Assembly (NCBI GenBank): GCA_019057385.1
Contig: JAHQJS010000005.1
Location: 128,699 to 192,698, forward strand
Origin: Candidatus Borrarchaeum weybense
GTDB lineage: Archaea; Asgardarchaeota; Sifarchaeia; Borrarchaeales; Borrarchaeaceae
Direction of reading: 5' to 3'
DNA: 64,000 nt
Part shown: piece after piece, positions 1 through 64,000 of the stretch
Numbering within the stretch: position 1 is the stretch's first letter
How the letters are laid out: each line of letters opens with the position of its first letter
Notes under the pieces: generated by a model
The model's input: only the letters and a program-made list of their open reading frames with translations
What the model was told of the DNA's origin: nothing
Databases searched by the model: none
Made by a program: the position numbers and the translations under genes

Positions 1-24
1 TATATTGAGGGGCAGTCTAAAAAA

Positions 25-1788
25 CTATCCTATCAATGTTGCGAATTGTTCATCGATCTCCTTTGAAAGTTCATCACATGTCGCGTCTATTTTTTCGGGA
101 TCAATTATTTTGAGACGAGAGATGTTTTCGTAGACGCCCAGTTTAAGGATGTCCGCTATAGATGCACCACTTTCACTTGCTGCTCTCATCTTTTGATGTG
201 TCTGCATGATTATTCCAAGCATTCGCTTTGCCTTATCTAGGGAACAGTAAGAATCGACTGGATGATATGCATGTTGCATCAAGTAGTCCTCGCGAATGAT
301 ACGCGCGGCCTCAAGCACTACTCTTTCAATCTCAGGTAACGCATCAGGACCTACTAATTGTACGATTTCCTTGAGTTCTTTCTCCTTTTGTAAAAGCGAC
401 ATAGCTTCAATTCTCAAATCTCTCCAATCCGCGCCTAAATTGTCTTTATACCATTCCTCAAGTGTTTCTTGATACAATGAATAACTAGTTAACCAATCAA
501 TAGCTGGGAAATGCCTTCGTGATGCTAAGTCTTTAGATAACGCCCAGAAGACCTTTACAACACGTAATGTGTTTTGCGTAACTGGTTCAGAAAAGTCACC
601 GCCAGGTGGGCTAACTGCGCCAACAACGCTTACAGATCCATAACGTTCGTCAGAACCTAGAGTTTTAACTCTTCCTGCGCGTTCATAAAATTCAGCGATG
701 CGGGATGCAAGATATGCTGGATAGCCTTCTTCTCCAGGCATTTCCTCAAGCCGTCCAGAGATCTCGCGAAGCGCTTCGGCCCATCTTGATGTTGAATCTG
801 CCATGATAGAAACATCATAACCCATATCACGGAAATATTCGGCAAGTGTAATGCCCGTGTAAATACTCGCCTCTCGTGCAGCGACTGGCATATTTGAAGT
901 ATTGGCAATAAGGACAGTTCTTTTCATTAAAGGTTCGCCAGATCGAGGATCCTCTAGTTCTGGAAATCTTTCTAATACTTCCGTCATTTCATTGCCACGT
1001 TCACCACAGCCAACATAGACAACAACTTGTGTGTCAGCCCACTGAGCAAGTTGGTGTTGCATGACTGTTTTTCCGGTCCCAAACCCCCCAGGAATGGCGC
1101 CCGTGCCTCCCTTGGACATGGGGAAGAAAGTATCAAAAATCCGTTGTCCAGTAAATAGAGGAACTATTGCGGGAATGTTTTCTTTGATTGGTCGAGGGAC
1201 ACGAACAGGCCATTTCTGCATCATAGTCAAATCTTGACGTCCTTTATCCGTTTCAACTACTGCAATGACATCTTCAATTGTGTAGTCTCCTGCTGGAACA
1301 ATTTCAACAACCTTTCCAGAGGTTCGTGGTGGAACCATAATTCTGTGCTCGACTAAAGTCGTTTCAGGCACTGTTCCAAGAATGTCTCCACCAGTAACAT
1401 TATCACCAACGCTCAAGCGAGGCGTAAATGACCATTTCTTTGTCCGATCAAGAGGGCTCGCGACAATTCCTCTTGTAATGAAATCACCAGATAATTCTTT
1501 TAAGGAAGGTAAGGGACGCTCAATGCCATCGTAGATCTGGCTGATCAATCCCGGTCCTAATTCAACGCTTAAAGCGCCACCGGTAGCTATAACTTTTTCT
1601 GTAGGTCGAATTCCGGCAGTTTCTTCATATACTTGGATACTACACACGTCGCCTTCTAAGGCGATAACTTCTCCGATAAGTTCTTCACTTCCTACACGAC
1701 ATACTTCGTACATTTGTACGCCTGTCATGTTTTTAGCTTGAATTAACGAACCTGCAACTCGTGTAATTTCGCCTTCTATTGTTGCCAT
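25..1788 (-). CDS. atpA: A/V-type ATP synthase subunit A
   Basis: Walker [42 protein letters not shown] motifs. Confidence 0.98.
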
Positions 1789-1854
1789 AATTTTTCACCT
1801 ATAATCCCAGCGGCACTCTACCGCGATTTTAATTATAATAATATGTCGACTTTC

Positions 1855-2166
1855 TCACAAGTCAACTCCAACAGCCCTCTTGACTAGGGCTTTAATTGGA
1901 TCAATTTCTCGTTTCATTGGTCCATGTTTGTCTTGGAGTTCTACAACAATGGGAAATTCCTTTTCGGTAATTTGAGTTATAATTGAACGAACAGAGGCAG
2001 AATCAGCTATCCGTTCAGTAGTAATAATGAGACCAATATCTTTTCTTTCTGAGAGGGTTAAAAAAATGGACCTTGCGTCGTCATCAGTAGTTACATAACC
2101 CTCATCAATCCCAGCTAATTTCAAACCAGTAACAGTATCTTCATCCGCTACAGCTACTATCTTCAA
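1855..2166 (-). CDS. atpF: A/V-type ATP synthase subunit F
   Basis: MKIVAVADEDTVTGLKLAG N-terminus, KRAVGVDL C-terminus; directly upstream of subunit A; TTG start after GAGGAG. Confidence 0.93.
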   Translation of the reverse strand: MKIVAVADEDTVTGLKLAGIDEGYVTTDDDARSIFLTLSERKDIGLIITTERIADSASVRSIITQITEKEFPIVVELQDKHGPMKREIDPIKALVKRAVGVDL

Positions 2167-2192
2167 AAAAATCGCTCCTCTACTTATTAGAT

Positions 2193-2516
2193 CTAAGAGA
2201 TTATGCGGAGGAGAGTCTCAATAACTGTGTCTAAAGCCTTAGATAGGTTTTGATTTGCTTTTTCTTTAAGCGATGCAATTTGTGATTCAGATTCTTTGAG
2301 TATAACATTTACCGCTTCATCGATTTGTTTCTGAATATCCTGTTGAATTGTTTCAGCTTGCCCTTCGGCATTATTCTTTGCTTCTTCAAGCACTTGCCGA
2401 GCTTTTAGGTTTGCTTCTTCTTCAATTTTTTTAGCCTTTTCATTTGCTTCGGAAAGAATTGTGCGTGCTTGTTCCTCTAAATCTCGAATTGCTTTGAGTG
2501 TCTCAATGCTGGACAT
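2193..2516 (-). CDS. A-type ATP synthase peripheral stalk subunit H/G
   Basis: Charged coiled-coil ~107 aa, first gene of ATPase cluster; ATG at 2516 follows GAGGAG. Confidence 0.8.
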   Translation of the reverse strand: MSSIETLKAIRDLEEQARTILSEANEKAKKIEEEANLKARQVLEEAKNNAEGQAETIQQDIQKQIDEAVNVILKESESQIASLKEKANQNLSKALDTVIETLLRIIS

Positions 2517-2811
2517 AAATGATATTCTCCTCAATTTTCATGTAAACATTATGAATCGGTTTTATAATAGTTCCCTTTATATTCCTTTCTATCGCTGGCT
2601 TCGTTTTTCGAGGTCGGGACTTAGATGGAAGAAGATTGCTGTAAATTGAATCTATGAGGGATCTTAAGAGAAATTCTATAAATCTCTGATGCGTTTATAT
2701 ATAGTATCCAGTTTTCTGCGTCCAGTGTAAAGTTTTTATTTCAATTATTTCAATTTGAATCTGTACGTTTATGAAATTTATTTTTGTAAAGGTATTAACT
2801 GTGGGATAATA

Positions 2812-4062
2812 ATGAAAAAGGGATTTAAAAAACTTATACCAGTCTCTGAAGCCATAAATGCCGTTTTAAGCGAACTTAAGCCACTAAAAAGCGAAATAAT
2901 ACATGTTAAAGAGGGCTTAAATCGGGTAATTGTCAATGATATCGTTGCTCGATATGATGTACCAATGTTTGACCGTTCTGCAATGGATGGCTACGCAATT
3001 AGATCAGAAGATTCTTTTGGTGCTAGTGTAACTGACCCTGTGTATCTTAAAATTACAGGGAGAATTGAGATAGGAACTATCCCAGATATTGAAATTAAAA
3101 CTGGAGACGCCGCTCAGATTATGACGGGTGCAGCGCTCCCAAAAGGAGCAGATGCTGTTATAAAAGTCGAGGATACACGAGAACATGGACATAGTATAGA
3201 GGTAATTAAACCATATCCTCCGAGAAAAAATGTTAGTATTAGAGGAGAGGATGTAAGGAGAGGTGACGTTATCCTAAAGCAAGGTCATCTTCTTCATCCT
3301 CAAGACATAGGCATCATAATAGCATCTGGACATGATCAAATAAGTGTAATCCGCAAACCAAAAGTAAGTATTATATCGACTGGGAGTGAACTTATTGATC
3401 CTGGCGAGATACTTGAACCCGGAAAGATATTTGATGTCAATAATGCCACTTTGTCTAGTTTAGTAAGTCAATTTCATTCAATCCCCTCTTTTACCAGAAG
3501 AGTAAAAGATGACAGAGACGAATTATTACAAGCCCTTGAAAAGGCAATTGAACAAACAGATGTCATCGTGTTTTCAGGGGGCAGCTCTGTCGGAGAATAT
3601 GATATAATTGATGAGATTATTCTACAAAAGGGTAAGTTATTAGTTCAAGGTGTAGCTATGCGACCAGGCGCTCCAACACTCATTGGAATCATTAACAATA
3701 AACCAGTTTTTGGTCTTCCAGGCTCACCAGTAGCGGCAATGATTTCCTTTGATGTATTTGTGCGACCAACCCTTCAAACTCTGCTTGGAATGACACCATA
3801 TGATCCAAAACCAATAATTAAAGCGAAACTCAAACGTAGTATTCCATCAGAAGTTGGAAGACGAGATTTTGCGAGAGTAAGGATAGTAAAAGAAAACAAC
3901 GAATTCTTTGCAGAACTTGTAAGAGTAAGAGGATCAGGAATTATAAGCACCTTGGTGAAAGCAGATGGCATAATTGAAGTTTCTGAAGAGCGAGAAGGCT
4001 TAAGCAAAGGAGATTCTGTTGATGTTAAACTCTTTTCACAGCATTATTTTCCCAGTTCGTGA
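2812..4062 (+). CDS. moeA: Molybdopterin molybdenumtransferase MoeA
   Basis: PMFDRSAMDGYA, IMTGA, STGSEL, SGGSSVG, GLPG motifs; start moved to ATG 2812. Confidence 0.95.
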   Translation: MKKGFKKLIPVSEAINAVLSELKPLKSEIIHVKEGLNRVIVNDIVARYDVPMFDRSAMDGYAIRSEDSFGASVTDPVYLKITGRIEIGTIPDIEIKTGDAAQIMTGAALPKGADAVIKVEDTREHGHSIEVIKPYPPRKNVSIRGEDVRRGDVILKQGHLLHPQDIGIIIASGHDQISVIRKPKVSIISTGSELIDPGEILEPGKIFDVNNATLSSLVSQFHSIPSFTRRVKDDRDELLQALEKAIEQTDVIVFSGGSSVGEYDIIDEIILQKGKLLVQGVAMRPGAPTLIGIINNKPVFGLPGSPVAAMISFDVFVRPTLQTLLGMTPYDPKPIIKAKLKRSIPSEVGRRDFARVRIVKENNEFFAELVRVRGSGIISTLVKADGIIEVSEEREGLSKGDSVDVKLFSQHYFPSS

Positions 4063-4136
4063 ACTACAACCCCTACAAGTAGCGTGGCTCCCTGAACCAT
4101 CCATTCCCGTTGAGGGGATTTTCTTGCGGAGAAATG
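4059..4136 (-). mobile_element. 78-bp ends-only IS200/IS605 derivative (PATE-like)
   Basis: Starts GTGAACTAC (reverse complement of a ...GTAGTTCAC right end), ends with hairpin-TTCTTG-N10 then ATAAC, as in the larger elements; removal restores an in-frame TAA for moeA. Confidence 0.7.
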
Positions 4137-4212
4137 ATAACAGGCTTAAGGAAATTTATCAAAAACTCTCTTAGAGAGTTCACATGACTTCAAGTGGTTA
4201 ATAGGAGGTAAA

Positions 4213-6189
4213 ATGTTGAAACGCAAAGTCTACTTAGATCTAGTGTCTATAGAAGAAGCAAAAAGAAGGTTTTATGAGCATTTTAAAATAACTTATCACC
4301 TCACTAATTCATCTATATGGGATGCAGGTGGAAAAGTTTTAGCAGAAGATATTGTTGCAGGATACGATGTACCTCCTTTTGATAGGGCTCGAATGGATGG
4401 ATATGCACTTATTGCCAGAGATTCCTTTGAGGCGGATGAAGACAATCCTATTACATTGAAAATAGTAGATGAAATACCCGCAGGTGTTATTCCAGATGTT
4501 GAAGTCAATTCTGGGGAATGTACTGTTATATCAACAGGTGCAGTAATTCCAAAAGGTGCAAATTCTGTCATCATGGTAGAGTACACAGAACAAGAAGAAA
4601 AACAAGTGAGATTATTTAGATCTGTTGTGCCTGGCGAAAACATCATGTTTGCAGGATCTGACATTAAAATAGGCGAAATTGTGTTAAGAAAGGGTGAACG
4701 ATTATCACCACGAGAAATTGGTGTTCTAGCCGCTCTAGGAGTTTCTGAAATCCCTGTTTATCAACAACCAAATGTAGCAATAATCTCAACAGGAGATGAA
4801 ATAACATCACCAGGTGAACTTCTTGAACCTGGGAAGATTTTTGATATAAATGGTGCTACATTAACAAATGCCGTGAGAGAGTGTGGATGCAAACCCAACT
4901 TTTTAGGTATTATAAAAGATTCTCCTGAAATGTTAAAAGAGCAACTCAAAAAAGCGCTCTCTAAAGCTGATGTTGTACTTATATCTGGAGGAACCTCTAA
5001 AGGTGTTGGAGACCTTTCCTACAAGGTCATCAATGAGTTAGGAACGCCAGGTATACTAGTTCACGGCGTGGCAATTAAACCAGGTAAACCACTGCTTTTG
5101 GCGGTAGTAGATAATAAAGCGATAATAGGACTGCCTGGATACCCAACATCAGCGCTAACTGTTTTTGAGCGTCTTGTAGCACCGTTCTTGCGTTCATTAG
5201 CTGGGATAAATAGTCTTGAAAAAAAGGTTCTTGAGGCATACATGGTCACACGAGTAGATCATGCTCTTGGTCGCCATGAATTTCTTCCTGTCCATATTAT
5301 TAGAAAGGACTCCAAATATTTTGCATATCCAGTTCTTACTGGTTCAGGCGCAATAACTACTCTGAGTTTTAGTGATGGGTTCGTTGAAATTCCCTCAAAC
5401 CAACTTTTCATTGATGAAAATGAAAGGGTTACTGTAGAATTATTTAGCAACACTATTGAGCCCGCAGATCTTGTCTTTATTGGAAGCCACTGTCTTGGAT
5501 TAGATCTCATCTACAATTTAATGCAAAAACATGATCCAAGTGTTTCTTTCAAACTAATCAATGTAGGATCGATGAGTGGTATAAAGGCAATAAGAAGGGG
5601 AGAAGCAGATATTGCAGGAATACATCTTTTTGACGCAAAATCAAATGAATATAATTTACCATTTCTTCAAGACATTATTGGTCAAGTCATAGTTATAAGA
5701 GGTTATAAACGAGAGCAAGGTTTGATAGTTGAAAAAGGGAATCCAAAAAATATAACGGGGCTACGAGATCTACTGAGAGATGACGTGTCTTTTATTAATA
5801 GACAAAAAGGATCTGGAACACGGATCCTCACTGATTTCGAATTAGAAAAAATCGCTCAACAAGAAAATATGAAGTTCTCAGAACTTATTTGGGCTATTAA
5901 AGGCTATGAAGTTGAGGTGAAAACACATAGTGCTATTGCATCATCCATAGCGTACAAAAAAGCGGATATTGGGGTGGCAATATATTCCGTTGCTGCAAAA
6001 TATGATCTTGATTTTATACCAATTCGTGAAGAACTCTACGATTTTATAATCCTCAAAGACCGCTTAGATAAGGAAAGCGTTAAACTCTTCATTAAAACTC
6101 TCAGATCAAAAAAATTCAAAGAAAAACTCAGTTTAGTCTATCCTGGTATGCAGCCTACTGAAAAAACGGGATCTATAATATCTGAGTAA
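4213..6189 (+). CDS. MoeA fused to a C-terminal substrate-binding (PBP) domain
   Basis: PPFDRARMDGYA, SGGTSKG, GLPGYP then GSHCLG...GSMSG...AGIHL...NRQKGSGTR. Confidence 0.93.
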   Translation: MLKRKVYLDLVSIEEAKRRFYEHFKITYHLTNSSIWDAGGKVLAEDIVAGYDVPPFDRARMDGYALIARDSFEADEDNPITLKIVDEIPAGVIPDVEVNSGECTVISTGAVIPKGANSVIMVEYTEQEEKQVRLFRSVVPGENIMFAGSDIKIGEIVLRKGERLSPREIGVLAALGVSEIPVYQQPNVAIISTGDEITSPGELLEPGKIFDINGATLTNAVRECGCKPNFLGIIKDSPEMLKEQLKKALSKADVVLISGGTSKGVGDLSYKVINELGTPGILVHGVAIKPGKPLLLAVVDNKAIIGLPGYPTSALTVFERLVAPFLRSLAGINSLEKKVLEAYMVTRVDHALGRHEFLPVHIIRKDSKYFAYPVLTGSGAITTLSFSDGFVEIPSNQLFIDENERVTVELFSNTIEPADLVFIGSHCLGLDLIYNLMQKHDPSVSFKLINVGSMSGIKAIRRGEADIAGIHLFDAKSNEYNLPFLQDIIGQVIVIRGYKREQGLIVEKGNPKNITGLRDLLRDDVSFINRQKGSGTRILTDFELEKIAQQENMKFSELIWAIKGYEVEVKTHSAIASSIAYKKADIGVAIYSVAAKYDLDFIPIREELYDFIILKDRLDKESVKLFIKTLRSKKFKEKLSLVYPGMQPTEKTGSIISE

Positions 6190-6264
6190 CAAATCATAGA
6201 AAAGAAAAAGAAGTGCGAGATTTTAAAAGACTCAATTGGTTATTCTCAGTAGAATCTCATTATT

Positions 6265-7404
6265 TTAGAAGCATCGATGAATGGCAGCGGCGCCCATGTC
6301 TTGGTATTCTTTTTTAGTCACCCACATTTTCTGGAAGGTCTTAAGTGACGATAGAATACTACCTCCGATCCAGACACTGTAGCGTCTCTCTGGTGGGGCA
6401 ATGATTTTGATCTCTACGCCTTCGGGTACCAGTTCGGTGAGTTCCTTGTGCATGCGTTCCTTTAGTCCGGGGAACATGGTGGAACCGCCTGATAACACGA
6501 TGTTACCGTAGAGTTCGCGGCGCAAGTCGACGTCACATTTCATGATGGCTTGGTAGATGGCTTCGTCAATTGGTGAAGCTTCTAAGCCGATCACACCTGG
6601 GTTGAAGAATACTTCGGGAGCCAAGAAACGTTCAGGACCGACCACTAAGGATTGGCCATCTGGCAGAGTATAGGTTTTCTCCATACCGGAGACTTTCTCC
6701 GCTAATTTCATTTCCTTCTCGGGGTCTAGGGCCACGTAACAAAGTTTTTCCTTGATGTCACGGACGATTTCACGTTCGGCAGATGAGGTCAATGAATAGC
6801 CTCGCTGTCGGAGCAGTCGTCTTAAATACTCGGTGAGGTCACGACCGGCTAAATCGACACGAGAGATGGCGTGAGTGATGGCGAACCCTTCATAGATGGG
6901 CACGATATGTGTCACTCCGTCACCGCTGTCGACTACGATACCCGTAGTTCTTCCGCTGGCATACAGACTCAATACTGCCTGCATGCTAATATATACGGCG
7001 GGTACGTTGAATGTTTCAAACATGACTTCCGTCATCTTCTCTCTGTTGACTTTGGGATTGAGTGGCGCTTCGGTCAGCAAAACAGGGTGCTCATTAGGGT
7101 TAACTCGCAGGTCATTATAGAAGGTATAATGCCAGATTTTTTCCATAGCATCCCAGTCGTTGATAACCCCATGTTCTACAGGGTAGATGAGTTTCAACAC
7201 ACCTCGTAAGTTCAAGGCTTCTTCGCCGATATAGTACTCCCTTACGTAATGCTCAACATCGGTCATAATAGACTTATATTTTGGGTAGCCAATGAGCGTT
7301 GGGAAGACACTCCTGGGCTGATCCTCTCCAGCATAGCCGTTTTTGGACAGACCAGTCCCGTTATCTACCACCAACGGCTTTCCAGTTATTCCTTCTTCTT
7401 CCAA
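6265..7404 (-). CDS. Actin (Asgard-type, eukaryote-like)
   Basis: [78 protein letters not shown]-terminal HRCF. Confidence 0.98.
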
Positions 7405-7645
7405 TGGTTTTCCTCCATTTAAAAATCTTTAAAACACTTATTAAAAGAACTTAATCGTATTAAAAAAAACTTGTGGTAAAAGTCTGCGTTTTTCATGTTC
7501 CATATCGTAAACTACTTTAGATTTCAACTTCTTGTCTGCAGATAGTTTCAGTCTATGGAATGAAAAAAACTATATATTCCCAACGTTAAATAACGCGACT
7601 TTTTCACTGTTTGAACTCATTAGCTTTCTTAGTACCTCATTATAA

Positions 7646-8617
7646 TCAAATAAGTTTCATGGGTGCTGCTAGTTTGCTTAACAAAACAACTCTACTTGGG
7701 GTCGATTCGTCTAATATTCGATATCCGGTCAATTGACTCAAGTTTTCTGAAAATTCACGGATTTCCTCATGTGTTGGCATATGAGATAAGGCTAACCTAT
7801 CGCGAGAGTGACCCACCCACATATATGCTTTTGGCTCTATGTATACGCTTTCAGCTTTTGCTATTAACTTTGCATAGTCCTCTACATGCTCTAGGTTGTG
7901 TTGCTTTACTAGCGTCAATCGAAGCACAGTCGGACAGCTGAAACTATGAAGCATTTCCAAGGTTTCATTAAGTTTTTGCCATCCGTCATGGATTTGAGGT
8001 CTGCAAAGTCGTCTATAAATCTCTTCAGTGGGCGCAGAAACCGATACATATAATTGGGTAGGTTCTGTTATCTCAGATAGTCGCTCTGGAACCGTACCAT
8101 TTGTAACTAAGAAGGTAGTGAAGTCCATTCGGTGAAATTCTTCAATTAACTCGCCCAGTCGGGGGTACAAAGTCGGTTCTCCGGAAAGACTGATCGCAAC
8201 ATGTTTTGGAGAGAGCGCTTCGCTATATTTCAAAGGATCGACTTTGTTATGCGCTTTTGGATTATAACCGCTTAAGAGTCGTTTTTGTTCAATTAATGCA
8301 CCTTGAATGATTTCCTGAGGATCATCGACTTCTATATCTGTCATCTTTGTTCTATCTATTGAACTATCATAATAGCGCCAACAGTATAGACATTGTTGTG
8401 TACAAAAATTCAAGGCACATGTCATTTGCAAGCATCTATGTGTTTGAATTCCATAGAATTTAGACTTATAGCAGACAGTGTTTTCTACCAAACTTTTGCG
8501 TACCCAGCGGCAAGTTTTTACTGCGCTATGGCGTCCTACAATATGATATTTTTGTTTAAGAAGGGTTTTTTTCACGCTTTCAGGAATAAGTTCTCCATAC
8601 ATTCTTGTCGCGCCCAT
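7646..8617 (-). CDS. taw1: 4-demethylwyosine synthase Taw1/TYW1 (radical SAM)
   Basis: HSAVKTC, CYKSKFYGI, CTQQCLYCWR, AISLSGEPTLY. Confidence 0.95.
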   Translation of the reverse strand: MGATRMYGELIPESVKKTLLKQKYHIVGRHSAVKTCRWVRKSLVENTVCYKSKFYGIQTHRCLQMTCALNFCTQQCLYCWRYYDSSIDRTKMTDIEVDDPQEIIQGALIEQKRLLSGYNPKAHNKVDPLKYSEALSPKHVAISLSGEPTLYPRLGELIEEFHRMDFTTFLVTNGTVPERLSEITEPTQLYVSVSAPTEEIYRRLCRPQIHDGWQKLNETLEMLHSFSCPTVLRLTLVKQHNLEHVEDYAKLIAKAESVYIEPKAYMWVGHSRDRLALSHMPTHEEIREFSENLSQLTGYRILDESTPSRVVLLSKLAAPMKLI

Positions 8618-8665
8618 TATAAGAATACTAGACTAGAATAACTGGATTGTATTATAACTCTTTTT

Positions 8666-10681
8666 TTATACGGGAGGTGAAACCTTCTCTATACGATCTT
8701 TTTTGATTAATGGTTTTTCTGAGAAAAGTAAAAGGGAAGGACAGGTATCTAAACATTGAGTACAGTTTATACACTTTTTCTCATCGATTATCGGATAATT
8801 ACGTTGTACATCAAGAATTGTCGCTCCTTGAGGACAAAATATCTCACAAAAGCCACATCCGACACATTTCTGAGCTCTTGCAAAAATCTTTGCAAGATTT
8901 TTTATCAACTTTTTTCCCGCTTTTAGATGTGATGTGCTCACTTTGAAAGTTCCATCAGCAAATATGGTGACAGACGACTCGTTTATTTGCATATTAACTT
9001 GGTCAAACGCTTCATTTGTCCAACTCTTTCCTAGAATATTAAGGAGGTTTCCTATCCGCTGAATATCTAATGGGTATGGAAATCGTCCTTCCATTGTATA
9101 AAAATCATCATTATGAGAGCGAATTTTCTCTTTTATCACATATCGGGTAGGTTGTATGTCTATATGAGATTCAAGCTCATTAGTTTGTAAGCCCAGTTGT
9201 TTGGCTACTTGTATCTGACCTTTTGCAAGGGTTCTCCATCTCCAAAATCCGTGTGTTGCCCATTCTTCTGCATATCCATTTGATTTCGCCCAGTTCGTTA
9301 GAAATTCCATCCAGAATCTGTAAAGATGTTCGTGGGTCTCTTTAATATCATGTAATTCAGAAAGTTTCATAGCAGGGCAATAAATGCATCCAATTCGCTC
9401 AAACCCTTTATAATAGAGAGGATTAGCAATAGCATTTTTCATAAGCAGATAGAGCCAAACATGAAGTGCAGTCCAGTTTTTTATGGGACTCGCTCCGATC
9501 TGTCCTGGCACAAAGGGGTTCTTCCACACTCTATGCTCTTGTGCACGTGGCTGAGATTCGTATCGTCTAACGCCGAGAAAGGTTACTACTCCCTCTGGAT
9601 AGTTTTCTCTAATGATCTGTGCAGTGGGAGACAGTTTTAGAAGTTTGCAGCACCATCGAAAATCTCGCGCTGGAGGACCAAATTTTTCAAGCATAACATC
9701 CCAATCAGCTTCGGTCTTTTTGTAAATTAATCGGTTTTCTATACCTAGGTCTTTCATAGTAGTAAATACATTTTCTATTGTTTCAGGGAACTCTATTCCC
9801 GTATCAGCAAAAAATACATCAAACTGATCTTCTAAAGCCTCTAATGCCAATAATAGAAGACATAAACTATCCTTTCCACCGCTATAAGCTACTGCTTTAG
9901 GTTTTCTGTAACTCTTAGCTAGGGATCTCATAAATTGAATGGCTTCTTCTGCCCTTGAGTTCAAAATCTGCACGTTTGCCTGTACTGCCATATCCCATGT
10001 TTGTCCGTCATGATGAATAGTTGGAGGAGTTGGGGGTTCACGGTGTTTTATTTTTACGACCATACCTCTCTTTGTAGCAAGAATTGTCTCTCCTGAGAAT
10101 TTCGCTACACCTACCGCTAAAACCTCGTCGGATGGAGTTATTATCAACACATCATCTCCAGGTTGAATTGAGGGATCACAATCCTTTACACCAGGTGCAA
10201 GGAGACTTGCGCCCTTAAGAAGTGGATCAACTGCTCCTTCGTATATTTTTACCCACTTATTACATCCAGCAAGCCATAACCGCCTTGCTCCTTCAACCTT
10301 AGGCAAAAACTTCCATCTTTGATGCAGTATATCGAAATAAAGTGCGCCTATAATGACTCCATCAAGAATTATTTCGTTCCTTCTGTCAAGTGCAGGTGCC
10401 TTATTGAGCACAACGAGTTTCTTGTCAGGAATCAATTTTTGTCCTACACCTTCACCTGCAAACTGAAAATCTATAGTTTGCCGAATTAATTCGATATCAT
10501 GAGCAAATGCGGGACGTGTATCTCCTGGAGGTGTGATTTTGCATTTTATAGTAGGACTTCCGCATAGAGTGCAGTTTTCCATTTCCAAGATAGGTAGGTT
10601 ACACTGAAAACACCAATATAGCAGAAGAGGACCAAGATAAACTTTCTTTGGCATTTTTACTGAAGACTCCTTAGAGAACAT
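8666..10681 (-). CDS. PAPS reductase family protein with PUA and 4Fe-4S domains
   Basis: YSGGKDS, RWCCK, ERIGCIYCP, PUA-like GASLLAPGV, two C-terminal CxxCxxCxxxCP. Confidence 0.88.
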   Translation of the reverse strand: MFSKESSVKMPKKVYLGPLLLYWCFQCNLPILEMENCTLCGSPTIKCKITPPGDTRPAFAHDIELIRQTIDFQFAGEGVGQKLIPDKKLVVLNKAPALDRRNEIILDGVIIGALYFDILHQRWKFLPKVEGARRLWLAGCNKWVKIYEGAVDPLLKGASLLAPGVKDCDPSIQPGDDVLIITPSDEVLAVGVAKFSGETILATKRGMVVKIKHREPPTPPTIHHDGQTWDMAVQANVQILNSRAEEAIQFMRSLAKSYRKPKAVAYSGGKDSLCLLLLALEALEDQFDVFFADTGIEFPETIENVFTTMKDLGIENRLIYKKTEADWDVMLEKFGPPARDFRWCCKLLKLSPTAQIIRENYPEGVVTFLGVRRYESQPRAQEHRVWKNPFVPGQIGASPIKNWTALHVWLYLLMKNAIANPLYYKGFERIGCIYCPAMKLSELHDIKETHEHLYRFWMEFLTNWAKSNGYAEEWATHGFWRWRTLAKGQIQVAKQLGLQTNELESHIDIQPTRYVIKEKIRSHNDDFYTMEGRFPYPLDIQRIGNLLNILGKSWTNEAFDQVNMQINESSVTIFADGTFKVSTSHLKAGKKLIKNLAKIFARAQKCVGCGFCEIFCPQGATILDVQRNYPIIDEKKCINCTQCLDTCPSLLLFSEKPLIKKDRIEKVSPPV

Positions 10682-10838
10682 TCAACAAGAGCTCTCTGAA
10701 ACTTCTTTTTCATCCTTTAAAATCTTTCTGTAACTCACTTTGCGGTAGAATAATCATCATTTCGTAATTGTACGGGTTGGATTCTCTACTTCCTTTGTTG
10801 GCAAGAGTTTAAAAAGGGTAGAAAGCACTAAACCATCT

Positions 10839-11813
10839 ATGAGCCCCTTCGTCTCTATCCTTGTTCCTTGCTTAAACGAAGAAAATACTTTGCGTTCTCT
10901 TACAGGACGTGTTGAAAAGACTCTTGCTGGACTACAAAATATTCAATGCGAACTTATCTTTATAGATGATGGAAGTACAGACGAAACGGGGTCAATAATT
11001 GATCAATTAAGTCAAGAAATTCCATGGGTGAAGGCATATCATCATTCAACAACAAAAGGAAAATCTGCAGCCATAATGAACGGTTTTTACCATTCTAAAG
11101 GAAATATCATAATTCTATTAGATGCAGATCTGCAATTCTTTCCTGAAGACATTCCAGCAATCCTTTCAGAAATGACTCAGAAAAAATTAGATATTGTTAA
11201 TGGCTGGAGAAAGGAGCGAAAAGATCCTTTGTCCAGAAGGGCTGCATCTCGTCTCTATAATTCCTTTGCAAGTTCTCTCTTCGGACTAAAGGTTCATGAT
11301 TATAACTGTGGGATCAAAGGTCTAAAACGGGAGGTATTAGAATCCTTCAGATTAAGAAAAGGATATCATCGTTATATACTGGCCCTTGCAAAGCATCACG
11401 GGTTTCGTATAGGCGAAGTAGTAGTTCAACATGCCCCTCGCCCGTATGGAAAGTCTAGATACCGAACTAGTCGACTATTTGCAGGATTTGTGGATTTGAT
11501 GAGTTTAAAACTTCAATTCATGTTTATGGAGCGCCCCATGTCACTGTTTGGCGTGCTTGGCGCATTTATCTTCCTCCTCGGTCTTATTTCTGGAGCTTAT
11601 CTTGTATATCTTTGGTTTCTTGAAGGCGGTATTGGTACACGACCACTTCTCTTCCTTACAGTCCTCTTACTTGTTGCAGGCATTCAGTTTTTCTCATTTG
11701 GATTTTTAGCTGACGCAATTGCATCTTTAAAAACAGACGTTGATTATCTTAATCAATTAGTCATACAGAGGAAAGAAGAAAACACAAAAGGTCAATCACC
11801 CCCTAACAAGTGA
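10839..11813 (+). CDS. GT2 glycosyltransferase (ArnC/dolichol-phosphate type) with two C-terminal TM helices
   Basis: VPCLNEE, IDDGSTD, LDADLQ, HDYNCGIK; stop codon lies inside the adjacent element. Confidence 0.92.
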   Translation: MSPFVSILVPCLNEENTLRSLTGRVEKTLAGLQNIQCELIFIDDGSTDETGSIIDQLSQEIPWVKAYHHSTTKGKSAAIMNGFYHSKGNIIILLDADLQFFPEDIPAILSEMTQKKLDIVNGWRKERKDPLSRRAASRLYNSFASSLFGLKVHDYNCGIKGLKREVLESFRLRKGYHRYILALAKHHGFRIGEVVVQHAPRPYGKSRYRTSRLFAGFVDLMSLKLQFMFMERPMSLFGVLGAFIFLLGLISGAYLVYLWFLEGGIGTRPLLFLTVLLLVAGIQFFSFGFLADAIASLKTDVDYLNQLVIQRKEENTKGQSPPNK

Positions 11814-12199
11814 GGGGGCTTGTTCCGTGAGGAACAAGAGTAATTGGTTGATTAGCCTAAGAGAGGTCGTGGTGGAACACACATGACGGTATCTACGTTA
11901 TCAGGAGAGTTAAAGAACACACCAAGGGATGCTTCTCTAGTCCCGTGCTCTGTAAACGGTGGTTTAAACAGAGAGGAAACTCTCAGTGATCATCGTAGAG
12001 TACTGACTGATAACCTTGGCGAAGAGAACCTACTCCCCTGGTGTTGGGAGCGGCGGGACTTGCGAGTACCCGTTATTAAAACACCACCCGAGGTTGGGTA
12101 CACCAACCCCTGTCTTCGCAGAAAGGGTTGTGTGAGCAACGCTCGACCTCAATTCATGTATCCCCCCAACAAGTTGAGGGGTCTTCTTGCGAGGTAGTT
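11791..12199 (+). mobile_element. Non-autonomous IS200/IS605 element carrying a stand-alone IscB-type omegaRNA (HEARO-like), no iscB ORF
   Basis: GTCAATCACCCC..GGGGGCTTG, GTTGATTAGCCTAAG, CTACGTT, ACACC-GGATGCTTCTCTAGTCC, TAAACAG..CAGTG, AACCTTGGCGAAGAGA motif series; terminal AATTCAT-hairpin-TTCTTG-N10 then ATAAA. Confidence 0.85.
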
Positions 12200-12218
12200 A
12201 TAAAATGGTCTTCCTTTA

Positions 12219-13535
12219 TCAAATCTCGATAGTTTCTCCAACACGAGGAACAAATGTTTCAACACCCTCCTTTAGCTCCTGAACTCTTTTACTGAAAGCA
12301 AACGCCTTTTCTTTCTCGCCATGTACCACTATAACCCTTTTCAGGCCTTCTATTTCTGAAAGAATGCGCATGAGCCCGGCCTGATCGGCATGTGCACTAA
12401 ATTCAAAATGGTGTACTTTCGCGTTTATTTCTACTTTTTCACCGTCGATTTCTAATACACGTTCGCCTTCTTGAAGTTGACGACCTCGCGTTCCTTTTAC
12501 CATGTATCCAGTAAGACAAATGAGGTTTCGTTCATCATCTCCTAACTCTTTGAGATAACGTATTACCGGACCGCCTTGTACCATCCCGCTTGTTGTGATA
12601 ACAATAGCAGGTTGTTTTGTATTAATAAACTCGTCACGTTCAGAGGACGTTACTTCATGAAACATCTCAGATTCCCATGGTGACCTCTTAGTATATCTTA
12701 TTTGTCGGCGAATTTCAGGACGAAGATATAGCCAATATAACTTGTAGATTTCGTTCATTTTTCTTATCATTCCATCGATATAAACTGGCACTTCAGGTAA
12801 GAATCCGCTTCTCATGTAGGCCTCGATGGAGAGCATCGCCTGTTGAGCTCGTCCTGCCGCAAAAGCTGGAATAATGACTTTTCCTTGCCTCTTTAATGTG
12901 TTCTTAACAGCGAGTGCAAATTCTTTTTCGGTCTTTTTAAGATTGGGTAAACGATCATTAGGGTCACCATAAGTAGATTCAATAATCACAGTCTCTGTTG
13001 GTAAGGTGCTATCAGCTTGGTGAAGTGTTCTTGTATGGCGCGCGTTTACATCACCTGTGTAAAGAACAGTGTGCCCATCTATTTCTAGCCAAACCATGGC
13101 GCTCCCTAGAAGATGCCCTGAACGATATAAGATCATTTGTGCATTCGATACATCTAAAGGTACTCTGAATCGGACATCAACGGCATGAGATCTCATAGCT
13201 TGAACATCTTCTGCCTCATATGGACTTTCTTCGTGAGCTCTAGAAAGACGAAGATAATCGAAAACTAGCAGTTCAGTCATATCTTGTGTCACAGGCGTGG
13301 CGTAAATCGGACATTTGTATCGTTTTATGAGTGCAGGAGCGTGCCCAGAGTGATCTAAATGTGCATGTGTTAAGATCACAGCGTCTGGAGTATCAGGTAG
13401 CGGAAGAGGGTATCTATTTTCATCAGAAGCACCTAAATGCACACCAGCATCAAGAACTAACTTTGTGTCTTTGCTTTCCACAAATACACACGATCTACCG
13501 ACCTCTTGCGCTCCTCCTTGAAATGTAATGTTCAT
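12219..13535 (-). CDS. MBL-fold beta-CASP ribonuclease (archaeal CPSF-like, no KH domains)
   Basis: GGAQEVGRSC, THAHLDHSG, GHLLGSA, YTGD, ESTYG, FSAHAD, VHGE. Confidence 0.92.
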   Translation of the reverse strand: MNITFQGGAQEVGRSCVFVESKDTKLVLDAGVHLGASDENRYPLPLPDTPDAVILTHAHLDHSGHAPALIKRYKCPIYATPVTQDMTELLVFDYLRLSRAHEESPYEAEDVQAMRSHAVDVRFRVPLDVSNAQMILYRSGHLLGSAMVWLEIDGHTVLYTGDVNARHTRTLHQADSTLPTETVIIESTYGDPNDRLPNLKKTEKEFALAVKNTLKRQGKVIIPAFAAGRAQQAMLSIEAYMRSGFLPEVPVYIDGMIRKMNEIYKLYWLYLRPEIRRQIRYTKRSPWESEMFHEVTSSERDEFINTKQPAIVITTSGMVQGGPVIRYLKELGDDERNLICLTGYMVKGTRGRQLQEGERVLEIDGEKVEINAKVHHFEFSAHADQAGLMRILSEIEGLKRVIVVHGEKEKAFAFSKRVQELKEGVETFVPRVGETIEI

Positions 13536-13695
13536 TAAATCAACAGCCTCCATTCTTACTTTAAATGGCTTCATATAAAACAGTAATGAGTTAAATGAAA
13601 AAGTCAATCACTTTTATTTGTCAACTATAATATAATTATTAAAGGGATATTTAGAAAAAAAGATTTAGATAAAAATCGACTTATCTAAGAAACCG

Positions 13696-14442
13696 TTAGT
13701 GTAGGGCATCTGCAACATCTTGAAAAAGGTATGCGTTAGATTCTTTAAGTAAGACTTTAGGAACAAGTAGATATCGATCTACCTGGAGACAAAGATCTAT
13801 ATCCCTTTCATATCCCAAGCGCTTCAATTTAGCGCCTTCTGCGGAATTCTTTATTAAATTGTTAATATTGTCTTTATTTCTTTCATAACTTTCTGATGCT
13901 AATTTCGCATCTTCATCAAGAATGCATCCCTTCTCACCCAATTTAGAAGCTATAAGTCCTGCAGCGAGCCAATCTTCGCATTCCTCTATTGGACCACATG
14001 CTATAAGTACTATATCCAAATTCGTTTGTTTTGCTATGGTATATGCTGTTGCAGATACAGCAGAGGCGTTTAAAAAACCACCAACTAGTATATGCTCTGA
14101 ATTTCCCACACTGTGTATTATTCGAGTTCCGTTGGAAGTCGTAAGGACGAGAAATTTTTGAGAAACTGAATTTTCTAAGATTTCAATGGGTGAATTGCCA
14201 TGATCAAATCCTGACACCTTTTTATAATCCCGTTCTCCAGCTAAGATACAGTTTTCAATGCGATCTTTCAAAAGCCATACTGTATCAAGATCTGGAGCTG
14301 CATATACTCCTTTTGCTCCTGCCGCTAAACTACAGGTAATCATAGTACCTGCACGGATAACATCTACAATAATATACACAGCGTTTTTCTTTTCCAATTC
14401 AATAGAATTTTCCATTCCGAATAAATGAACTTCAGGTTTCAT
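13696..14442 (-). CDS. comB: ComB-family (2-phosphosulfolactate) phosphatase
   Basis: IVDVIRA, LAGER, FDHGNSP, LTTSNGT, EDWLAAG; ATG 14442 after AGGTGA. Confidence 0.88.
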   Translation of the reverse strand: MKPEVHLFGMENSIELEKKNAVYIIVDVIRAGTMITCSLAAGAKGVYAAPDLDTVWLLKDRIENCILAGERDYKKVSGFDHGNSPIEILENSVSQKFLVLTTSNGTRIIHSVGNSEHILVGGFLNASAVSATAYTIAKQTNLDIVLIACGPIEECEDWLAAGLIASKLGEKGCILDEDAKLASESYERNKDNINNLIKNSAEGAKLKRLGYERDIDLCLQVDRYLLVPKVLLKESNAYLFQDVADALH

Positions 14443-14517
14443 TAAACGATTCACCTTTTTGTTTTATAAAATCACAAAAAAAGCGGATACTAAACGTGAA
14501 TTTAATTGTGATTAACA

Positions 14518-14604
14518 CTACGACGACGAGGAGGACGAGGATGACGACAAACTACTTAAAACTAATAATGTTGAAGAAATAGAAGTCAACCTCTTTGTTA
14601 TCAT
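14518..14604 (-). CDS. Putative 28-aa serine-rich leader peptide MITKRLTSISSTLLVLSSLSSSSSSSSS
   Basis: ATG..TAG ORF with nine consecutive Ser codons (TCG/TCA/TCC mix), upstream TTTTATAAA box, 75 bp upstream of comB. Confidence 0.55.
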   Translation of the reverse strand: MITKRLTSISSTLLVLSSLSSSSSSSSS

Positions 14605-14911
14605 ATTATCACATCATCTTGTAAGGCAAGTACTACTGTCATCTTTTATAAAATTTTCTAAAGATACCTTTTCGAGATTTTATCTTAAAATATGATTTGC
14701 TGGAACACTTATTGCTACTATGTGGTATTAAAACAACATATTTTCTTCTTAAAGACACTCTTAGTATCATAAAAGTGTTTTATTTAAATAAAGCTTCAAA
14801 AAGTAATCTTTAAGAGCATTAAATAAACACCAAAATAAATTGAGGGGTAAATAGTGGATCCAGGCAGACCTTGGCTATGGTGAGCCTTACAAAAATTGCT
14901 TTATTGGAAAC

Positions 14912-16045
<1,134 letters not shown>

Positions 16046-16168
16046 TTATAGTTTTTTTATCTTCCTAAAGATATGCATTCCACATTATCAGATATATGTC
16101 AATAGAAGAGTGATACAATCATTTTTGCTTTAAGAGAATTTCTATTTCAAATGCTAATTAGAATTGGG

Positions 16169-16594
16169 TTAAATATCCAGAACAAACTGTAAGCGAACAT
16201 GAGACTCTTTTTTTTGTATTTGCATCTCAGCATAGGTGATTGCCTTAACTTCTGTTCCTTGTGAATGTTTATCTATATCGAACGCTTCACCCCAGACGTC
16301 TCCTGTAAGATACCATTCAGCATTTTTCAGTTCTATTTTGTGCACTTTAAACCTTGAAAATACTAAGCCATCCGCGTCAAACAAGACAATCAATGCTTCT
16401 AGCCATTCATATAAAAGAGCAAAAAGATCCTCGCCAGTTACAGTAACTGATCTCTTCTCTTTCGCCTCTACCTTTGATATTTCGGTCATAATCTCTGTTA
16501 GCGCTTGACCAGCGACTTCAAAAGTTTCTTCAAGTGAACTTCCGAGTACTTCAAATTTTACATCAGCAGTATGATCCAATATATTATAAGTCAT
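16169..16594 (-). CDS. Archease
   Basis: LDHTADV N-terminus, EVKAITY, VLDI C-terminus; divergent from rtcB. Confidence 0.95.
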   Translation of the reverse strand: MTYNILDHTADVKFEVLGSSLEETFEVAGQALTEIMTEISKVEAKEKRSVTVTGEDLFALLYEWLEALIVLFDADGLVFSRFKVHKIELKNAEWYLTGDVWGEAFDIDKHSQGTEVKAITYAEMQIQKKESHVRLQFVLDI

Positions 16595-16934
16595 AACAAC
16601 ACCTTGAGGAACTTCACTTCTTTAGGCGTATAATTTACGCATTTATCATTCTTGTTTGGTATACATCCCCTATTTTTTCTTCTTCGACATTTAATAACTC
16701 ATTCAATTTCAACTGAAATTCATAAGTAATTATATACGTTTCACTCAGATGTGCTTTGAACCTTATAGGGACTCTAGCCATCAACAGAATGCTTATATAA
16801 GGACACGCTTCTCATAAAAAAGAATGTTTGGTATATGAACAGTTCTCCCCAGAAAATTGGAGGAATCAAATAAAGAGTTTCTTAATACTTGAATAAGATT
16901 TATTGTAATTATTGAATTTACGCGAGGTTATGAA

Positions 16935-18392
16935 ATGCCATATCAAGGTCCATTAAACCAGATTTCGGAAAACATTTACGAAATTCCTATCAAACATAAA
17001 CAAGGGATGAGAGTTCCAGGAAGAGTTTATGCTAGTCCTGAACTTCTAGAAAAAATGAAGGGTGATCTTACACTTACACAGTGTGTAAATGTAGCGCATC
17101 TACCAGGGATACAAAAGTTTGCGATTACCTTGCCCGATGGTCATCAGGGCTACGGCTTTCCTATTGGTGGTGTGGGTGCTACTGACGTAAATGAAGGAGG
17201 CGTTATTTCCCCTGGAGGCGTTGGCTATGATATTAACTGTGGTGTACGTCTACTTTGGACGACTCTTGAAAGAAAGGAGGTCGAGCCTAAGTTAGATGAC
17301 CTCTTATCAACACTCTTTAGGACAGTCCCCTCTGGTGTTGGGAGGACGGGACAAATACGTTTTTCAAAAGGAGAATTAGATGAGGCATTACTTGGGGGAG
17401 TAAAATGGGCTGTTGAGCAAGGATATGGATGGCGTATAGATGCAAGTCATTGTGAAAGCCAAGGATCTCTTGAACACGCAAATCCTGACAAGATTAGTGA
17501 AAAAGCAAAAAGTCGTGGACAACCTCAATTAGGTACATTAGGTAGTGGAAATCATTTCCTTGAGCTTCAATATGTAGAGAAAATCTATGATGAACGCATA
17601 GCTAAAGCTTTTGGTATAACTAATGAAGGACAAGTCACAGTAATGATTCATACAGGATCACGTGGATTTGGACATCAAGTTTGTTCAGATTATCTTCGTG
17701 TTATGGAAAATGCAGTGAGAAAGTATAAAATAATGATTCCTGATAGAGAACTGGCATGTGCGCCTGGGACGAGTAGAGAAGGTGAAGATTATTTTGCCGC
17801 GATGGCATGTGCAGCTAACTTTGCATGGGCAAATAGACAGTTCATCACTCATTGGGTAAGAGAAGGATTTGATAAATGGTATAAAACAGACCCCGACGAA
17901 CTTGGACTTCAACTTATTTATGATGTAGCACATAATATTTGCAAACAGGAACGTCATGTCATTGATGGTAAAACAAAATCACTGTTTGTTCATCGAAAAG
18001 GTGCAACACGAGCATTTCCAGCAGGTCACACCGATCTTCCGCAAGATTATAAACCTATTGGCCAGCCAGTAATTCTACCTGGCTCGATGGGTACGGCATC
18101 ATATCTACTTTGTGGACAAGATACTGCAATGGAATATAGTTTCGGTAGTACTGCACATGGCGCTGGACGAGTTATGAGTAGATATAAGGCAAAAAAGAGA
18201 TATTTCGGAGAGAAAGTTGCTAGTGATTTAAGGCAGAGAGGAATATTTGTATATGCCACAAGTAACAAAGTAATCGCAGAAGAGGCACCAGGGGCATATA
18301 AAGATATTAATCAAGTTGCCAAAGTCTCTAATGACGTAGGGATCGCATCTTTTGTTTGTAAATTACGTCCTATGGGTGTTGTAAAGGGATAA
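16935..18392 (+). CDS. rtcB: tRNA-splicing ligase RtcB
   Basis: LPDGHQGYGFPIGG, GYDINCG, GTLGSGNHF, HTGSRG, HRKGAT, STAHGAGR, EEAPGAYK. Confidence 0.98.
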   Translation: MPYQGPLNQISENIYEIPIKHKQGMRVPGRVYASPELLEKMKGDLTLTQCVNVAHLPGIQKFAITLPDGHQGYGFPIGGVGATDVNEGGVISPGGVGYDINCGVRLLWTTLERKEVEPKLDDLLSTLFRTVPSGVGRTGQIRFSKGELDEALLGGVKWAVEQGYGWRIDASHCESQGSLEHANPDKISEKAKSRGQPQLGTLGSGNHFLELQYVEKIYDERIAKAFGITNEGQVTVMIHTGSRGFGHQVCSDYLRVMENAVRKYKIMIPDRELACAPGTSREGEDYFAAMACAANFAWANRQFITHWVREGFDKWYKTDPDELGLQLIYDVAHNICKQERHVIDGKTKSLFVHRKGATRAFPAGHTDLPQDYKPIGQPVILPGSMGTASYLLCGQDTAMEYSFGSTAHGAGRVMSRYKAKKRYFGEKVASDLRQRGIFVYATSNKVIAEEAPGAYKDINQVAKVSNDVGIASFVCKLRPMGVVKG

Positions 18393-18478
18393 CAAAACTC
18401 AAAAGTCCTAATTCCAATAATAAAACATTCTCAAGACCTTTTAATTCTAAAAATCAATAGTAGTTAATGCCATTCAAA

Positions 18479-18745
18479 CTAGGGTTTTGGGATATATTTT
18501 CGAACAGTTGCAATTGAATTATCTGAAACTCCACTAGTTTTCATACTCTCTTCGTTTACCCATACTTCCATTTCTGGAGTATCTGCATTACTGTTTGCAG
18601 TAAAATAAAAACGCTTCTTTTTTGTAACAACAAGTTCTATTTCATCATCTTCGGCTATCCCAAGTTCTTCCATAAGAGTTGGATGAAGTAATGCCTTTTT
18701 GGGAGGAATATCCTTTAAGTATACACGTATACGCTTTTGTTGCAC
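18479..18745 (-). CDS. Small protein resembling the CDC48 N-terminal double-psi barrel
   Basis: ALLHPTLMEELGIAEDDEIELV pattern; GTG start after GAGGG. Confidence 0.55.
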   Translation of the reverse strand: MQQKRIRVYLKDIPPKKALLHPTLMEELGIAEDDEIELVVTKKKRFYFTANSNADTPEMEVWVNEESMKTSGVSDNSIATVRKYIPKP

Positions 18746-18807
18746 AGTTCAACCCTCGCTAATTTGTAGAATTAAACTACCTTAAATAATTATGTTATGA
18801 ATAGTTA

Positions 18808-21807
18808 TTGCAAGTTATCCAAAAGCTTGGTGAAAAACTGGTGTACAATGAACTCAACTATGAAGTCGTCAAAAGCCTTAAAGCATGGATAAAATTCATT
18901 TCAAAGGTTATTTTTGTCACTGATCGAAAAACTAAAACTGAATTTATCGTCTTTTTAATCGCTAAACTCATTTCTATCCAAACATTAGCGGATTTTGGCA
19001 TTATTGATCCACAATGGCTTAAGAATTCGTGGAATTCCTTCAATAAAAAATTGTATTCGAACGGCAAACTTACTGTATTAAAGAAGTTTTTTGAACAAAT
19101 TGATGTACTATTTAGGGAATATTTTCATCGTGATCTGTTTAAGTTAAATATTCTTGAATATATTGACGAGAACGAAGATAATATTGCAATCTTCTATCAA
19201 AACCTGCAATTAGTTCTGGGTCTTAACAATAGCCAAGATTCATCTAGCAAGCTTAAGGGCATAACACAATATAATTATCAACATATCAATGAAAATATCT
19301 TCGGAAAAGTCTATGAAAACTGCCTTACTGAGATACGTCACGAAGAGGGCGTCTACTATACTCCTTCACATATTGTGGAATTTATCGTTGAGAACACTGT
19401 AGGCGAGGTATTTGATCAATATCTCACAGAAATAGAGTTTCAGATGAATGAAAAAAACTTCGAAGAAATAACAAGATTACTTCATAAATTTGTATCATTA
19501 AAAGTCTTAGATCCTTCCTGTGGTTCAGGAGCTTTTCTCATTGAAGTTTTTCGAGTAATAGAAAAGAAATACTCGACGCTTAATCAATTAATTTCGAAAC
19601 TTGAGACGAGATATTATTCATACAGAGGCTACAAACATAAATCTGGTGAAATGGAAATAAAAACTTCAAAAATTAATGAAATGAGAAATATTTTTGGAAC
19701 ACAAGACGAACACAAACTAATATTCAGTATTCCTATAAGACACCTATTTGGAATTGAATTGGATAAAACTGCTCTCAATATAGCCAAGATCAGTATCTTG
19801 CTAGAAACTATAAAACTAGCTTCATCACAACCTGGATTGGAAGAAAGTCTAAGAGAAGGTGGTCATCAGTTTTCTTATTTGGAAATGAATTTTATACATG
19901 GTAATACTGTTGTAGGGCTTCCTAATGAACATATTATTAAACATCTAAAACAAAAGAAATTAGAGATCCGCCAACTTTTTGAGGTAAGGAATTCATATCT
20001 TGCTAATTTTGAAAATCCAAGACCTCTAGTAGACATAGAATGCGTTAAATCAAGTCTAAGAAAAGAACTAGATGAATGTTTCCAAAGATATCTTGAAAAT
20101 CTGAATTTAACTTCAGATATTTTGGAGGATACAATTCCATTATATTGGGCTCTTGAGTTTTGGTATGTTTTTTTCGATCAAGAGGGAATCACTTTAAGCG
20201 AGGGTGATTCAGGTTTTGACATTGTTATAGGTAATCCGCCTTATATCGATTCTGAGACAATGACGAAGATGAGTCCCAATATCAGACATTATTGTGCAAA
20301 ACAATATGTAAGCGCGTCTGGCAATTGGGATTTATTCTGTGTATTTATCGAAAAGGGAATTACACATACTAAGAAAGATGGATATTTTAGCTATATTATC
20401 CCAAATAAACTTCTCGCTGCTGAGTATAGCTTAGAAACACAGAAAATACTTGAAAAATATGCTCTCAAGAGGATAAGTGATTATTCAAGAACGAAAGTTT
20501 TTGAGTCAGATACAAGTGTGTATCCCATTGTGATTGTTTTACAAAAATCATCTCCTAAGAGCAATGATATTATCCAAGTAGAGATTATTGAAGAGTCAGA
20601 AGAAAACGAACTCAAATTATCCTCTGAAAACCAAATTACTGTGGAAACGTTTAGGGAACTTCCAAAAGGTTTGTGGTCTCCTTTAGTTAGAGAAAACTTT
20701 CCATTTATTCAAAAGGTTTTGAACATTTCCAACGCTCTTCTTCAACATAGTAAAATTGTTGGAGCTGCCTCTGTTTCAGAGGCGTATAAAATAAAAGAAA
20801 TTTTAAAGGAAACCTCAGAAAGCGAATTTAATCAAAGTAATTTAGCGTTTATAAACACAGGAACCATAGATCGTTATAATGTACTTTGGGGACTTCTACC
20901 AACAAGGTATATTAAAAAAACTTATAGCAAACCTATTGTCAGACGTAGCGATCTTAGAAATATCTCAGAAAAGAGATTAAATGAATCAACTTCTCAAAAA
21001 ATCATTATTGCTGGAATGACACTAAGACTTGAAGCAATATATGACCTAGGCTATCTGGTGGCTGGAAAATCAACTATTCTCGTGCTCCCAAAAGACTTAG
21101 ACTTGAAATTTTTGATAGCGTGTATTAATAGCAAACTGATTAGTTTTATTTATAGAGAACTTTTTGAATCACTGTCATTGCATGGGAGATATCTTCGTAT
21201 CGGTCCCCCTCAAATTTCACGCATTCCCATTCGCCGCATCAATTTTTCCACAGCAACAAACACCCGTAAGGCTCTTTTTGAAGAAGCAAAAAAACTCTAT
21301 AAAAAATATCTAGTAACTAAAGATTACAACATAATCAGCGATTTCATCGAAGATCGTCTACCAAAAGACAAAAAGGGTGATCTAATCATCGAAAATGAAG
21401 AAAGTGACATTATTTATGACATCTTAATTTATTTAGCTGAACAGATAATAGAGCTGAACAAACAGAAAAATGAAGTAATTACAGAATTCATCGAATGGTT
21501 CGAAAAGGAACTAGATACGAAAATTGAGAATATGATTCACAAAAAGAAGTTGATATTTTATTATGATCTTGATTGTAATGAGTTTCTAGACGTTCTGGGA
21601 AAAAATCAAGCTCAAATTCCCATAATACTCTCAGATAGGGCAGTTCAAGATAGTCTAAGGAAAGTGTTTGAAAAAAACCTTGCGATACTTTCCCCTCTGA
21701 TAAATAAACTCAAATTAGTTGATGAACTCATTGACCAAGTCGTTTACAAACTCTATGGGTTAACTGATGAAGAAATTGAGACAGTGGACACTACTATTCC
21801 ACGTTAA
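18808..21807 (+). CDS. N6-adenine DNA methyltransferase, type IIG/Eco57I-like with target recognition domain; N-terminus appears truncated
   Basis: GVYYTP, VLDPSCGSGAFL, FDIVIGNPPY, C-terminal IDQVVYKLYGLTDEEI. Confidence 0.88.
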   Translation: MQVIQKLGEKLVYNELNYEVVKSLKAWIKFISKVIFVTDRKTKTEFIVFLIAKLISIQTLADFGIIDPQWLKNSWNSFNKKLYSNGKLTVLKKFFEQIDVLFREYFHRDLFKLNILEYIDENEDNIAIFYQNLQLVLGLNNSQDSSSKLKGITQYNYQHINENIFGKVYENCLTEIRHEEGVYYTPSHIVEFIVENTVGEVFDQYLTEIEFQMNEKNFEEITRLLHKFVSLKVLDPSCGSGAFLIEVFRVIEKKYSTLNQLISKLETRYYSYRGYKHKSGEMEIKTSKINEMRNIFGTQDEHKLIFSIPIRHLFGIELDKTALNIAKISILLETIKLASSQPGLEESLREGGHQFSYLEMNFIHGNTVVGLPNEHIIKHLKQKKLEIRQLFEVRNSYLANFENPRPLVDIECVKSSLRKELDECFQRYLENLNLTSDILEDTIPLYWALEFWYVFFDQEGITLSEGDSGFDIVIGNPPYIDSETMTKMSPNIRHYCAKQYVSASGNWDLFCVFIEKGITHTKKDGYFSYIIPNKLLAAEYSLETQKILEKYALKRISDYSRTKVFESDTSVYPIVIVLQKSSPKSNDIIQVEIIEESEENELKLSSENQITVETFRELPKGLWSPLVRENFPFIQKVLNISNALLQHSKIVGAASVSEAYKIKEILKETSESEFNQSNLAFINTGTIDRYNVLWGLLPTRYIKKTYSKPIVRRSDLRNISEKRLNESTSQKIIIAGMTLRLEAIYDLGYLVAGKSTILVLPKDLDLKFLIACINSKLISFIYRELFESLSLHGRYLRIGPPQISRIPIRRINFSTATNTRKALFEEAKKLYKKYLVTKDYNIISDFIEDRLPKDKKGDLIIENEESDIIYDILIYLAEQIIELNKQKNEVITEFIEWFEKELDTKIENMIHKKKLIFYYDLDCNEFLDVLGKNQAQIPIILSDRAVQDSLRKVFEKNLAILSPLINKLKLVDELIDQVVYKLYGLTDEEIETVDTTIPR

Positions 21808-21867
21808 GGTAAAAAGACGTTTTTTTTGTAAGGTAAACATACTCAGTCAAAAGAATTTAAGTTAGGC

Positions 21868-22182
21868 TTATTTCTTAGAACGCGATTTCTTTTCTTGAAT
21901 GCGAGTTCTCAATTTTTTAATACCAAGTGCAATCTTTTGGAGTGCTTTGCTCTTTGTATCCTTCTTACTGATTTTTACATAGCCTGGATCTTCCCACCAT
22001 GCCCTGGAGTAATATGCGGAAGAATTTACGATAGGCTCATATTTGAATGCTTGAGCAACAAGATATATTTCCCGAACTGTTGGGTTCTCAACCGCAATCT
22101 TCCGTGAGATTTTACGCCCTTGATTTCTTGTTTTTAAGGCATTAATGTAAGCCGGCCAAATTGTATAAGCATCGTCTTTCAT
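21868..22182 (-). CDS. srp19: Signal recognition particle protein SRP19
   Basis: IWPAYI..KTRNQGRKI..AVENPT..YSRAWW..G. Confidence 0.92.
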   Translation of the reverse strand: MKDDAYTIWPAYINALKTRNQGRKISRKIAVENPTVREIYLVAQAFKYEPIVNSSAYYSRAWWEDPGYVKISKKDTKSKALQKIALGIKKLRTRIQEKKSRSKK

Positions 22183-22267
22183 GAAAACTCCTCAATGATT
22201 ATGTTATTTATAAATTAAAATCATAGCTCTTATATTTTTAATACAAGATTTTTTAAGTTTAAGCTAT

Positions 22268-22645
22268 TCATTTTGATGCTATGATATCTTTTACACCCAG
22301 TTCTCGCCCGCCAATAATTTCAGTGTGGGTATCACCACACTTGGGACATTTTAAAGATGACATAAGAAGGTTTTGTAGTGGGTCATCTTCTATTGGAGGG
22401 CTCTCTCCTTCATAACCGCATTTCTTGCAACGAATTCTTCCTGGCATTCTCGTTATATTAATCTTAGCATCTTCCGCGATGGTATCTTTCGAAGTAATTT
22501 CTAGTGTAAATCTCAGACGATCTTCGCTGACAACTGTCAGATCGCCAATCTCCACGTTAATTTCTAAGATTTTCTTCGCATCATATTCTTTTGCAGCCTT
22601 AAGAACAGTTTCGATGATGGAAACAGCTAAACTGAGTTCATGCAT
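22268..22645 (-). CDS. hypA: Hydrogenase nickel metallochaperone HypA
   Basis: MHELSLA, two CxxC, GREL. Confidence 0.95.
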   Translation of the reverse strand: MHELSLAVSIIETVLKAAKEYDAKKILEINVEIGDLTVVSEDRLRFTLEITSKDTIAEDAKINITRMPGRIRCKKCGYEGESPPIEDDPLQNLLMSSLKCPKCGDTHTEIIGGRELGVKDIIASK

Positions 22646-22687
22646 CTTTTATGACTCCTTTAATTAAACATTGCATAATTATGTTAT

Positions 22688-23134
22688 TTACGTATTCCAT
22701 TCTTTGTGCGCAATAATACCTCCGAATGAAACAAATCCTCCTCCAATAATGGCCAATATCAAAGCAATTGTGTCCATAAGATTAAATCGAGACTGACTAT
22801 AGACAACACTCCATATGAAAACATCTAAAACAACAAAGCCGAATGCCATGAGACTCAAAGTGGATGCAGCTGACGTTTCACCCAGATATCGTGAGGGTTG
22901 TAAATATCTAGTGTGAAATACTGCCATATCCATATCTGTTGCTGCAGCATATGTTGCAATAGCTGCCAAAAAGTTTGGTATCAACGTGAAGATAATACCT
23001 GGGCTTTCTGGATAATAAAAGAAGGTTGTAATCCAGCTTATAAATAAAGCACCAGTGGCGATTATTAGGATTTGCGTAGCTTTCGTGAAGTCAATTTCAG
23101 TCATAATATCTTCTCTTATTATCGCAAAACTCAC
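22688..23134 (-). CDS. Hypothetical membrane protein (about 4 TM)
   Basis: Four hydrophobic segments; in run of minus-strand genes. Confidence 0.7.
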   Translation of the reverse strand: MSFAIIREDIMTEIDFTKATQILIIATGALFISWITTFFYYPESPGIIFTLIPNFLAAIATYAAATDMDMAVFHTRYLQPSRYLGETSAASTLSLMAFGFVVLDVFIWSVVYSQSRFNLMDTIALILAIIGGGFVSFGGIIAHKEWNT

Positions 23135-23146
23135 AGCGTTTCATTT

Positions 23147-23863
23147 TTATATATTCTGTTCGTGATGTTTCGAAAAATGTGCGTTTATTCGTTTCTTAAT
23201 TCCATTAAGATGCCCTAGCCCAATTACAGCGACTATTTTCTTTTCAGGGAATGTATTAAGCAATGAAATTATGCGTTTTGAAATATAGGCATCCCTTTCT
23301 TGAATTAAGATTCTTGAAATACCTGGAAATTTTTTATGCAGAGTGCCCATGAACTCTGGAAGGATGTCATTCGGATTTGTCTCCAAGTCTAAAAGAGAAT
23401 AACTGATATCTTTCTCAGCCCCAAGGATGCCCTTTACGAGTTCTATTATCAATCGATTCTTCTCAAGACCTACTGATTGAAAACGTTGAAGGGTAATCGG
23501 AAGTGGTTGGTCAACAAAAAAGATTTTTGAACCAGTTTCCTTTGCTGATTTGATAGCAACAAGCATTTCCTCACCTGGGATGACACCAAATTCTTCGCCA
23601 AGCCCTTGTTCAAGGTGAGAAATTAACCAGACCATCAAATTTGTCGAGAAACTCCCTTGGCGCGCAGATAACAGGAGTTCACCAAAACTTAAGGTTGCTT
23701 TAGGCTGTTCTAATAATGCCTCATATCGTCCTTGATCAAGTTCAACTGCGACAATTTCTGGTTTTTTTTCAAGGATCAAATCACGAACTCGCCGTTTACT
23801 CTCAGGACTGACATGAATAGTACCAACAAGAAACAGCCTATCAAAAAGTACTTCGATTTGCAT
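23147..23863 (-). CDS. TraB/GumN family protein
   Basis: LVGTIHVS, VAVELDQGR, PGEEM, ERDAYI, VAVIGLGHLNGI. Confidence 0.9.
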   Translation of the reverse strand: MQIEVLFDRLFLVGTIHVSPESKRRVRDLILEKKPEIVAVELDQGRYEALLEQPKATLSFGELLLSARQGSFSTNLMVWLISHLEQGLGEEFGVIPGEEMLVAIKSAKETGSKIFFVDQPLPITLQRFQSVGLEKNRLIIELVKGILGAEKDISYSLLDLETNPNDILPEFMGTLHKKFPGISRILIQERDAYISKRIISLLNTFPEKKIVAVIGLGHLNGIKKRINAHFSKHHEQNI

Positions 23864-23866
23864 TAA

Positions 23867-24712
23867 CTATTCCGACTCCCAGCGATAACTTTCTTCTGGA
23901 TCCCAGCTATAACTGTCGAATATATGCTCCAGACCACCAGCGAGATCGTTCATACCATCCATCGTTACAGAAGATACAGGGATTACCTCTCCGATGTATC
24001 CCTGCATTTTGAGAGCATTGAGAAGCGTTACATTTAATTCTCTTTGCTGCCCTCTCGTAGAGATTTCCAAGGCATCCGCAAGAACTACTGGATCATTCCA
24101 TCTACAAATCCGTTCTATTTCCTCTTCTGATATCAAGTCTGTCTTTGAGAGCACGGTAATATGGGGGACTGGAAAACGCACCTTTAATGATGCGCCAAGG
24201 AGCACCATTGATACGAAACTGGCAGGCGTTTTTGCAAGTAAAGCATCGATTAAATGAACGACAACGCTGTTTTTACTTAATGCAGTCACAAATAACAAAC
24301 CTGCGCTTCTATAAGCAAAAATCTCCATTTGACCGACAGTATCAACAACAATATAATCTGCATCGAAGCTCTCGATCTCTTTTTTGATGTCGTCAATTTT
24401 TGTAACCAAGATATCGGACGCTGCGATGAGTGCACCGTTCGGTCCTAGACCATATTGTTCTATAATCTGCTCTAAGTTTACATAATCTCTCACATCAACT
24501 TCTGGAGTGTATGGCAATTGACGCACTCCAGGATCCATATTCACTCGAACGACTCTCCAGCCTTCATCAAACAATAGTCCTGATAATTTCAAAGTCAGAG
24601 CAGATTTTCCACTCCCAGCAGTTCCAAGAATGTAAACAATATGAGATGAATCTGATTCCATGCGATATATCTCCCAAGAACATCTTGTTAAACAATAATC
24701 ATTATTTTGCAA
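23867..24712 (-). CDS. GPN-loop GTPase
   Basis: GTAGSGKS, VNMDPG, YGLGPNGAL, DTVGQME. Confidence 0.93.
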   Translation of the reverse strand: MQNNDYCLTRCSWEIYRMESDSSHIVYILGTAGSGKSALTLKLSGLLFDEGWRVVRVNMDPGVRQLPYTPEVDVRDYVNLEQIIEQYGLGPNGALIAASDILVTKIDDIKKEIESFDADYIVVDTVGQMEIFAYRSAGLLFVTALSKNSVVVHLIDALLAKTPASFVSMVLLGASLKVRFPVPHITVLSKTDLISEEEIERICRWNDPVVLADALEISTRGQQRELNVTLLNALKMQGYIGEVIPVSSVTMDGMNDLAGGLEHIFDSYSWDPEESYRWESE

Positions 24713-24984
24713 TCAATTACTAAAAGGGCGTTAAATATTTGCACTTATCACAGAACTTTCTATCCAGATAACAATGAACTTTCATAGAATAGAAAAATTT
24801 TCTAATACTACATGTAAATATATACGATTAAAGACGAAGACACATTAATCAACATATTTGTATATTATATAATAAACCCGCGAAGTGATATCACTCATCA
24901 TCAAGTAGAGTTATTGCAGGCAGTATGTGATGAATCAACTACTCCTCTCTGTCGGAAGGACTGAGTCTCCTTCGGTGATTTAAG

Positions 24985-25272
24985 ATGAATATAAGAGTTT
25001 CTTCTGTGCGTGGTAAAAAGGTATATACCTCTGTAGGAAAGTATCTTGGACATGTTAATAGCTTGAAATTTGATATACAAAGGAATAAAATTGCTTCGCT
25101 TTTAGTCAAAATCGATAGACGCATAAAAAGATTGCAATCTCGTGTTGTTTCAATCCCATATGATTGGGTAACTGCCGTCGGAGATATCGTGATTATTGAT
25201 AAAAAACTGTCAGCTTCTTGGAGTAAAAATAAAGAATCTAATATTCAAAACAAAGATTTTGTTGAATTATAG
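24985..25272 (+). CDS. PRC-barrel domain protein
   Basis: GKKVYTSVGKYLGHV...IPYDWVTAVGDIVII. Confidence 0.85.
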   Translation: MNIRVSSVRGKKVYTSVGKYLGHVNSLKFDIQRNKIASLLVKIDRRIKRLQSRVVSIPYDWVTAVGDIVIIDKKLSASWSKNKESNIQNKDFVEL

Positions 25273-25380
25273 ATATTAAGAGAACAATATCCACAGATAT
25301 TGTTGAAAAAAGTCTCATTTTGAAAAATATTAATGCTACTGCATACACATTGCACTAGATCTTGTCAATATGATCGATTT

Positions 25381-25863
25381 CTATTCTGTGAATATAGTTT
25401 CCTCTGACAAGACAACGATATAATCTGCAGCATTTTCTAATGTTTCACTAAACCCTTCTGTTCTCCCAAGCACGACCGTTTCCTTACCTAATTCCTTTGC
25501 TTTAATGAAAATCGGAAGAAAATTAATATCAGATGTCCAAAAAGCAACTATTTCAAGTTCATCACTGTAAATTAAGTCCATGGCTTCAATCGACATGTAG
25601 ACATCTATATCTCCAGGTACAACAATTGGTAGGTATCCTTTCGTCAATATTTTGTCAATATAGGTATCTGGTAACTGTTGATCGAGAATTACTTTCGCAA
25701 TTCGTAAATCACCAATTGATGCAATAGTTTCATCAATTTTTTCTAGATCTTCCTCAATATTTTCTACAAAAAGATTAGAACCATCGATCAAAAGACCAAG
25801 TTTCTCTTTTTTTACATCTTTCTTTCTACGAAGTACCCTTCCAACTCTGCGAAGAACACTCAA
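25381..25863 (-). CDS. NYN/LabA-like (PIN-fold) protein
   Basis: LLIDGSN, DIDVYM, TSDINFLP, KELGKE, LENAAD. Confidence 0.85.
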   Translation of the reverse strand: MSVLRRVGRVLRRKKDVKKEKLGLLIDGSNLFVENIEEDLEKIDETIASIGDLRIAKVILDQQLPDTYIDKILTKGYLPIVVPGDIDVYMSIEAMDLIYSDELEIVAFWTSDINFLPIFIKAKELGKETVVLGRTEGFSETLENAADYIVVLSEETIFTE

Positions 25864-26312
25864 ACTGTCACCTTCCTAGCAACATATGTACATTGAACAT
25901 AACATTGTATATGACTTTTGATATAAGATTTCTCGATAGTTTCACCTATGCGAGTATCTTCTTTCTTTAAAAATGCAGTGATCTATCACTCATTGAATTA
26001 GTGGACTTAATATTCATTGCTGAATTGTTTGACTTGGAATAGTGCATTTCATATTGCTAAAGTCAATATAACTGCAAAGGGATTATATTTGCGAATCAGG
26101 CATAGTGCACCTAACTAAAAGCACCTAAACGTCTAAAATGGAAATCTTTATGAGTGCACCCAGCGATGTAGGTGTACATTTATTTCATAGATTATATGAA
26201 TATTTATATCTATTTGTCAGGACATCTTCTCTACAACGAATATCATCTATATCAGTCCATTCTCACCAATATTAAAAGATAAGAAACTTCGACAGTGAAA
26301 AGGTGAGTACTA

Positions 26313-27089
26313 GTGAATTTGATTTCTCCCATCTACAAACTTTACAAAGCGTGGTTAAAAAGACAGATCAAAAATGGAGATGAAACCCGGCAACCTCCGC
26401 ACCACATTGGTATAATACTAGACGGAAATAGACGATTCGCGCGTGAAAAGGGATTGGATGTCTGGATGGGGCATCAATTTGGTGCTGCCAAAATAAATGC
26501 AGTTCTTGATTGGTGTTGGGAGGCTGGCATTAAGATTGTAACCATTTATTCCTTTTCGACAGAAAACTTTTCGCGACCCTTACAAGAAGTCGCTGAAATT
26601 ATGAAAATTGCTATTCAAAAGTTTGAAGAAATTCTTACTAATCCGAAAATCCACTCACGTGAGGTCCGAGTTAAGGCTATTGGACGTGTTAAAGACCTCC
26701 CAAAGAGTGTACAGGAATCAATAACTAGAGCCGAAGAGGCTACTAAACATTATGATAAACATTATCTTAATGTCGCCATAGGTTATGGTGGTCGTGCCGA
26801 ACTAGTTGATGCGTTTAGAAATATTGCTTCACTGATAGAGGAAGGGCAAATAGAGCCTGATGAGGTCACAGAAAAGACAGTTGAACAATTTTTATACACG
26901 TCTGGGATACCAGATCCAGATCTGATCATCAGAACCTCAGGAGAAGAACGCCTCAGTGGTTTCCTTCTTTGGCAAAGTGCTTATTCTGAATTGTACTTTG
27001 CAGATGTTTTTTGGCCCGAGTTTAGAGAAATTGATTTGTTACGAGCTATTAGAACCTACCAACATAGAAAAAGACGATTCGGTTCTTAA
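26313..27089 (+). CDS. uppS: cis-prenyltransferase (UppS family)
   Basis: HIGIILDGNRR, FSTENF, YGGRAE, PDLIIRTSGEERLSGFLLWQ. Confidence 0.96.
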   Translation: MNLISPIYKLYKAWLKRQIKNGDETRQPPHHIGIILDGNRRFAREKGLDVWMGHQFGAAKINAVLDWCWEAGIKIVTIYSFSTENFSRPLQEVAEIMKIAIQKFEEILTNPKIHSREVRVKAIGRVKDLPKSVQESITRAEEATKHYDKHYLNVAIGYGGRAELVDAFRNIASLIEEGQIEPDEVTEKTVEQFLYTSGIPDPDLIIRTSGEERLSGFLLWQSAYSELYFADVFWPEFREIDLLRAIRTYQHRKRRFGS

Positions 27090-27184
27090 TGGTTAATTCT
27101 TAAGCTTTTTATTGTTTAGAAAGGACTAATCTTTATCTTGATTCTCTAAAAGAGTGTATTGAAATTACCTTTGAGGCTAATTAA

Positions 27185-27586
27185 ATGCCATTAACTTCTA
27201 TTACAGGCAAACCCGTAGTTTCTGGCAAGGTTAGAGGAGATATATTATTTTCATCAGAAACTATCTCATTTCTTGGTGGCGTTAACCCAAAAACGGGAAT
27301 TGTGATCGCTCGTAACCATAATTTAGAAGGAAAATCTATTAAGGACACAATCCTTGTTTTTCCACACGGGAAGGGCTCAACTGTTGGATCTTATGTCCTT
27401 TATTCACTTGCAAAGAATAATGTAGCTCCAAAAGCCATAATTAATCGAATAGGCGATCCAGTTGTCGTTGTAGGTGCAATTATTGGAGAGATACCCATGC
27501 TTATTGATGTAGACATTGATCTACTACATGATGGAATGACAGTTGAAGTTGACGCGGACCAAGGGATTATTAAAATTTTAGACTAA
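27185..27586 (+). CDS. Aconitase X small subunit (phosphomevalonate dehydratase small subunit)
   Basis: ISFLGGVNP, KGSTVGSY. Confidence 0.9.
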   Translation: MPLTSITGKPVVSGKVRGDILFSSETISFLGGVNPKTGIVIARNHNLEGKSIKDTILVFPHGKGSTVGSYVLYSLAKNNVAPKAIINRIGDPVVVVGAIIGEIPMLIDVDIDLLHDGMTVEVDADQGIIKILD

Positions 27587-27601
27587 AAGGCAGGGTCAGA
27601 T

Positions 27602-28813
27602 ATGTTTTTGACTGCTAAAGAAGAACGAATTCTTGATGGAGAAGAGGGTTACGCTCGCCAGTTAGCAATGAAAATCGTTGTTAAGCTAGGAGACATCTTT
27701 TCTGCAGACAAACTTATTCCCATAACTGCTGCACATATCTCAGGTGCGTCCTACAAGACTATTGGTGATGCACCAATCGCGTTTTTAGAGGATTTAGTAA
27801 AAAATGGTGCACGAGCTACGGTCAAAGCGACTTTAAATCCCATTGGTTTCGATCTTCACGATTACAAGAATTGGTCTCTTTCGCAAACCGTCATTGAGAA
27901 GCAAAAGTATATTATCCATCTGTATGAAAAGTTGAGCATTGAGCCTATATTGAGTTGTACTCCCTACGTGTTGGAAAACTTTCATCTATCTCTTGGCGAT
28001 CATATTGCATTTTCCGAATCCTCAGCGTGTGTTTATACAAATTCGGTTATTGGTGCAAGAACCAATCGTGAAGGCGGACCAAGCGCATTAGCAAGTGCAA
28101 TTATTGGAAAGACAGCAAACTATGGATTACATATCACAGAAATGCGTCAACCTAAATTGCTAGTTGAGGTAGAAAACCCACCTAAAGAATATGCCGAATT
28201 TGGAATGCTCGGCACTTATGTAGGACGATTAGCTCGGGACAATATCCCAATCTTTCAAGGTATTCGAAACGCTACAAATAATCAATTAAAGTACTTAGGT
28301 GCTGGACTTGCTTCGACTGGAATGGTTGCTATGTTTCATATGCTTGGAATAACACCTGAAGCTAAAGAAATTGATGTAAAAGAATATAGCGAGAAAATAA
28401 CTGTATCACAAGATGAATTGAATAATGAACTAAATAAACTCTCTACAACAGATAATGTTCCAGACTTAATTTTCATAGGATGCCCACATTGCTCTCTTCA
28501 AGAAATACAAGAAATTGCAGCCTATCTGCAAAACAAAAAAGTGAGAGATGATCTTAAATTATGGGTTTGTACCTCTCAGGAAATAAAGAAAAGTGCACAA
28601 CAAGAGATAAAAACAATTGAAAACTCGGGCGCCAAAGTAATTTGTGATACGTGCATCGTTGTTGCATATCTTGAGCAGTTAGGCATCAAAACTATGATGA
28701 CAAGTTCTGCGAAAGCTGCGAACTACACACCACATTTCTGTGATATTGACTCTGTGATGAATACCGTTCAAGGCTGTCTCGAAACTGCTACTACCAAACT
28801 CAAAGATATATAG
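27602..28813 (+). CDS. Aconitase X large subunit (phosphomevalonate dehydratase large subunit)
   Basis: AHISGASY, SCTPY, ESSA..NSVIGARTNREG, IGCPHCS, DTCIVV. Confidence 0.92.
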   Translation: MFLTAKEERILDGEEGYARQLAMKIVVKLGDIFSADKLIPITAAHISGASYKTIGDAPIAFLEDLVKNGARATVKATLNPIGFDLHDYKNWSLSQTVIEKQKYIIHLYEKLSIEPILSCTPYVLENFHLSLGDHIAFSESSACVYTNSVIGARTNREGGPSALASAIIGKTANYGLHITEMRQPKLLVEVENPPKEYAEFGMLGTYVGRLARDNIPIFQGIRNATNNQLKYLGAGLASTGMVAMFHMLGITPEAKEIDVKEYSEKITVSQDELNNELNKLSTTDNVPDLIFIGCPHCSLQEIQEIAAYLQNKKVRDDLKLWVCTSQEIKKSAQQEIKTIENSGAKVICDTCIVVAYLEQLGIKTMMTSSAKAANYTPHFCDIDSVMNTVQGCLETATTKLKDI

Positions 28814-28855
28814 GGGAATTATCTAAAAGGTTTCTCATAGGAGAGTGCGAAAAAA

Positions 28856-30184
28856 ATGGATTTACGTACATTTTTAAGGGAGCAAGAAACGAATGGACGT
28901 CTTATCAAGGTCAATAAACCTGTTTCGCTCAAATATGAACTTTCTGCTTTATTAAAAAAGTTAGATGGTGGATCGACGATCATTTTTGAGAATATTGATG
29001 CAAATCAGATGAAGATAGTCGGAAATACTTGTGCATCGAGACAATCGCTTTGTATGGCGCTTCAAACAGATATGAAATCCCTTCATGATACTATAATAAA
29101 TGCAACGAAATCTCCCCGTGTACCAAACAAAATTTCTTTCTCTTTGTTAGAAGATAGAGTGCAATATGCACCGGATCTCTCACGCTTGCCAATTCCTACA
29201 TTTTATGAGAAAGATCGTGGACCATACCTAACTGCGTCTTTAGTCTTTGCAAAGAGTCCCACTTCTGGTGTTCAAAATGCTTCATTTCATCGAATGCTGG
29301 TGATCAATAAAAGACAACTTGCTATTCGATTAGTGCCACGCAATCTCTATAAATTTTACCAACTAGCAAAAGAGTCAAACCAATCATTACCAATTGCGAT
29401 AGCTATCGGGCTACACCCAGCGGTGCATATTGGTGCATCAACACCGCTCCCCTCTGAATTTGATGAAATGAGTGTTGCTAACGCTTTAATGAATGATGCG
29501 CTAAAAACGGTTTCAACACCATCTCTTCAGATTGATGTACCAAGTCATGCAGAAATCATTCTGGAGGGCTATATTCATCAAGATGAAACTGTTGAGGGAC
29601 CATTTACTGATATCACTGGTACTTACGATGAAACTCGATCGCAACCAATAGTAGAAATAACCAATATGATTTTTAGGAAAGATGCAATGTTTCAGACAAT
29701 CTTACCGGGTGGTATGGAACATAAAATATTAATGGGCTTTCCAAAAGAGGCAAAAATTTATGAATACGCGAAAAATGTTGTTCCTGATGTCCATGCAGTC
29801 AATTTAAGTGCGGGTGGGTCTGGCTGGTTGCATGCTATCATATCCATAACTAAACAAAAACAAGGAGATGCAAAGAACGCTATATTTGCTGCATTTGCAG
29901 CGCATCCAAGTCTAAAAATCTGTACTGTAGTTGATGAAGATATTAACGTTTACGATATTAATGATGTAGAATGGGCTATCTGTACAAGAATGCAGGCCGA
30001 TGAAGATGTTTTTATTCTCCCAAAATGCCGGGGTTCGAGTTTAGATCCGTCAGGAGATCAGGATGCCTTGCTAACAACAAAGGTAGGAATTGACGCCACA
30101 AGGGATTTAACGAAACCAAAAGAACACTTTGAAAAAGCTAAAATCCCTGGAGAAGATGAAATCAATCCCGCGCAATATTTTTGA
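28856..30184 (+). CDS. UbiD-family decarboxylase (probable anhydromevalonate phosphate decarboxylase)
   Basis: NASFHRM, EGPFTDITGTY, VVDEDI, GSSLDPS, KVGIDAT; operon with AcnX genes. Confidence 0.88.
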   Translation: MDLRTFLREQETNGRLIKVNKPVSLKYELSALLKKLDGGSTIIFENIDANQMKIVGNTCASRQSLCMALQTDMKSLHDTIINATKSPRVPNKISFSLLEDRVQYAPDLSRLPIPTFYEKDRGPYLTASLVFAKSPTSGVQNASFHRMLVINKRQLAIRLVPRNLYKFYQLAKESNQSLPIAIAIGLHPAVHIGASTPLPSEFDEMSVANALMNDALKTVSTPSLQIDVPSHAEIILEGYIHQDETVEGPFTDITGTYDETRSQPIVEITNMIFRKDAMFQTILPGGMEHKILMGFPKEAKIYEYAKNVVPDVHAVNLSAGGSGWLHAIISITKQKQGDAKNAIFAAFAAHPSLKICTVVDEDINVYDINDVEWAICTRMQADEDVFILPKCRGSSLDPSGDQDALLTTKVGIDATRDLTKPKEHFEKAKIPGEDEINPAQYF

Positions 30185-30239
30185 TTCATTAGAAGTCTTC
30201 TTTGAGATGGAATTTGGTTGTTTAACAGAGTGAAATTAT

Positions 30240-31325
30240 ATGAGAGGAGTTAACGGAAGAGGAGGGTACAGTCTGACAAACAAGAGCCAGTATCTCCCAC
30301 TTCTTCAAATTATTGAAGGCAAAGAGGTTGTCAAAGTTGGTAGTATCCAGAAAATCAAGAACGTACTTATTTCTTCACAAAGAGGTGCCTATGATACTCC
30401 ACGAAAAATGACCTCGACATTTATGAGCATGTTTAAGACTTGGAATAAACGAACTGAAACCGTAGACAAGAAATATTGCCGATTTTGTAATCTAGATCTT
30501 GCGGAAACTGAAAATTCCTTCCTAATTCAGGTAGCTGATCATCAAGAACGATCACCAGCTCCAATTGATACACAAAAAGACTTTATTGAAAGAGGATTTT
30601 TAGTTCTCATTAATCCTCAACCATGGCAAATGATCCAAGAAATCTTAGTACTAAAACGTCATGTAGAAACAATTTATGACTTTTCAATGACTGAGCATGA
30701 AAATCTCTTCTATTGTGCACTAAGTTGCTGGCAACGTTATTCCGCCCTAAAAACTGAGTTACAATTGCATGCAGAGATGTCGTTAAAAGAAAGTTGGCTA
30801 ACCTTATTCACAAATGATAGAATGGGTGCGACAGTTTTGCATGCTCATAGCCAACCAGGCGTTAGCCTACTACCTCCAGGAAAGGAAACGAAACCTGAAT
30901 TCCTTTCACAAGAGGCATGGAATTTTGCAGAAACAGATGCCTTTTCTGTATCAACTGTTCCAGGCAGAAACAATGAAATCGTTGTTTTTTCGAAAAGATC
31001 ATATACTATTGATGAACTAAACATGATTACGATAAGCGAACAGTTAGGGCTAATACGTACCGCAATTCTGGATTTATATAATGATCTTTTTGGAGGAAAA
31101 TTGCCTCTTAACGAAGGCATGTTTTTAAAATTCGACAGTCCTTCAATTTTGGTTTACGTTATTGTACCTTATTTTAATGAGGGAGCACCTCAAAGGTTAT
31201 TGAATCTGCAATATTATTCTGGAACTCCAAGAGAAGTAGCACAAAATATAGCCATAAAGTTGCAACAACTTGATGAGTGGAAAATGTTTGAAAAACAGGG
31301 ACTAAAACTTACCATCATGGTTTAA
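30240..31325 (+). CDS. Divergent HIT/GalT-like protein
   Basis: CRFC and GATVLHAHSQ (HxHxQ) motifs. Confidence 0.6.
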   Translation: MRGVNGRGGYSLTNKSQYLPLLQIIEGKEVVKVGSIQKIKNVLISSQRGAYDTPRKMTSTFMSMFKTWNKRTETVDKKYCRFCNLDLAETENSFLIQVADHQERSPAPIDTQKDFIERGFLVLINPQPWQMIQEILVLKRHVETIYDFSMTEHENLFYCALSCWQRYSALKTELQLHAEMSLKESWLTLFTNDRMGATVLHAHSQPGVSLLPPGKETKPEFLSQEAWNFAETDAFSVSTVPGRNNEIVVFSKRSYTIDELNMITISEQLGLIRTAILDLYNDLFGGKLPLNEGMFLKFDSPSILVYVIVPYFNEGAPQRLLNLQYYSGTPREVAQNIAIKLQQLDEWKMFEKQGLKLTIMV

Positions 31326-31387
31326 ACTTCAGGTGTATCATGCTTGAGTGGCATTAAACAATTATTTCACGCAATACACTGATGTAA

Positions 31388-31972
31388 TCAATAATAGACC
31401 CTATTCATTATGATTTTTCCTTTATCTGAAAATCTCACTCCTTCCATTTCCAGCAAGACCCGCTTCATTTTCACGCCACCTTGGTAACCCCCTAGACTAC
31501 CGTCAGTTTTTACCGCTCGATGACATGGGATGATTATGGGAAAGGGGTTTCGAGCAAGAGCGTTACCTACTGCCCTCGCGCCATTCGGGATTCCTATATA
31601 TTCTGCAATTCGTTTGTAGGTACTGATCCAGCCTCTAGGTATCTCATATTCAGCAAGGATTACCCTTTTCTGTGTAGCATAACATCTATCTAAATCGACT
31701 AAGTTTAAATCAAAATCTACTTTCTTGCCGTCTAAAAACATGAGGATCTTTTCACTAAGTTCTGTGATTAAGGGAGATGCCCCCGAATCAACTTGTTGAA
31801 AAGACGCTCGAACTTTATTTTCAGATGATGACTTTACATCGCTTAAAAATATCCTTTGGATAAGTATGCCCGATTGAATTTCTCTCCAAACAATGCTGAT
31901 ATTATCAAAAGGAGTAGAGAATATAGTGTAAAATATTTTCAATTCACATCGCCAATTTATAGTTTCTATCAC
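31388..31972 (-). CDS. ogt: O6-methylguanine-DNA methyltransferase
   Basis: ARAVGNALARNP, IPCHR, GGY. Confidence 0.95.
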   Translation of the reverse strand: MIETINWRCELKIFYTIFSTPFDNISIVWREIQSGILIQRIFLSDVKSSSENKVRASFQQVDSGASPLITELSEKILMFLDGKKVDFDLNLVDLDRCYATQKRVILAEYEIPRGWISTYKRIAEYIGIPNGARAVGNALARNPFPIIIPCHRAVKTDGSLGGYQGGVKMKRVLLEMEGVRFSDKGKIIMNRVYY

Positions 31973-32077
31973 TCCTCCAAATACTTTTACAAAATAAAGG
32001 GAAGCGTAGAATATGGTAAAAAGCTAGAAACTAAAGGTTTAATTCGATAATTAGAGATTGATACTTCCTTCAATATA

Positions 32078-33244
32078 CTAAAGGGTGAAGAAGAAAGTTG
32101 CACCTTTTCCCACTTCGCCTTCAGCCCAGACTCGGCCGCCATGCCGATGAATGATGCGTTTCACCGTAGCTAGACCAATGCCAATTCCCGAGAACTCATC
32201 TGCCGAGTGAAGACGCCGAAAGGCACTAAATAATTTATCAGCGTACGCCTTATCGAATCCAGCACCATTATCTCGTACAAAATACACCCTTTTTCCCTTG
32301 GGCTTCGTAACACCAAATTCTATCTTTGCGTGTTGCTGCTTTCCCGTGAACTTCCAAGCATTTCCAAGAAGATTCTCAAGTACTAACTGAAGAAGCCGCG
32401 AATCACCAGTAACTATCAGCCCTGGTGTGATGGTAAAATTCACCTGCCTCTCCGGTTGTCTCTCTTGAAGTTCGGTCACGATTTTCTGTGCCATTTCACT
32501 CAGATCGACTTGCTTAAGGCGTATCTCGCTTCGTATCACCCGAGACAGTTCAAGCAACGCATCAATGATTTCAGCCATGCGTTGGGTTGCTATACGCACA
32601 CGCTGGAGATAATCTTTACCTTGTGTATTCAGGTTTTCAGCGTAATCTTCCAATAGCGCTTGACTGAAACCGTCAATACTCCTAAGTGGAGCACGCAGAT
32701 CGTGCGAGACAGAATAACTGAAGGACTCCAGTTCTTTGTTAAGGGCCTCCAGTTCAACAGTCTTTCGTTTCAAGTCCTCCTCTAATTGTTTTCGGTCCGT
32801 GATATCCTTAACTATTTCCAACATAGCTACGATATTTCCTTCTGCATCTCTTACAGGAGAACTTGAAAGGAGATTATGACGCAGTTTTCCATTAGGCATT
32901 ACAATAGGCCGTTCCGCAAAAAGCATTTTTCCTTCATTAAAAACTGTTTCGATATAACAATCAGAACATGGCTCAGTTGATCTTTTATACACTTCATAAC
33001 ACTTCTTTCCGATGACATCTCCATAAAGATCTATTATTGGTTGATTTACCCAGATGATGTCGAAATTCTTATTTTGGACAGTGATGAGATCACCAATTCC
33101 TGTTAAAATAGCTCTGAGTTTTTCTTCCGATTCTATCAAAATCTTTGTTCTTTCCTCAACGAGCGGTTCCATATTTTTTGCATTATTTTTTTTCAGTTCC
33201 TCATCCCGAGTAGGATCGTTGATGTCTTGATTCTGATCTGACAT
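32078..33244 (-). CDS. PAS-domain sensor histidine kinase
   Basis: SHDLRAPLRSI H-box, NLLGNAWKF N-box, DNGAGF, GIGIGL; PAS with DITDRK. Confidence 0.93.
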   Translation of the reverse strand: MSDQNQDINDPTRDEELKKNNAKNMEPLVEERTKILIESEEKLRAILTGIGDLITVQNKNFDIIWVNQPIIDLYGDVIGKKCYEVYKRSTEPCSDCYIETVFNEGKMLFAERPIVMPNGKLRHNLLSSSPVRDAEGNIVAMLEIVKDITDRKQLEEDLKRKTVELEALNKELESFSYSVSHDLRAPLRSIDGFSQALLEDYAENLNTQGKDYLQRVRIATQRMAEIIDALLELSRVIRSEIRLKQVDLSEMAQKIVTELQERQPERQVNFTITPGLIVTGDSRLLQLVLENLLGNAWKFTGKQQHAKIEFGVTKPKGKRVYFVRDNGAGFDKAYADKLFSAFRRLHSADEFSGIGIGLATVKRIIHRHGGRVWAEGEVGKGATFFFTL

Positions 33245-33486
33245 ATCTTAAACCTCCTCCTAAATCTGAAATATGGATTTGGAAAGTCACCTTGTCATAA
33301 TGCAATAATATATTGATGTTTATCAACATATTATTTGCCAAATAACTATATATAAGTAGTTATATTTATAGTTTTTGCAAGATTTTACTTTACAAAAGTA
33401 AAAATACTCAATACTATGAAATCGCATACTCCCAGGAGTTCTAGGATATACAGTAACTAGTTAAATACTAAAAAAGCCAAAAAAAG

Positions 33487-34146
33487 TTAAAGGTCTAATG
33501 CTGCAATCAGGGAATCAACGCCCTCTTCGGTTTTTGCGCTAGTCTTGATTACCTTTATTTCTGGGTTGATTGTAAGAGCGTCACTCACCATTTCTTCTAC
33601 ATTTGCTTCTACTATCTCTGCTAAGTCCATTTTGTTAATAACCGCTACTTCTGAAAGCTTAAAGAGCAAAGGATGTTTTCGAACGACATGATTTCCTTCA
33701 GTTACACTAACAACAGTAATTCGTGCATGTGCGCCCAGTATGAAGTCTGAAGGACAGATGAGATTACCTACATTTTCAATGATGAGTAAATCCAAATTAT
33801 CTAAATCAAGATCCTTAGCAACATCTCGAACGAAGCTTGCTGTCAACGCACATTCAGATGCGGTTTCAATCTGGATAGCTTGGACACCATGACTTCTAAT
33901 ACGAGTGGAATCAACGTCCGTTGCCATATCTCCTGCAATTGCTGCGATTTTGTACTTCGATTTAATTTTATCGATTAAAAGCTCTATAAGAGCCGTCTTT
34001 CCAGCACCAATTGCCCCAACCACATCAAGAACACGAATGCCCTTTTCATCAAATAACGCTCTATTTTGAGCAGCAATTCTATTATTTGCTGCAATCAAAC
34101 TTGCCTCAGCATCAGCAATTGAGATGCTTATTTCATGTTCGCCCAT
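33487..34146 (-). CDS. hypB: Hydrogenase maturation GTPase HypB
   Basis: GAIGAGKT, IENVGNLICP, SVTEG, INKMDL. Confidence 0.93.
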   Translation of the reverse strand: MGEHEISISIADAEASLIAANNRIAAQNRALFDEKGIRVLDVVGAIGAGKTALIELLIDKIKSKYKIAAIAGDMATDVDSTRIRSHGVQAIQIETASECALTASFVRDVAKDLDLDNLDLLIIENVGNLICPSDFILGAHARITVVSVTEGNHVVRKHPLLFKLSEVAVINKMDLAEIVEANVEEMVSDALTINPEIKVIKTSAKTEEGVDSLIAALDL

Positions 34147-34248
34147 CTAAAGTTTCACCTTCTTGTAACTGATAAAATCTATTTTCATCATTATACATTT
34201 CCAAATACTCAAAGTTTTCTCTAAAAACTGTTCGGTAGCGGCGAGATT

Positions 34249-35469
34249 ATGATTTTTTTTGGGAATTATATAGTCGTATCAATAATTTATTGCATAACCT
34301 TTTTGAAAATTGCACAAATCAAGAACGAATCAAAGGTGATCTTCATGAAATTTAAGCCCTTTGAGTTGGAACGATGGTTTGTTAAATACGAACATGATTG
34401 TGAGATCATGATGGGCGAGAGTGGAGTTAAACCGCTCACACTTAAAGAACTATTGGATTTGACTGGTAATTCTATCGATAAAGTTTTAGACACAAAACTA
34501 GGCTATGGTTGGAGTAATGGACTACCTAAGTTAAGGGAATTAATTGCTGAAGAATATGAGGAGTTAGATACAAATCACATTGTTGTAACAAATGGAGCGA
34601 TAGAAGCAAATTTTATCATCTCTTACACACTTCTTGAGCCAAATTCTGAGGTTGTTACCTTTTTTCCAACATACGCGCAGCTTTGGCAAGTAGGAGAAAA
34701 TTTGGGAGCCCGTGTAAAGAAATTGAGATTACTCATGGATAACAAGTACAAGCCAAATATTGACCAGTTAGCGGGTATGATTAGTGAAAACACCGATCTG
34801 ATAATAATAAACTATCCAAACAATCCTTCTGGAGCCTGCATCGAAAAAACAGACTTGGAAGAAATATGCGCGCTTGCAGAGCAATATAACATCCCAGTTC
34901 TTTCGGATGAGATTTACAGAGGTTTAGAATATAAAACTACAGATCGTGCCCCTCCTGCTGCTGATTTATATGAAAATGCCATTAGTGTAGCAGGGCTGTC
35001 TAAGGTTTACGGACTGCCAGGCCTAAGGATTGGTTGGCTCGCTTGCCAGAACAAAGAACTCCTTAAAAGAATTTGGTCATTTCGAGACTTCACCTCAATC
35101 TGCAATGGTGTTTTAAACGAAAAAGTGGCTGAAATAGCTCTAAAAAGCCGTGAAATTCTCCTCGAACGGGGGCGCAAGATAGCTGTTAAGAATTTTGAGA
35201 TATTGAAACAGTGGGTTGACGATCATAGCGATGTAATTTCATGGGTTCCCCCTAAGGCTGCTGTATTGACTATGCTTATGTATCACTTCGACATGGATTC
35301 TGAAACATTCTGTAAAGGGCTGGCTGAAGAACAAAGCGTATTTACTGCGCCAGGATCCTGTTTTGAAACTGAAAAGCAATTTAGAGTAGGTTTTGGATAT
35401 GATACCGAAAGGCTTAAAGAAGGCTTGAAGAGACTTGGCGAGTATATCGCTTCATTAAAAGAACAATAA
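34249..35469 (+). CDS. PLP-dependent aminotransferase class I/II
   Basis: NYPNNPSG, DEIYRGL, LSKVYGLPGLRIGW; true start probably MKFKPF. Confidence 0.92.
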   Translation: MIFFGNYIVVSIIYCITFLKIAQIKNESKVIFMKFKPFELERWFVKYEHDCEIMMGESGVKPLTLKELLDLTGNSIDKVLDTKLGYGWSNGLPKLRELIAEEYEELDTNHIVVTNGAIEANFIISYTLLEPNSEVVTFFPTYAQLWQVGENLGARVKKLRLLMDNKYKPNIDQLAGMISENTDLIIINYPNNPSGACIEKTDLEEICALAEQYNIPVLSDEIYRGLEYKTTDRAPPAADLYENAISVAGLSKVYGLPGLRIGWLACQNKELLKRIWSFRDFTSICNGVLNEKVAEIALKSREILLERGRKIAVKNFEILKQWVDDHSDVISWVPPKAAVLTMLMYHFDMDSETFCKGLAEEQSVFTAPGSCFETEKQFRVGFGYDTERLKEGLKRLGEYIASLKEQ

Positions 35470-35488
35470 TGTTGAAAGAAAAAAGAGG

Positions 35489-36841
35489 ATGAAAAATATG
35501 GTAACTACTGAAGTTGGTGATACTTTTGAAGTACGTGATCTTTCACTTGCAGAAGAAGGAAAAAACCTCATCGAATGGGCAGAATTACACATGCCGGTGC
35601 TTCGAAAAATTCGTGAACGTTTTATAAAGGAAAAACCTCTCCAAGACGTTCGAGTCGGTTGCTGTCTTCATATCACAAAAGAAACGGCAGTTTTAGGACA
35701 AACACTTAAAGCTGGAGGTGCAAAAGTTTTCCTCTGTGCATCAAATCCTTTAAGCACTACTGATGAAGTAGCTGCTGCATTAGCAGAAGAAGATGGCATT
35801 CACGTGTACGCGTGGAAATTTATGGATACTGAAGGTTACTACAGATCGATTTCCAATGTTATCAAGAATGAGCCCCACATTAGTGTTGATGACGGTGCCG
35901 ACCTAGTTGGAATCTTGCATAAAATGAAAAGAGGAGAACAAGCCCCAGAGGTAGATATAGTAAAAAAGGTGTTAGGGGAAAGAATAGATTGGATTGATAA
36001 TGTGTGGGCTGGTGCAGAAGAAACAACCACAGGTGTAATACGCCTTAGAGCGATGGCAGCGGACGGTGCAATGCTTTATCCTATTCTTGCAACAAATGAT
36101 ACTCCAACAAAGTGGGATTATGATAATTATATCGGCACAGGTCAGAGCACAATTGACGGTGTTTTGAGAGCTACAGCAGATTTACTAGCTGGAAAGGTCT
36201 TTGTGGTTGCAGGGTATGGACGTTGTGGACGAGGAATAGCGATGAGAGCAAAGGGCATGGGCGCAAGACGTGTCATAATAGTAGAAGTAAAACCGCATAA
36301 GGTACTTACTGCCGCCCTTGAAGGCATGGATGTTATGCCAATAAAAGAGGCTGCTAAAGTAGGAGATATCTTTGTAACAGCAACAGGTTGCAAGAACGTA
36401 ATTGCACGGGAACATATGGAATTAATGAAAGATGGCGCAGTTCTAGCGAACTCTGGACACTTCAACGTGGAGATCGAAATACCTGCGCTTGAAGAAATTG
36501 CTGTGGAAAAGAAAGAAATCCGCCCTCTTGTGAATCAGTATACATTAAAAGATGGTAGGAGGATTTTTCTATTAGCTGACGGACGACTCGTCAACCTGGC
36601 TGCTGCGGAAGGACATCCATCTGAAGTTATGGACATGAGTTTTTCTGATCAAGCACTAGCGGTTGAGTGGATTTGCAAGAATAAAGATGACCTTAAAAAC
36701 AGAGGCGGAGTCGTTATTGACATTCCAAAAGAAATCGACAATCAAGTTGCTCAACTAAAGTGTGAAGTAATGGGTCTAAAGTATGATCTACTAACGCAAG
36801 AGCAAGATAAGTATCTAAAAAGTTGGGACGAAGGTACATAG
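35489..36841 (+). CDS. ahcY: Adenosylhomocysteinase
   Basis: LHITKET, SNPLST, DDGAD, EETTTG, GRLVNLAAAEGHP. Confidence 0.97.
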   Translation: MKNMVTTEVGDTFEVRDLSLAEEGKNLIEWAELHMPVLRKIRERFIKEKPLQDVRVGCCLHITKETAVLGQTLKAGGAKVFLCASNPLSTTDEVAAALAEEDGIHVYAWKFMDTEGYYRSISNVIKNEPHISVDDGADLVGILHKMKRGEQAPEVDIVKKVLGERIDWIDNVWAGAEETTTGVIRLRAMAADGAMLYPILATNDTPTKWDYDNYIGTGQSTIDGVLRATADLLAGKVFVVAGYGRCGRGIAMRAKGMGARRVIIVEVKPHKVLTAALEGMDVMPIKEAAKVGDIFVTATGCKNVIAREHMELMKDGAVLANSGHFNVEIEIPALEEIAVEKKEIRPLVNQYTLKDGRRIFLLADGRLVNLAAAEGHPSEVMDMSFSDQALAVEWICKNKDDLKNRGGVVIDIPKEIDNQVAQLKCEVMGLKYDLLTQEQDKYLKSWDEGT

Positions 36842-36878
36842 TGATTGCTTGTAACACCTCACACCTTCTTTTTCAATT

Positions 36879-38954
36879 TTAAGTTATTTTTGAACCTGGA
36901 CGAAGAGGCCGATCAACTATTAGAAGGCCTAAAGCACCTGTTTGCGGATCTTCTGCTGCTAAGAGCATTCCATTAGATTTTAGGCCACGGATTTCTGCCG
37001 GTTTAAGATTAACTAGTACTATAATCTGTTTATTCACTAATTCTTCTGGTTTATAGTAGCCGATTAGTGATGAGACAATTTGCCGCGTTCCAAGCTCGGC
37101 ACCTAGATCTACTTCCATGCGAATTAATTTTTCAGTACCTTCAACATGCTCTGCCACAACAACTTTTCCCACACGCATATCTAATGTTTTGAAGTCATCA
37201 AACGTAATGAGTGGAGTGGGTTCAGAAGGTTCAGATGGTTCAACTAGTGTTGCTTTTAACTTTTCTTCTTGAGCCTTTATTATTTTGTCATCTATCTTGG
37301 CGAACAGGGGTTCAGGATCATCTACGATTTTATGCCCTGCTGAAAATCCTTCAAGGGCTGCGTCCCAGGTCTGTTCGTGCACAGAATTCTCAAAACCCAG
37401 GGATTTCCACAATCTTTCTGCTACAAAAGGTAAGTATGGCTCCATAAAAATAGCAAGTGCTCTAACTACTTTTGCACACACACCAAGCGTAGTTTTTGCC
37501 TTTTCTGGTGCCTCTTTTATCGCTTTCCATGGGGCTTTATCATTAAAGTATTTATTGCACTTATGCATGAAGTCCATGATGCTTGTTAAACCAGTACGGA
37601 GTTCAAAAGACTCTATACTTTTTTCAATATTCTTTTGTAGTTCACCAAGATGTTCTAAAAACTTGTTATCGGCTTCATCGAGATCATTGATTTCTTGGAC
37701 TACACTGTCAAAGAAGCGATTGGTAAAAGTAAGCGTTCTGTGAATGAAATTTCCGAGGTCTGAAACTAGTTCATTATTTACTTTTGTTTGATACTCTTTC
37801 CATTTGAAGTCCGCATCTTCAAGGAGATTAGAGTAACTTATCCAGTAATATCGTAAGGTGTCAGGATCAAAGTTGTCGAGGAATTCAGTGAGTCCGACGT
37901 ACCAGCCTCTACCTTTGGACATTTTGCGCCCCTCAAGATTTCCATATCCATATGTAGGAATTTTGGTAGGTACGCGATGGCCAGATCCCATAAGTTCAGT
38001 AGGCCAGAAAAGCGCATGATGGTACACTATTCCTTTTCCAATAAAATGAATTAATTCAGTATCTTTTTCCTCTGCAAGATCCTTTAGCCAAAATTCTTTC
38101 CATTTCGATTCATCTTTCGCTTCTTCGATTGCCCACTCGATTGTAGAAGTCTTGTAACCAAGAAAAGCGTCAAACCAGACATAAATGACCTTTCCTTCAG
38201 CATCATCGAGGGGAACGGGAACACCCCAGTCTAAATCACGAGTTATACAGATATCTTCCAAGCCAGGTTCAAGATATTGCCCAATTAAATATTCCTTACC
38301 GTAAACTGGGAGCACATCTTCCTCTTCTAGCCATGTTCTTAATTTTTCTGCAAAATTTGAAAGTTTGAGATACCAGTGTTTGCTTACTTCAATTATTGTC
38401 GGAGATCCACACAATTTGCAATGTGGATAAAGTAATTCTCCCTCATGGAGAGCTCGACCACAACTGTCACATTCATCTCCTCGTGCGTGATCAAACCCGC
38501 AATAAGGACATTTTCCTTCTACATATCTATCTGGCAAGAATCTCTTATCATTAGGGCAATAGGGGAGCGAAAGGTCTTTCTCATAGATGTGTCCGGCTTC
38601 ATGTAGTTTTAAAAAAACGTCTTGAGTGTTTTCATAATGTAGTTTTCTACTTGTTCTTGAGAAATTATCAAAAGAAATGCCAAGGCGCTTGAAATCATTC
38701 ACATCTTGCTCATAGTATTTCGTAGCCACCTCAATTGGCGTAACGCCCTCTTCCTCAGCCCGTATACTAATAGGTGTACCATGTTCGTCAGTGCCACTTA
38801 CAAACACTATCTCATGACCCTTTAATCTGCAATAACGAACATAAATATCTCCAGGGATATATGTACTCCGTGCATGAGCTATATGCAACTCAGAATTAGC
38901 GTATGGGAGAGCGCATGTCACGAGAATCTTTCTTTTTTTCATTGCCACCACCAC
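36879..38954 (-). CDS. metG: Methionyl-tRNA synthetase with C-terminal tRNA-binding domain
   Basis: ALPYAN, GTDEHG, Zn knuckles, YVWFDA, KMSKG. Confidence 0.97.
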   Translation of the reverse strand: MVVAMKKRKILVTCALPYANSELHIAHARSTYIPGDIYVRYCRLKGHEIVFVSGTDEHGTPISIRAEEEGVTPIEVATKYYEQDVNDFKRLGISFDNFSRTSRKLHYENTQDVFLKLHEAGHIYEKDLSLPYCPNDKRFLPDRYVEGKCPYCGFDHARGDECDSCGRALHEGELLYPHCKLCGSPTIIEVSKHWYLKLSNFAEKLRTWLEEEDVLPVYGKEYLIGQYLEPGLEDICITRDLDWGVPVPLDDAEGKVIYVWFDAFLGYKTSTIEWAIEEAKDESKWKEFWLKDLAEEKDTELIHFIGKGIVYHHALFWPTELMGSGHRVPTKIPTYGYGNLEGRKMSKGRGWYVGLTEFLDNFDPDTLRYYWISYSNLLEDADFKWKEYQTKVNNELVSDLGNFIHRTLTFTNRFFDSVVQEINDLDEADNKFLEHLGELQKNIEKSIESFELRTGLTSIMDFMHKCNKYFNDKAPWKAIKEAPEKAKTTLGVCAKVVRALAIFMEPYLPFVAERLWKSLGFENSVHEQTWDAALEGFSAGHKIVDDPEPLFAKIDDKIIKAQEEKLKATLVEPSEPSEPTPLITFDDFKTLDMRVGKVVVAEHVEGTEKLIRMEVDLGAELGTRQIVSSLIGYYKPEELVNKQIIVLVNLKPAEIRGLKSNGMLLAAEDPQTGALGLLIVDRPLRPGSKIT

Positions 38955-39214
38955 AAGCCCCGTTCACTTATAACGAGGTTCTTGACTTACTTAATCTTTT
39001 TAATAGGTTTCAATAGGTACTATAACCGTAGATTAGACTTTTCATAAGATTCTTATCGCTTTATATCTATTGTGCATATAATAGTTGTGTTTAGAGTTCT
39101 ATTGAGAGGACTTTAGTTTGATGCATCTTGAATTCCTTAAAGAAGAAATTAGTATAAACTTAGAATACTGAATGGTTATCATTAACTACACTTTCAAACT
39201 CGGGGCACTAAATA

Positions 39215-39901
39215 ATGGGATATCCACCACGTACACTTAAATCCAAAGTTCGCCTGAAAAGAGCTCTTCTTAGTTGTTATAACAAAACTGGACTCGAAGG
39301 ACTTGCAACAGTCCTTTCAAAAGAAGCAAATATCGAATTAATAGCATCTGGAGGTACAGCAAAACACCTGAAGATTGCAGGCATGAAGGTAACATCAGTA
39401 GAAAAAATAACAAGTTTTCCAGAAATGCCTGGAGAACTAGTGAAAACAATTCACCCGATAATACACGCAGCGATTCTGGCAGAAATACCCACTTCAGGCG
39501 AATTGACAGAAAAAATAAATCCAGAACAATTGCAGTTTCTGGAAGCCCATGAAATCAAACCTATAGATTTAGTAGTTTGTAGTCTTTATCCTTTCAAGGA
39601 AACTGTCATAAAACAAAGTTCGATAGAAACTTGCCGAAGCCAAATTGATATAGGTGGCTCTGTGCTAATAAGAGCGGCTGCGAAAAATTATCCTCGCGTA
39701 GCAGTTCTTACAAACTCAGATCAGTACGAACATTTTCTAAGGCAGATCGAAAAGCAAGATTGGTGCACCACATTCGAACAAAGAATTGAACTTGCTAAAC
39801 AAGCATTTCAAGTAATCGCAGAATATGAGTATCAAATCGCAAAGTTTATGGAAAATGTAAATCAAAATTTAGATCGTTCAAAACAATTCTATCTAATATA
39901 A
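39215..39901 (+). CDS. IMP cyclohydrolase domain of PurH (stand-alone)
   Basis: RALLS..KTGL, ASGGTA, VKTIHP, IDIGG..LIRAAAKN; no transformylase domain. Confidence 0.85.
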   Translation: MGYPPRTLKSKVRLKRALLSCYNKTGLEGLATVLSKEANIELIASGGTAKHLKIAGMKVTSVEKITSFPEMPGELVKTIHPIIHAAILAEIPTSGELTEKINPEQLQFLEAHEIKPIDLVVCSLYPFKETVIKQSSIETCRSQIDIGGSVLIRAAAKNYPRVAVLTNSDQYEHFLRQIEKQDWCTTFEQRIELAKQAFQVIAEYEYQIAKFMENVNQNLDRSKQFYLI

Positions 39902-40031
39902 AAAAAGAAATAATCAATATTTAGTGAATTCCCAAAAGAGAAAAAATCTTGGAAAACTAAGCGAACTAATAATAATATTCAATTGGTCCTCAAGCTTGCA
40001 CTGGGGCTTGAGTTATTAGCAGACTAGTGAT

Positions 40032-41399
40032 AGGTAACTAAGCAAGAAAGCCCATTCCTTCAGGGGTGGGATGAATTGTGGCAGTGTTCTTTTTCACTTT
40101 TATCACGTTCATCATGGTCTCCCTAATCGTTAAATAGTTCTGGTGGCTCTCTTAGTTATTACCAGAGGCTTCAACCTTGAGAAGGTCTAATACCTTTAAG
40201 TTATGTCCCACCAAAGAACAAGAGCAGGAGTTATTCAGGCGAGCGAATGCCTGTGCCTGCATGTGGAATCAGCTCAGCTACCAAAGACGGCAATCATTTT
40301 TCAACGGACAGATGGATTGGAATACTGATGACGCCTATCACCACTACAAGAAACTAATCGGTTCTGCTAGTGCCCAACAAATCATCCGAAAGAACAATGA
40401 GGCGTGGAAGTCCTTTTTTGCCTTATTAAAGCAAAAGAAGGCGAGGATACTCCCGTCTCATATCCATAGAATCCGACCTCCAGGCTATTGGAAGGATAGA
40501 CGCACAGGGAAGCGAAAACTCAAATATTTAGTACGTTGTGACAATTATTGCTTAAGCATCACGAAGCTAACACTTCCATTCAAATTGAAGTTGAAATGGA
40601 AGGGTAGTAACAAGTGGCGGGGCAAACAAGGGAGACTGGAAATTAGTTATGATGAACTCACAGGTCAGTGGTATGCCTTCATGCCGGTGGAGGTTGAGCC
40701 TCCACATCAGCCACAAGGAACAAAGAAGGCCTATGTTGATCTGGGAGTGAAAGTACCAATTATGGCAATGATAGACGACACTACGCAGGTGTTTGGCTAT
40801 CGAGCAAATTCTATATTGGCAGAGTGGTGGTACTGGAATTACAAACTAGCTAAACACGAATCGCTCTTGAAAACCACCAACGATGCACATACTTCTAAAG
40901 AGTTACGTTGGTTATACCGAAAGCGGAAGCGGAGATTTAGGGATGTGATAAACAAAGTAGTGAATGACTTTGTAGTGCGCTGTTGGTCACAAGGCGTATC
41001 AGAAATAGTATTAGGTGAGCTCACCAACATACGTGACTCAGCTCAATTCTCTAAGAAGTTGAACTCTATGATCCATCTGTTCTGGAGTCATCGCTATCTG
41101 GTGACACGCATCAAGGAAAAAGCCGAGGAATATGGTATCACCGTAAGGGAAATAGATGAACAAGGGACCTCCTCAGTATGTCCTCGATGTGCTGCTAAAA
41201 GAGTAGTACGGAAGGGTAGATTGTTCAATTGTCTACGGTGCAGACTTGAAGCCCATCGAGACGCCGTAGGTTGTGTCAATATAAGGCTCGCTCAGGGAGA
41301 CCATCTCGCTGCGGGAGTCATTAACAGGGCGGTGGCACGCCCCTCATTTCTCACCATAGAAGTGTAGAACCCCACTGCTTTAACTGTGGGAGTATGTCA
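40032..41399 (+). mobile_element. IS200/IS605-family element encoding TnpB only
   Basis: Left end AGGTAACTAAGCAAGAA-hairpin-GATGAATT after GTGAT; right-end hairpin ending GTCA; removal gives lysE a stop (..YQVHH*). Confidence 0.85.
40177..41367 (+). CDS. tnpB: TnpB RNA-guided endonuclease
   Basis: N-terminal KLCPTKEQ, RuvC-I YVDLG, RuvC-II VLGEL, TSSVCPRC..CLRC Zn finger, RuvC-III HRDAVGCVNI. Confidence 0.95.
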   Translation: MRRSNTFKLCPTKEQEQELFRRANACACMWNQLSYQRRQSFFNGQMDWNTDDAYHHYKKLIGSASAQQIIRKNNEAWKSFFALLKQKKARILPSHIHRIRPPGYWKDRRTGKRKLKYLVRCDNYCLSITKLTLPFKLKLKWKGSNKWRGKQGRLEISYDELTGQWYAFMPVEVEPPHQPQGTKKAYVDLGVKVPIMAMIDDTTQVFGYRANSILAEWWYWNYKLAKHESLLKTTNDAHTSKELRWLYRKRKRRFRDVINKVVNDFVVRCWSQGVSEIVLGELTNIRDSAQFSKKLNSMIHLFWSHRYLVTRIKEKAEEYGITVREIDEQGTSSVCPRCAAKRVVRKGRLFNCLRCRLEAHRDAVGCVNIRLAQGDHLAAGVINRAVARPSFLTIEV

Positions 41400-42027
41400 G
41401 TACTTGGTATCCAAACCATATTCCAAATCCGATGAGAATTATGCCACAAACAAGAGAAACGTATTTTAGAAATTTACCACCAACTCGTTTTCCTCCCTTT
41501 CCTAAAACTAAAGCAAGGACGAAAAACCAGAGAACGACTCCTACAACAACAAAGAAACTGTAGAAAAGGGCACTCAATTGAGTGACTCCGCCGATTACTG
41601 AGGAAAGGTAGGATCCAAATATACCAATCCAAAAAATAATGGTAATCGGGTTAGCGACTGTGATTAAATACCCTGCTGGAAATGACCATCGTATTGACAT
41701 TTTTGCAGAGTTATCTTCCTCTTTCGACTGTGGATCAATACCTTTAAACTGGATAAAATCTTTGATTGCTATAAAACCCAAGTAGACCAAGATTATACAT
41801 CCGAAAACCCAGATCACTATTTTAGCAAGAGGGTACAGAAAAAGAACAGAGAGCCCAAAAAATACGATTAATAGGTACGTTGAGTCCGCGGCTGCAGCCC
41901 CTAAGCCCGTCAAAAATCCGTGATAAAATCCATTTACGCCGCGCTTGATAACCTCCGTTGTTGTTGGGCCAACGGGAGCGGCTAAGGATATCCCTATAAG
42001 AATAGCAATGAGGATTTCCACAATCAT
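41380..42027 (-). CDS. LysE/RhtB family exporter
   Basis: GISLAAPVGP, GLGAAAAD, NPITIIFW; several TM segments. Confidence 0.9.
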   Translation of the reverse strand: MIVEILIAILIGISLAAPVGPTTTEVIKRGVNGFYHGFLTGLGAAAADSTYLLIVFFGLSVLFLYPLAKIVIWVFGCIILVYLGFIAIKDFIQFKGIDPQSKEEDNSAKMSIRWSFPAGYLITVANPITIIFWIGIFGSYLSSVIGGVTQLSALFYSFFVVVGVVLWFFVLALVLGKGGKRVGGKFLKYVSLVCGIILIGFGIWFGYQVLTYSHS

Positions 42028-42177
42028 ATTTGGCTATTTAATGCGATTTTTTAAAAACCTTTACTTTGTAGCGAAACACCATCAGTTTTTAGAGTTTATA
42101 AGTTTGAACCTACTAGAACTATGTTTAAGTATTGTTTTTTCTTAAGGTTTTAAAAAGAGAAAACGAGGCGTATTAAA

Positions 42178-42558
42178 ATGAAAAAAGAAGTAGTAGTTTC
42201 CGATAAGATTCCAAAGCCAATTGCACCTTATAGTCCAGGCATAAAAGCAGGCAATTTCATTTTCGCATCGGGGCACGTTGCGTTGGATCCCTTAACTGGA
42301 GAAATTGTAGGCGATACAATAGCCGAACAAACAGAACAAGCGTTGAAGAATCTAAGAGACGTTATTGAGGCTGCTGGAAGTTCTTTAGAGCATGTAGTAA
42401 AAACTACAGTCTTTTTAAGCGACATGAATGATTTCAAAGAGATGAATGCCGTGTACGGCAAATTCTTTCAAAATAATCCTCCAGCGCGAAGTACAGTTCA
42501 AGTAGGTCTTGTTCTAGGATTTAAAGTTGAGATTGAAGCGATTGCTATAATCCCATAG
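42178..42558 (+). CDS. ridA: RidA family enamine/imine deaminase
   Basis: PYSPG, VVKTTVFL, NAVY, PARSTVQV, VEIEAIA. Confidence 0.95.
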   Translation: MKKEVVVSDKIPKPIAPYSPGIKAGNFIFASGHVALDPLTGEIVGDTIAEQTEQALKNLRDVIEAAGSSLEHVVKTTVFLSDMNDFKEMNAVYGKFFQNNPPARSTVQVGLVLGFKVEIEAIAIIP

Positions 42559-42920
42559 ACTGCTTTTTGCTCAATATAATAAGATCCAACATTCCTTTCT
42601 TTTTTACCGCTTCGACAGCATAATTTGCTTAATTCGGAAGTTTTTAGAAGATTAGAAAGAACCCAATGTACCCTGTGAGGTGTGTATACTGTCGAAGGAA
42701 AATGAATCATGTTCTTTTAGAGGATGAGGAGCTAGTCCTTGGACCTGGGTTATAGTTTTAGCAGTCCTAGGATTGCTTACTCTCTTGTCGTTTTTGACAT
42801 AAAAAAATCTCAAGAATAAATAGAATGAAAAGGCCTCTAAAACGCGGGGGGCTTTGGACGGCGGGTGCAACTCGCCTTTTAATTCGCTGAGATGAAAAGA
42901 AAAAGGAGAAAAAAGAACTT

Positions 42921-44126
42921 CTAAGTAAGTATATCATGGAAAGTGAGAAGTTCAATATCAAGAGGCTTTTTTGTAATATTTCCTAGTCGAGCACCGATCA
43001 GGTATTTGATATTTTTCTCTGAAGCAATATCTGATAATCGCTGAGTAATAACCCCATCAAACACAATTGCGTATACTCCTTCTATTGATTGAAGTTTATT
43101 AGTGAGTTCTGAAACTGGCATTGAATCTATTGAATTAAGTTCCTCACCAAATAAAACGGCTTCGGAAGTTTCTGTAATGTTCTCTGCGCTTTCTATAAGA
43201 GGTTCAGGTACTTTGGGAGTCTTTTTCTTCTTTTTAGTACTTTCTTTTGTGGGTTTTTTTACACTTTTAACTTCCATACGTGGTTTGTCTTGTTGACCTT
43301 CGAGGTATTGTTCAATGGGTATTTTGTTCCGAAGTTCTTTGATAATTTCTTTTCGTGACAATTCTTCAACTTCTCTATTCGGTGGAGCGCGAGCAACATA
43401 GTCTATCTCTGTAAGTTGCAACAGTTCTTTGAGGACAAGTTCGCCACCTCTGTCTCCATCTACGAATGCTATAGCGGTTTTCTTGCGTGAGAGAGTGACA
43501 ATAGTATCTGGGATAGATGTGCCTTCAACAGCAATCACATTACGGAAACCATGCTTAAGAAGGTTTAATACGTCAGCTCGCCCTTCTACAATAATAATGG
43601 TCTCCGATTCGTTGATTTCTGGTCCAGCAGGAAGTTGATCCTTTCCATATTTCATGATGACTCCTAAACGTGCCGCTTTGATAACTTCTTCGCTTATCCT
43701 CTGACTCTCAGGGATAACGTCATCTTCCCATGCTCTAAGGATCTGTGTTGCCCGATTTATGATATTTTTGCGTTTTTCATCACGTACATCTTCGATTTTC
43801 GCCATGCTGACATGTGCTAAACATGGGCCGACTCTATCAACCGTTTCAAGAGCGGCCGTTAAGATGGCAGTTTCAATTTTATCTAAACTTGAGGGAATGG
43901 TGATGATTCCGGTTGATTTCCCGCCTTTTGAATCAATACTTACTTGAATTCTACCAATGCGACCTGTCTTTTGAAGTTCGCGAATGTCTAATTCTTCGCC
44001 AAGTAATCCTTCTGTTTGACCAAAGATCGCGCCAACGACGTCTGACTTCTCAACCACTCCTTCAACTTCTATTTTTGCACGAACAACATATTTTGTCGTG
44101 CTATAAGATTCAAAATTCTCATTCAT
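42921..44126 (-). CDS. dnaG: Archaeal DnaG
   Basis: VVGAIFGQTEGLLG, IIVEGRADV, DGDRGG; ATG 44126 after GGAGGA. Confidence 0.96.
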   Translation of the reverse strand: MNENFESYSTTKYVVRAKIEVEGVVEKSDVVGAIFGQTEGLLGEELDIRELQKTGRIGRIQVSIDSKGGKSTGIITIPSSLDKIETAILTAALETVDRVGPCLAHVSMAKIEDVRDEKRKNIINRATQILRAWEDDVIPESQRISEEVIKAARLGVIMKYGKDQLPAGPEINESETIIIVEGRADVLNLLKHGFRNVIAVEGTSIPDTIVTLSRKKTAIAFVDGDRGGELVLKELLQLTEIDYVARAPPNREVEELSRKEIIKELRNKIPIEQYLEGQQDKPRMEVKSVKKPTKESTKKKKKTPKVPEPLIESAENITETSEAVLFGEELNSIDSMPVSELTNKLQSIEGVYAIVFDGVITQRLSDIASEKNIKYLIGARLGNITKKPLDIELLTFHDILT

Positions 44127-44360
44127 AATTAACATCCTCCATTTTTCAAAAAGAGATTTCACAATATTTTACAATGGATCGAGATACTCGATAATGCTCA
44201 ATTTGAAAGTGAAATTAATTTTAAGGTATAATGTGAACTAAATCTTTCTTTAACTCTCCTCCTATTTATGATATGATTTGCTAACGTAATTTTTACGAAT
44301 GTAAAGGAAATTATAACGGCTATCTTTACTTTATTTTTTGGAACTGATCACATTATAACT

Positions 44361-44801
44361 TTAATCCTTACCGATAGTATGTTGACTCGATACTTGGAGT
44401 TTTGAGACTAACGAATTGAGGCTTTCAACATCTTTTGTCAGTCGACTAAACACTTTTTTCATTTTGAGCCAATGTACTAAATCGGTTTTACAACGCTTTG
44501 ATTCTAGATGACTTGCCAGTTTTTTTGTAAGTTTTTCTCCTTGATCATCGAAGTCTGCTAAGAGTATAATTCGATTATAATGTGCGAGTTGCTCTGCGAC
44601 TTCAAATAAAGGGTCACCAACATGAACGCAATGAATAGGTCCTCGTATACCAAGTGCACGCAAGGATGCTTTGTCTTTTTTTCCTTCCACGATAATCGGT
44701 GTCCCGCTGTTTGAGTCTACCATCAAGTCGTGAAGGACATTGTCCATTTTTTCGGTCCAGTTTTGTGAAGGAAACTGACTAGTTCTCTTTTTTCTAGACA
44801 A
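44361..44801 (-). CDS. Small Toprim-domain protein
   Basis: IIVEGKKD, LADFDDQGEKL. Confidence 0.88.
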   Translation of the reverse strand: MSRKKRTSQFPSQNWTEKMDNVLHDLMVDSNSGTPIIVEGKKDKASLRALGIRGPIHCVHVGDPLFEVAEQLAHYNRIILLADFDDQGEKLTKKLASHLESKRCKTDLVHWLKMKKVFSRLTKDVESLNSLVSKLQVSSQHTIGKD

Positions 44802-45050
44802 TTTTGATGCATCTGCTTTTAGTATTTATATGCATAACTCTTAGCACATTGTAGAGTATCATGTTTGCTTTTACGCATTTGCACGATTCTTATCTCTTAA
44901 TTAAAAAGAATACCCGTAGCTTTATAAAGCTACTGAAAGCAGTATCTTGCAGACGAGCACGATGCAAGGAGTATACCAATTCATCAATGCATTGAAAACG
45001 ATCATAATTAACTTAATGACAAAGGCAAAAATCAAAGAAAGGCGAGAAAC

Positions 45051-46076
45051 GTGGAAATTCCTGAGATAATCACCCGAAATCTGGAAGAAATCCTAACAGA
45101 AGAGGAACTAATCGAATTACTAAGATCTAAGAAGAAGATTAGGACATACGTCGGCTATGAAACAAGTGGATTTGTCCATATTGGGACTGCATCTACTGCT
45201 TTAAAGCAATTAGACTTTTATAACGCAGGTTGGGAAGTTGTAGTTCTTTTAGCAGATCTTCATACCTTTTTAAATTCGAAAGGATCGAAAGAATGGATTG
45301 AAAGTATGATAGACTATTGGAGAGAAATATTCAAAGCATTGGGATTGAAGAAGGCTGAATATGTTACAGGGTCTGAGTTCGAGTATGAACCGAAATACGT
45401 TCTTGATCTACTAAGATCGACGCTTCTTACAACCCAAACACGAGCACGACGCAGTATGGATGTAATTAGTAAAGAAATGGAGGATCCAAAGGTGGCTCAA
45501 CTTGTCTACCCTCTCATGCAGTCTTTAGATATTGGTGCACTCAACCTTGATGTAGCTCATGGTGGGATGGAACAACGAAAAATCCATGTGCTTGCCCGTG
45601 AGATCTTACCAAAATTGAGTTATAAGAAACCAGTATGTGTTCATGGCACATTACTTTCATCTATAAAGGGCCCTGGAGAAAAAATGAGTTCAAGTAAGCC
45701 AGAGACCGTTATTCTTGTCCATGAAAAGCCAGAAAACATCAGAAAGAAGATGCAAAACGCTTATTGTGTTAAAGGACAAGAGGAAGATAATTTTCCACTT
45801 GATGTTGTGAAAATGATTATATTTCCTGTACTCGGAGAATTAACGGTTATTCGCCCCGAAAAATTCGGTGGTGATGTACGCTACACTCGCGTCGAAGATA
45901 TTGTTTCTGATTTTGTCCAAGAAAAACTACACCCACTTGATTTGAAAAAAGCAGTAGCAGAAGCAACAATAAAGGTTTTTGCTGAAGTTAGAGATATGAT
46001 TGATTCAAATAGAGACCTTCTTGAGCCTTTAATAGAAAAATATGGTGCAGAATTAGTTGAAGAATTAAGTATCTAA
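45051..46076 (+). CDS. tyrS: Tyrosyl-tRNA synthetase
   Basis: YVGYETSGFVHIG, LADLH, YPLMQSLD, GGMEQRK, KMSSS, LHPLDLK. Confidence 0.96.
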   Translation: MEIPEIITRNLEEILTEEELIELLRSKKKIRTYVGYETSGFVHIGTASTALKQLDFYNAGWEVVVLLADLHTFLNSKGSKEWIESMIDYWREIFKALGLKKAEYVTGSEFEYEPKYVLDLLRSTLLTTQTRARRSMDVISKEMEDPKVAQLVYPLMQSLDIGALNLDVAHGGMEQRKIHVLAREILPKLSYKKPVCVHGTLLSSIKGPGEKMSSSKPETVILVHEKPENIRKKMQNAYCVKGQEEDNFPLDVVKMIIFPVLGELTVIRPEKFGGDVRYTRVEDIVSDFVQEKLHPLDLKKAVAEATIKVFAEVRDMIDSNRDLLEPLIEKYGAELVEELSI

Positions 46077-46129
46077 AATATTACTTTTTCTTGTTTTGTC
46101 TTAGATTAACTTCATTTAAAAAGAAGTAG

Positions 46130-46410
46130 AGGGATGTTAGTGTTTCCTGACACTAACTCGATGCAATCATAGGTCGGCAGTAGCTCTCATTCCTTTGCAC
46201 CGTTCTCTCATGCCAGGTGATCTTAACAACCCTCTCCCGCTGGCTGTCTCACGTCTGGGTTGACTCTGTTTTCATTGATGGGTGACACACCCTGCCTCAA
46301 CAAGAGCCCTATTTCGTGAATTTTAACTAACCAACGGTGCTCTAGATGTCGCCTTTGTTTTGCTCTAGCCATCATCGTTACTCCTAGGCTAGTCCTCGAA
46401 AAAAGGGCTT
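46130..46410 (-). ncRNA. Candidate structured non-coding RNA of unknown family
   Basis: GC-enriched intergenic block with several stems (CTAGCC/GGCTAG, GCACCGTT/AACGGTGC, GTTAGTGT/ACACTAAC); strand inferred only. Confidence 0.4.
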
Positions 46411-46550
46411 TCCTTTCATCGCTTAGGTCTATATACTCGTAGACCAATTTAAGGATTTTTGTTGAAACGTTACCTTTGCTCGGTTTCTCTCAAAAATCTT
46501 ATAATCACTAAATTATTAGCAGGTAACGCTTCAATGACAAATTTAAATTA

Positions 46551-46757
46551 GTGAGCTACCTCGTGCTGAAACATCGAGGCTTCCTGCTTCACAGATGGAC
46601 TCGATCCCCTTGACGGGTTACGGAGGTCTTATCTCCACAGGCTTAACATCCCTACGCCCCGTAGGTACTATTAACTAGTTTACCATCTATCTATATAAAC
46701 CCTGCGTCTAAATTCATCTACTTGCTCAAGCCTTGTGGCTTTCTTGAGGAATTTTCC
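46551..46757 (-). mobile_element. Non-autonomous IS605 mini-element: left end + TATA box + TnpB-type reRNA scaffold
   Basis: Minus strand GTACC..GTTAAGCCTGTGGAG..GAAGCAGGAAGCC..GGTAGCTCAC; TTTATATA about 25 nt upstream; TTTAT next to left end; close copy at 52676. Confidence 0.85.
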
Positions 46758-46810
46758 ATAAACATAATCATTTTCATCGACAACTTAGCTCCGTACAGAG
46801 GTGCTTTCTA

Positions 46811-48352
46811 ATGAAACAGTCGCTGACACTATTTGATACTGAAGAAACTGTCCTCAAAACTCTTAAAAAAGACGATATGATGGATATTGAGAGTATATCA
46901 AAATCTACACAATTAGATAATGCTCAGATTAACTCTATTGCCTTTTCACTTCAAGAAAAAGGACTGGTTCAGATAGTTGAGGAAAAAAGCACATTCATTT
47001 TTTTATCAGACGAAGGCAAAAAATATGCTACGGTAAAACTACCCGAAATTCGATTACTTCATTATCTCTGTAAAGTAGGGGCACAAGAAATCCCGACAAT
47101 CCTACAGACGCAAGATCACGGAATGGAAAAGGCAGAGGTTACTATTGGTCTCAATTGGTTAAAGAAAAAGAAATGGGCAGAACTTAAAAAACAGCAAAAT
47201 GGAGCAACACTCCTTTATGTAACCGAAACTGGAAAAGATGCGGCACTTGGCCCCTGCTGCGAAGAAGAATTCCTTTCTCTTTTAGCAAAAAGTGATTTAG
47301 TCTTAGAGGAAATGCCTTCTAAAGATAGTTATATTGATAGTTATCTTGAATTTAGAAAAAGAAAATTACTAAAAGAAAAGGAAATAACAACAAGAAAACT
47401 TCAATTAACGGAACTTGGAATGAAAGTGGTGACAGGAGAAGTCCAAATTATTAAAGAAGTGAGTAAGCTTACTCGTGATGATATAACCTCTGGAAGATGG
47501 AAATCTGTCGTGCTTAAACCCTATAATGTTACAGCACCTCCTCCTACTGTATATCTCGGGAAGAAACAGCCGTTCCTTGAATTCTTAGAAGAGGTAAGAA
47601 GGGCAGTAATTGGTATGGGATTTCAAGAAGCAAAAGGTCCCCTTATTGAGATGGAGTTTTGGAATTTCGATGCATTGTTCCAGGCGCAAGATCATCCAGC
47701 CCGTGAGATTCATGATACGTATTACTTAAAAGACCCGATATTTGGTGATTTAGAACTAGATGCTCTAAGAAAACGAGTGAAAGCGACTCACGAAAATGGC
47801 TGGACAACCGGTTCGCGCGGTTGGAGATACCCTTGGAGTTTGAAACGTGCATCCCGACTTATTCTTCGTTCCCAAACTACATCGGTCTCTATGCGATTTT
47901 TACACGAGCATAAGACTCCCCCACTCAAAATGTTCTGCCTTGACAGGAATTTCAGACCTGATGTCTTAGATGCTACACATGCTATAGAGTTTTTTCAATT
48001 GGAGGGTATTGTAGGCGACAAGAATTTGACTTTAAAGCACCATCTAGGATATTTGAAACAAATTGTGATAGAACTAATTCCAGGTGCGGAAGTGAAATTC
48101 AAGCCGGGCTATTTTCCTTTTACGGAACCTTCTGTTGAAGTCTTCGCTCGTCATCCGAAACTAGGATGGATAGAAGTCGGAGGATCTGGAATTTTCCGAC
48201 CAGAAGTCGTCAAACCATTTAATGTTGACTTTCAGGTGCTAGCTTGGGGGATCGGTATTGCACGACTAGCTATGATCTACCTTGAATATGATGACATTCG
48301 CGATCTTTACAGCGATAACCTTGACCTTCTAAGGACTAAGGAAGTGAGGTGA
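46811..48352 (+). CDS. pheS: Phenylalanyl-tRNA synthetase alpha subunit
   Basis: FWNFDALFQAQDHPARE, DATHAIEFFQLEG, YFPFTEPS, GIFRPE. Confidence 0.97.
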   Translation: MKQSLTLFDTEETVLKTLKKDDMMDIESISKSTQLDNAQINSIAFSLQEKGLVQIVEEKSTFIFLSDEGKKYATVKLPEIRLLHYLCKVGAQEIPTILQTQDHGMEKAEVTIGLNWLKKKKWAELKKQQNGATLLYVTETGKDAALGPCCEEEFLSLLAKSDLVLEEMPSKDSYIDSYLEFRKRKLLKEKEITTRKLQLTELGMKVVTGEVQIIKEVSKLTRDDITSGRWKSVVLKPYNVTAPPPTVYLGKKQPFLEFLEEVRRAVIGMGFQEAKGPLIEMEFWNFDALFQAQDHPAREIHDTYYLKDPIFGDLELDALRKRVKATHENGWTTGSRGWRYPWSLKRASRLILRSQTTSVSMRFLHEHKTPPLKMFCLDRNFRPDVLDATHAIEFFQLEGIVGDKNLTLKHHLGYLKQIVIELIPGAEVKFKPGYFPFTEPSVEVFARHPKLGWIEVGGSGIFRPEVVKPFNVDFQVLAWGIGIARLAMIYLEYDDIRDLYSDNLDLLRTKEVR

Positions 48353-50052
48353 AACAAATGCCAACTATTACGGTGTCCTACAATGACCTTATTAGTCTGA
48401 TTGGAAAAGAAATCCCATTAGAAACATTAGAGGATCGTTTGTTTTACATTAAAGCAGAAGTTGAAGATATCACACCCATTTACGGGTCAAAAAATGAAGT
48501 TGTTGACCACGATCTTCAAGTTGAGATCACTTCAGACAGACCAGATCTGCTCTCAGCAAGTGGTCTCGCACGCGTCTTAAAAGGTGTTTTTGAAGTAGAA
48601 ATGGGCCTCCAAAAGTTTGATGTTGAACCTTCTGGAATTCAATGCACTGTTGACTCTTCTGTACTAGATGTACGTCCCTATATCGTTTGTGGCGTCGTAA
48701 AAAATGTTCATTTAACAGATGCCTTAGTTCGACAGTTAATGCAACTTCAGGAAAAAATTCACGATACCCACTGTCGTAGACGACGAAAGGGCTCTATTGG
48801 ACTTCACAATCTCGATGCGGTTGAGCCTCCTTTCACATACTTGGCAGAAAAACCAGAGAATATCAACTTCGTTCCACTTAACGAGACAGAAAAAATGAAT
48901 GGCTATGAAATACTAAGAGAGATTCCAAAAGGGCGGGATTATGCTCATATAATATCGGATTTCGACAGATATCCGCTTTTGGTAGATAAAAACGGTGATG
49001 TTCTCTCCCTGCCACCAATAATCAATGGCAATCTAACAAGAGTTGACATGGATACTAGAAATCTCTTTTTTGACGTGACCGGAACTGATGAATATATCAT
49101 TATTTATGCTCTACACATTCTTCTTGCTGATCTTTACGATCGTGGCGCGAAAATCGAATCAGTTGAGATCCTCTATCCTGACAAAACTCCTGAAGTCTAT
49201 CCTAACTTCACACCTACTAAAATGAACTTGAGTCTACAAAACACAAATGAACTGCTTGGATTTGGCTTAAACCTAAATGATTTAACAACAATACTGAAAA
49301 AAATGCGATTTGATTCAAAAGAAATTGATGATGACACTTTAGAGGTTCTTGTGCCTGTATATCGACCAGACTTTCTTCATGAAGTTGATATAATTGAAGA
49401 CGTAAGTATTGGCTATGGCTATGATATAATGGAACCTGAGCTTCCGCAATCAATGACTGTGGGCGGGGAACTTCCTTTAAGCACATTCGAACGTAAGATT
49501 AAAGATTTGATGGTTGGAATGGGCTTTCAAGAAATTTTGAATTATGTCCTTACAAATATGCATGATCTTGAGACAATTCGTTCGTTTACTGAATCTAATG
49601 AGATAACTGAAATTGCAAACCCAGTAAGTGAAAAATATACTTTCATTCGTAATCAATTGATGCCAGGACTCATTAACTTTCTAAGTAAAAATACCCATAG
49701 TGCTTTTCCACAGAAAATCTTTGAAGTAGGTCCTGTCGGAATCCCTGATTCGTCTTTCATAAATAAAGTACGTACTGTTTCAAGAATAGCTGCAGCCATT
49801 ACTGACTATGCTACAAGTTATGAGCACATTCAAGCAGTAGTGGGAGGGCTTCTCACCAACTTAGGCGTTCCATTTAAACTGAAAACTGCGGTCAATCCTT
49901 CTTTTCTTGAGGGAAGAGTTGCTGAGGTCTTTGTAAAAGGTAACAAAGTAGGTGTTTTGGGAGAACTTCATCCCGAGGTATTGCTTAAATTTAAACTAGA
50001 AAACCCCACCGCCGTTTTCGAAATTGAAGAACTCCCTCTCTTTGAAGCATAA
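48349..50052 (+). CDS. pheT: Phenylalanyl-tRNA synthetase beta subunit
   Basis: DRPDLLS, QLQEKIH, SLPPIING, RPDFLHEVDIIEDV, GELHPEV. Confidence 0.97.
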   Translation: MKQMPTITVSYNDLISLIGKEIPLETLEDRLFYIKAEVEDITPIYGSKNEVVDHDLQVEITSDRPDLLSASGLARVLKGVFEVEMGLQKFDVEPSGIQCTVDSSVLDVRPYIVCGVVKNVHLTDALVRQLMQLQEKIHDTHCRRRRKGSIGLHNLDAVEPPFTYLAEKPENINFVPLNETEKMNGYEILREIPKGRDYAHIISDFDRYPLLVDKNGDVLSLPPIINGNLTRVDMDTRNLFFDVTGTDEYIIIYALHILLADLYDRGAKIESVEILYPDKTPEVYPNFTPTKMNLSLQNTNELLGFGLNLNDLTTILKKMRFDSKEIDDDTLEVLVPVYRPDFLHEVDIIEDVSIGYGYDIMEPELPQSMTVGGELPLSTFERKIKDLMVGMGFQEILNYVLTNMHDLETIRSFTESNEITEIANPVSEKYTFIRNQLMPGLINFLSKNTHSAFPQKIFEVGPVGIPDSSFINKVRTVSRIAAAITDYATSYEHIQAVVGGLLTNLGVPFKLKTAVNPSFLEGRVAEVFVKGNKVGVLGELHPEVLLKFKLENPTAVFEIEELPLFEA

Positions 50053-50081
50053 AAGAATAAGAATTACATTAATTAATGTTC

Positions 50082-50567
50082 TCACTTTTTTTCTTCAAGC
50101 AGCTTCCCATTTTTGTTAATTGTCCCTGCCCTAATTCGTGACGATGAGATTGGCATCCCATCTTCTGCTAATATTCGGGGAACACTTATTATGGTTAAGG
50201 GCACAAGCCTATTTGCTTTTCTTATGTCATTGATTTCTTCTGCAGTAGGACGAGTTTCTTCAGTAACGATTATTGCCTCCATTTCAGGTAATGTAATAGC
50301 AGGACCATATCGATCATTAAGCTTCACAATTTTGGCGCGTTGGAGAAGTCCATTATTTTGCAAATAGTTTTCCATGTTTTTAACGCGCTGCGTATAAGAT
50401 TGGACTTTTTTGGCGTTATCTTTATCGGAGAGCATTTCCTCAGAAGTAATTCCAATTAAAACATGCTCTCCGATTTTAAAAGCTTTCTGAAGAAGTGTTT
50501 TATGTCCTTTATGAATACGGTCGAAGGTCCCACCAATACCGACAAACGAATATTCTTTTTGTGGCAC
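50082..50567 (-). CDS. coaD: Phosphopantetheine adenylyltransferase (archaeal type)
   Basis: GGTFDRIHKGH, YGP, IVTEET, ISSSRIR. Confidence 0.93.
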   Translation of the reverse strand: MPQKEYSFVGIGGTFDRIHKGHKTLLQKAFKIGEHVLIGITSEEMLSDKDNAKKVQSYTQRVKNMENYLQNNGLLQRAKIVKLNDRYGPAITLPEMEAIIVTEETRPTAEEINDIRKANRLVPLTIISVPRILAEDGMPISSSRIRAGTINKNGKLLEEKK

Positions 50568-50655
50568 AGATTACCCTCAGGTTCCCTCTACATTTTTATG
50601 TGACAAACTAAAAAAATAATTGTTAGCCTCCCCACTAAAAAAACTTGTTTCGAAT

Positions 50656-51087
50656 CTACGCGCTTTGAGCGGTTTCTGTACTTTGAGGTTTAACTTCGAG
50701 GGGATTATAGGCATAAATTAAATCTATGTAAAGTGTATCTTGTCCTCCACATAGCGGACAATTTCCTAGTTTCTTGTAGACATAATCGCCTTCCTTGAAG
50801 TCTCTAATTTCTGAGTATTCGCATCCTTCTTGTTCGCATTTTAATTGAGACACTGTATGCCACTCAATCTTTTTTGAACGTCCTCTGATCCAGAAATTAA
50901 ATAACCAGATAGCTCCAAGTATTAGGAGTCCAAACAGCAATTGTGTTTGCCATTGACTCCCTTGTGGATTCTGAAAATAGCCTGTAGTTGCCGATACTAT
51001 GAAATATAAGGATACTACCATTCCAATGCCTATAAGGATTAAAATTACACGCGAAACGCGTGCTTGGGGTCTTTTTTCTTCACTCAT
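50656..51087 (-). CDS. Membrane protein with C-terminal zinc ribbon
   Basis: Two TM helices, C..C and FKEGDYV..CPLC. Confidence 0.75.
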   Translation of the reverse strand: MSEEKRPQARVSRVILILIGIGMVVSLYFIVSATTGYFQNPQGSQWQTQLLFGLLILGAIWLFNFWIRGRSKKIEWHTVSQLKCEQEGCEYSEIRDFKEGDYVYKKLGNCPLCGGQDTLYIDLIYAYNPLEVKPQSTETAQSA

Positions 51088-51097
51088 CTTTTCAACC

Positions 51098-52231
51098 TCA
51101 TTGTCCTACTCCAAGTGTGTTTCCAATTCCTGCTACGACTATCGTATCTCCTTCGTTTGTTTGATTATTAATAATCCAATGAATGCGTTTAATGACGTCA
51201 TCTACGGACGTTGCTATTGATTTTTTCATTGAAGTCAGAGCGTCCTCGATCGATTGCTTTACTATTATTGCATCAATAGGGATGTTGTACTTTACCCCAG
51301 ATTCTTCTATTTTGTGTTTTTCGGGACCGGGATCGCCAATTGCTGCGCCGACACCTTCGATCACATCGCCGGTCACTTCGCCTTCTAACTTCAAGGCGGC
51401 ATCGATCATTATTACACGAGCAACTTTCCCTTCTTTTTCCTCTATGACATTCTTTACTCCAAGTCCGGGCTTTCCAACAGTACCTCCGGGTCCCTTAGCC
51501 TTTACAATGATGACATTGCGGTTATTTATGTTCTTTTCGACTGCAACGACCTCTTTTGCTACCTCCTTCGGTTCACCGCCTCTCATGAGTCGCGCTGCGA
51601 CAAGAGGTCCTACGCCATCACCGATGGGTTTACCTTCTGCAAAGCACTTTAACGCTTCGAAATACGCCTTAGCGAAGATCATAATTAAGGGGAGCTGCAT
51701 GTAAATCTGCATGATTAAAAATGTGCTCTTAGTTTTCTTGCCAAGTAATAAGAAGTGACGTATTATTCTAAAGATAGTGAAAACGGCTATTGTCGCCTCA
51801 ATCACGTTTTCAAGTGTTTTAGAATCCGCCTCATTCGCTTTAGGTGCTACGCGAGAGACGAAATCTTCGAATCTTGACTTTCTCACATCCATCAAATGCT
51901 CTAATCGGTTTAAAACTCCTGCCGGGTCTTTATCCACAGGCATTATCATAAAGAATTCAAGGAAACCTTCTATCGTATCAAACACTTCCTCGTCAGAAGC
52001 ATCGCTAAAATTCGAGACCCGTAACTTGCAGATTACTTTGCCTTCTCGCTGCCATACATCTAACTTCATTAGTGCACGTTCAATTTGTTTAAGCCACATG
52101 AACTGCTGAATACGCTGTCCATAAAATATTGAGAAAATGATAAAGACAAAGAATAATAAATTGAAGATAACGGCATATGGATTACTTCCTTCCCCACCGC
52201 CACCTGTTAATAAATCTAATAACCCTTGCAT
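51098..52231 (-). CDS. Conserved archaeal DUF1512-like protein
   Basis: PIGDGVGPLVA, KAKGPGGTVGKPG, IDAALKLEGE, GIGNTLGV. Confidence 0.85.
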   Translation of the reverse strand: MQGLLDLLTGGGGEGSNPYAVIFNLLFFVFIIFSIFYGQRIQQFMWLKQIERALMKLDVWQREGKVICKLRVSNFSDASDEEVFDTIEGFLEFFMIMPVDKDPAGVLNRLEHLMDVRKSRFEDFVSRVAPKANEADSKTLENVIEATIAVFTIFRIIRHFLLLGKKTKSTFLIMQIYMQLPLIMIFAKAYFEALKCFAEGKPIGDGVGPLVAARLMRGGEPKEVAKEVVAVEKNINNRNVIIVKAKGPGGTVGKPGLGVKNVIEEKEGKVARVIMIDAALKLEGEVTGDVIEGVGAAIGDPGPEKHKIEESGVKYNIPIDAIIVKQSIEDALTSMKKSIATSVDDVIKRIHWIINNQTNEGDTIVVAGIGNTLGVGQ

Positions 52232-52411
52232 TGTTTTCAGCCAGCCTCAAATACATGTATTTATCCGTTTCTGTATTCCTAAGACACTTTGCTATGCATT
52301 ATCCTTTTCACTTTTAAACTATTCCGTAATGGACACAGTTGACAAGAATTCAGACAGTATTCATTGAATAGAGAGAACATCCTCTTTGGTATTGATATAA
52401 GCAGAAAAAGT

Positions 52412-52534
52412 GGACCTTCAGCATTCAGGTTTCCCATCTGCTCTCGCAAGGTAGTACTCCCACGAACGTCTCCAGACTTAACTTCTGAGTTCGGCCGGGA
52501 TCAGGTGTGGCCCTGGAGCGATGGCCGAAGATCC
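52412..52534 (-). rRNA. 5S rRNA (stand-alone)
   Basis: GGATCTTC..GAAGGTCC terminal helix, CACACCTGATCCC, CCGAAC, GAAGTTAAG, AGTACT, GGGAAAC; upstream TTTATATA. Confidence 0.95.
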
Positions 52535-52615
52535 AATATAAGGCATATCCCATCTATATAAAAACTTTACTACAAAGTATCAATACGTCAATCGTTGATC
52601 TAGAAAAAGTAAAGA

Positions 52616-52662
52616 TGGTGGGGACGGAGGGATTTTCAGAAAGAGAGACTTTCTCTCTTTTA
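52616..52662 (-). pseudogene. Displaced 3' end of tRNA-Trp with T-loop intron remnant (att-like direct repeat)
   Basis: 52616-52635 identical to 53505-53524; adjacent sequence matches the tRNA-Pro 59/60 intron. Confidence 0.8.
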
Positions 52663-52675
52663 TTTTTATTAATAA

Positions 52676-52997
52676 GTGAGCTACCTCGTGCGAAAGCATG
52701 GAGGCTTCCTGCTTCTCAGACGGACTCGATCCCCGTCCGTGACGGGTTACGGAGGTCGTATCTCCACAGGCTTAACATCCCTACGCCCCGTAGGTACGGT
52801 AAACGATGGTGAGACCATCGGAGTATGCACCTTGTCGGCAAGTGTTCCTGTTATCCCTCCAATTGCTGTTGATATCTTTCTCATTTCACCTATATAACTT
52901 GAGGCAGACCCCCCATTGCACATGATGCAAGTGAACATACACATCTACCGCAATTCATCACCACGCTGAAGCGCTGGTGCTTTCTTGCTTAGCTACT
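52676..52997 (-). mobile_element. Non-autonomous IS605 mini-element with TnpB-type reRNA scaffold and 45-aa remnant ORF
   Basis: About 120 bp near-identical to 46551-46668; left end closely resembles that of the TnpB element at 40032. Confidence 0.85.
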
Positions 52998-53078
52998 AGC
53001 AAAAAAAGTAAGATCAAACCTATAAAAACTTCTATTGAAAGAAAGCAAGAGTAAGATGACCCAGGAGTAGACGCCCTC

Positions 53079-53399
53079 TCAAAGTTTTGGGTCCGGGTCT
53101 TCGGTGTTTTCGCCACCTTCTTGTATCAGCAGCATCCGCATTGTTGACGATGCATGCCGGAATACCATTGCTTCTTGGTACTCAGGATCAGCTATCCAAG
53201 CCTCAACGTGAGTTTTGCTCGGAAACTCTAATATTACCATCCTATCTGTGTATGTCTCTCCTTCCAATGTAGTAACCGGTTCCCCGCGTGTGAGAAACTT
53301 CCCTTGGTACTTCTTCACTATGGGTGGTGTCCTATCCGTGTATTTACGATAGGTATCTGGATCATGGATCGCCATCATCGAAATTACATACGCTGGCAT
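53079..53399 (-). CDS. DUF1330 family protein
   Basis: MPAYVI..YRKY..KYQGKFLTRG..LEG..VILEFPS..YQ. Confidence 0.9.
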   Translation of the reverse strand: MPAYVISMMAIHDPDTYRKYTDRTPPIVKKYQGKFLTRGEPVTTLEGETYTDRMVILEFPSKTHVEAWIADPEYQEAMVFRHASSTMRMLLIQEGGENTEDPDPKL

Positions 53400-53504
53400 T
53401 TATTACTCTCCTATGGATATTGTTGAGTTCAACTCCACCGCGTTCAAAAGATTTGAATCGGTTAAGAGAAAAATATCATCTTACTGTATGATGATTCTTA
53501 AAAG

Positions 53505-53762
53505 TGGTGGGGACGGAGGGATTTGAACCCCCGATTCGAAATGAGACTTCCCTAATTTTGACTGATGTTTTTTGCCTCATTCTTCCGCCAACCGTGAGAA
53601 CCACGCCACGTGTTGCCATCGGGTTTCTCTGGTAAGCACAACTCCAGAAGATCTTCATCCTTCCGTCAGTTTTTGCTATTTACAACCTCTGGAGCCCGAC
53701 GTGCTACATTACCTCATACTAACCTACCAGAGATTAATACGAACTGGCTACACTACGTCCCC
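53505..53762 (-). tRNA. tRNA-Trp(CCA), four predicted introns (18/19, 37/38, 45/46, 46/47)
   Basis: GGGGACG/CGTCCCC acceptor, TCGGG-CTCCAG..A-CCCGA, GGGGG-TTCAAAT-CCCTC, encoded CCA; introns 53708-53743, 53625-53688, 53583-53616, 53535-53581. Confidence 0.9.
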
Positions 53763-53866
53763 AATTGCTACAATTGTAGACACGAAATAGTGATCAGGTT
53801 TTGTTTTAAATTTTACTAAAAATGATAAATTAGTTGTTTCTCAACAAAAAAATAGCCCAGAACAGG

Positions 53867-55015
53867 TTATTCTTTTCTTATAAAACCCACAAGTTTCTTC
53901 AAATCGTCCGCAGTCGCTGATGGACCTACAAGTAATACTTTCTTGCGCCCATCCCCTCCTACATGACAATAGAGTACCATATTTTCTGTTCCTACGATGT
54001 ATATGTCGCAATCCTCTACATCACTTAAAACTAATGTATTTTTAGTTCTCTCTTTTTGTAACTCACCTTTCTGTAACAAGGTGTCTTGAAACTTTTCATC
54101 CCTGACGGCGTCTAAAAGAAACCCAATATCGCCCCAGAGACTCCCATCAACTGTGATATAGTAATATTCATTGAATCGTGAATTAAGGTCATTTGAGAAA
54201 TCTAACGGTCCAAGTGGTTGAGATTTTTTGTAAGAAAGCCGCACAACATCATCAGCATCATCACCTTCGCTAACAGCCTCTTTTATAGCCTGTGTTAGTT
54301 TATCTAACACAACATCACCTGAGAAGGCCCTTAACCATGCAAAAATCGTTCCGCTCCAAATCATGGTGTTAATTCCAAAAACCACATCTGCACCAACTTT
54401 TTCTAATGTGCTTGCATCCGGTTTCTCACGAAATTGAACGCATTCCAAAAGGGGGTATTCGCCCTCTTCTAAGAGAATACATTCAGCAATACCCATTTGT
54501 GTCGGATCGTGATGATCCTGGACTGAGGCTTGCAAACCTATAATTTTTTCTGGATGTTCCAACGTCTTATTTAAGAGGACAAGTTCAGCATTGATGAATG
54601 CATCTGCTTTATCATGATCACACGGCATAAAGATTAGGAGAATTTCTTCTGCACAATCCTCGTTGATCCATCCCGCATTCTTGCATTTCTTACATTGATT
54701 CACATGGGAGTAAATTATTCGTGCAATTGCAGCTGGAAACATATGTCCATTAGAACGGACATAAGGAGGCTCTTTAAGGACTATATCGATTTTAGCCTCT
54801 TTAATCCACGATTGCATTGCATCATCCTCTTTGATGGCGAGTATAACTTGTAGAGGTGTCCGTTCTCGAACACGCAGAACATCGGCCAGCAATATCCTAG
54901 TTTTATCTCGTTTTATCTTCAATAAGTGCTTAGGAAATCCTCCAAATCGCGTTGCTCGTCCCCCAGCCGATGTTAAAAGATATTTCTCTGTGTGATGGAT
55001 TTTATCCTGTGCCAT
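53867..55015 (-). CDS. Divergent sugar-phosphate nucleotidyltransferase (ManC-like)
   Basis: AGGRATRF..PKHLL, MPCDH, FREKPD, INTMIW, WGDIG. Confidence 0.75.
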   Translation of the reverse strand: MAQDKIHHTEKYLLTSAGGRATRFGGFPKHLLKIKRDKTRILLADVLRVRERTPLQVILAIKEDDAMQSWIKEAKIDIVLKEPPYVRSNGHMFPAAIARIIYSHVNQCKKCKNAGWINEDCAEEILLIFMPCDHDKADAFINAELVLLNKTLEHPEKIIGLQASVQDHHDPTQMGIAECILLEEGEYPLLECVQFREKPDASTLEKVGADVVFGINTMIWSGTIFAWLRAFSGDVVLDKLTQAIKEAVSEGDDADDVVRLSYKKSQPLGPLDFSNDLNSRFNEYYYITVDGSLWGDIGFLLDAVRDEKFQDTLLQKGELQKERTKNTLVLSDVEDCDIYIVGTENMVLYCHVGGDGRKKVLLVGPSATADDLKKLVGFIRKE

Positions 55016-55189
55016 TGCGTTCTCCTCATTTTACTCTTCAGACATCTCATCTGAACACCATGATTTTGGAAATGTCTCTTCATTTCTACATTAAGTCAGG
55101 TTACAAATAAAAAAGTTAACTTCGATATCGAGAACTTCGCTCAGAATTATTATGAGCACCTTTTAATCCATGTAGTTATCTGAGCAATT

Positions 55190-55735
55190 TTAATTTATAA
55201 AGAAGTTCGTTTGATAGATATTTCCTGTGGCTGAGTAAATAGTGACCCTTACAGAACTATCTGTAAGAAAATAGTCTCCAGATCCTTCACAATACAACTT
55301 AAAGCTAACGAAAATACGAGATGCAGGGATCGTCACCCCTAAATCATTCCCTTTAGGATTAAGTAAAGTCTCATCATCATTTAGATATACAGCTACTTTC
55401 CAGTTGTTATCCGTTCCAGATGTCCAAATTCTACCATCATTTTCTACTTCTAGATGTGTCAAAGTAATTTCTGTACCCCCTGTATTAGTAACAACAAAAC
55501 TCATAGCATAATCCTGTGATGCACCTCCTGGTGCAACCGAGAACTTATTGGCTCTGTCTCCATCTCTCGCATGATATTGAAAACCGCCAATCGCAATAGC
55601 TTCTTGCTGGCTTGCCACATAAAGAAATGCAAAACTAAAAAACATTATCACGGAGACTAATATTCCCAGAAATAAAATATATGGAGTTTTAGCTTTGAGT
55701 TTATACACGACCCAGCCCTCTTTTCCCAAAGTCAA
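55190..55735 (-). CDS. Archaeal pilin-like surface protein
   Basis: Basic N-terminus + TM helix, VTNTGGTEITLT strand, VRVTIYSATGN C-terminus; cleavage site atypical. Confidence 0.55.
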   Translation of the reverse strand: MTLGKEGWVVYKLKAKTPYILFLGILVSVIMFFSFAFLYVASQQEAIAIGGFQYHARDGDRANKFSVAPGGASQDYAMSFVVTNTGGTEITLTHLEVENDGRIWTSGTDNNWKVAVYLNDDETLLNPKGNDLGVTIPASRIFVSFKLYCEGSGDYFLTDSSVRVTIYSATGNIYQTNFFIN

Positions 55736-55913
55736 TTAACTTGATATCATTTTTTTCAAGTGAGTGGCTCTCAATATTAAATGGAACAAATGGAACATAT
55801 AGATTAAATGAATATAAGAAGCATATAGATCCAAGCTTCATGGATTCAGGGTTCACCATAAAGGTTAAAAAAATAAAAAACAAATCAAATAAAAAGCAAT
55901 GCCACCAATAAGA

Positions 55914-56016
55914 GCCGCCGTAGCTCAGCTGGTAGAGCGTTGGACTTGTAATCCAATGACAGTTCTGCTATTCGCATAACTGGTGGAAGTCGAGGGTTCA
56001 AATCCCTCCGGCGGCT
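55914..56016 (+). tRNA. tRNA-Thr(TGT), one intron at 45/46
   Basis: GCCGCCG/CGGCGGC, TTGGA-CTTGTAA-TCCAA; 30-nt insertion 55959-55988. Confidence 0.93.
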
Positions 56017-56058
56017 TCATATACTGTCTCACATCCCAAAAGACAGTTTATTTAATGT

Positions 56059-56259
56059 GGGCGGGTGGTCTAGCATGGTATGATTCCGGATTTGGGTGCC
56101 CTCCTCTTAATGAGGAGACAAAAACATCCGGAGTTCTGCTTGGGTAACCCCAGCACGATACGGAATGACTCTACACGCGCGCTGTGGTGTCCCGTTTGCC
56201 GGGAGTTCGAAGGAATAGAGAGAAACCCTCTCTTTCTGAAAATCTCCCCTCGCCCACCA
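56059..56259 (+). tRNA. tRNA-Pro(TGG), four predicted introns (37/38, two tandem at 45/46, 59/60)
   Basis: GGGCGGG/CTCGCCC, CCGGA-TTTGGG..A-TCCGG, GGGAG/CTCCC, encoded CCA; introns 56097-56125, 56134-56165, 56166-56197, 56212-56242. Confidence 0.88.
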
Positions 56260-56351
56260 CTCTTTTTGAAAAATAAGTATTGAATAAGATAATATAATTC
56301 CTAAAATCATACTCTAATTCATTATTTGAAATGCTCAAGTTAGGTGTTTAG

Positions 56352-57809
56352 ATGAATCATGTGGAAATAATGATGCTCGATAAGAAGACCCGAATCGTTC
56401 TTTGGCAGTGTCTTGTTGAAGTTATTGAAGAATATATTACAAATGTTAATCAAGCACGCGTTGCCCCCTATTTAGATGCAGATAAGATACGATCTCTGCT
56501 AAACTCTATTACATTTACAAAGTCCATAGATCCTTTACAGGCATTGAATTTTGTAGTGAAAGGCTTGTGGGACTATCAAATGCATGTAGCTAATCCACAA
56601 TACTTTGGATTATTCAATCCGTCTCCAACCACAATGGGGATCGCAGCTGATGCTTTGGTTGCTGCTTTTAATCCTCAACTCGCAACATGGAGTCATAGTC
56701 CCTTTGCCGTGGAAGTTGAACAACATTTAATTCGATTTTTTGCTTCTCAATTTGGTTATAATTCGGAAAAAATAGATGGCACTTTTACATCTGGTGGTAC
56801 TGAAGCTAATCATACAGCTCTATTAACAGCTCTCACTCACAAATTTCCAAAATTTGCACAAAGAGGGCTAAGAGGACTCGACACACTGCCTAAACTGTAT
56901 GTTTCTACAGAGAGTCATCATTCTCTTATAAGAACTGCTCGTTCATGTGGTCTGGGCGTAGAGGCAGTGCAACAAATACCTGTAGACGATTCATTGCAAA
57001 TGAAAGTTGATGTGCTTATTGAGCAAATTGCAAAAGATAGAGACGTTGGGTTCGCTCCATTTCTAGTCGCGGCTACCGCAGGAACGACAAACGCCGGAGT
57101 GGTAGATCATATAAAAAGAATTGCTGATGTAGCAGAAAAGGAGAAACTTTGGTTTCACGTTGACGCGGCATGGGGAGGTGCGATCGTATTTGTAACTGAA
57201 ATGAGAAATGTTCTTGAAGGCATTGAACGATCAGATTCGATCACATTCGACACACATAAGTGGCTAAATGTCCCTATGGGCGCTGGTCTATTCTTAACTC
57301 GCCATCCAGAAATTCTCCTCAGAACTTTTTCTATAGAAGCCGATTATATGCCAAAAGATGCGTTGGGATTAAATGTAGTAGATCCATATATTCGTTCCCT
57401 CCAGTGTTCCCGCAGATTTATTGGTCTAAAAGTCTTTTTATCTCTTGCTGTGGCAGGATGGAATGGATATAGCACCGTAATTAGACACCAAGTAAAAATG
57501 GGAGATTTATTGCGCCAAGAACTTAAAAAATCAGGTTGGAAAATCGTCAATCAGACAAAGTTACCAGTTGTGTGTTTTGTTGATCAACAAAGACCAGAAG
57601 GGAAATCTGTCGAGTTCGTCGAAAGCATCGCTCAGGGAGTCGTTTCTTCTGGAAAGGCTTGGATTTCTACTACAAGACTGAAACAGAATATACCTGTGCT
57701 TAGAGCTTGTATTACCAACTACCGGACAGAACCAGAAGATATTCATGCTTTAGTCCATGTGCTCAACGAAACAAGGCAAGCTTTTTACAGCAAAATTCGT
57801 CAAACATAG
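56352..57809 (+). CDS. Group II PLP-dependent decarboxylase
   Basis: FTSGGTEAN, ATAGTT, HVDAAWGG, DTHKWL. Confidence 0.92.
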   Translation: MNHVEIMMLDKKTRIVLWQCLVEVIEEYITNVNQARVAPYLDADKIRSLLNSITFTKSIDPLQALNFVVKGLWDYQMHVANPQYFGLFNPSPTTMGIAADALVAAFNPQLATWSHSPFAVEVEQHLIRFFASQFGYNSEKIDGTFTSGGTEANHTALLTALTHKFPKFAQRGLRGLDTLPKLYVSTESHHSLIRTARSCGLGVEAVQQIPVDDSLQMKVDVLIEQIAKDRDVGFAPFLVAATAGTTNAGVVDHIKRIADVAEKEKLWFHVDAAWGGAIVFVTEMRNVLEGIERSDSITFDTHKWLNVPMGAGLFLTRHPEILLRTFSIEADYMPKDALGLNVVDPYIRSLQCSRRFIGLKVFLSLAVAGWNGYSTVIRHQVKMGDLLRQELKKSGWKIVNQTKLPVVCFVDQQRPEGKSVEFVESIAQGVVSSGKAWISTTRLKQNIPVLRACITNYRTEPEDIHALVHVLNETRQAFYSKIRQT

Positions 57810-57820
57810 CTTTCAAGTTA

Positions 57821-58312
57821 TCATGTTAATGAAAGTGTAGTATCCTCTTTCTCAGTAGAAAGTACAATAACACTCCGCGTTCGTCCCACTCCAGGAATAC
57901 GATTAATGGTTCTTATCATTCCCTCAAGAGTTGATATATTTTCGGTCTTCACTTTAATAAGGTGATCTGCATCCCCCGCCAAGTTAAATACTTCCAAGAC
58001 ATCCTTCATATTAGCAACTTCGTAAGGAACAGCCACATCTGGTTCATGGGCCTTAAAATCTAATGTAATTTCAATAAAGGCGGTAACATCTTTGCCTAAC
58101 TTTTTCTCGTCTAAAATAACTGTGTACTTCTTGATGATTCCACTTTCTTTCATTTTTCTTATTCGTTCATGGACTGTCGGAATCGCTAAATTTACAATTT
58201 CATCGCTTGCAATAGTTTTAATTGGTCTTGATGAATCCTCTTGTAGTAATTCAAGAATTCTCAGGTCTTTTTCATCTAACGTGAAGCCATTTGTTGACAC
58301 CATAAACTTCAC
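57821..58312 (-). CDS. Lrp/AsnC transcriptional regulator
   Basis: LDEKDLRILELLQ HTH, ERIRKMKESGIIKKY, RAM domain. Confidence 0.93.
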   Translation of the reverse strand: MKFMVSTNGFTLDEKDLRILELLQEDSSRPIKTIASDEIVNLAIPTVHERIRKMKESGIIKKYTVILDEKKLGKDVTAFIEITLDFKAHEPDVAVPYEVANMKDVLEVFNLAGDADHLIKVKTENISTLEGMIRTINRIPGVGRTRSVIVLSTEKEDTTLSLT

Positions 58313-58447
58313 CCTCTACTTTTAGTGTTATCACTAAGTGAATATTTTCTTATTGATATATAAAGGTTCCCTCATATTTTCTTTGATAACTGATATAAAC
58401 CAGAAGAAATAATACAAATATTGAAGTTGACCGAAAAGAGATGTTAA

Positions 58448-58780
58448 TTGTACGAAAATAATGGAGGCATTATTATCATGTCATTTGAAGTTAATTTTAA
58501 TAGAGTAACTCAAAATTTGAACACGGTTATATTAAGTGAGGAAAGGAATCTGCTACAAGAAATAGCAAAACCACAAATCTTAAAGAGTCTTAGAATATCA
58601 GAAAACAAACTCTTGCGGCTAGTTCTGAAAGATCAAAAATACTTTATTGAGTTAATAGCGAGTGGTTATAAAGTTACACAGTTAGCAGCAGGGAAAACTA
58701 CTCTACAAGAGGCAGAAAAATGTTATGTGGAACTCCTCCATAAGATAAAAAATGGAGGAAGCATGCTAGAGCCATATTGA
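58448..58780 (+). CDS. Hypothetical protein
   Basis: ORF with GGAGG before MSFEV. Confidence 0.6.
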   Translation: MYENNGGIIIMSFEVNFNRVTQNLNTVILSEERNLLQEIAKPQILKSLRISENKLLRLVLKDQKYFIELIASGYKVTQLAAGKTTLQEAEKCYVELLHKIKNGGSMLEPY

Positions 58781-59034
58781 TTCGAAACATTACCGCAGTT
58801 CATTAGTTTTTTATGATTTTATAATCGTTAAGCACTTACTCCGAAATTTTTTTCGTTGTTGCATCATCTTTTTACTACTTTTTCTGATTCAGTAATTATC
58901 TGTATAAAAATTGCCGTAAATCTTTAGTCAAAACGGTTATAACCCCGAAAATCATTAATATATATAGGTAGGAATACCTAAAATATTTCATGATCTATCG
59001 TGATAGTTACAAATAATGAAAGAGGTGAGGGGAA

Positions 59035-59307
59035 ATGAAGGGAAAAATAAAGGATGTTATACTTCAACTCCTCGACGAATCGTTCTACGAAGTCCCTATA
59101 GCGGTTCCTAAAGTCACAGCTTTCATAAAGGAATTCTTCCCTAAAGCAACAGAACATGAAATCGAGGCAGTTATTGAAGAATTAATAAAGGACGGCTTCT
59201 TAATCCTTGGAATTGCTTATGGCTATGAACGTGGCATAATGAGTGCGAAGAAGATTCCTGAGAAACCACCGCTAGCCTACTTAAAGCCAATTCTTGCGAA
59301 AACATAA
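59035..59307 (+). CDS. Small hypothetical protein, possible winged helix
   Basis: GAGGTGA SD; EIEAVIEELIKDGFL pattern. Confidence 0.65.
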   Translation: MKGKIKDVILQLLDESFYEVPIAVPKVTAFIKEFFPKATEHEIEAVIEELIKDGFLILGIAYGYERGIMSAKKIPEKPPLAYLKPILAKT

Positions 59308-59495
59308 CATTCTCTTTTTTTCGTTTTTTAGATATTTTTCTGATCTGATTTTTCAAGTCAAAAAATGGATATTTTCTCTAAATTCCCTTGCTGACGTTTT
59401 TTGAAGAAATGAAAATAGGAAACCGCTTTAACGTTGATAACGCTATTAACCGTTAACATTTAAAAAACGTAACATGAATTTAGGGAAGATCAACA

Positions 59496-59864
59496 ATGAA
59501 AATATCAGCTATTGAATTGGAGAAACTTTTAGACGAAATACCCGTAGCACTTACGTACGTAGATACGAACGGCATCATTCTCTATCGTAACAAAACCGCT
59601 GCACAACGACCTTTGCCGAAAGGAACTCGAGAACCTGGAGCCAACATACGAGACTGCCATGCACTACCGGAGAGTTTAGAACAGATAGAAAAAATCTTTA
59701 ATGGTTTTAAAAACGGTCGCAAAACACCACATCACTATATTTCTCAAAGGACAGATCTCAAAGAATTAGTAACTTTAACTCCGATGTTCGAAAAAGATCA
59801 GTTTGTTGGATGTTTCTCAACTATCCATCCGCTTGAAATAAAGGGTGTAAGTAGAACTTTTTAG
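59496..59864 (+). CDS. Stand-alone PAS-domain protein
   Basis: LLDEIPVALTYVDTNGIILYRN, DCH, FVGC. Confidence 0.8.
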   Translation: MKISAIELEKLLDEIPVALTYVDTNGIILYRNKTAAQRPLPKGTREPGANIRDCHALPESLEQIEKIFNGFKNGRKTPHHYISQRTDLKELVTLTPMFEKDQFVGCFSTIHPLEIKGVSRTF

Positions 59865-59869
59865 AAGAG

Positions 59870-61426
59870 TTAGTTCCCGATTAAATCACGAATGAACTGA
59901 ACTAACAGGCGTACCCCTACTCCTGAAGCACCTTTTGGGATGTATGCTTTCTTTTTATCTGAGCGAGCAGTACCTGCTATATCTAAATGAATCCATGGAG
60001 TTCCTTTTTCTACAAATTCTGATAAAAATACAGCAGCTATAATTGCTGCCCCTTCGCGTCCACCTACATTTTTTAAATCGGCAAAATCACTTCTTAAATG
60101 CGTAGAATACTCTTTCCATAGGGGTAATTCCCAGACTCGTTCCCCAGTTTTTTCACCTGCTGACGTAAGTAGTTTCTTGAAGTTTTCTGCTTCTTTATTT
60201 GCCATTAATCCGCTAGCATGTGCTCCTAAAGTTATTCTAATTGCTCCAGTAAGTGTTGCAATATCGATTACAAGAGTTGGAGAATATTTCTTAGCATAAG
60301 TCAGTGCATCAGCCATTACTAATCTTCCTTCAGCGTCTGTATTCACAACTTCTATGGTTTTACCAGAAAAAGACTTGATTACATCACCTGGTTTTATTGC
60401 TTTTCCTCCGGGTAAGTTCTCTGTTGCGGGAATGAGGGCAAATAAGTGAATTGGCAACTGTAAATGGCTTACTGCATGTATGAGACCAATTACTGTGCAT
60501 CCGCCGGATTTATCGTATTTCATGTTCTCCATTCCTGTCTTCTGTTTTAATGAAAGACCTCCAGAGTCAAAAGTAATAGCTTTGCCAATGACGACAATCG
60601 TTTCTAGTGCCTCTTTTTCTTGTGGAGTATATTCAAGAATAATGAACTTTGCAGGCTGATCACTTCCTTGTGCCACACTTAGATAGGCATTTAGCCCCAT
60701 TTCTTGTGCAATTTCTTCATCTAGAATATTATATTTTAGACCCAGACTTATTGCAAGGTCTTCTGACTTCGTAGCTAGGTAAGTAGGGGTTGCTATGTTA
60801 CCAGGCATATTAGCGAGATTTCGCGCAAAATTTGTGGCTTCTGCAATAGTTTTACCAATGTTTGCTCCTTCCTGGATTTCATCAAGAACGGTCATTTCTC
60901 GTTCCAAAAGCAGAATTTTCTTTATGTCAATAAATTCACTGCGAGAATCCGTTTTTAGTTCTACAAACTTATACATGCCCAATATACTTCCTTCAATCAC
61001 TGCTTGCGCAGTATCTTTCGCCGAATTATCTAGACGAATTTCATGAAGGGTTGTTACAATTTCTTGGCAATTCAATTCTCGAGTACGAACTGCAGTTTTT
61101 CCACTTACTTGTCTAAGCCTTTCAAGGCTAAATTCATCCTTTTTGCCCAGACCTACGATTAAAAGTCTGGAATGCGAATTCTTCCAATCTGGTCGAACAA
61201 TCTCTATAGTATTCAATTTACCTACGAATTCTTTGCGAGTTAACAATCCGTTAATCGCCCCGTCAAGGGCAGAATCTACTGCTTGTAAAGATTTACTCGT
61301 AAAATCACTGGTTTCATTCTCAAAAACACCTAAAATTGCGATATCAAATACCCTTTCTTTAATATTTTCTTCGAGTTTCCCCTGTTGTATATGAATCTCC
61401 ATGATGTAAGCAACTCCCTGTATCAT
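59870..61426 (-). CDS. pepA: Leucyl aminopeptidase (M17)
   Basis: GKAITFDSGG, MKYDK, NTDAEGRL, ATLTGA, WIHLDIAG. Confidence 0.96.
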   Translation of the reverse strand: MIQGVAYIMEIHIQQGKLEENIKERVFDIAILGVFENETSDFTSKSLQAVDSALDGAINGLLTRKEFVGKLNTIEIVRPDWKNSHSRLLIVGLGKKDEFSLERLRQVSGKTAVRTRELNCQEIVTTLHEIRLDNSAKDTAQAVIEGSILGMYKFVELKTDSRSEFIDIKKILLLEREMTVLDEIQEGANIGKTIAEATNFARNLANMPGNIATPTYLATKSEDLAISLGLKYNILDEEIAQEMGLNAYLSVAQGSDQPAKFIILEYTPQEKEALETIVVIGKAITFDSGGLSLKQKTGMENMKYDKSGGCTVIGLIHAVSHLQLPIHLFALIPATENLPGGKAIKPGDVIKSFSGKTIEVVNTDAEGRLVMADALTYAKKYSPTLVIDIATLTGAIRITLGAHASGLMANKEAENFKKLLTSAGEKTGERVWELPLWKEYSTHLRSDFADLKNVGGREGAAIIAAVFLSEFVEKGTPWIHLDIAGTARSDKKKAYIPKGASGVGVRLLVQFIRDLIGN

Positions 61427-61703
61427 ATTATGTATAGCGCAGTTCGATCTAAAAAATAGAGGAGTTTATTAAAAAAAATAATTTAAATTAGTAGATTTCA
61501 AGAGCTCGTCTATGAAACTCTCCTATGTGAACTCGGTATTTTTCTTTCATTGGTAGAATTTGCCTGTAAATGGTAAGTTATTATGTTAAGATGAAGAGAT
61601 TTACTAGAAAATTTATCAACTATGGTGACATGGTTATACCCAAACTAGGAGTTTGTTTTCTAAAGCCCGATGGCGAGACTCCTCAAAGAACGAGGTGATT
61701 TCT

Positions 61704-62219
61704 CTGAAAAAAAGTCTAATAGTCTCAGTATTCAGCCTCGTACTATTGCTAACGTTGATGCCAGCTGCCAATGCTGCATACACGCATGAAGACCTAACGC
61801 TAACCGTCTTGGTGAATGGTTCTGATACAAGCGCTCACAACGTCAAATCAAATCCTTTAGTAATAGACTTAGCGGAGCCCATCACAGTTAGCCTTTCGAT
61901 GACTAATGCCGGTGAGACAGTTCATTTAACTGACGCTACAGTGTCTTTCTACACCCTCCAAACAATACTCTTCTGGGATATTGAATCGAAGGTATATGAT
62001 CATCAAGTAGACCTTGATAATGAAGATGATGATGGTGATGGAAAGGAAGGTTTCGATATATCTGCTGCCACAAGCGAGTCTGACAGTTTTGACATATCTC
62101 CTGAAGAAATGGCCGAGTATAGAGATGCACTTTCTGGGCAAAGAGTACGGATTGACATCCTCTTTAACTTTGAAACTATTCCAGACTATACAATAAAAGT
62201 CTACATAACTTTAGTTTAG
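61704..62219 (+). CDS. Secreted acidic beta-rich protein
   Basis: Signal peptide KKSLIVSVFSLVLLLTLMPAANA; probable CTG start after GAGGTGA. Confidence 0.7.
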   Translation: MKKSLIVSVFSLVLLLTLMPAANAAYTHEDLTLTVLVNGSDTSAHNVKSNPLVIDLAEPITVSLSMTNAGETVHLTDATVSFYTLQTILFWDIESKVYDHQVDLDNEDDDGDGKEGFDISAATSESDSFDISPEEMAEYRDALSGQRVRIDILFNFETIPDYTIKVYITLV

Positions 62220-62414
62220 CCCTCTCTCTCTTTTTCTTTTTTTATTTTGCCTCTAATTTCATTCTAGGTGTTGATTTTCTAAATTATGTTGAGAAAGAAC
62301 TCTTCACTCCTTATACGAATAAAGAAACATCAGAAGTTAACAATTGAGAGGGATATTCTTTTATATTTTAATTACTTATGACGTAATCTAGCTATAACAG
62401 CTTAACATCACCAA

Positions 62415-62611
62415 GCCGGGGTGGCTAAGAGTCGATGCATGAGGAAATTACCCTCACTACATCGATGAGAAGCCTGGTTATAGCGCCGGACACTTTCCGA
62501 GCCGGTTTCATAGAGAATATCCCAAGAAAGCCCTTTCTTGAGACATCCGGAGAGACGTTACACGCTGAGGTAATGTTCTGAAGGTCGCGGGTTCGAAGCC
62601 CGCCCCCGGCA
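62415..62611 (+). tRNA. tRNA-Met(CAT), probably elongator, four predicted introns (about 15/16, 32/33, 37/38, 45/46)
   Basis: GCCGGGG/CCCCGGC, GCTA/TAGC D-stem, CCGGA/TCCGG; introns 62430-62472, 62492-62507, 62513-62544, 62553-62583. Confidence 0.88.
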
Positions 62612-62662
62612 CTATCCTTAAAGGCTTGAGACACACCCTACGAAATTGATACATCATAATAA

Positions 62663-62833
62663 GCGGGGGTGGCCGAGCCAGGTCAATTTGCCTACAAGGG
62701 TCAGATCATAGGCGCTGGTGTGTGAGGCAACTGCTGCCTTATGCTACGAGACTTAAGATCCAGTGACGTAGGTCTACGTGGGTTCGAAAAGTTTTGGCGA
62801 AAGCCTTTTTCGGAAATCCCATCCCCCGCACCA
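62663..62833 (+). tRNA. tRNA-Leu(TAA), three predicted introns (D-loop, about 30/31, 59/60)
   Basis: GCGGGGG/CCCCCGC, CTTAAGA loop, long variable arm, encoded CCA; introns 62687-62709, 62719-62750, 62789-62816. Confidence 0.9.
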
Positions 62834-62873
62834 ACTCATCCTTAAACAAAAACCCTCTTTTGAATTAAAAAAT

Positions 62874-63010
62874 GCCCCGATAGCTCAGCTGGTAGAGCGC
62901 GACCTTGGTAAGGTCGAGTTGTCTTCGGAACTCCCGAAGGTGCGAGAAGTCGCGGGTTCGAAGGAAATTTGAGCGGAGCGCTCTTTCCGAAACACCCGCT
63001 CGGGGCTCCA
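62874..63010 (+). tRNA. tRNA-Thr(GGT), two introns (45/46, 59/60)
   Basis: GCCCCGA/TCGGGGC, CGACC-TTGGTAA-GGTCG, encoded CCA; introns 62919-62948, 62963-62993. Confidence 0.92.
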
Positions 63011-63296
63011 TTCAATTTACTTCAATTTTAACAAGTAACCCCAGTTAAATCCGCGATCCTTATATAATCAGATCAGTCTTATTGAGCGGTAACCCCTTCA
63101 ACGTTTCTTTGAATTATAGGTTAAATATCTTCAATCAAAGAATTAATTAACAAGTAATTGATGAATAGATGTAGTAGAGGGAGTAAAACTTAAATTTTAA
63201 GAAAAATTGAAGTAGAGGCGCAAAACTTTATTTATTATAGTTCAGTTATTAAGGTGAATAAAATTAGTGGATTTAAGGACGAATGTTGGTGATTAT

Positions 63297-64000
63297 TTGC
63301 AGTTAATTGACGCTTTTCAAGGACTTATTAACTCATTAGCGGCTTCAACTGGTTTAGCCGCTGTTATTTTTGAACTAATCTTTGTTGTCGTTATTCTTGT
63401 AGTATTAGTCTTCGTAGGGTATCTGGCAGGAAAATCTGTAGGAGGAGGAAGAGAACCCTCAGCAACTTCTAAACTTCTAATCCCATCTGAAGGATATTCC
63501 GTAGATGAAAGTATTTCTATAGATGAAGTAACTCAAACTCAAGAAACTCTGCAAATACTCGACGTTGAGAAAACATCTGCAACGCAGGCTATTAAAAATG
63601 CAGAAAAAGCCTATAAAAGTAAAAAAATTAGCCCAACTGCATATCAAAAGCTTATGGAACTATATTCTGAGCGGCTTGAAAAAATTAATTCCGAAATTTC
63701 ACGCCGATCAAGTGTTGTAAAAGCAGGGACTTTAGAAGCTGAATTCGAACGTGCGAGACAAGAAGCGCTTGTAGAATTGAAAGGAGAACCAGAAGAAGTT
63801 ACCGGACCAGGTGTTCCAGAAGCAGGATTAATAGAAGAATCTGAAGTTCTAGAAGGACCTGAAACTCCAGCAGGACCCCCAACAGCGCCTCCCACCGGGC
63901 CTCCCACCGGACCCCCAACAGCGCCTCCCACCGGGCCTCCCACCGGACCCCCAACAGCACCTCCCACTGGACCTCCAACGACACCTCCAGCAGGACCCCC
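63297..64000 (+). CDS. Membrane-anchored coiled-coil, proline-rich protein (runs off window end)
   Basis: TTG after GGTGA, open to window end; TM helix, helical region, then (PPT[G/A])n. Confidence 0.8.
   Translation, partial: MQLIDAFQGLINSLAASTGLAAVIFELIFVVVILVVLVFVGYLAGKSVGGGREPSATSKLLIPSEGYSVDESISIDEVTQTQETLQILDVEKTSATQAIKNAEKAYKSKKISPTAYQKLMELYSERLEKINSEISRRSSVVKAGTLEAEFERARQEALVELKGEPEEVTGPGVPEAGLIEESEVLEGPETPAGPPTAPPTGPPTGPPTAPPTGPPTGPPTAPPTGPPTTPPAGP
63873..64000 (+). repeat. 12-bp tandem repeat (36-bp higher-order unit) encoding PPTG/PPTA
   Basis: GGACCCCCAACAGCGCCTCCCACCGGGCCTCCCACC repeated. Confidence 0.9.

Follow-up and report, generated by a model that had tools for sequence, protein, structure and literature searches.

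A putative single-base exon between two mutually exclusive splicing motifs in an Asgard archaeal tRNA-Trp gene

The stretch of the Candidatus Borrarchaeum weybense genome analysed here (64,000 nt, henceforth the window) contains a tRNA-Trp(CCA) gene in which two introns, V1 and V2, appear to be separated by a single base, G46. With a probability of about 0.7, we infer that the locus is a functional tRNA-Trp(CCA) gene with four introns spliced by proteins, and that V1 and V2 are removed one after the other. The one-base exon is well supported by sequence and comparison. Since either G 53616 or G 53582 could supply the same base of the product, it cannot be proved from the mature sequence, and the case for it is made from the geometry of the bulge-helix-bulge (BHB) motifs and from homology.

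We scored BHB motifs by the number of pairs in H (the central helix of 4 bp), in h' (the helix on the intron side) and in h (that on the exon side), with each cut placed behind the second base of its 3-nt bulge. An unfiltered scan of the whole precursor returned hundreds of chance motifs, and matches were counted only if they were tied to the cloverleaf register. The resulting features are as follows.

53762-53505, minus strand: whole tRNA-Trp(CCA) gene, 258 nt, CCA encoded, with five exons (19, 19, 8, 1 and 30 nt) and four introns
53744-53762, minus strand: exon 1, G1-G18, with the acceptor 5' strand, the D stem 5' strand and AGCCAG (D loop)
53708-53743, minus strand: D-loop intron at 18/19, 36 nt, relaxed BHB with H 3/4 (GCC/GGU) and h' of 12 bp
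53689-53707, minus strand: exon 2, G19-G37, with the rest of the D arm, the anticodon stem 5' strand and CUCCAG
53625-53688, minus strand: canonical anticodon intron at 37/38, 64 nt, with h of 7 bp, H 3/4 and h' of 3 bp
53617-53624, minus strand: exon 3, A38-G45, ACCCGAUG
53583-53616, minus strand: intron V1 at 45/46, 34 nt, relaxed HBh' with H CCG/CGG 3/4 (A43.G mismatch) and h' CAAC/GUUG of 4 bp
53582, minus strand: putative exon 4, the single base G46, placed by the boundaries of V1 and V2
53535-53581, minus strand: intron V2 at 46/47, 47 nt, with H CGGA/UUCG 4/4, h' AUGAGGC/GUCUCAU of 7 bp and h of 1 bp in the primary transcript
53505-53534, minus strand: exon 5, U47-A76, with UC, the T arm, the acceptor 3' strand, discriminator A73 and CCA
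53584-53588, minus strand: bases common to both the V1 and the V2 motif, by base-by-base assignment

The gene starts with GGGGACG UA GUGU AGCC and ends with GGGGG UUCAAAU CCCUC CGUCCCC A CCA. Around the putative one-base exon, the order from 5' to 3' is CCCGA (53623-53619, the anticodon-stem 3' strand), TG (53618-53617), 34 nt ending in GCGGAA, the single G, 47 nt, TC (53534-53533) and GGGGG (53532-53528, T stem). Removal of all four introns leaves a 77-nt product that ARAGORN reports as tRNA-Trp(cca) with a perfect cloverleaf: 7/7 acceptor pairs including G1-C72, A73 followed by CCA, a 9-nt D loop containing GG (AGCCAGGUA) and a 5-nt variable loop, UGGUC. The mature tRNA is thus predicted to carry ...CCCGAUGGUCGGGGG..., and the loop TG-G-TC foreseen in the first-pass annotation is recovered. 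When V2 was retained in the sequence, ARAGORN reported no tRNA. The D-loop intron at 53743-53708 is the sole single-intron model that yields a normal D loop (AGCCAGGTA), and it is identical in a congener (G004); two-intron models for the D loop were rejected, the single 36-nt intron with its 12-bp helix being preferred. The unspliced gene was not reported by ARAGORN and gave no Rfam tRNA at the gathering threshold; at E<=1 the sole Rfam report at the gene was a weak tmRNA-like match covering the T arm and acceptor end.

Upstream of the gene lie a 12-nt perfect palindrome (CUACAAUUGUAG, 53779-53768, minus strand), 6 nt from tRNA position 1, and an A/T-rich TATA-like box (UUUAAAAC) about 41-48 nt upstream. 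Within the gene, CUCUGGUAGG (53732-53723, D-loop intron) can pair over 10 bp with CUUACCAGAG (53636-53627, 3' end of the anticodon intron; both minus strand). This helix is part of the minimum-energy structure predicted by RNAfold and competes with both BHB motifs; as its sequence is the same in G004, covariation offers no means of judging it.

Comparison with relatives separates V1 from V2. The congener G004 is 98-100% identical across the first 160 nt of the gene, and a contig from an independent estuarine metagenome (L029) matches the G004 allele to the base. Both read GGCGGAUG directly followed by UCGGGGG, where the present gene reads GGCGGAAG, 47 nt and then UCGGGGG. Exactly the 47 nt of V2 are missing in both, and V1 is kept in both; V2 is therefore polymorphic, being present or absent to the base, and V1 occurs by itself. 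The G004 type was likewise seen in strains from three other studies, and DNA runs X5, X6 and X7 contained no allele other than that of the G004 type (with the T-loop intron and lacking V2), with positions 53540-53634 uncovered. The first base of V1 is A in G004, from which it follows that G46 comes solely from the 3' side of V1. An A is also the first intron base in L029 and in the tRNA-Thr(UGU) gene of the present genome, and position 46 likewise comes from the 3' side of a V1-type intron there.

That tRNA-Thr(UGU) gene is one of four other tRNA genes in the same genome with a V1-type intron at 45/46, next to tRNA-Gln, tRNA-Arg(CCU) and tRNA-Arg(UCU); the two Arg genes each have a single such intron. 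With arrows marking intron boundaries, the ends of the intron follow UG↓R...G(C/U)GGAA↓ in tRNA-Thr(UGU) and tRNA-Gln: tRNA-Thr(UGU) reads CCAA ug↓a CAGUU...AACUG GUGG aa↓g UC and tRNA-Gln reads UCGC ug↓a ... GCGG aa↓a, next to CCGA ug↓g CAAC...GUUG GCGG aa↓g for V1. Removal of the 45/46 intron gives clean tRNAs for the Thr gene and both Arg genes. Read base by base, V1, the anticodon intron of tRNA-Trp and the 45/46 intron of tRNA-Thr share the same H pattern of three pairs followed by one mismatch. By position and ends, V1 belongs to the 45/46 intron family of this genome. The tRNA-Thr(UGU) gene lies in the window at 55914-56016 (plus strand) with a 30-nt 45/46 intron; ARAGORN calls it tRNA-Tyr with an odd intron, a call that we rejected in favour of tRNA-Thr(UGU) with an intron of the V1 family.

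We compared the motifs with shuffled introns and with rival intron boundaries. No shuffle of V2 among 200,000 gave H of 4 with h' of at least 7 in the exact register, and only 13 of 200,000 gave H of 4 with h' of at least 6 in any of 25 nearby registers. The 7-bp stem that the first-pass annotation had drawn as ATGAGGC/GTCTCAT is real, with one G.U pair (53580-53574 with 53547-53541). The V1 motif is weak: H is 3/4, there is no h helix, and H of at least 3 with h' of at least 4 arose in 678 of 200,000 shuffles (0.34%). Among the 2,354 two-intron models that leave a variable loop of 4-6 nt, TG-G-TC with introns 53616-53583 and 53581-53535 ranks first, and its boundaries around G 53582 coincide exactly with those first proposed. 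Its score is 25 if V2 is removed first and 22 if V1 is.

The variable region could instead lose one 81-nt block, 53615-53535 or 53616-53536, in a single step that uses the 5' site of V1 and the 3' site of V2 and leaves no one-base exon. The first-pass annotation had offered the mature loop as the discriminating test, with UGAUC as the mark of a single long intron. That holds for excision of 53616-53536, which gives UGAUC, a loop seen in one Asgard ortholog (L006), but excision of 53615-53535 gives the same UGGUC as two introns do; because 53616 is also a G, UGGUC cannot discriminate between one intron and two. ARAGORN accepts both products. The motifs, however, speak against a single excision: the best reach only H 2-3/4 with h' of 0-1, and no single-long-intron model exceeds H 3/4 with h' of 1. 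G004 and L029 moreover show V1 alone with its own 3' site, and in its own register V2 has a motif that departs strongly from chance. We regard single-step excision as very improbable.

A different doubt is whether V2 is an intron at all, since it occurs in one assembly only, and that assembly has N gaps and 7% contamination. Relatives also differ from it in the 3' part of the gene, and some 870 nt downstream there is a second, partial tRNA 3' end, as might be expected if the V2-bearing allele were a dead gene or an assembly artefact from which V2 is never removed. We consider this very improbable. A junk insert would not come with a 4+7-bp BHB in precisely that register in which a 5-nt loop is restored, a combination found in none of the 200,000 shuffles; the remaining exons are all intact; and we found no other archaeal-type tRNA-Trp in the assembly.

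The assembly measures 4.18 Mb at 37% G+C and is rated 100% complete. Standard tools find about 20 archaeal tRNAs in it, and a regular-expression search combined with a T-arm and acceptor survey found no second archaeal-type tRNA-Trp. The other tRNA-Trp in the assembly sits on a contig (C1) that bears bacterial-style tRNA clusters and is probably contamination. The genome encodes two paralogs of the splicing endonuclease EndA (PF01974) and the ligase RtcB (PF01139). Asgard EndA has been assigned to the broad-specificity (alpha-beta)2 type with an L1 loop (PMC5829648); by that published assignment, the genome encodes, alongside RtcB, an EndA that should be fit for relaxed motifs. The only RNA run found, a metatranscriptome (share 0.06), placed no contigs on the tRNA-Trp locus and gave no verdict on expression or splicing.

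Returning to the reading with two introns around G46, we assigned each base near the junction to the motifs that use it. The H 3' strand of V1 spans 53588-53585, its paired part being 53587-53585, and the H 5' strand of V2 is CGGA at 53587-53584, the 3' end of V1. The 3' bulge of V1 (53584-53582) likewise overlaps the 5' bulge of V2 (53583-53581). Because three H bases (53587-53585) and the bulges are common to both, the two motifs are mutually exclusive on one molecule, and splicing must therefore run as cut, ligate, cut. This arrangement supports removal of V1 and V2 sequentially and never simultaneously.

The first-pass annotation had gone further and proposed an obligatory order, in which the BHB of V2 (CGAT/TTCG) forms only after V1 has been removed and its flanks ligated. 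The premise is not supported, as the primary transcript already pairs CGGA (53587-53584) with UUCG (53540-53537) through C-G, G-C, G.U and A-U, a full 4/4 at -8.0 kcal/mol. The CGAT/TTCG helix is nonetheless a usable motif once V1 has gone (-6.8 kcal/mol), with 3/4 pairs and a T.T mismatch. Of the proposed order, the impossibility of simultaneous cutting survives, owing to the overlap of the motifs, but V1-first is not required: both orders lead to UGGUC. An obligatory sequence of V1 then V2 is thus unsupported by sequence.

How, then, would the introns be removed? If V1 did have to be excised and ligated before the V2 motif existed, CGAU/UUCG with its 7-bp h' would still serve for V2 (H 3/4), and the second cut would strictly need prior ligation, so that G46 would never be lost. 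We consider this unlikely. The V2 motif is complete in the primary transcript, the model scores lower with V1 first, and the V1 motif, at -2.8 kcal/mol, is the weakest of the gene's four. Because the V2 motif of the primary transcript is the stronger, removal of V2 before V1 is no less likely than the reverse order. A rule described for Cyanidioschyzon merolae, in which the removal order of several BHBs in one pre-tRNA follows motif free energy (PMC3728597), would by analogy predict V2 before V1 here. Conformers constrained to one or the other of the two motifs have total energies of -23.1 and -23.9 kcal/mol, so near to each other that the order of removal is not settled by them.

In the mechanism that we propose, EndA would cut the four BHB introns and RtcB would join the exons, with maturation at V1 and V2 passing through cut, ligation, refolding, cut and ligation. 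V2 could be recognized before any splicing, with the 3' end of V1 taking the place of the 5' exon in the central helix. Were V2 removed first, the intermediate would be a G004-like precursor. Were V1 removed first, the ligated 5' exon would be needed for the V2 helix, and the second cut could never precede ligation. On the V2-first route, a cut at V1 made while the V2 junction was still unsealed would set G46 free as a mononucleotide, leaving a 4-nt loop, UGUC, in a product that ARAGORN still accepts. Taken as a whole, the idea that V1 acts as a surrogate exon for V2, its 3' end supplying the central helix and the overlap forcing cut, ligation, refolding and cut around a one-base exon, is tentative, and we put it at somewhat below an even chance.

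The alleles also bear on the history of the two introns. G004 and L029 carry a 31-nt T-loop intron that is absent here; that of G004 is a strict hBHBh' (H 4, h 5, h' 5). The congeners thus show two precise intron differences, V2 being found only here and the T-loop intron only in G004. These alleles document that intron turnover in tRNA-Trp is very fast: between the congeners, the variable loop and the T loop each differ by one gained or lost intron. V1 would be the older, family-type intron and V2 an allele-specific addition, more plausibly gained here than lost elsewhere. Searches for a V2 donor found none: blastn-short against the own genome matched the locus alone, BLAST with a 63-nt query against 400 Asgard genomes yielded nothing beyond A-rich matches at chance level, and the gapped V2 pattern had no match in JGI metagenome contigs. 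A metagenome scan with the conserved exon/intron junction pattern returned one contig, of the G004 type (L029).

Downstream of the gene, at about 52616-52666 (minus strand, about 870 nt away), lies a partial second tRNA-Trp 3' end, made up of the 3' half of a T-loop intron and AUCCCUCCGUCCCCACCA; 43 of 51 aligned positions are identical to the T-loop intron and 3' exon of G004. This partial copy may be a relic of insertion or integration at the tRNA 3' end. The segment of about 0.9 kb that separates it from the gene (about 52573-53479) begins about 25 nt past the tRNA and is not in G004. This segment encodes a DUF1330 protein of 106 aa (53079-53399, minus strand, Pfam E=4e-27) and includes about 400 nt without an Rfam match, and at least its tRNA-proximal end is present in the strains of DNA runs X5 and X6. 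A T-loop intron of the G004 tRNA-Trp family, GGAAUAGAGAGAAACCCUCUCUUUCUGAAA, also occurs in a multi-intron tRNA at 56058-56258 (plus strand) that both ARAGORN and Rfam missed.

The anticodon intron contains CUGA (53669-53666), GGAUGAAG (53660-53653) and CUUCUGGAG (53650-53642), all on the minus strand; the last, 9 nt long, is complementary to the anticodon loop CUCCAGAGG. The elements CUGA...GGAUGA...UCUGGAG are common to the Asgard tRNA-Trp orthologs L004-L007, L012 and L020, and the variable loops of Asgard orthologs read UGGUC, UGAUC or UGGUU. In euryarchaea, the anticodon intron of tRNA-Trp is a box C/D guide RNA with C, D', C' and D boxes that guides methylation of C34 and U39 (PMC4090602). 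The present intron resembles that guide in CUGA, GGAUGA and the complement to the anticodon loop; neither a C box nor a terminal D box was clearly recognizable in it.

The window and the assembly hold further RNA features. Another multi-intron tRNA, of about 200 nt, lies at 62586-62785 (plus strand; contig C5, 191284-191483). Its best variable-region BHB, CGGA ga↓g ... UCUG aa↓g, has H 4/4 and h' of 7 bp and would leave a 7-nt variable loop. An Rfam HEARO RNA, the guide RNA that accompanies ORFs for HNH endonucleases of the IscB type, occurs at 11791-12033 (plus strand, 128.7 bits), here in an Asgard genome. On contig C7, which lies outside the window, a gene resembling tRNA-Pyl(CUA) is called by ARAGORN at about 143743-143811 (minus strand), and a T-arm scan of the same strand of that contig found a CUA-anticodon candidate with the acceptor GGAGGCC/GGCCUUC.

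The closest published setting is that of Atabeyarchaeia and Freyarchaeia, in which 92-95% of tRNA genes have introns, many of them non-canonical (Valentin-Alvarado et al. 2024, PMC11291895). With its columns read as begins then ends, Supplementary Data 4 of that study lists up to four introns per gene and exons as short as 3-8 nt; among its entries is a tRNA-Trp whose introns are spaced like 37/38 and 45/46. In one tRNAscan-SE call, Atabeya-1 tRNA #25, a single base separates two introns that the authors took as one (PMC11291895). The study thus shares with ours the phylum and multi-intron tRNAs, but does not discuss a one-base exon, overlapping BHBs or splicing order. Thermoproteales tRNAs offer a second likeness, as summarized in PMC4033280 and PMC4090602 (work of Sugahara 2007/2008): BHB or relaxed HBh' introns at non-canonical sites, a broad-specificity (alpha-beta)2 EndA that cuts them, and intron families that recur at the same site across tRNAs. 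A maximum of three introns per tRNA is reported there (PMC4033280), compared with four here. In C. merolae, a eukaryote, the several motifs of a precursor fold independently and have no common nucleotides, unlike the mutually exclusive motifs described here (PMC3728597).

Exons of a single nucleotide are known from Arabidopsis (PMC4674806), placozoan cox1 (PMC5436844) and Fusarium CYP621A (PMC12940212). These too lie between two introns, but they belong to spliceosomal or organellar genes other than tRNA genes and their chemistry differs, being that of the spliceosome or of self-splicing. In our full-text literature search, every one-base exon lay between introns of the spliceosomal or organellar kind, and none was tied to splicing by endonuclease and ligase.

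If the reading with two introns around G46 is correct, one nucleotide would be the smallest exon of protein-catalysed (endonuclease/ligase) tRNA splicing, and the recognition elements of one BHB intron could be supplied by another intron. The gene would also provide a natural reporter and substrate for the coupling of EndA cleavage to RtcB ligation, in which loss of G46 would mark failed coupling. For genomes of this kind, it would explain why tRNA-Trp appears to be missing, as standard finders leave such a gene unreported.

What the first reader, a model, noticed from the sequence alone, without database searches (positions are those of the whole stretch)
56132..56200. Back-to-back introns at one site in tRNA-Pro (recursive splicing, zero-length exon)
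The 64-nt insertion at 45/46 splits into two 32-nt hairpin units, each ending in a partner for the same exon CCGG (ACGG-AA and CCGT-TT). Removing the first brings GAC next to the bulge to pair with GTC and completes the second BHB. Suggests re-invasion of an occupied site.
Basis: partly seen in the sequence, partly recalled or inferred. Interest (0 to 1): 0.78.

Follow-up and report, generated by a model that had tools for sequence, protein, structure and literature searches.

The report
Two abutting introns in tRNA-Pro
The proline tRNA (UGG) gene of this Asgard archaeon (Borrarchaeum group) has two unrelated 32-base tRNA-type introns sitting directly against each other at one site, so the splicing enzyme probably has to cut three times there; this is an unusual variant of the known "nested intron" situation, and it has not yet been seen in RNA.

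Summary
Window 56059-56259 is a tRNA-Pro(UGG) gene with introns at 37/38 (29 nt), 45/46 (64 nt) and 59/60 (31 nt). Joining the exons gives a canonical 77-nt tRNA.

The 64-nt insert splits only at 32|32. Each half has the build of a stand-alone 45/46 intron of this genus: one bulge base, a flush hairpin, a 4-nt tail complementary to exon 40-43 (CCGG), then 2 nt. Only 4 of 2000 shuffles allow any such split.

The halves are unrelated to each other. Unit 1 best matches the single 45/46 intron of tRNA-Pro(CGG); unit 2 best matches those of tRNA-Val. This fits a second intron gained at an occupied site.

All four alleles found (window, a same-genus MAG, metagenomes) keep both units, although the 37/38 or 59/60 intron is missing in some. 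No one-unit allele was found in the genus. A more distant Asgard family has one 27-28-nt intron at this site.

The splicing order is open. Because CCGG is a palindrome, unit 1's tail (ACGG-AA) imitates the exon end. In two alleles it pairs perfectly with unit 2's tail, and folding energies favour removing unit 2 first.

No RNA data cover the gene. Nested, ordered tRNA splicing is already known, so this is a new variant. The scan noted similar stacked BHB introns elsewhere.

The parts
56059..56259 (+). tRNA-Pro(UGG) gene with encoded CCA, interrupted by four intervening units
   Evidence: Exon join is called tRNA-Pro(tgg), 77 nt, by ARAGORN. ARAGORN and Rfam miss the unspliced gene.
56059..56096 (+). 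exon 1 (positions 1-37)
   Evidence: identical in all 4 alleles
56097..56125 (+). 29-nt intron at the canonical 37/38 position
   Evidence: Relaxed BHB with the anticodon stem as outer helix. Absent in allele L041.
56126..56133 (+). exon 2 (positions 38-45, ATCCGGAG). CCGG at 56128-56131 is the exon strand of the central helix.
56134..56165 (+). unit 1: 32-nt intron (bulge T, hairpin, 1-nt spacer, tail ACGG at 56160-56163, then AA)
   Evidence: Best match is the stand-alone tRNA-Pro(CGG) 45/46 intron. Only 2 of 32 sites vary among 4 alleles.
56166..56197 (+). unit 2: 32-nt intron (bulge T, 9-bp hairpin starting GAC and ending GTC, tail CCGT at 56192-56195, then TT)
   Evidence: Same build as the 30-nt tRNA-Val 45/46 introns, which are its best matches (z 4.2-5.4, 0 of 500 shuffles).
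56198..56211 (+). exon 3 (positions 46-59)
56212..56242 (+). 31-nt intron at 59/60 with a canonical hBHBh' motif
   Evidence: Top score in the BHB scan: central helix 4/4, outer helix 5 bp. Absent in the G004-type allele.
56243..56259 (+). exon 4 (positions 60-73 plus CCA)
17079..18389 (+). RtcB-type RNA ligase gene, the expected exon-joining enzyme
   Evidence: PF01139 match, E 9.9e-175, at G000:C5:145777-147087, converted to window coordinates

Best explanation
The 64-nt insert at position 45/46 of tRNA-Pro(UGG) is two separate archaeal bulge-helix-bulge introns with no exon base between them. Unit 1 is the resident Pro-type intron. Unit 2 is a Val-type intron gained later at the same junction.

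The splicing endonuclease (a catalytic and a structural EndA paralog, as in Crenarchaeota) would cut at three places: AG|T, AA|T and TT|G. RtcB would join the exons in two rounds and release two 32-nt introns.

The middle site serves twice. It is the 3' bulge of unit 1's motif (exon CCGG paired with ACGG). It is also the 5' bulge of unit 2's motif (ACGG, or the exon CCGG after unit 1 has gone, paired with CCGT). This works because the exon strand CCGG is a palindrome, so any intron tail that pairs with it also copies it.

What is shown: anatomy, homology, conservation, and presence of the enzymes. What is inferred: the cuts themselves and their order. Folding energies favour unit 2 first in three of four alleles.
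For: - Exon join gives a canonical tRNA-Pro; keeping either unit destroys it.
- There is a unique valid split at 32|32, found in only 4 of 2000 shuffles; the 64 nt fails as a single unit.
- Unit 2 has the exact build (1+9+loop+9+4+2) of the 30-nt 45/46 introns in three tRNA-Val genes of this genome and three in relatives. In allele L041 it is also 30 nt.
- Best matches are consistent in all four alleles: unit 1 to the Pro(CGG) intron (z 2.6-3.9), unit 2 to Val introns (z 4.2-5.4, 0 of 500). Unit 1 versus unit 2 gives z below 0.
- Both units are kept in four diverged alleles whose exons are 100% identical, while the 37/38 or 59/60 intron is absent in some.
- A more distant Asgard family has one 27-28-nt intron at the same site. 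It has a perfect CCAG:CTGG helix and AG|N bulges, and its exon join is tRNA-Pro. This validates the cut rule used here.
- Constrained folds of the full precursor: ACGG:CCGT conformer -78.0, exon:ACGG -73.1, exon:CCGT -67.9, against an MFE of -81.2 (other alleles).
- Two EndA paralogs are present. One best matches crenarchaeal catalytic subunits (3p1z_B, 3ajv_B, 2cv8_A). The other lacks the catalytic His by my reading and also matches structural subunits 3iey_B and 2zyz_A. RtcB is present.
Against: - There is no RNA evidence. The only RNA run does not cover the gene.
- Both central helices with the exon have only 3 of 4 pairs. Neither motif has an outer helix.
- Pairing of exon 40-43 with an intron tail competes with the anticodon stem. 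This is also true of every single 45/46 intron in this lineage.
- The four alleles give no compensatory covariation, only two G-C to G-U changes.
- No allele with one unit was found within the genus.
- The similarity scores are inflated by shared structural constraints (start base, hairpin, tail).
- Nearest-neighbour energies are crude for protein-recognised motifs.
Confidence: 0.66

Rival explanations
1. One 64-nt intron with two internal hairpins. The endonuclease cuts only the outer sites (AG|T and TT|G) in a three-way-junction conformer in which exon CCGG pairs with the final tail CCGT. A single 64-nt intron is released.
For: The outer sites are the only ones required for the correct product. 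Broad-specificity two-subunit EndA enzymes are reported to cut relaxed half-motifs (PMC4090602, PMC5829648). No one-unit allele was found in the genus.
Against: The 64 nt fails the single-unit test because no closing helix sits flush with the bulges. The exon:CCGT conformer is the least stable, 13 kcal/mol above the MFE in the full precursor. The middle site sits in a well-formed 3-nt bulge in both more stable conformers and would be exposed to the enzyme. The two halves have different ancestry, and each half equals a stand-alone intron.
Confidence: 0.2
2. Only unit 2 is an intron, removed through the ACGG:CCGT motif. Unit 1 stays in the mature tRNA as a long extra arm. This would explain its exon-like conservation.
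For: Unit 1 varies at 2 of 32 sites, against 7-10 of about 30 in the other three intervening units, and one change keeps a pair (G-C to G-U). Unit 2's motif needs no exon pairing in two alleles.
Against: Unit 1 has every mark of the 45/46 introns of this genome: T after AG, hairpin, and a tail complementary to exon 40-43 followed by AA. It is closest to the tRNA-Pro(CGG) insert at the same site. ARAGORN finds no tRNA when it is kept. By general knowledge, a 37-nt variable region in a class I tRNA has no precedent.
Confidence: 0.04
3. The insert, or unit 1, carries a guide or other functional RNA (for example a C/D-box-like methylation guide), as proposed for some archaeal tRNA introns. It would be a single functional intron.
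For: The high conservation of unit 1.
Against: There is no C or D box. The longest antisense match to its own tRNA is 6 nt, which 288 of 500 shuffles reach. There is no Rfam match, and no other copy in the genome within 4 substitutions.
Confidence: 0.04
4. The gene is a decaying pseudogene and the insert is not removed at all.
For: Standard tRNA finders miss it.
Against: It is the only UGG-anticodon proline gene found in a 100%-complete genome. All 77 exon bases are identical in four alleles whose introns and flanks differ. The exon join is a canonical tRNA.
Confidence: 0.03

Closest known systems
Nested, order-dependent introns in multiple-intron crenarchaeal pre-tRNAs (Sugahara et al. 2007, RNA 13:671; Tocchini-Valentini et al. 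2009, PNAS 106:20246; as summarised in PMC3728597 and PMC3978253)
   Same: Several BHB introns in one pre-tRNA, with motifs that share or depend on each other's nucleotides. Each round is two cuts and one ligation, by a broad-specificity EndA.
   Different: Here the two introns are not one inside the other. They abut exactly, share one cut site and leave no exon base between them. Either order is structurally possible. I could not read the two primary papers, so I cannot exclude that an abutting case is among their examples.
[quoted passage not shown] 2024, PMC11291895; Goswami et al. preprint 10.64898/2026.10.13.758758)
   Same: Same phylum and the same phenomenon: most tRNA genes have several non-canonical introns. 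The preprint lists Borrarchaeaceae at 2.12 intervening sequences per gene, half of them missed by tRNAscan-SE.
   Different: A term search of the preprint found no 'tandem' or 'two introns'. It counts intervening sequences per position, so a 64-nt insert would count as one.
tRNA intron transposition in Thermoproteales (Fujishima et al. 2010, MBE 27:2233; summarised in PMC4033280)
   Same: Similar intron sequences at the same position in tRNAs of different identity; here unit 2 and the tRNA-Val 45/46 introns.
   Different: Identity here is only about 60-67%, below the thresholds used in that work. The landing place is an already occupied site. The preprint found little such copying in other Asgard classes.
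Neighbouring tRNA-Trp gene of the same genome
   Same: Two introns in the variable loop that share recognition nucleotides. My two-unit test also flags it (36+46 nt).
   Different: It was read there as separated by a 1-nt exon. I did not re-analyse it in detail.
Recursive splicing at zero-length exons (ratchet points) in long Drosophila introns (general knowledge: Hatton 1998, Burnette 2005, Duff 2015)
   Same: Stepwise removal of one long insert, with a regenerated splice site and no exon left between the steps.
   Different: That is spliceosomal, sequence-defined and in mRNA. Here the splicing is protein-only and structure-defined. The resemblance is an analogy, not homology.

Membership tests
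Archaeal BHB (EndA-spliced) tRNA intron | Removal restores a canonical cloverleaf tRNA | tested here: met
   The exon join is tRNA-Pro(tgg), 77 nt; with either unit kept no tRNA is found.
Archaeal BHB (EndA-spliced) tRNA intron | Strict hBHBh' motif: 4-bp central helix, two 3-nt bulges, inner and outer helices | tested here: not met
   Unit 1 has 3 of 4 central pairs, a 1-nt spacer and no outer helix. Unit 2 with the exon has 3 of 4 and no outer helix. Only the 59/60 intron of this gene is strict.
Archaeal BHB (EndA-spliced) tRNA intron | Relaxed motif (central helix plus 3-nt bulges plus a flush inner helix), as accepted by two-subunit or epsilon-type EndA | tested here: met
   Both units pass and shuffles rarely do (4 of 2000). 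Unit 2 with unit 1's tail has 4 of 4 central pairs in G000 and L041. The same build is seen in stand-alone Val, Thr, Met and Pro(CGG) 45/46 introns.
Archaeal BHB (EndA-spliced) tRNA intron | Genome encodes a splicing endonuclease of broad specificity and an RtcB ligase | tested here: met
   There are two PF01974 genes. One best matches crenarchaeal catalytic subunits; the other lacks the catalytic His by my reading and matches structural subunits. RtcB is present. Subunit assembly itself was not tested.
Archaeal BHB (EndA-spliced) tRNA intron | Excision seen in RNA (mature junction, excised or circular intron) | not testable with these tools
   Runs holding the locus are DNA contigs. The one RNA run does not cover the gene.
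Nested / order-dependent multiple-intron pre-tRNA | One intron's motif can form only after another intron is removed | tested here: inconclusive
   Exon:unit 2 pairing needs unit 1 removed first. However, unit 2 can use unit 1's tail instead (4/4, 3/4, 2/4 and 4/4 pairs in the four alleles), and that conformer is the most stable of the three in three alleles.
Transposed tRNA intron family (Thermoproteales type) | Closely similar intron sequence in tRNAs of different identity | tested here: inconclusive
   Unit 2 versus Val introns gives z 4.2-5.4 and 0 of 500 shuffles, with up to 20 of 30 ungapped identities by my own hand count (not a tool result). This is below the 70-80% identity used in the literature, and shared constraints inflate it.
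Intron-borne C/D-box guide RNA | C and D boxes plus an antisense stretch of 9 nt or more to a target | tested here: not met
   No boxes were found, and the longest antisense match is 6 nt, as expected by chance.

The most novel reading that the evidence does not exclude
Tail mimicry lets BHB introns pile up. An intron tail must pair with the exon strand, which here is the palindrome CCGG, so the resident intron's 3' end (ACGG-AA|) recreates the exon half-site (CCGG-AG|). The Val-type intron then landed on this copy. If so, the tandem pair records the target that the still unknown Asgard intron-insertion process recognises (an RNA-level BHB half-site rather than DNA sequence). It would also mean that an intron's splice motif can be built wholly from intron sequence.
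Probability: 0.2. Interest if true: 0.7.

Novelty: new variant of a known kind. Interest (0 to 1): 0.5.

Why it matters
How archaeal tRNA introns arrive is an open question. The recent Asgard census found repeated gains but no route of arrival.

A junction where a second intron of different ancestry sits exactly against a resident one is a natural experiment. It shows that an occupied site can be hit again. It also points to the exon-like intron tail as a possible landing signal.

It gives a compact substrate (201 nt, three cut sites within 64 nt) for testing how a two-subunit EndA chooses among competing motifs.

It also matters for annotation. Standard tools miss this gene entirely, and position-based censuses would count the pair as one intron.

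Tried and rejected
- **RNA evidence.** The look-up of sequencing runs gave 20 holders, of which one is RNA. Laying X20 (RNA), X6, X10 and X11 showed that the RNA contigs stop in the neighbouring tRNA-Tyr. No joints and no deletions were seen. The DNA contigs of X6 and X10 carry the full 64-nt insert. This says nothing about expression.
- **One-unit alleles.**
  - The class holds only 6 representative genomes, and tRNA-Pro(UGG) was found only in G000 and G004.
  - The exon-1 pattern found 5 metagenome contigs and 1 genome contig, all with both units.
- **Loose BHB scan** over all position pairs. It is too noisy to be evidence; many chance hits score like the true introns.
- **Unconstrained MFE of the whole precursor.** It pairs unit 1 with unit 2 over a long range. 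I did not treat it as meaningful.
- **Covariation on four alleles.** There are no double-sided changes.
- **Duplication origin.** The units are unrelated to each other.
- **Dispersed mobile element.** There is no second copy of either core in the genome.
- **Guide RNA.** No support.
- **Rfam at a permissive threshold.** Only a chance CRISPR-repeat hit at E 0.85.
- **A +1 register for the G004 allele** (GGA:TCC). By hand it would give a wrong final variable loop, so I rejected it.
- **Primary papers.** The papers on nested introns (PMC2787110, PMC1852824, PMC3064391) are not held.
- **Crude genome-wide two-unit screen.** It flagged only this gene and tRNA-Trp as credible. Hits in tRNA-Leu and tRNA-Pro(GGG) are false, because the 'insert' would include the variable arm or the anticodon arm.

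Full report
**What is there.** The window is 38.7% G+C. It lies in a 4.18-Mb, 8-contig genome of the genus that includes 'Candidatus Borrarchaeum yapensis', an Asgard archaeon.

At 56059-56259 the sequence reads directly as a tRNA-Pro(UGG) gene interrupted three times:
- exon 1, 56059-56096
- a 29-nt intron at 37/38
- exon 2, 56126-56133 (ATCCGGAG)
- a 64-nt insert, 56134-56197, at 45/46
- exon 3, 56198-56211
- a 31-nt intron at 59/60
- exon 4 with encoded CCA, 56243-56259.

ARAGORN and Rfam do not see the unspliced gene. The joined exons are called tRNA-Pro(tgg), 77 nt, with a normal cloverleaf. Leaving either half of the insert in gives no tRNA.

**The cut rule.** In the bulge-helix-bulge motif the last six exon bases are four helix bases plus two bulge bases. 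The intron's first base completes the bulge. The intron's last six bases are four helix bases plus two bulge bases.

This rule is met perfectly by the 59/60 intron of this gene: TTCG:TGAA, 5-bp outer helix. It is also met by the single 27-28-nt 45/46 introns of tRNA-Pro(UGG) in three genomes of a more distant Asgard family. These have CCAG:CTGG, bulges AG|N and AG|A, and their exon joins are again tRNA-Pro. I therefore used this rule throughout.

**Two units, not one.**
- Unit 1 (56134-56165) is T, a hairpin, one spacer base, the tail ACGG, then AA.
- Unit 2 (56166-56197) is T, a 9-bp hairpin (starting GAC, ending GTC) flush with the tail CCGT, then TT.
- Each tail pairs 3 of 4 with exon CCGG.
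- In a shuffle test that keeps the true ends, only 4 of 2000 shuffles allow any split into two units with a 3-of-4 tail and a flush hairpin.
- The real insert allows exactly one split, at 32. It fails the same test as a single 64-nt unit, because its interior folds into two separate hairpins with no closing helix.

**Each unit equals a stand-alone intron elsewhere.** In this genome and its relatives the tRNA-Val genes (GAC, CAC, UAC) carry 30-nt 45/46 introns built 1+9+5+9+4+2. tRNA-Pro(CGG) carries a 33-nt one ending TCGG-AA with a 1-nt spacer. tRNA-Thr and tRNA-Met in the window have the same kind of intron at the same site.

Alignment against this small library gives the same answer for all four alleles:
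- unit 1 is closest to the Pro(CGG) intron (z 2.6-3.9);
- unit 2 is closest to Val introns (z 4.2-5.4, 0 of 500 shuffles);
- the two units are unrelated to each other (z below 0).

In one allele unit 2 is 30 nt with a 5-nt loop, exactly the Val format. Shared constraints inflate these scores. However, the loop-region similarity between unit 2 and a Val(GAC) intron is not something splicing requires. Neither unit has another copy in the genome.

The simplest history is a resident Pro-type intron plus a later Val-type arrival at the same junction. It is not a duplication and not a dispersed mobile element.

**Comparative picture.** I found four distinct alleles:
- the window itself;
- the B. yapensis type (also in two metagenome contigs);
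- Ga0180437/Ga0180438;
- Ga0114925.

All 77 exon bases are identical. The 37/38 intron is missing in one allele and the 59/60 intron in another. Both units of the 45/46 insert are always present. Contigs of two more runs also carry the whole insert.

So the tandem pair is older than this diversity, and no one-unit allele turned up in the genus. The representative set has only six genomes in the class.

Unit 1 varies at only 2 of 32 sites, against 7-10 of about 30 in the other three units. I cannot explain this (see noticed items). The alleles give no compensatory covariation.

**Mechanism and order.** The genome has two EndA paralogs:
- one best matches crenarchaeal catalytic subunits;
- the other lacks the catalytic histidine by my reading and also matches structural subunits.

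It also has RtcB. This is the enzyme set that, according to the literature, handles relaxed motifs at non-canonical positions (PMC5829648, PMC4033280).

Three near-palindromic segments compete: exon CCGG (E), unit 1's tail ACGG (T1) and unit 2's tail CCGT (T2). Because CCGG is its own complement, any tail that pairs with it also resembles it. ACGG-AA| therefore imitates CCGG-AG|.

T1:T2 has 4/4, 2/4, 3/4 and 4/4 pairs in the four alleles, in the order window, G004-type, Ga0180437, Ga0114925. E:T2 has 3/4 in all.

Constrained folds of the full precursor give:

| Conformer | Energy (kcal/mol) |
|---|---|
| MFE | -81.2 |
| T1:T2 | -78.0 |
| E:T1 | -73.1 |
| E:T2 | -67.9 |

T1:T2 leaves the anticodon stem intact. 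Both exon pairings must open it, as must every 45/46 intron in this lineage. After unit 2 is removed, E:T1 is only 0.6 kcal/mol above the optimum. After unit 1 is removed, E:T2 is 2-5 above.

The sequence therefore favours 'unit 2 first, then unit 1' in three alleles. In the B. yapensis-type allele T1:T2 has only 2 canonical pairs, which suggests the reverse order there. Its stated reason (bringing GAC to GTC) is not right, since that stem is internal to unit 2. These energies are crude, and the enzyme has not been tested.

**Rivals.**
- A single 64-nt intron cut only at the outer sites needs the least stable conformer. It also ignores a well-formed middle bulge. I give it 0.2.
- Retention of unit 1 as an extra arm would explain its conservation. 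It conflicts with its intron-like build and with the Pro(CGG) homologue. I give it 0.04.
- A guide-RNA reading finds no boxes and no antisense beyond chance.
- A pseudogene reading conflicts with perfect exon conservation and with this being the only UGG proline gene found.

**What is known already.**
- Multiple-intron tRNAs, nested introns that must be spliced in order, and intron transposition between tRNAs are established for Thermoproteales (as summarised in PMC3728597, PMC3978253, PMC4033280).
- Heavy interruption of Asgard tRNA genes is published (PMC11291895). A 2026 preprint lists Borrarchaeaceae at 2.12 intervening sequences per gene.
- I found no description of two introns abutting at one position. 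Full-text searches for the relevant terms returned nothing for archaeal tRNAs.
- I could not read the two primary papers on nested introns.
- This scan has noted related stacked BHB introns on other DNA: an mRNA, permuted 5S genes, and the tRNA-Trp gene 2.5 kb upstream in this window.

I therefore rate it a new variant of a known kind, of moderate interest. Its value is as a clean test case for motif choice by EndA and for how introns land.

Noticed in passing
window 56134-56165: Unit 1 is much more conserved than the other three intervening units of the same gene: 2 of 32 variable sites among four alleles, against 7-10 of about 30. Between G000 and G004 it has 0 differences. By my hand comparison of the printed sequences, the comparable tRNA-Pro(CGG) intron differs at about 8 sites. 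The reason is unknown.
   Followed up: partly
window 56097-56125 and 56212-56242; L041:8609-8780; L002:1500-1670: Intron presence/absence polymorphism between close alleles of one tRNA gene. The 37/38 intron is absent in metagenome contig Ga0114925_10002089. The 59/60 intron is absent in the B. yapensis-type allele. Exons are identical in all.
   Followed up: partly
window 53505-53765 (minus strand): The tRNA-Trp gene (255 nt) also passes my two-unit test at the variable loop (36+46 nt). Doubled variable-loop introns therefore occur at least twice in this genome.
   Followed up: partly
window 17079-18389: An RtcB RNA ligase gene lies in the same window. A second RtcB match, in two pieces, lies on contig C1 (G000:C1:13917-15008).
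   Followed up: no
G000:C1:107-253 and G000:C1:19436-19895: Contig C1 carries compact, intron-less tRNA genes in a tight cluster, unlike the heavily interrupted tRNA genes elsewhere. C1 may be foreign or a mobile element (genome contamination estimate 7%).
   Followed up: no
window 11791-12033: A strong match to the HEARO RNA family (128.7 bits), the guide-type RNA of IS200/IS605-related elements.
   Followed up: no
G000:C8:110957-111103: tRNA-Pro(GGG) has no 45/46 intron. It has an insert of about 40 nt between the 5' acceptor strand and the D arm, and a 59/60 intron.
   Followed up: no
window 56212-56242; G000:C4:332584-332718; G000:C8:121901-122036; G000:C3 minus strand (reverse-complement coordinates 37438-37574): The 59/60 introns of the tRNA-Pro and tRNA-Val genes are clearly alike (they start GGAA and end TTTCTGAAAA). 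These genes also share the acceptor stem GGGCGGG. The cause could be copying between genes or common descent of whole genes.
   Followed up: partly
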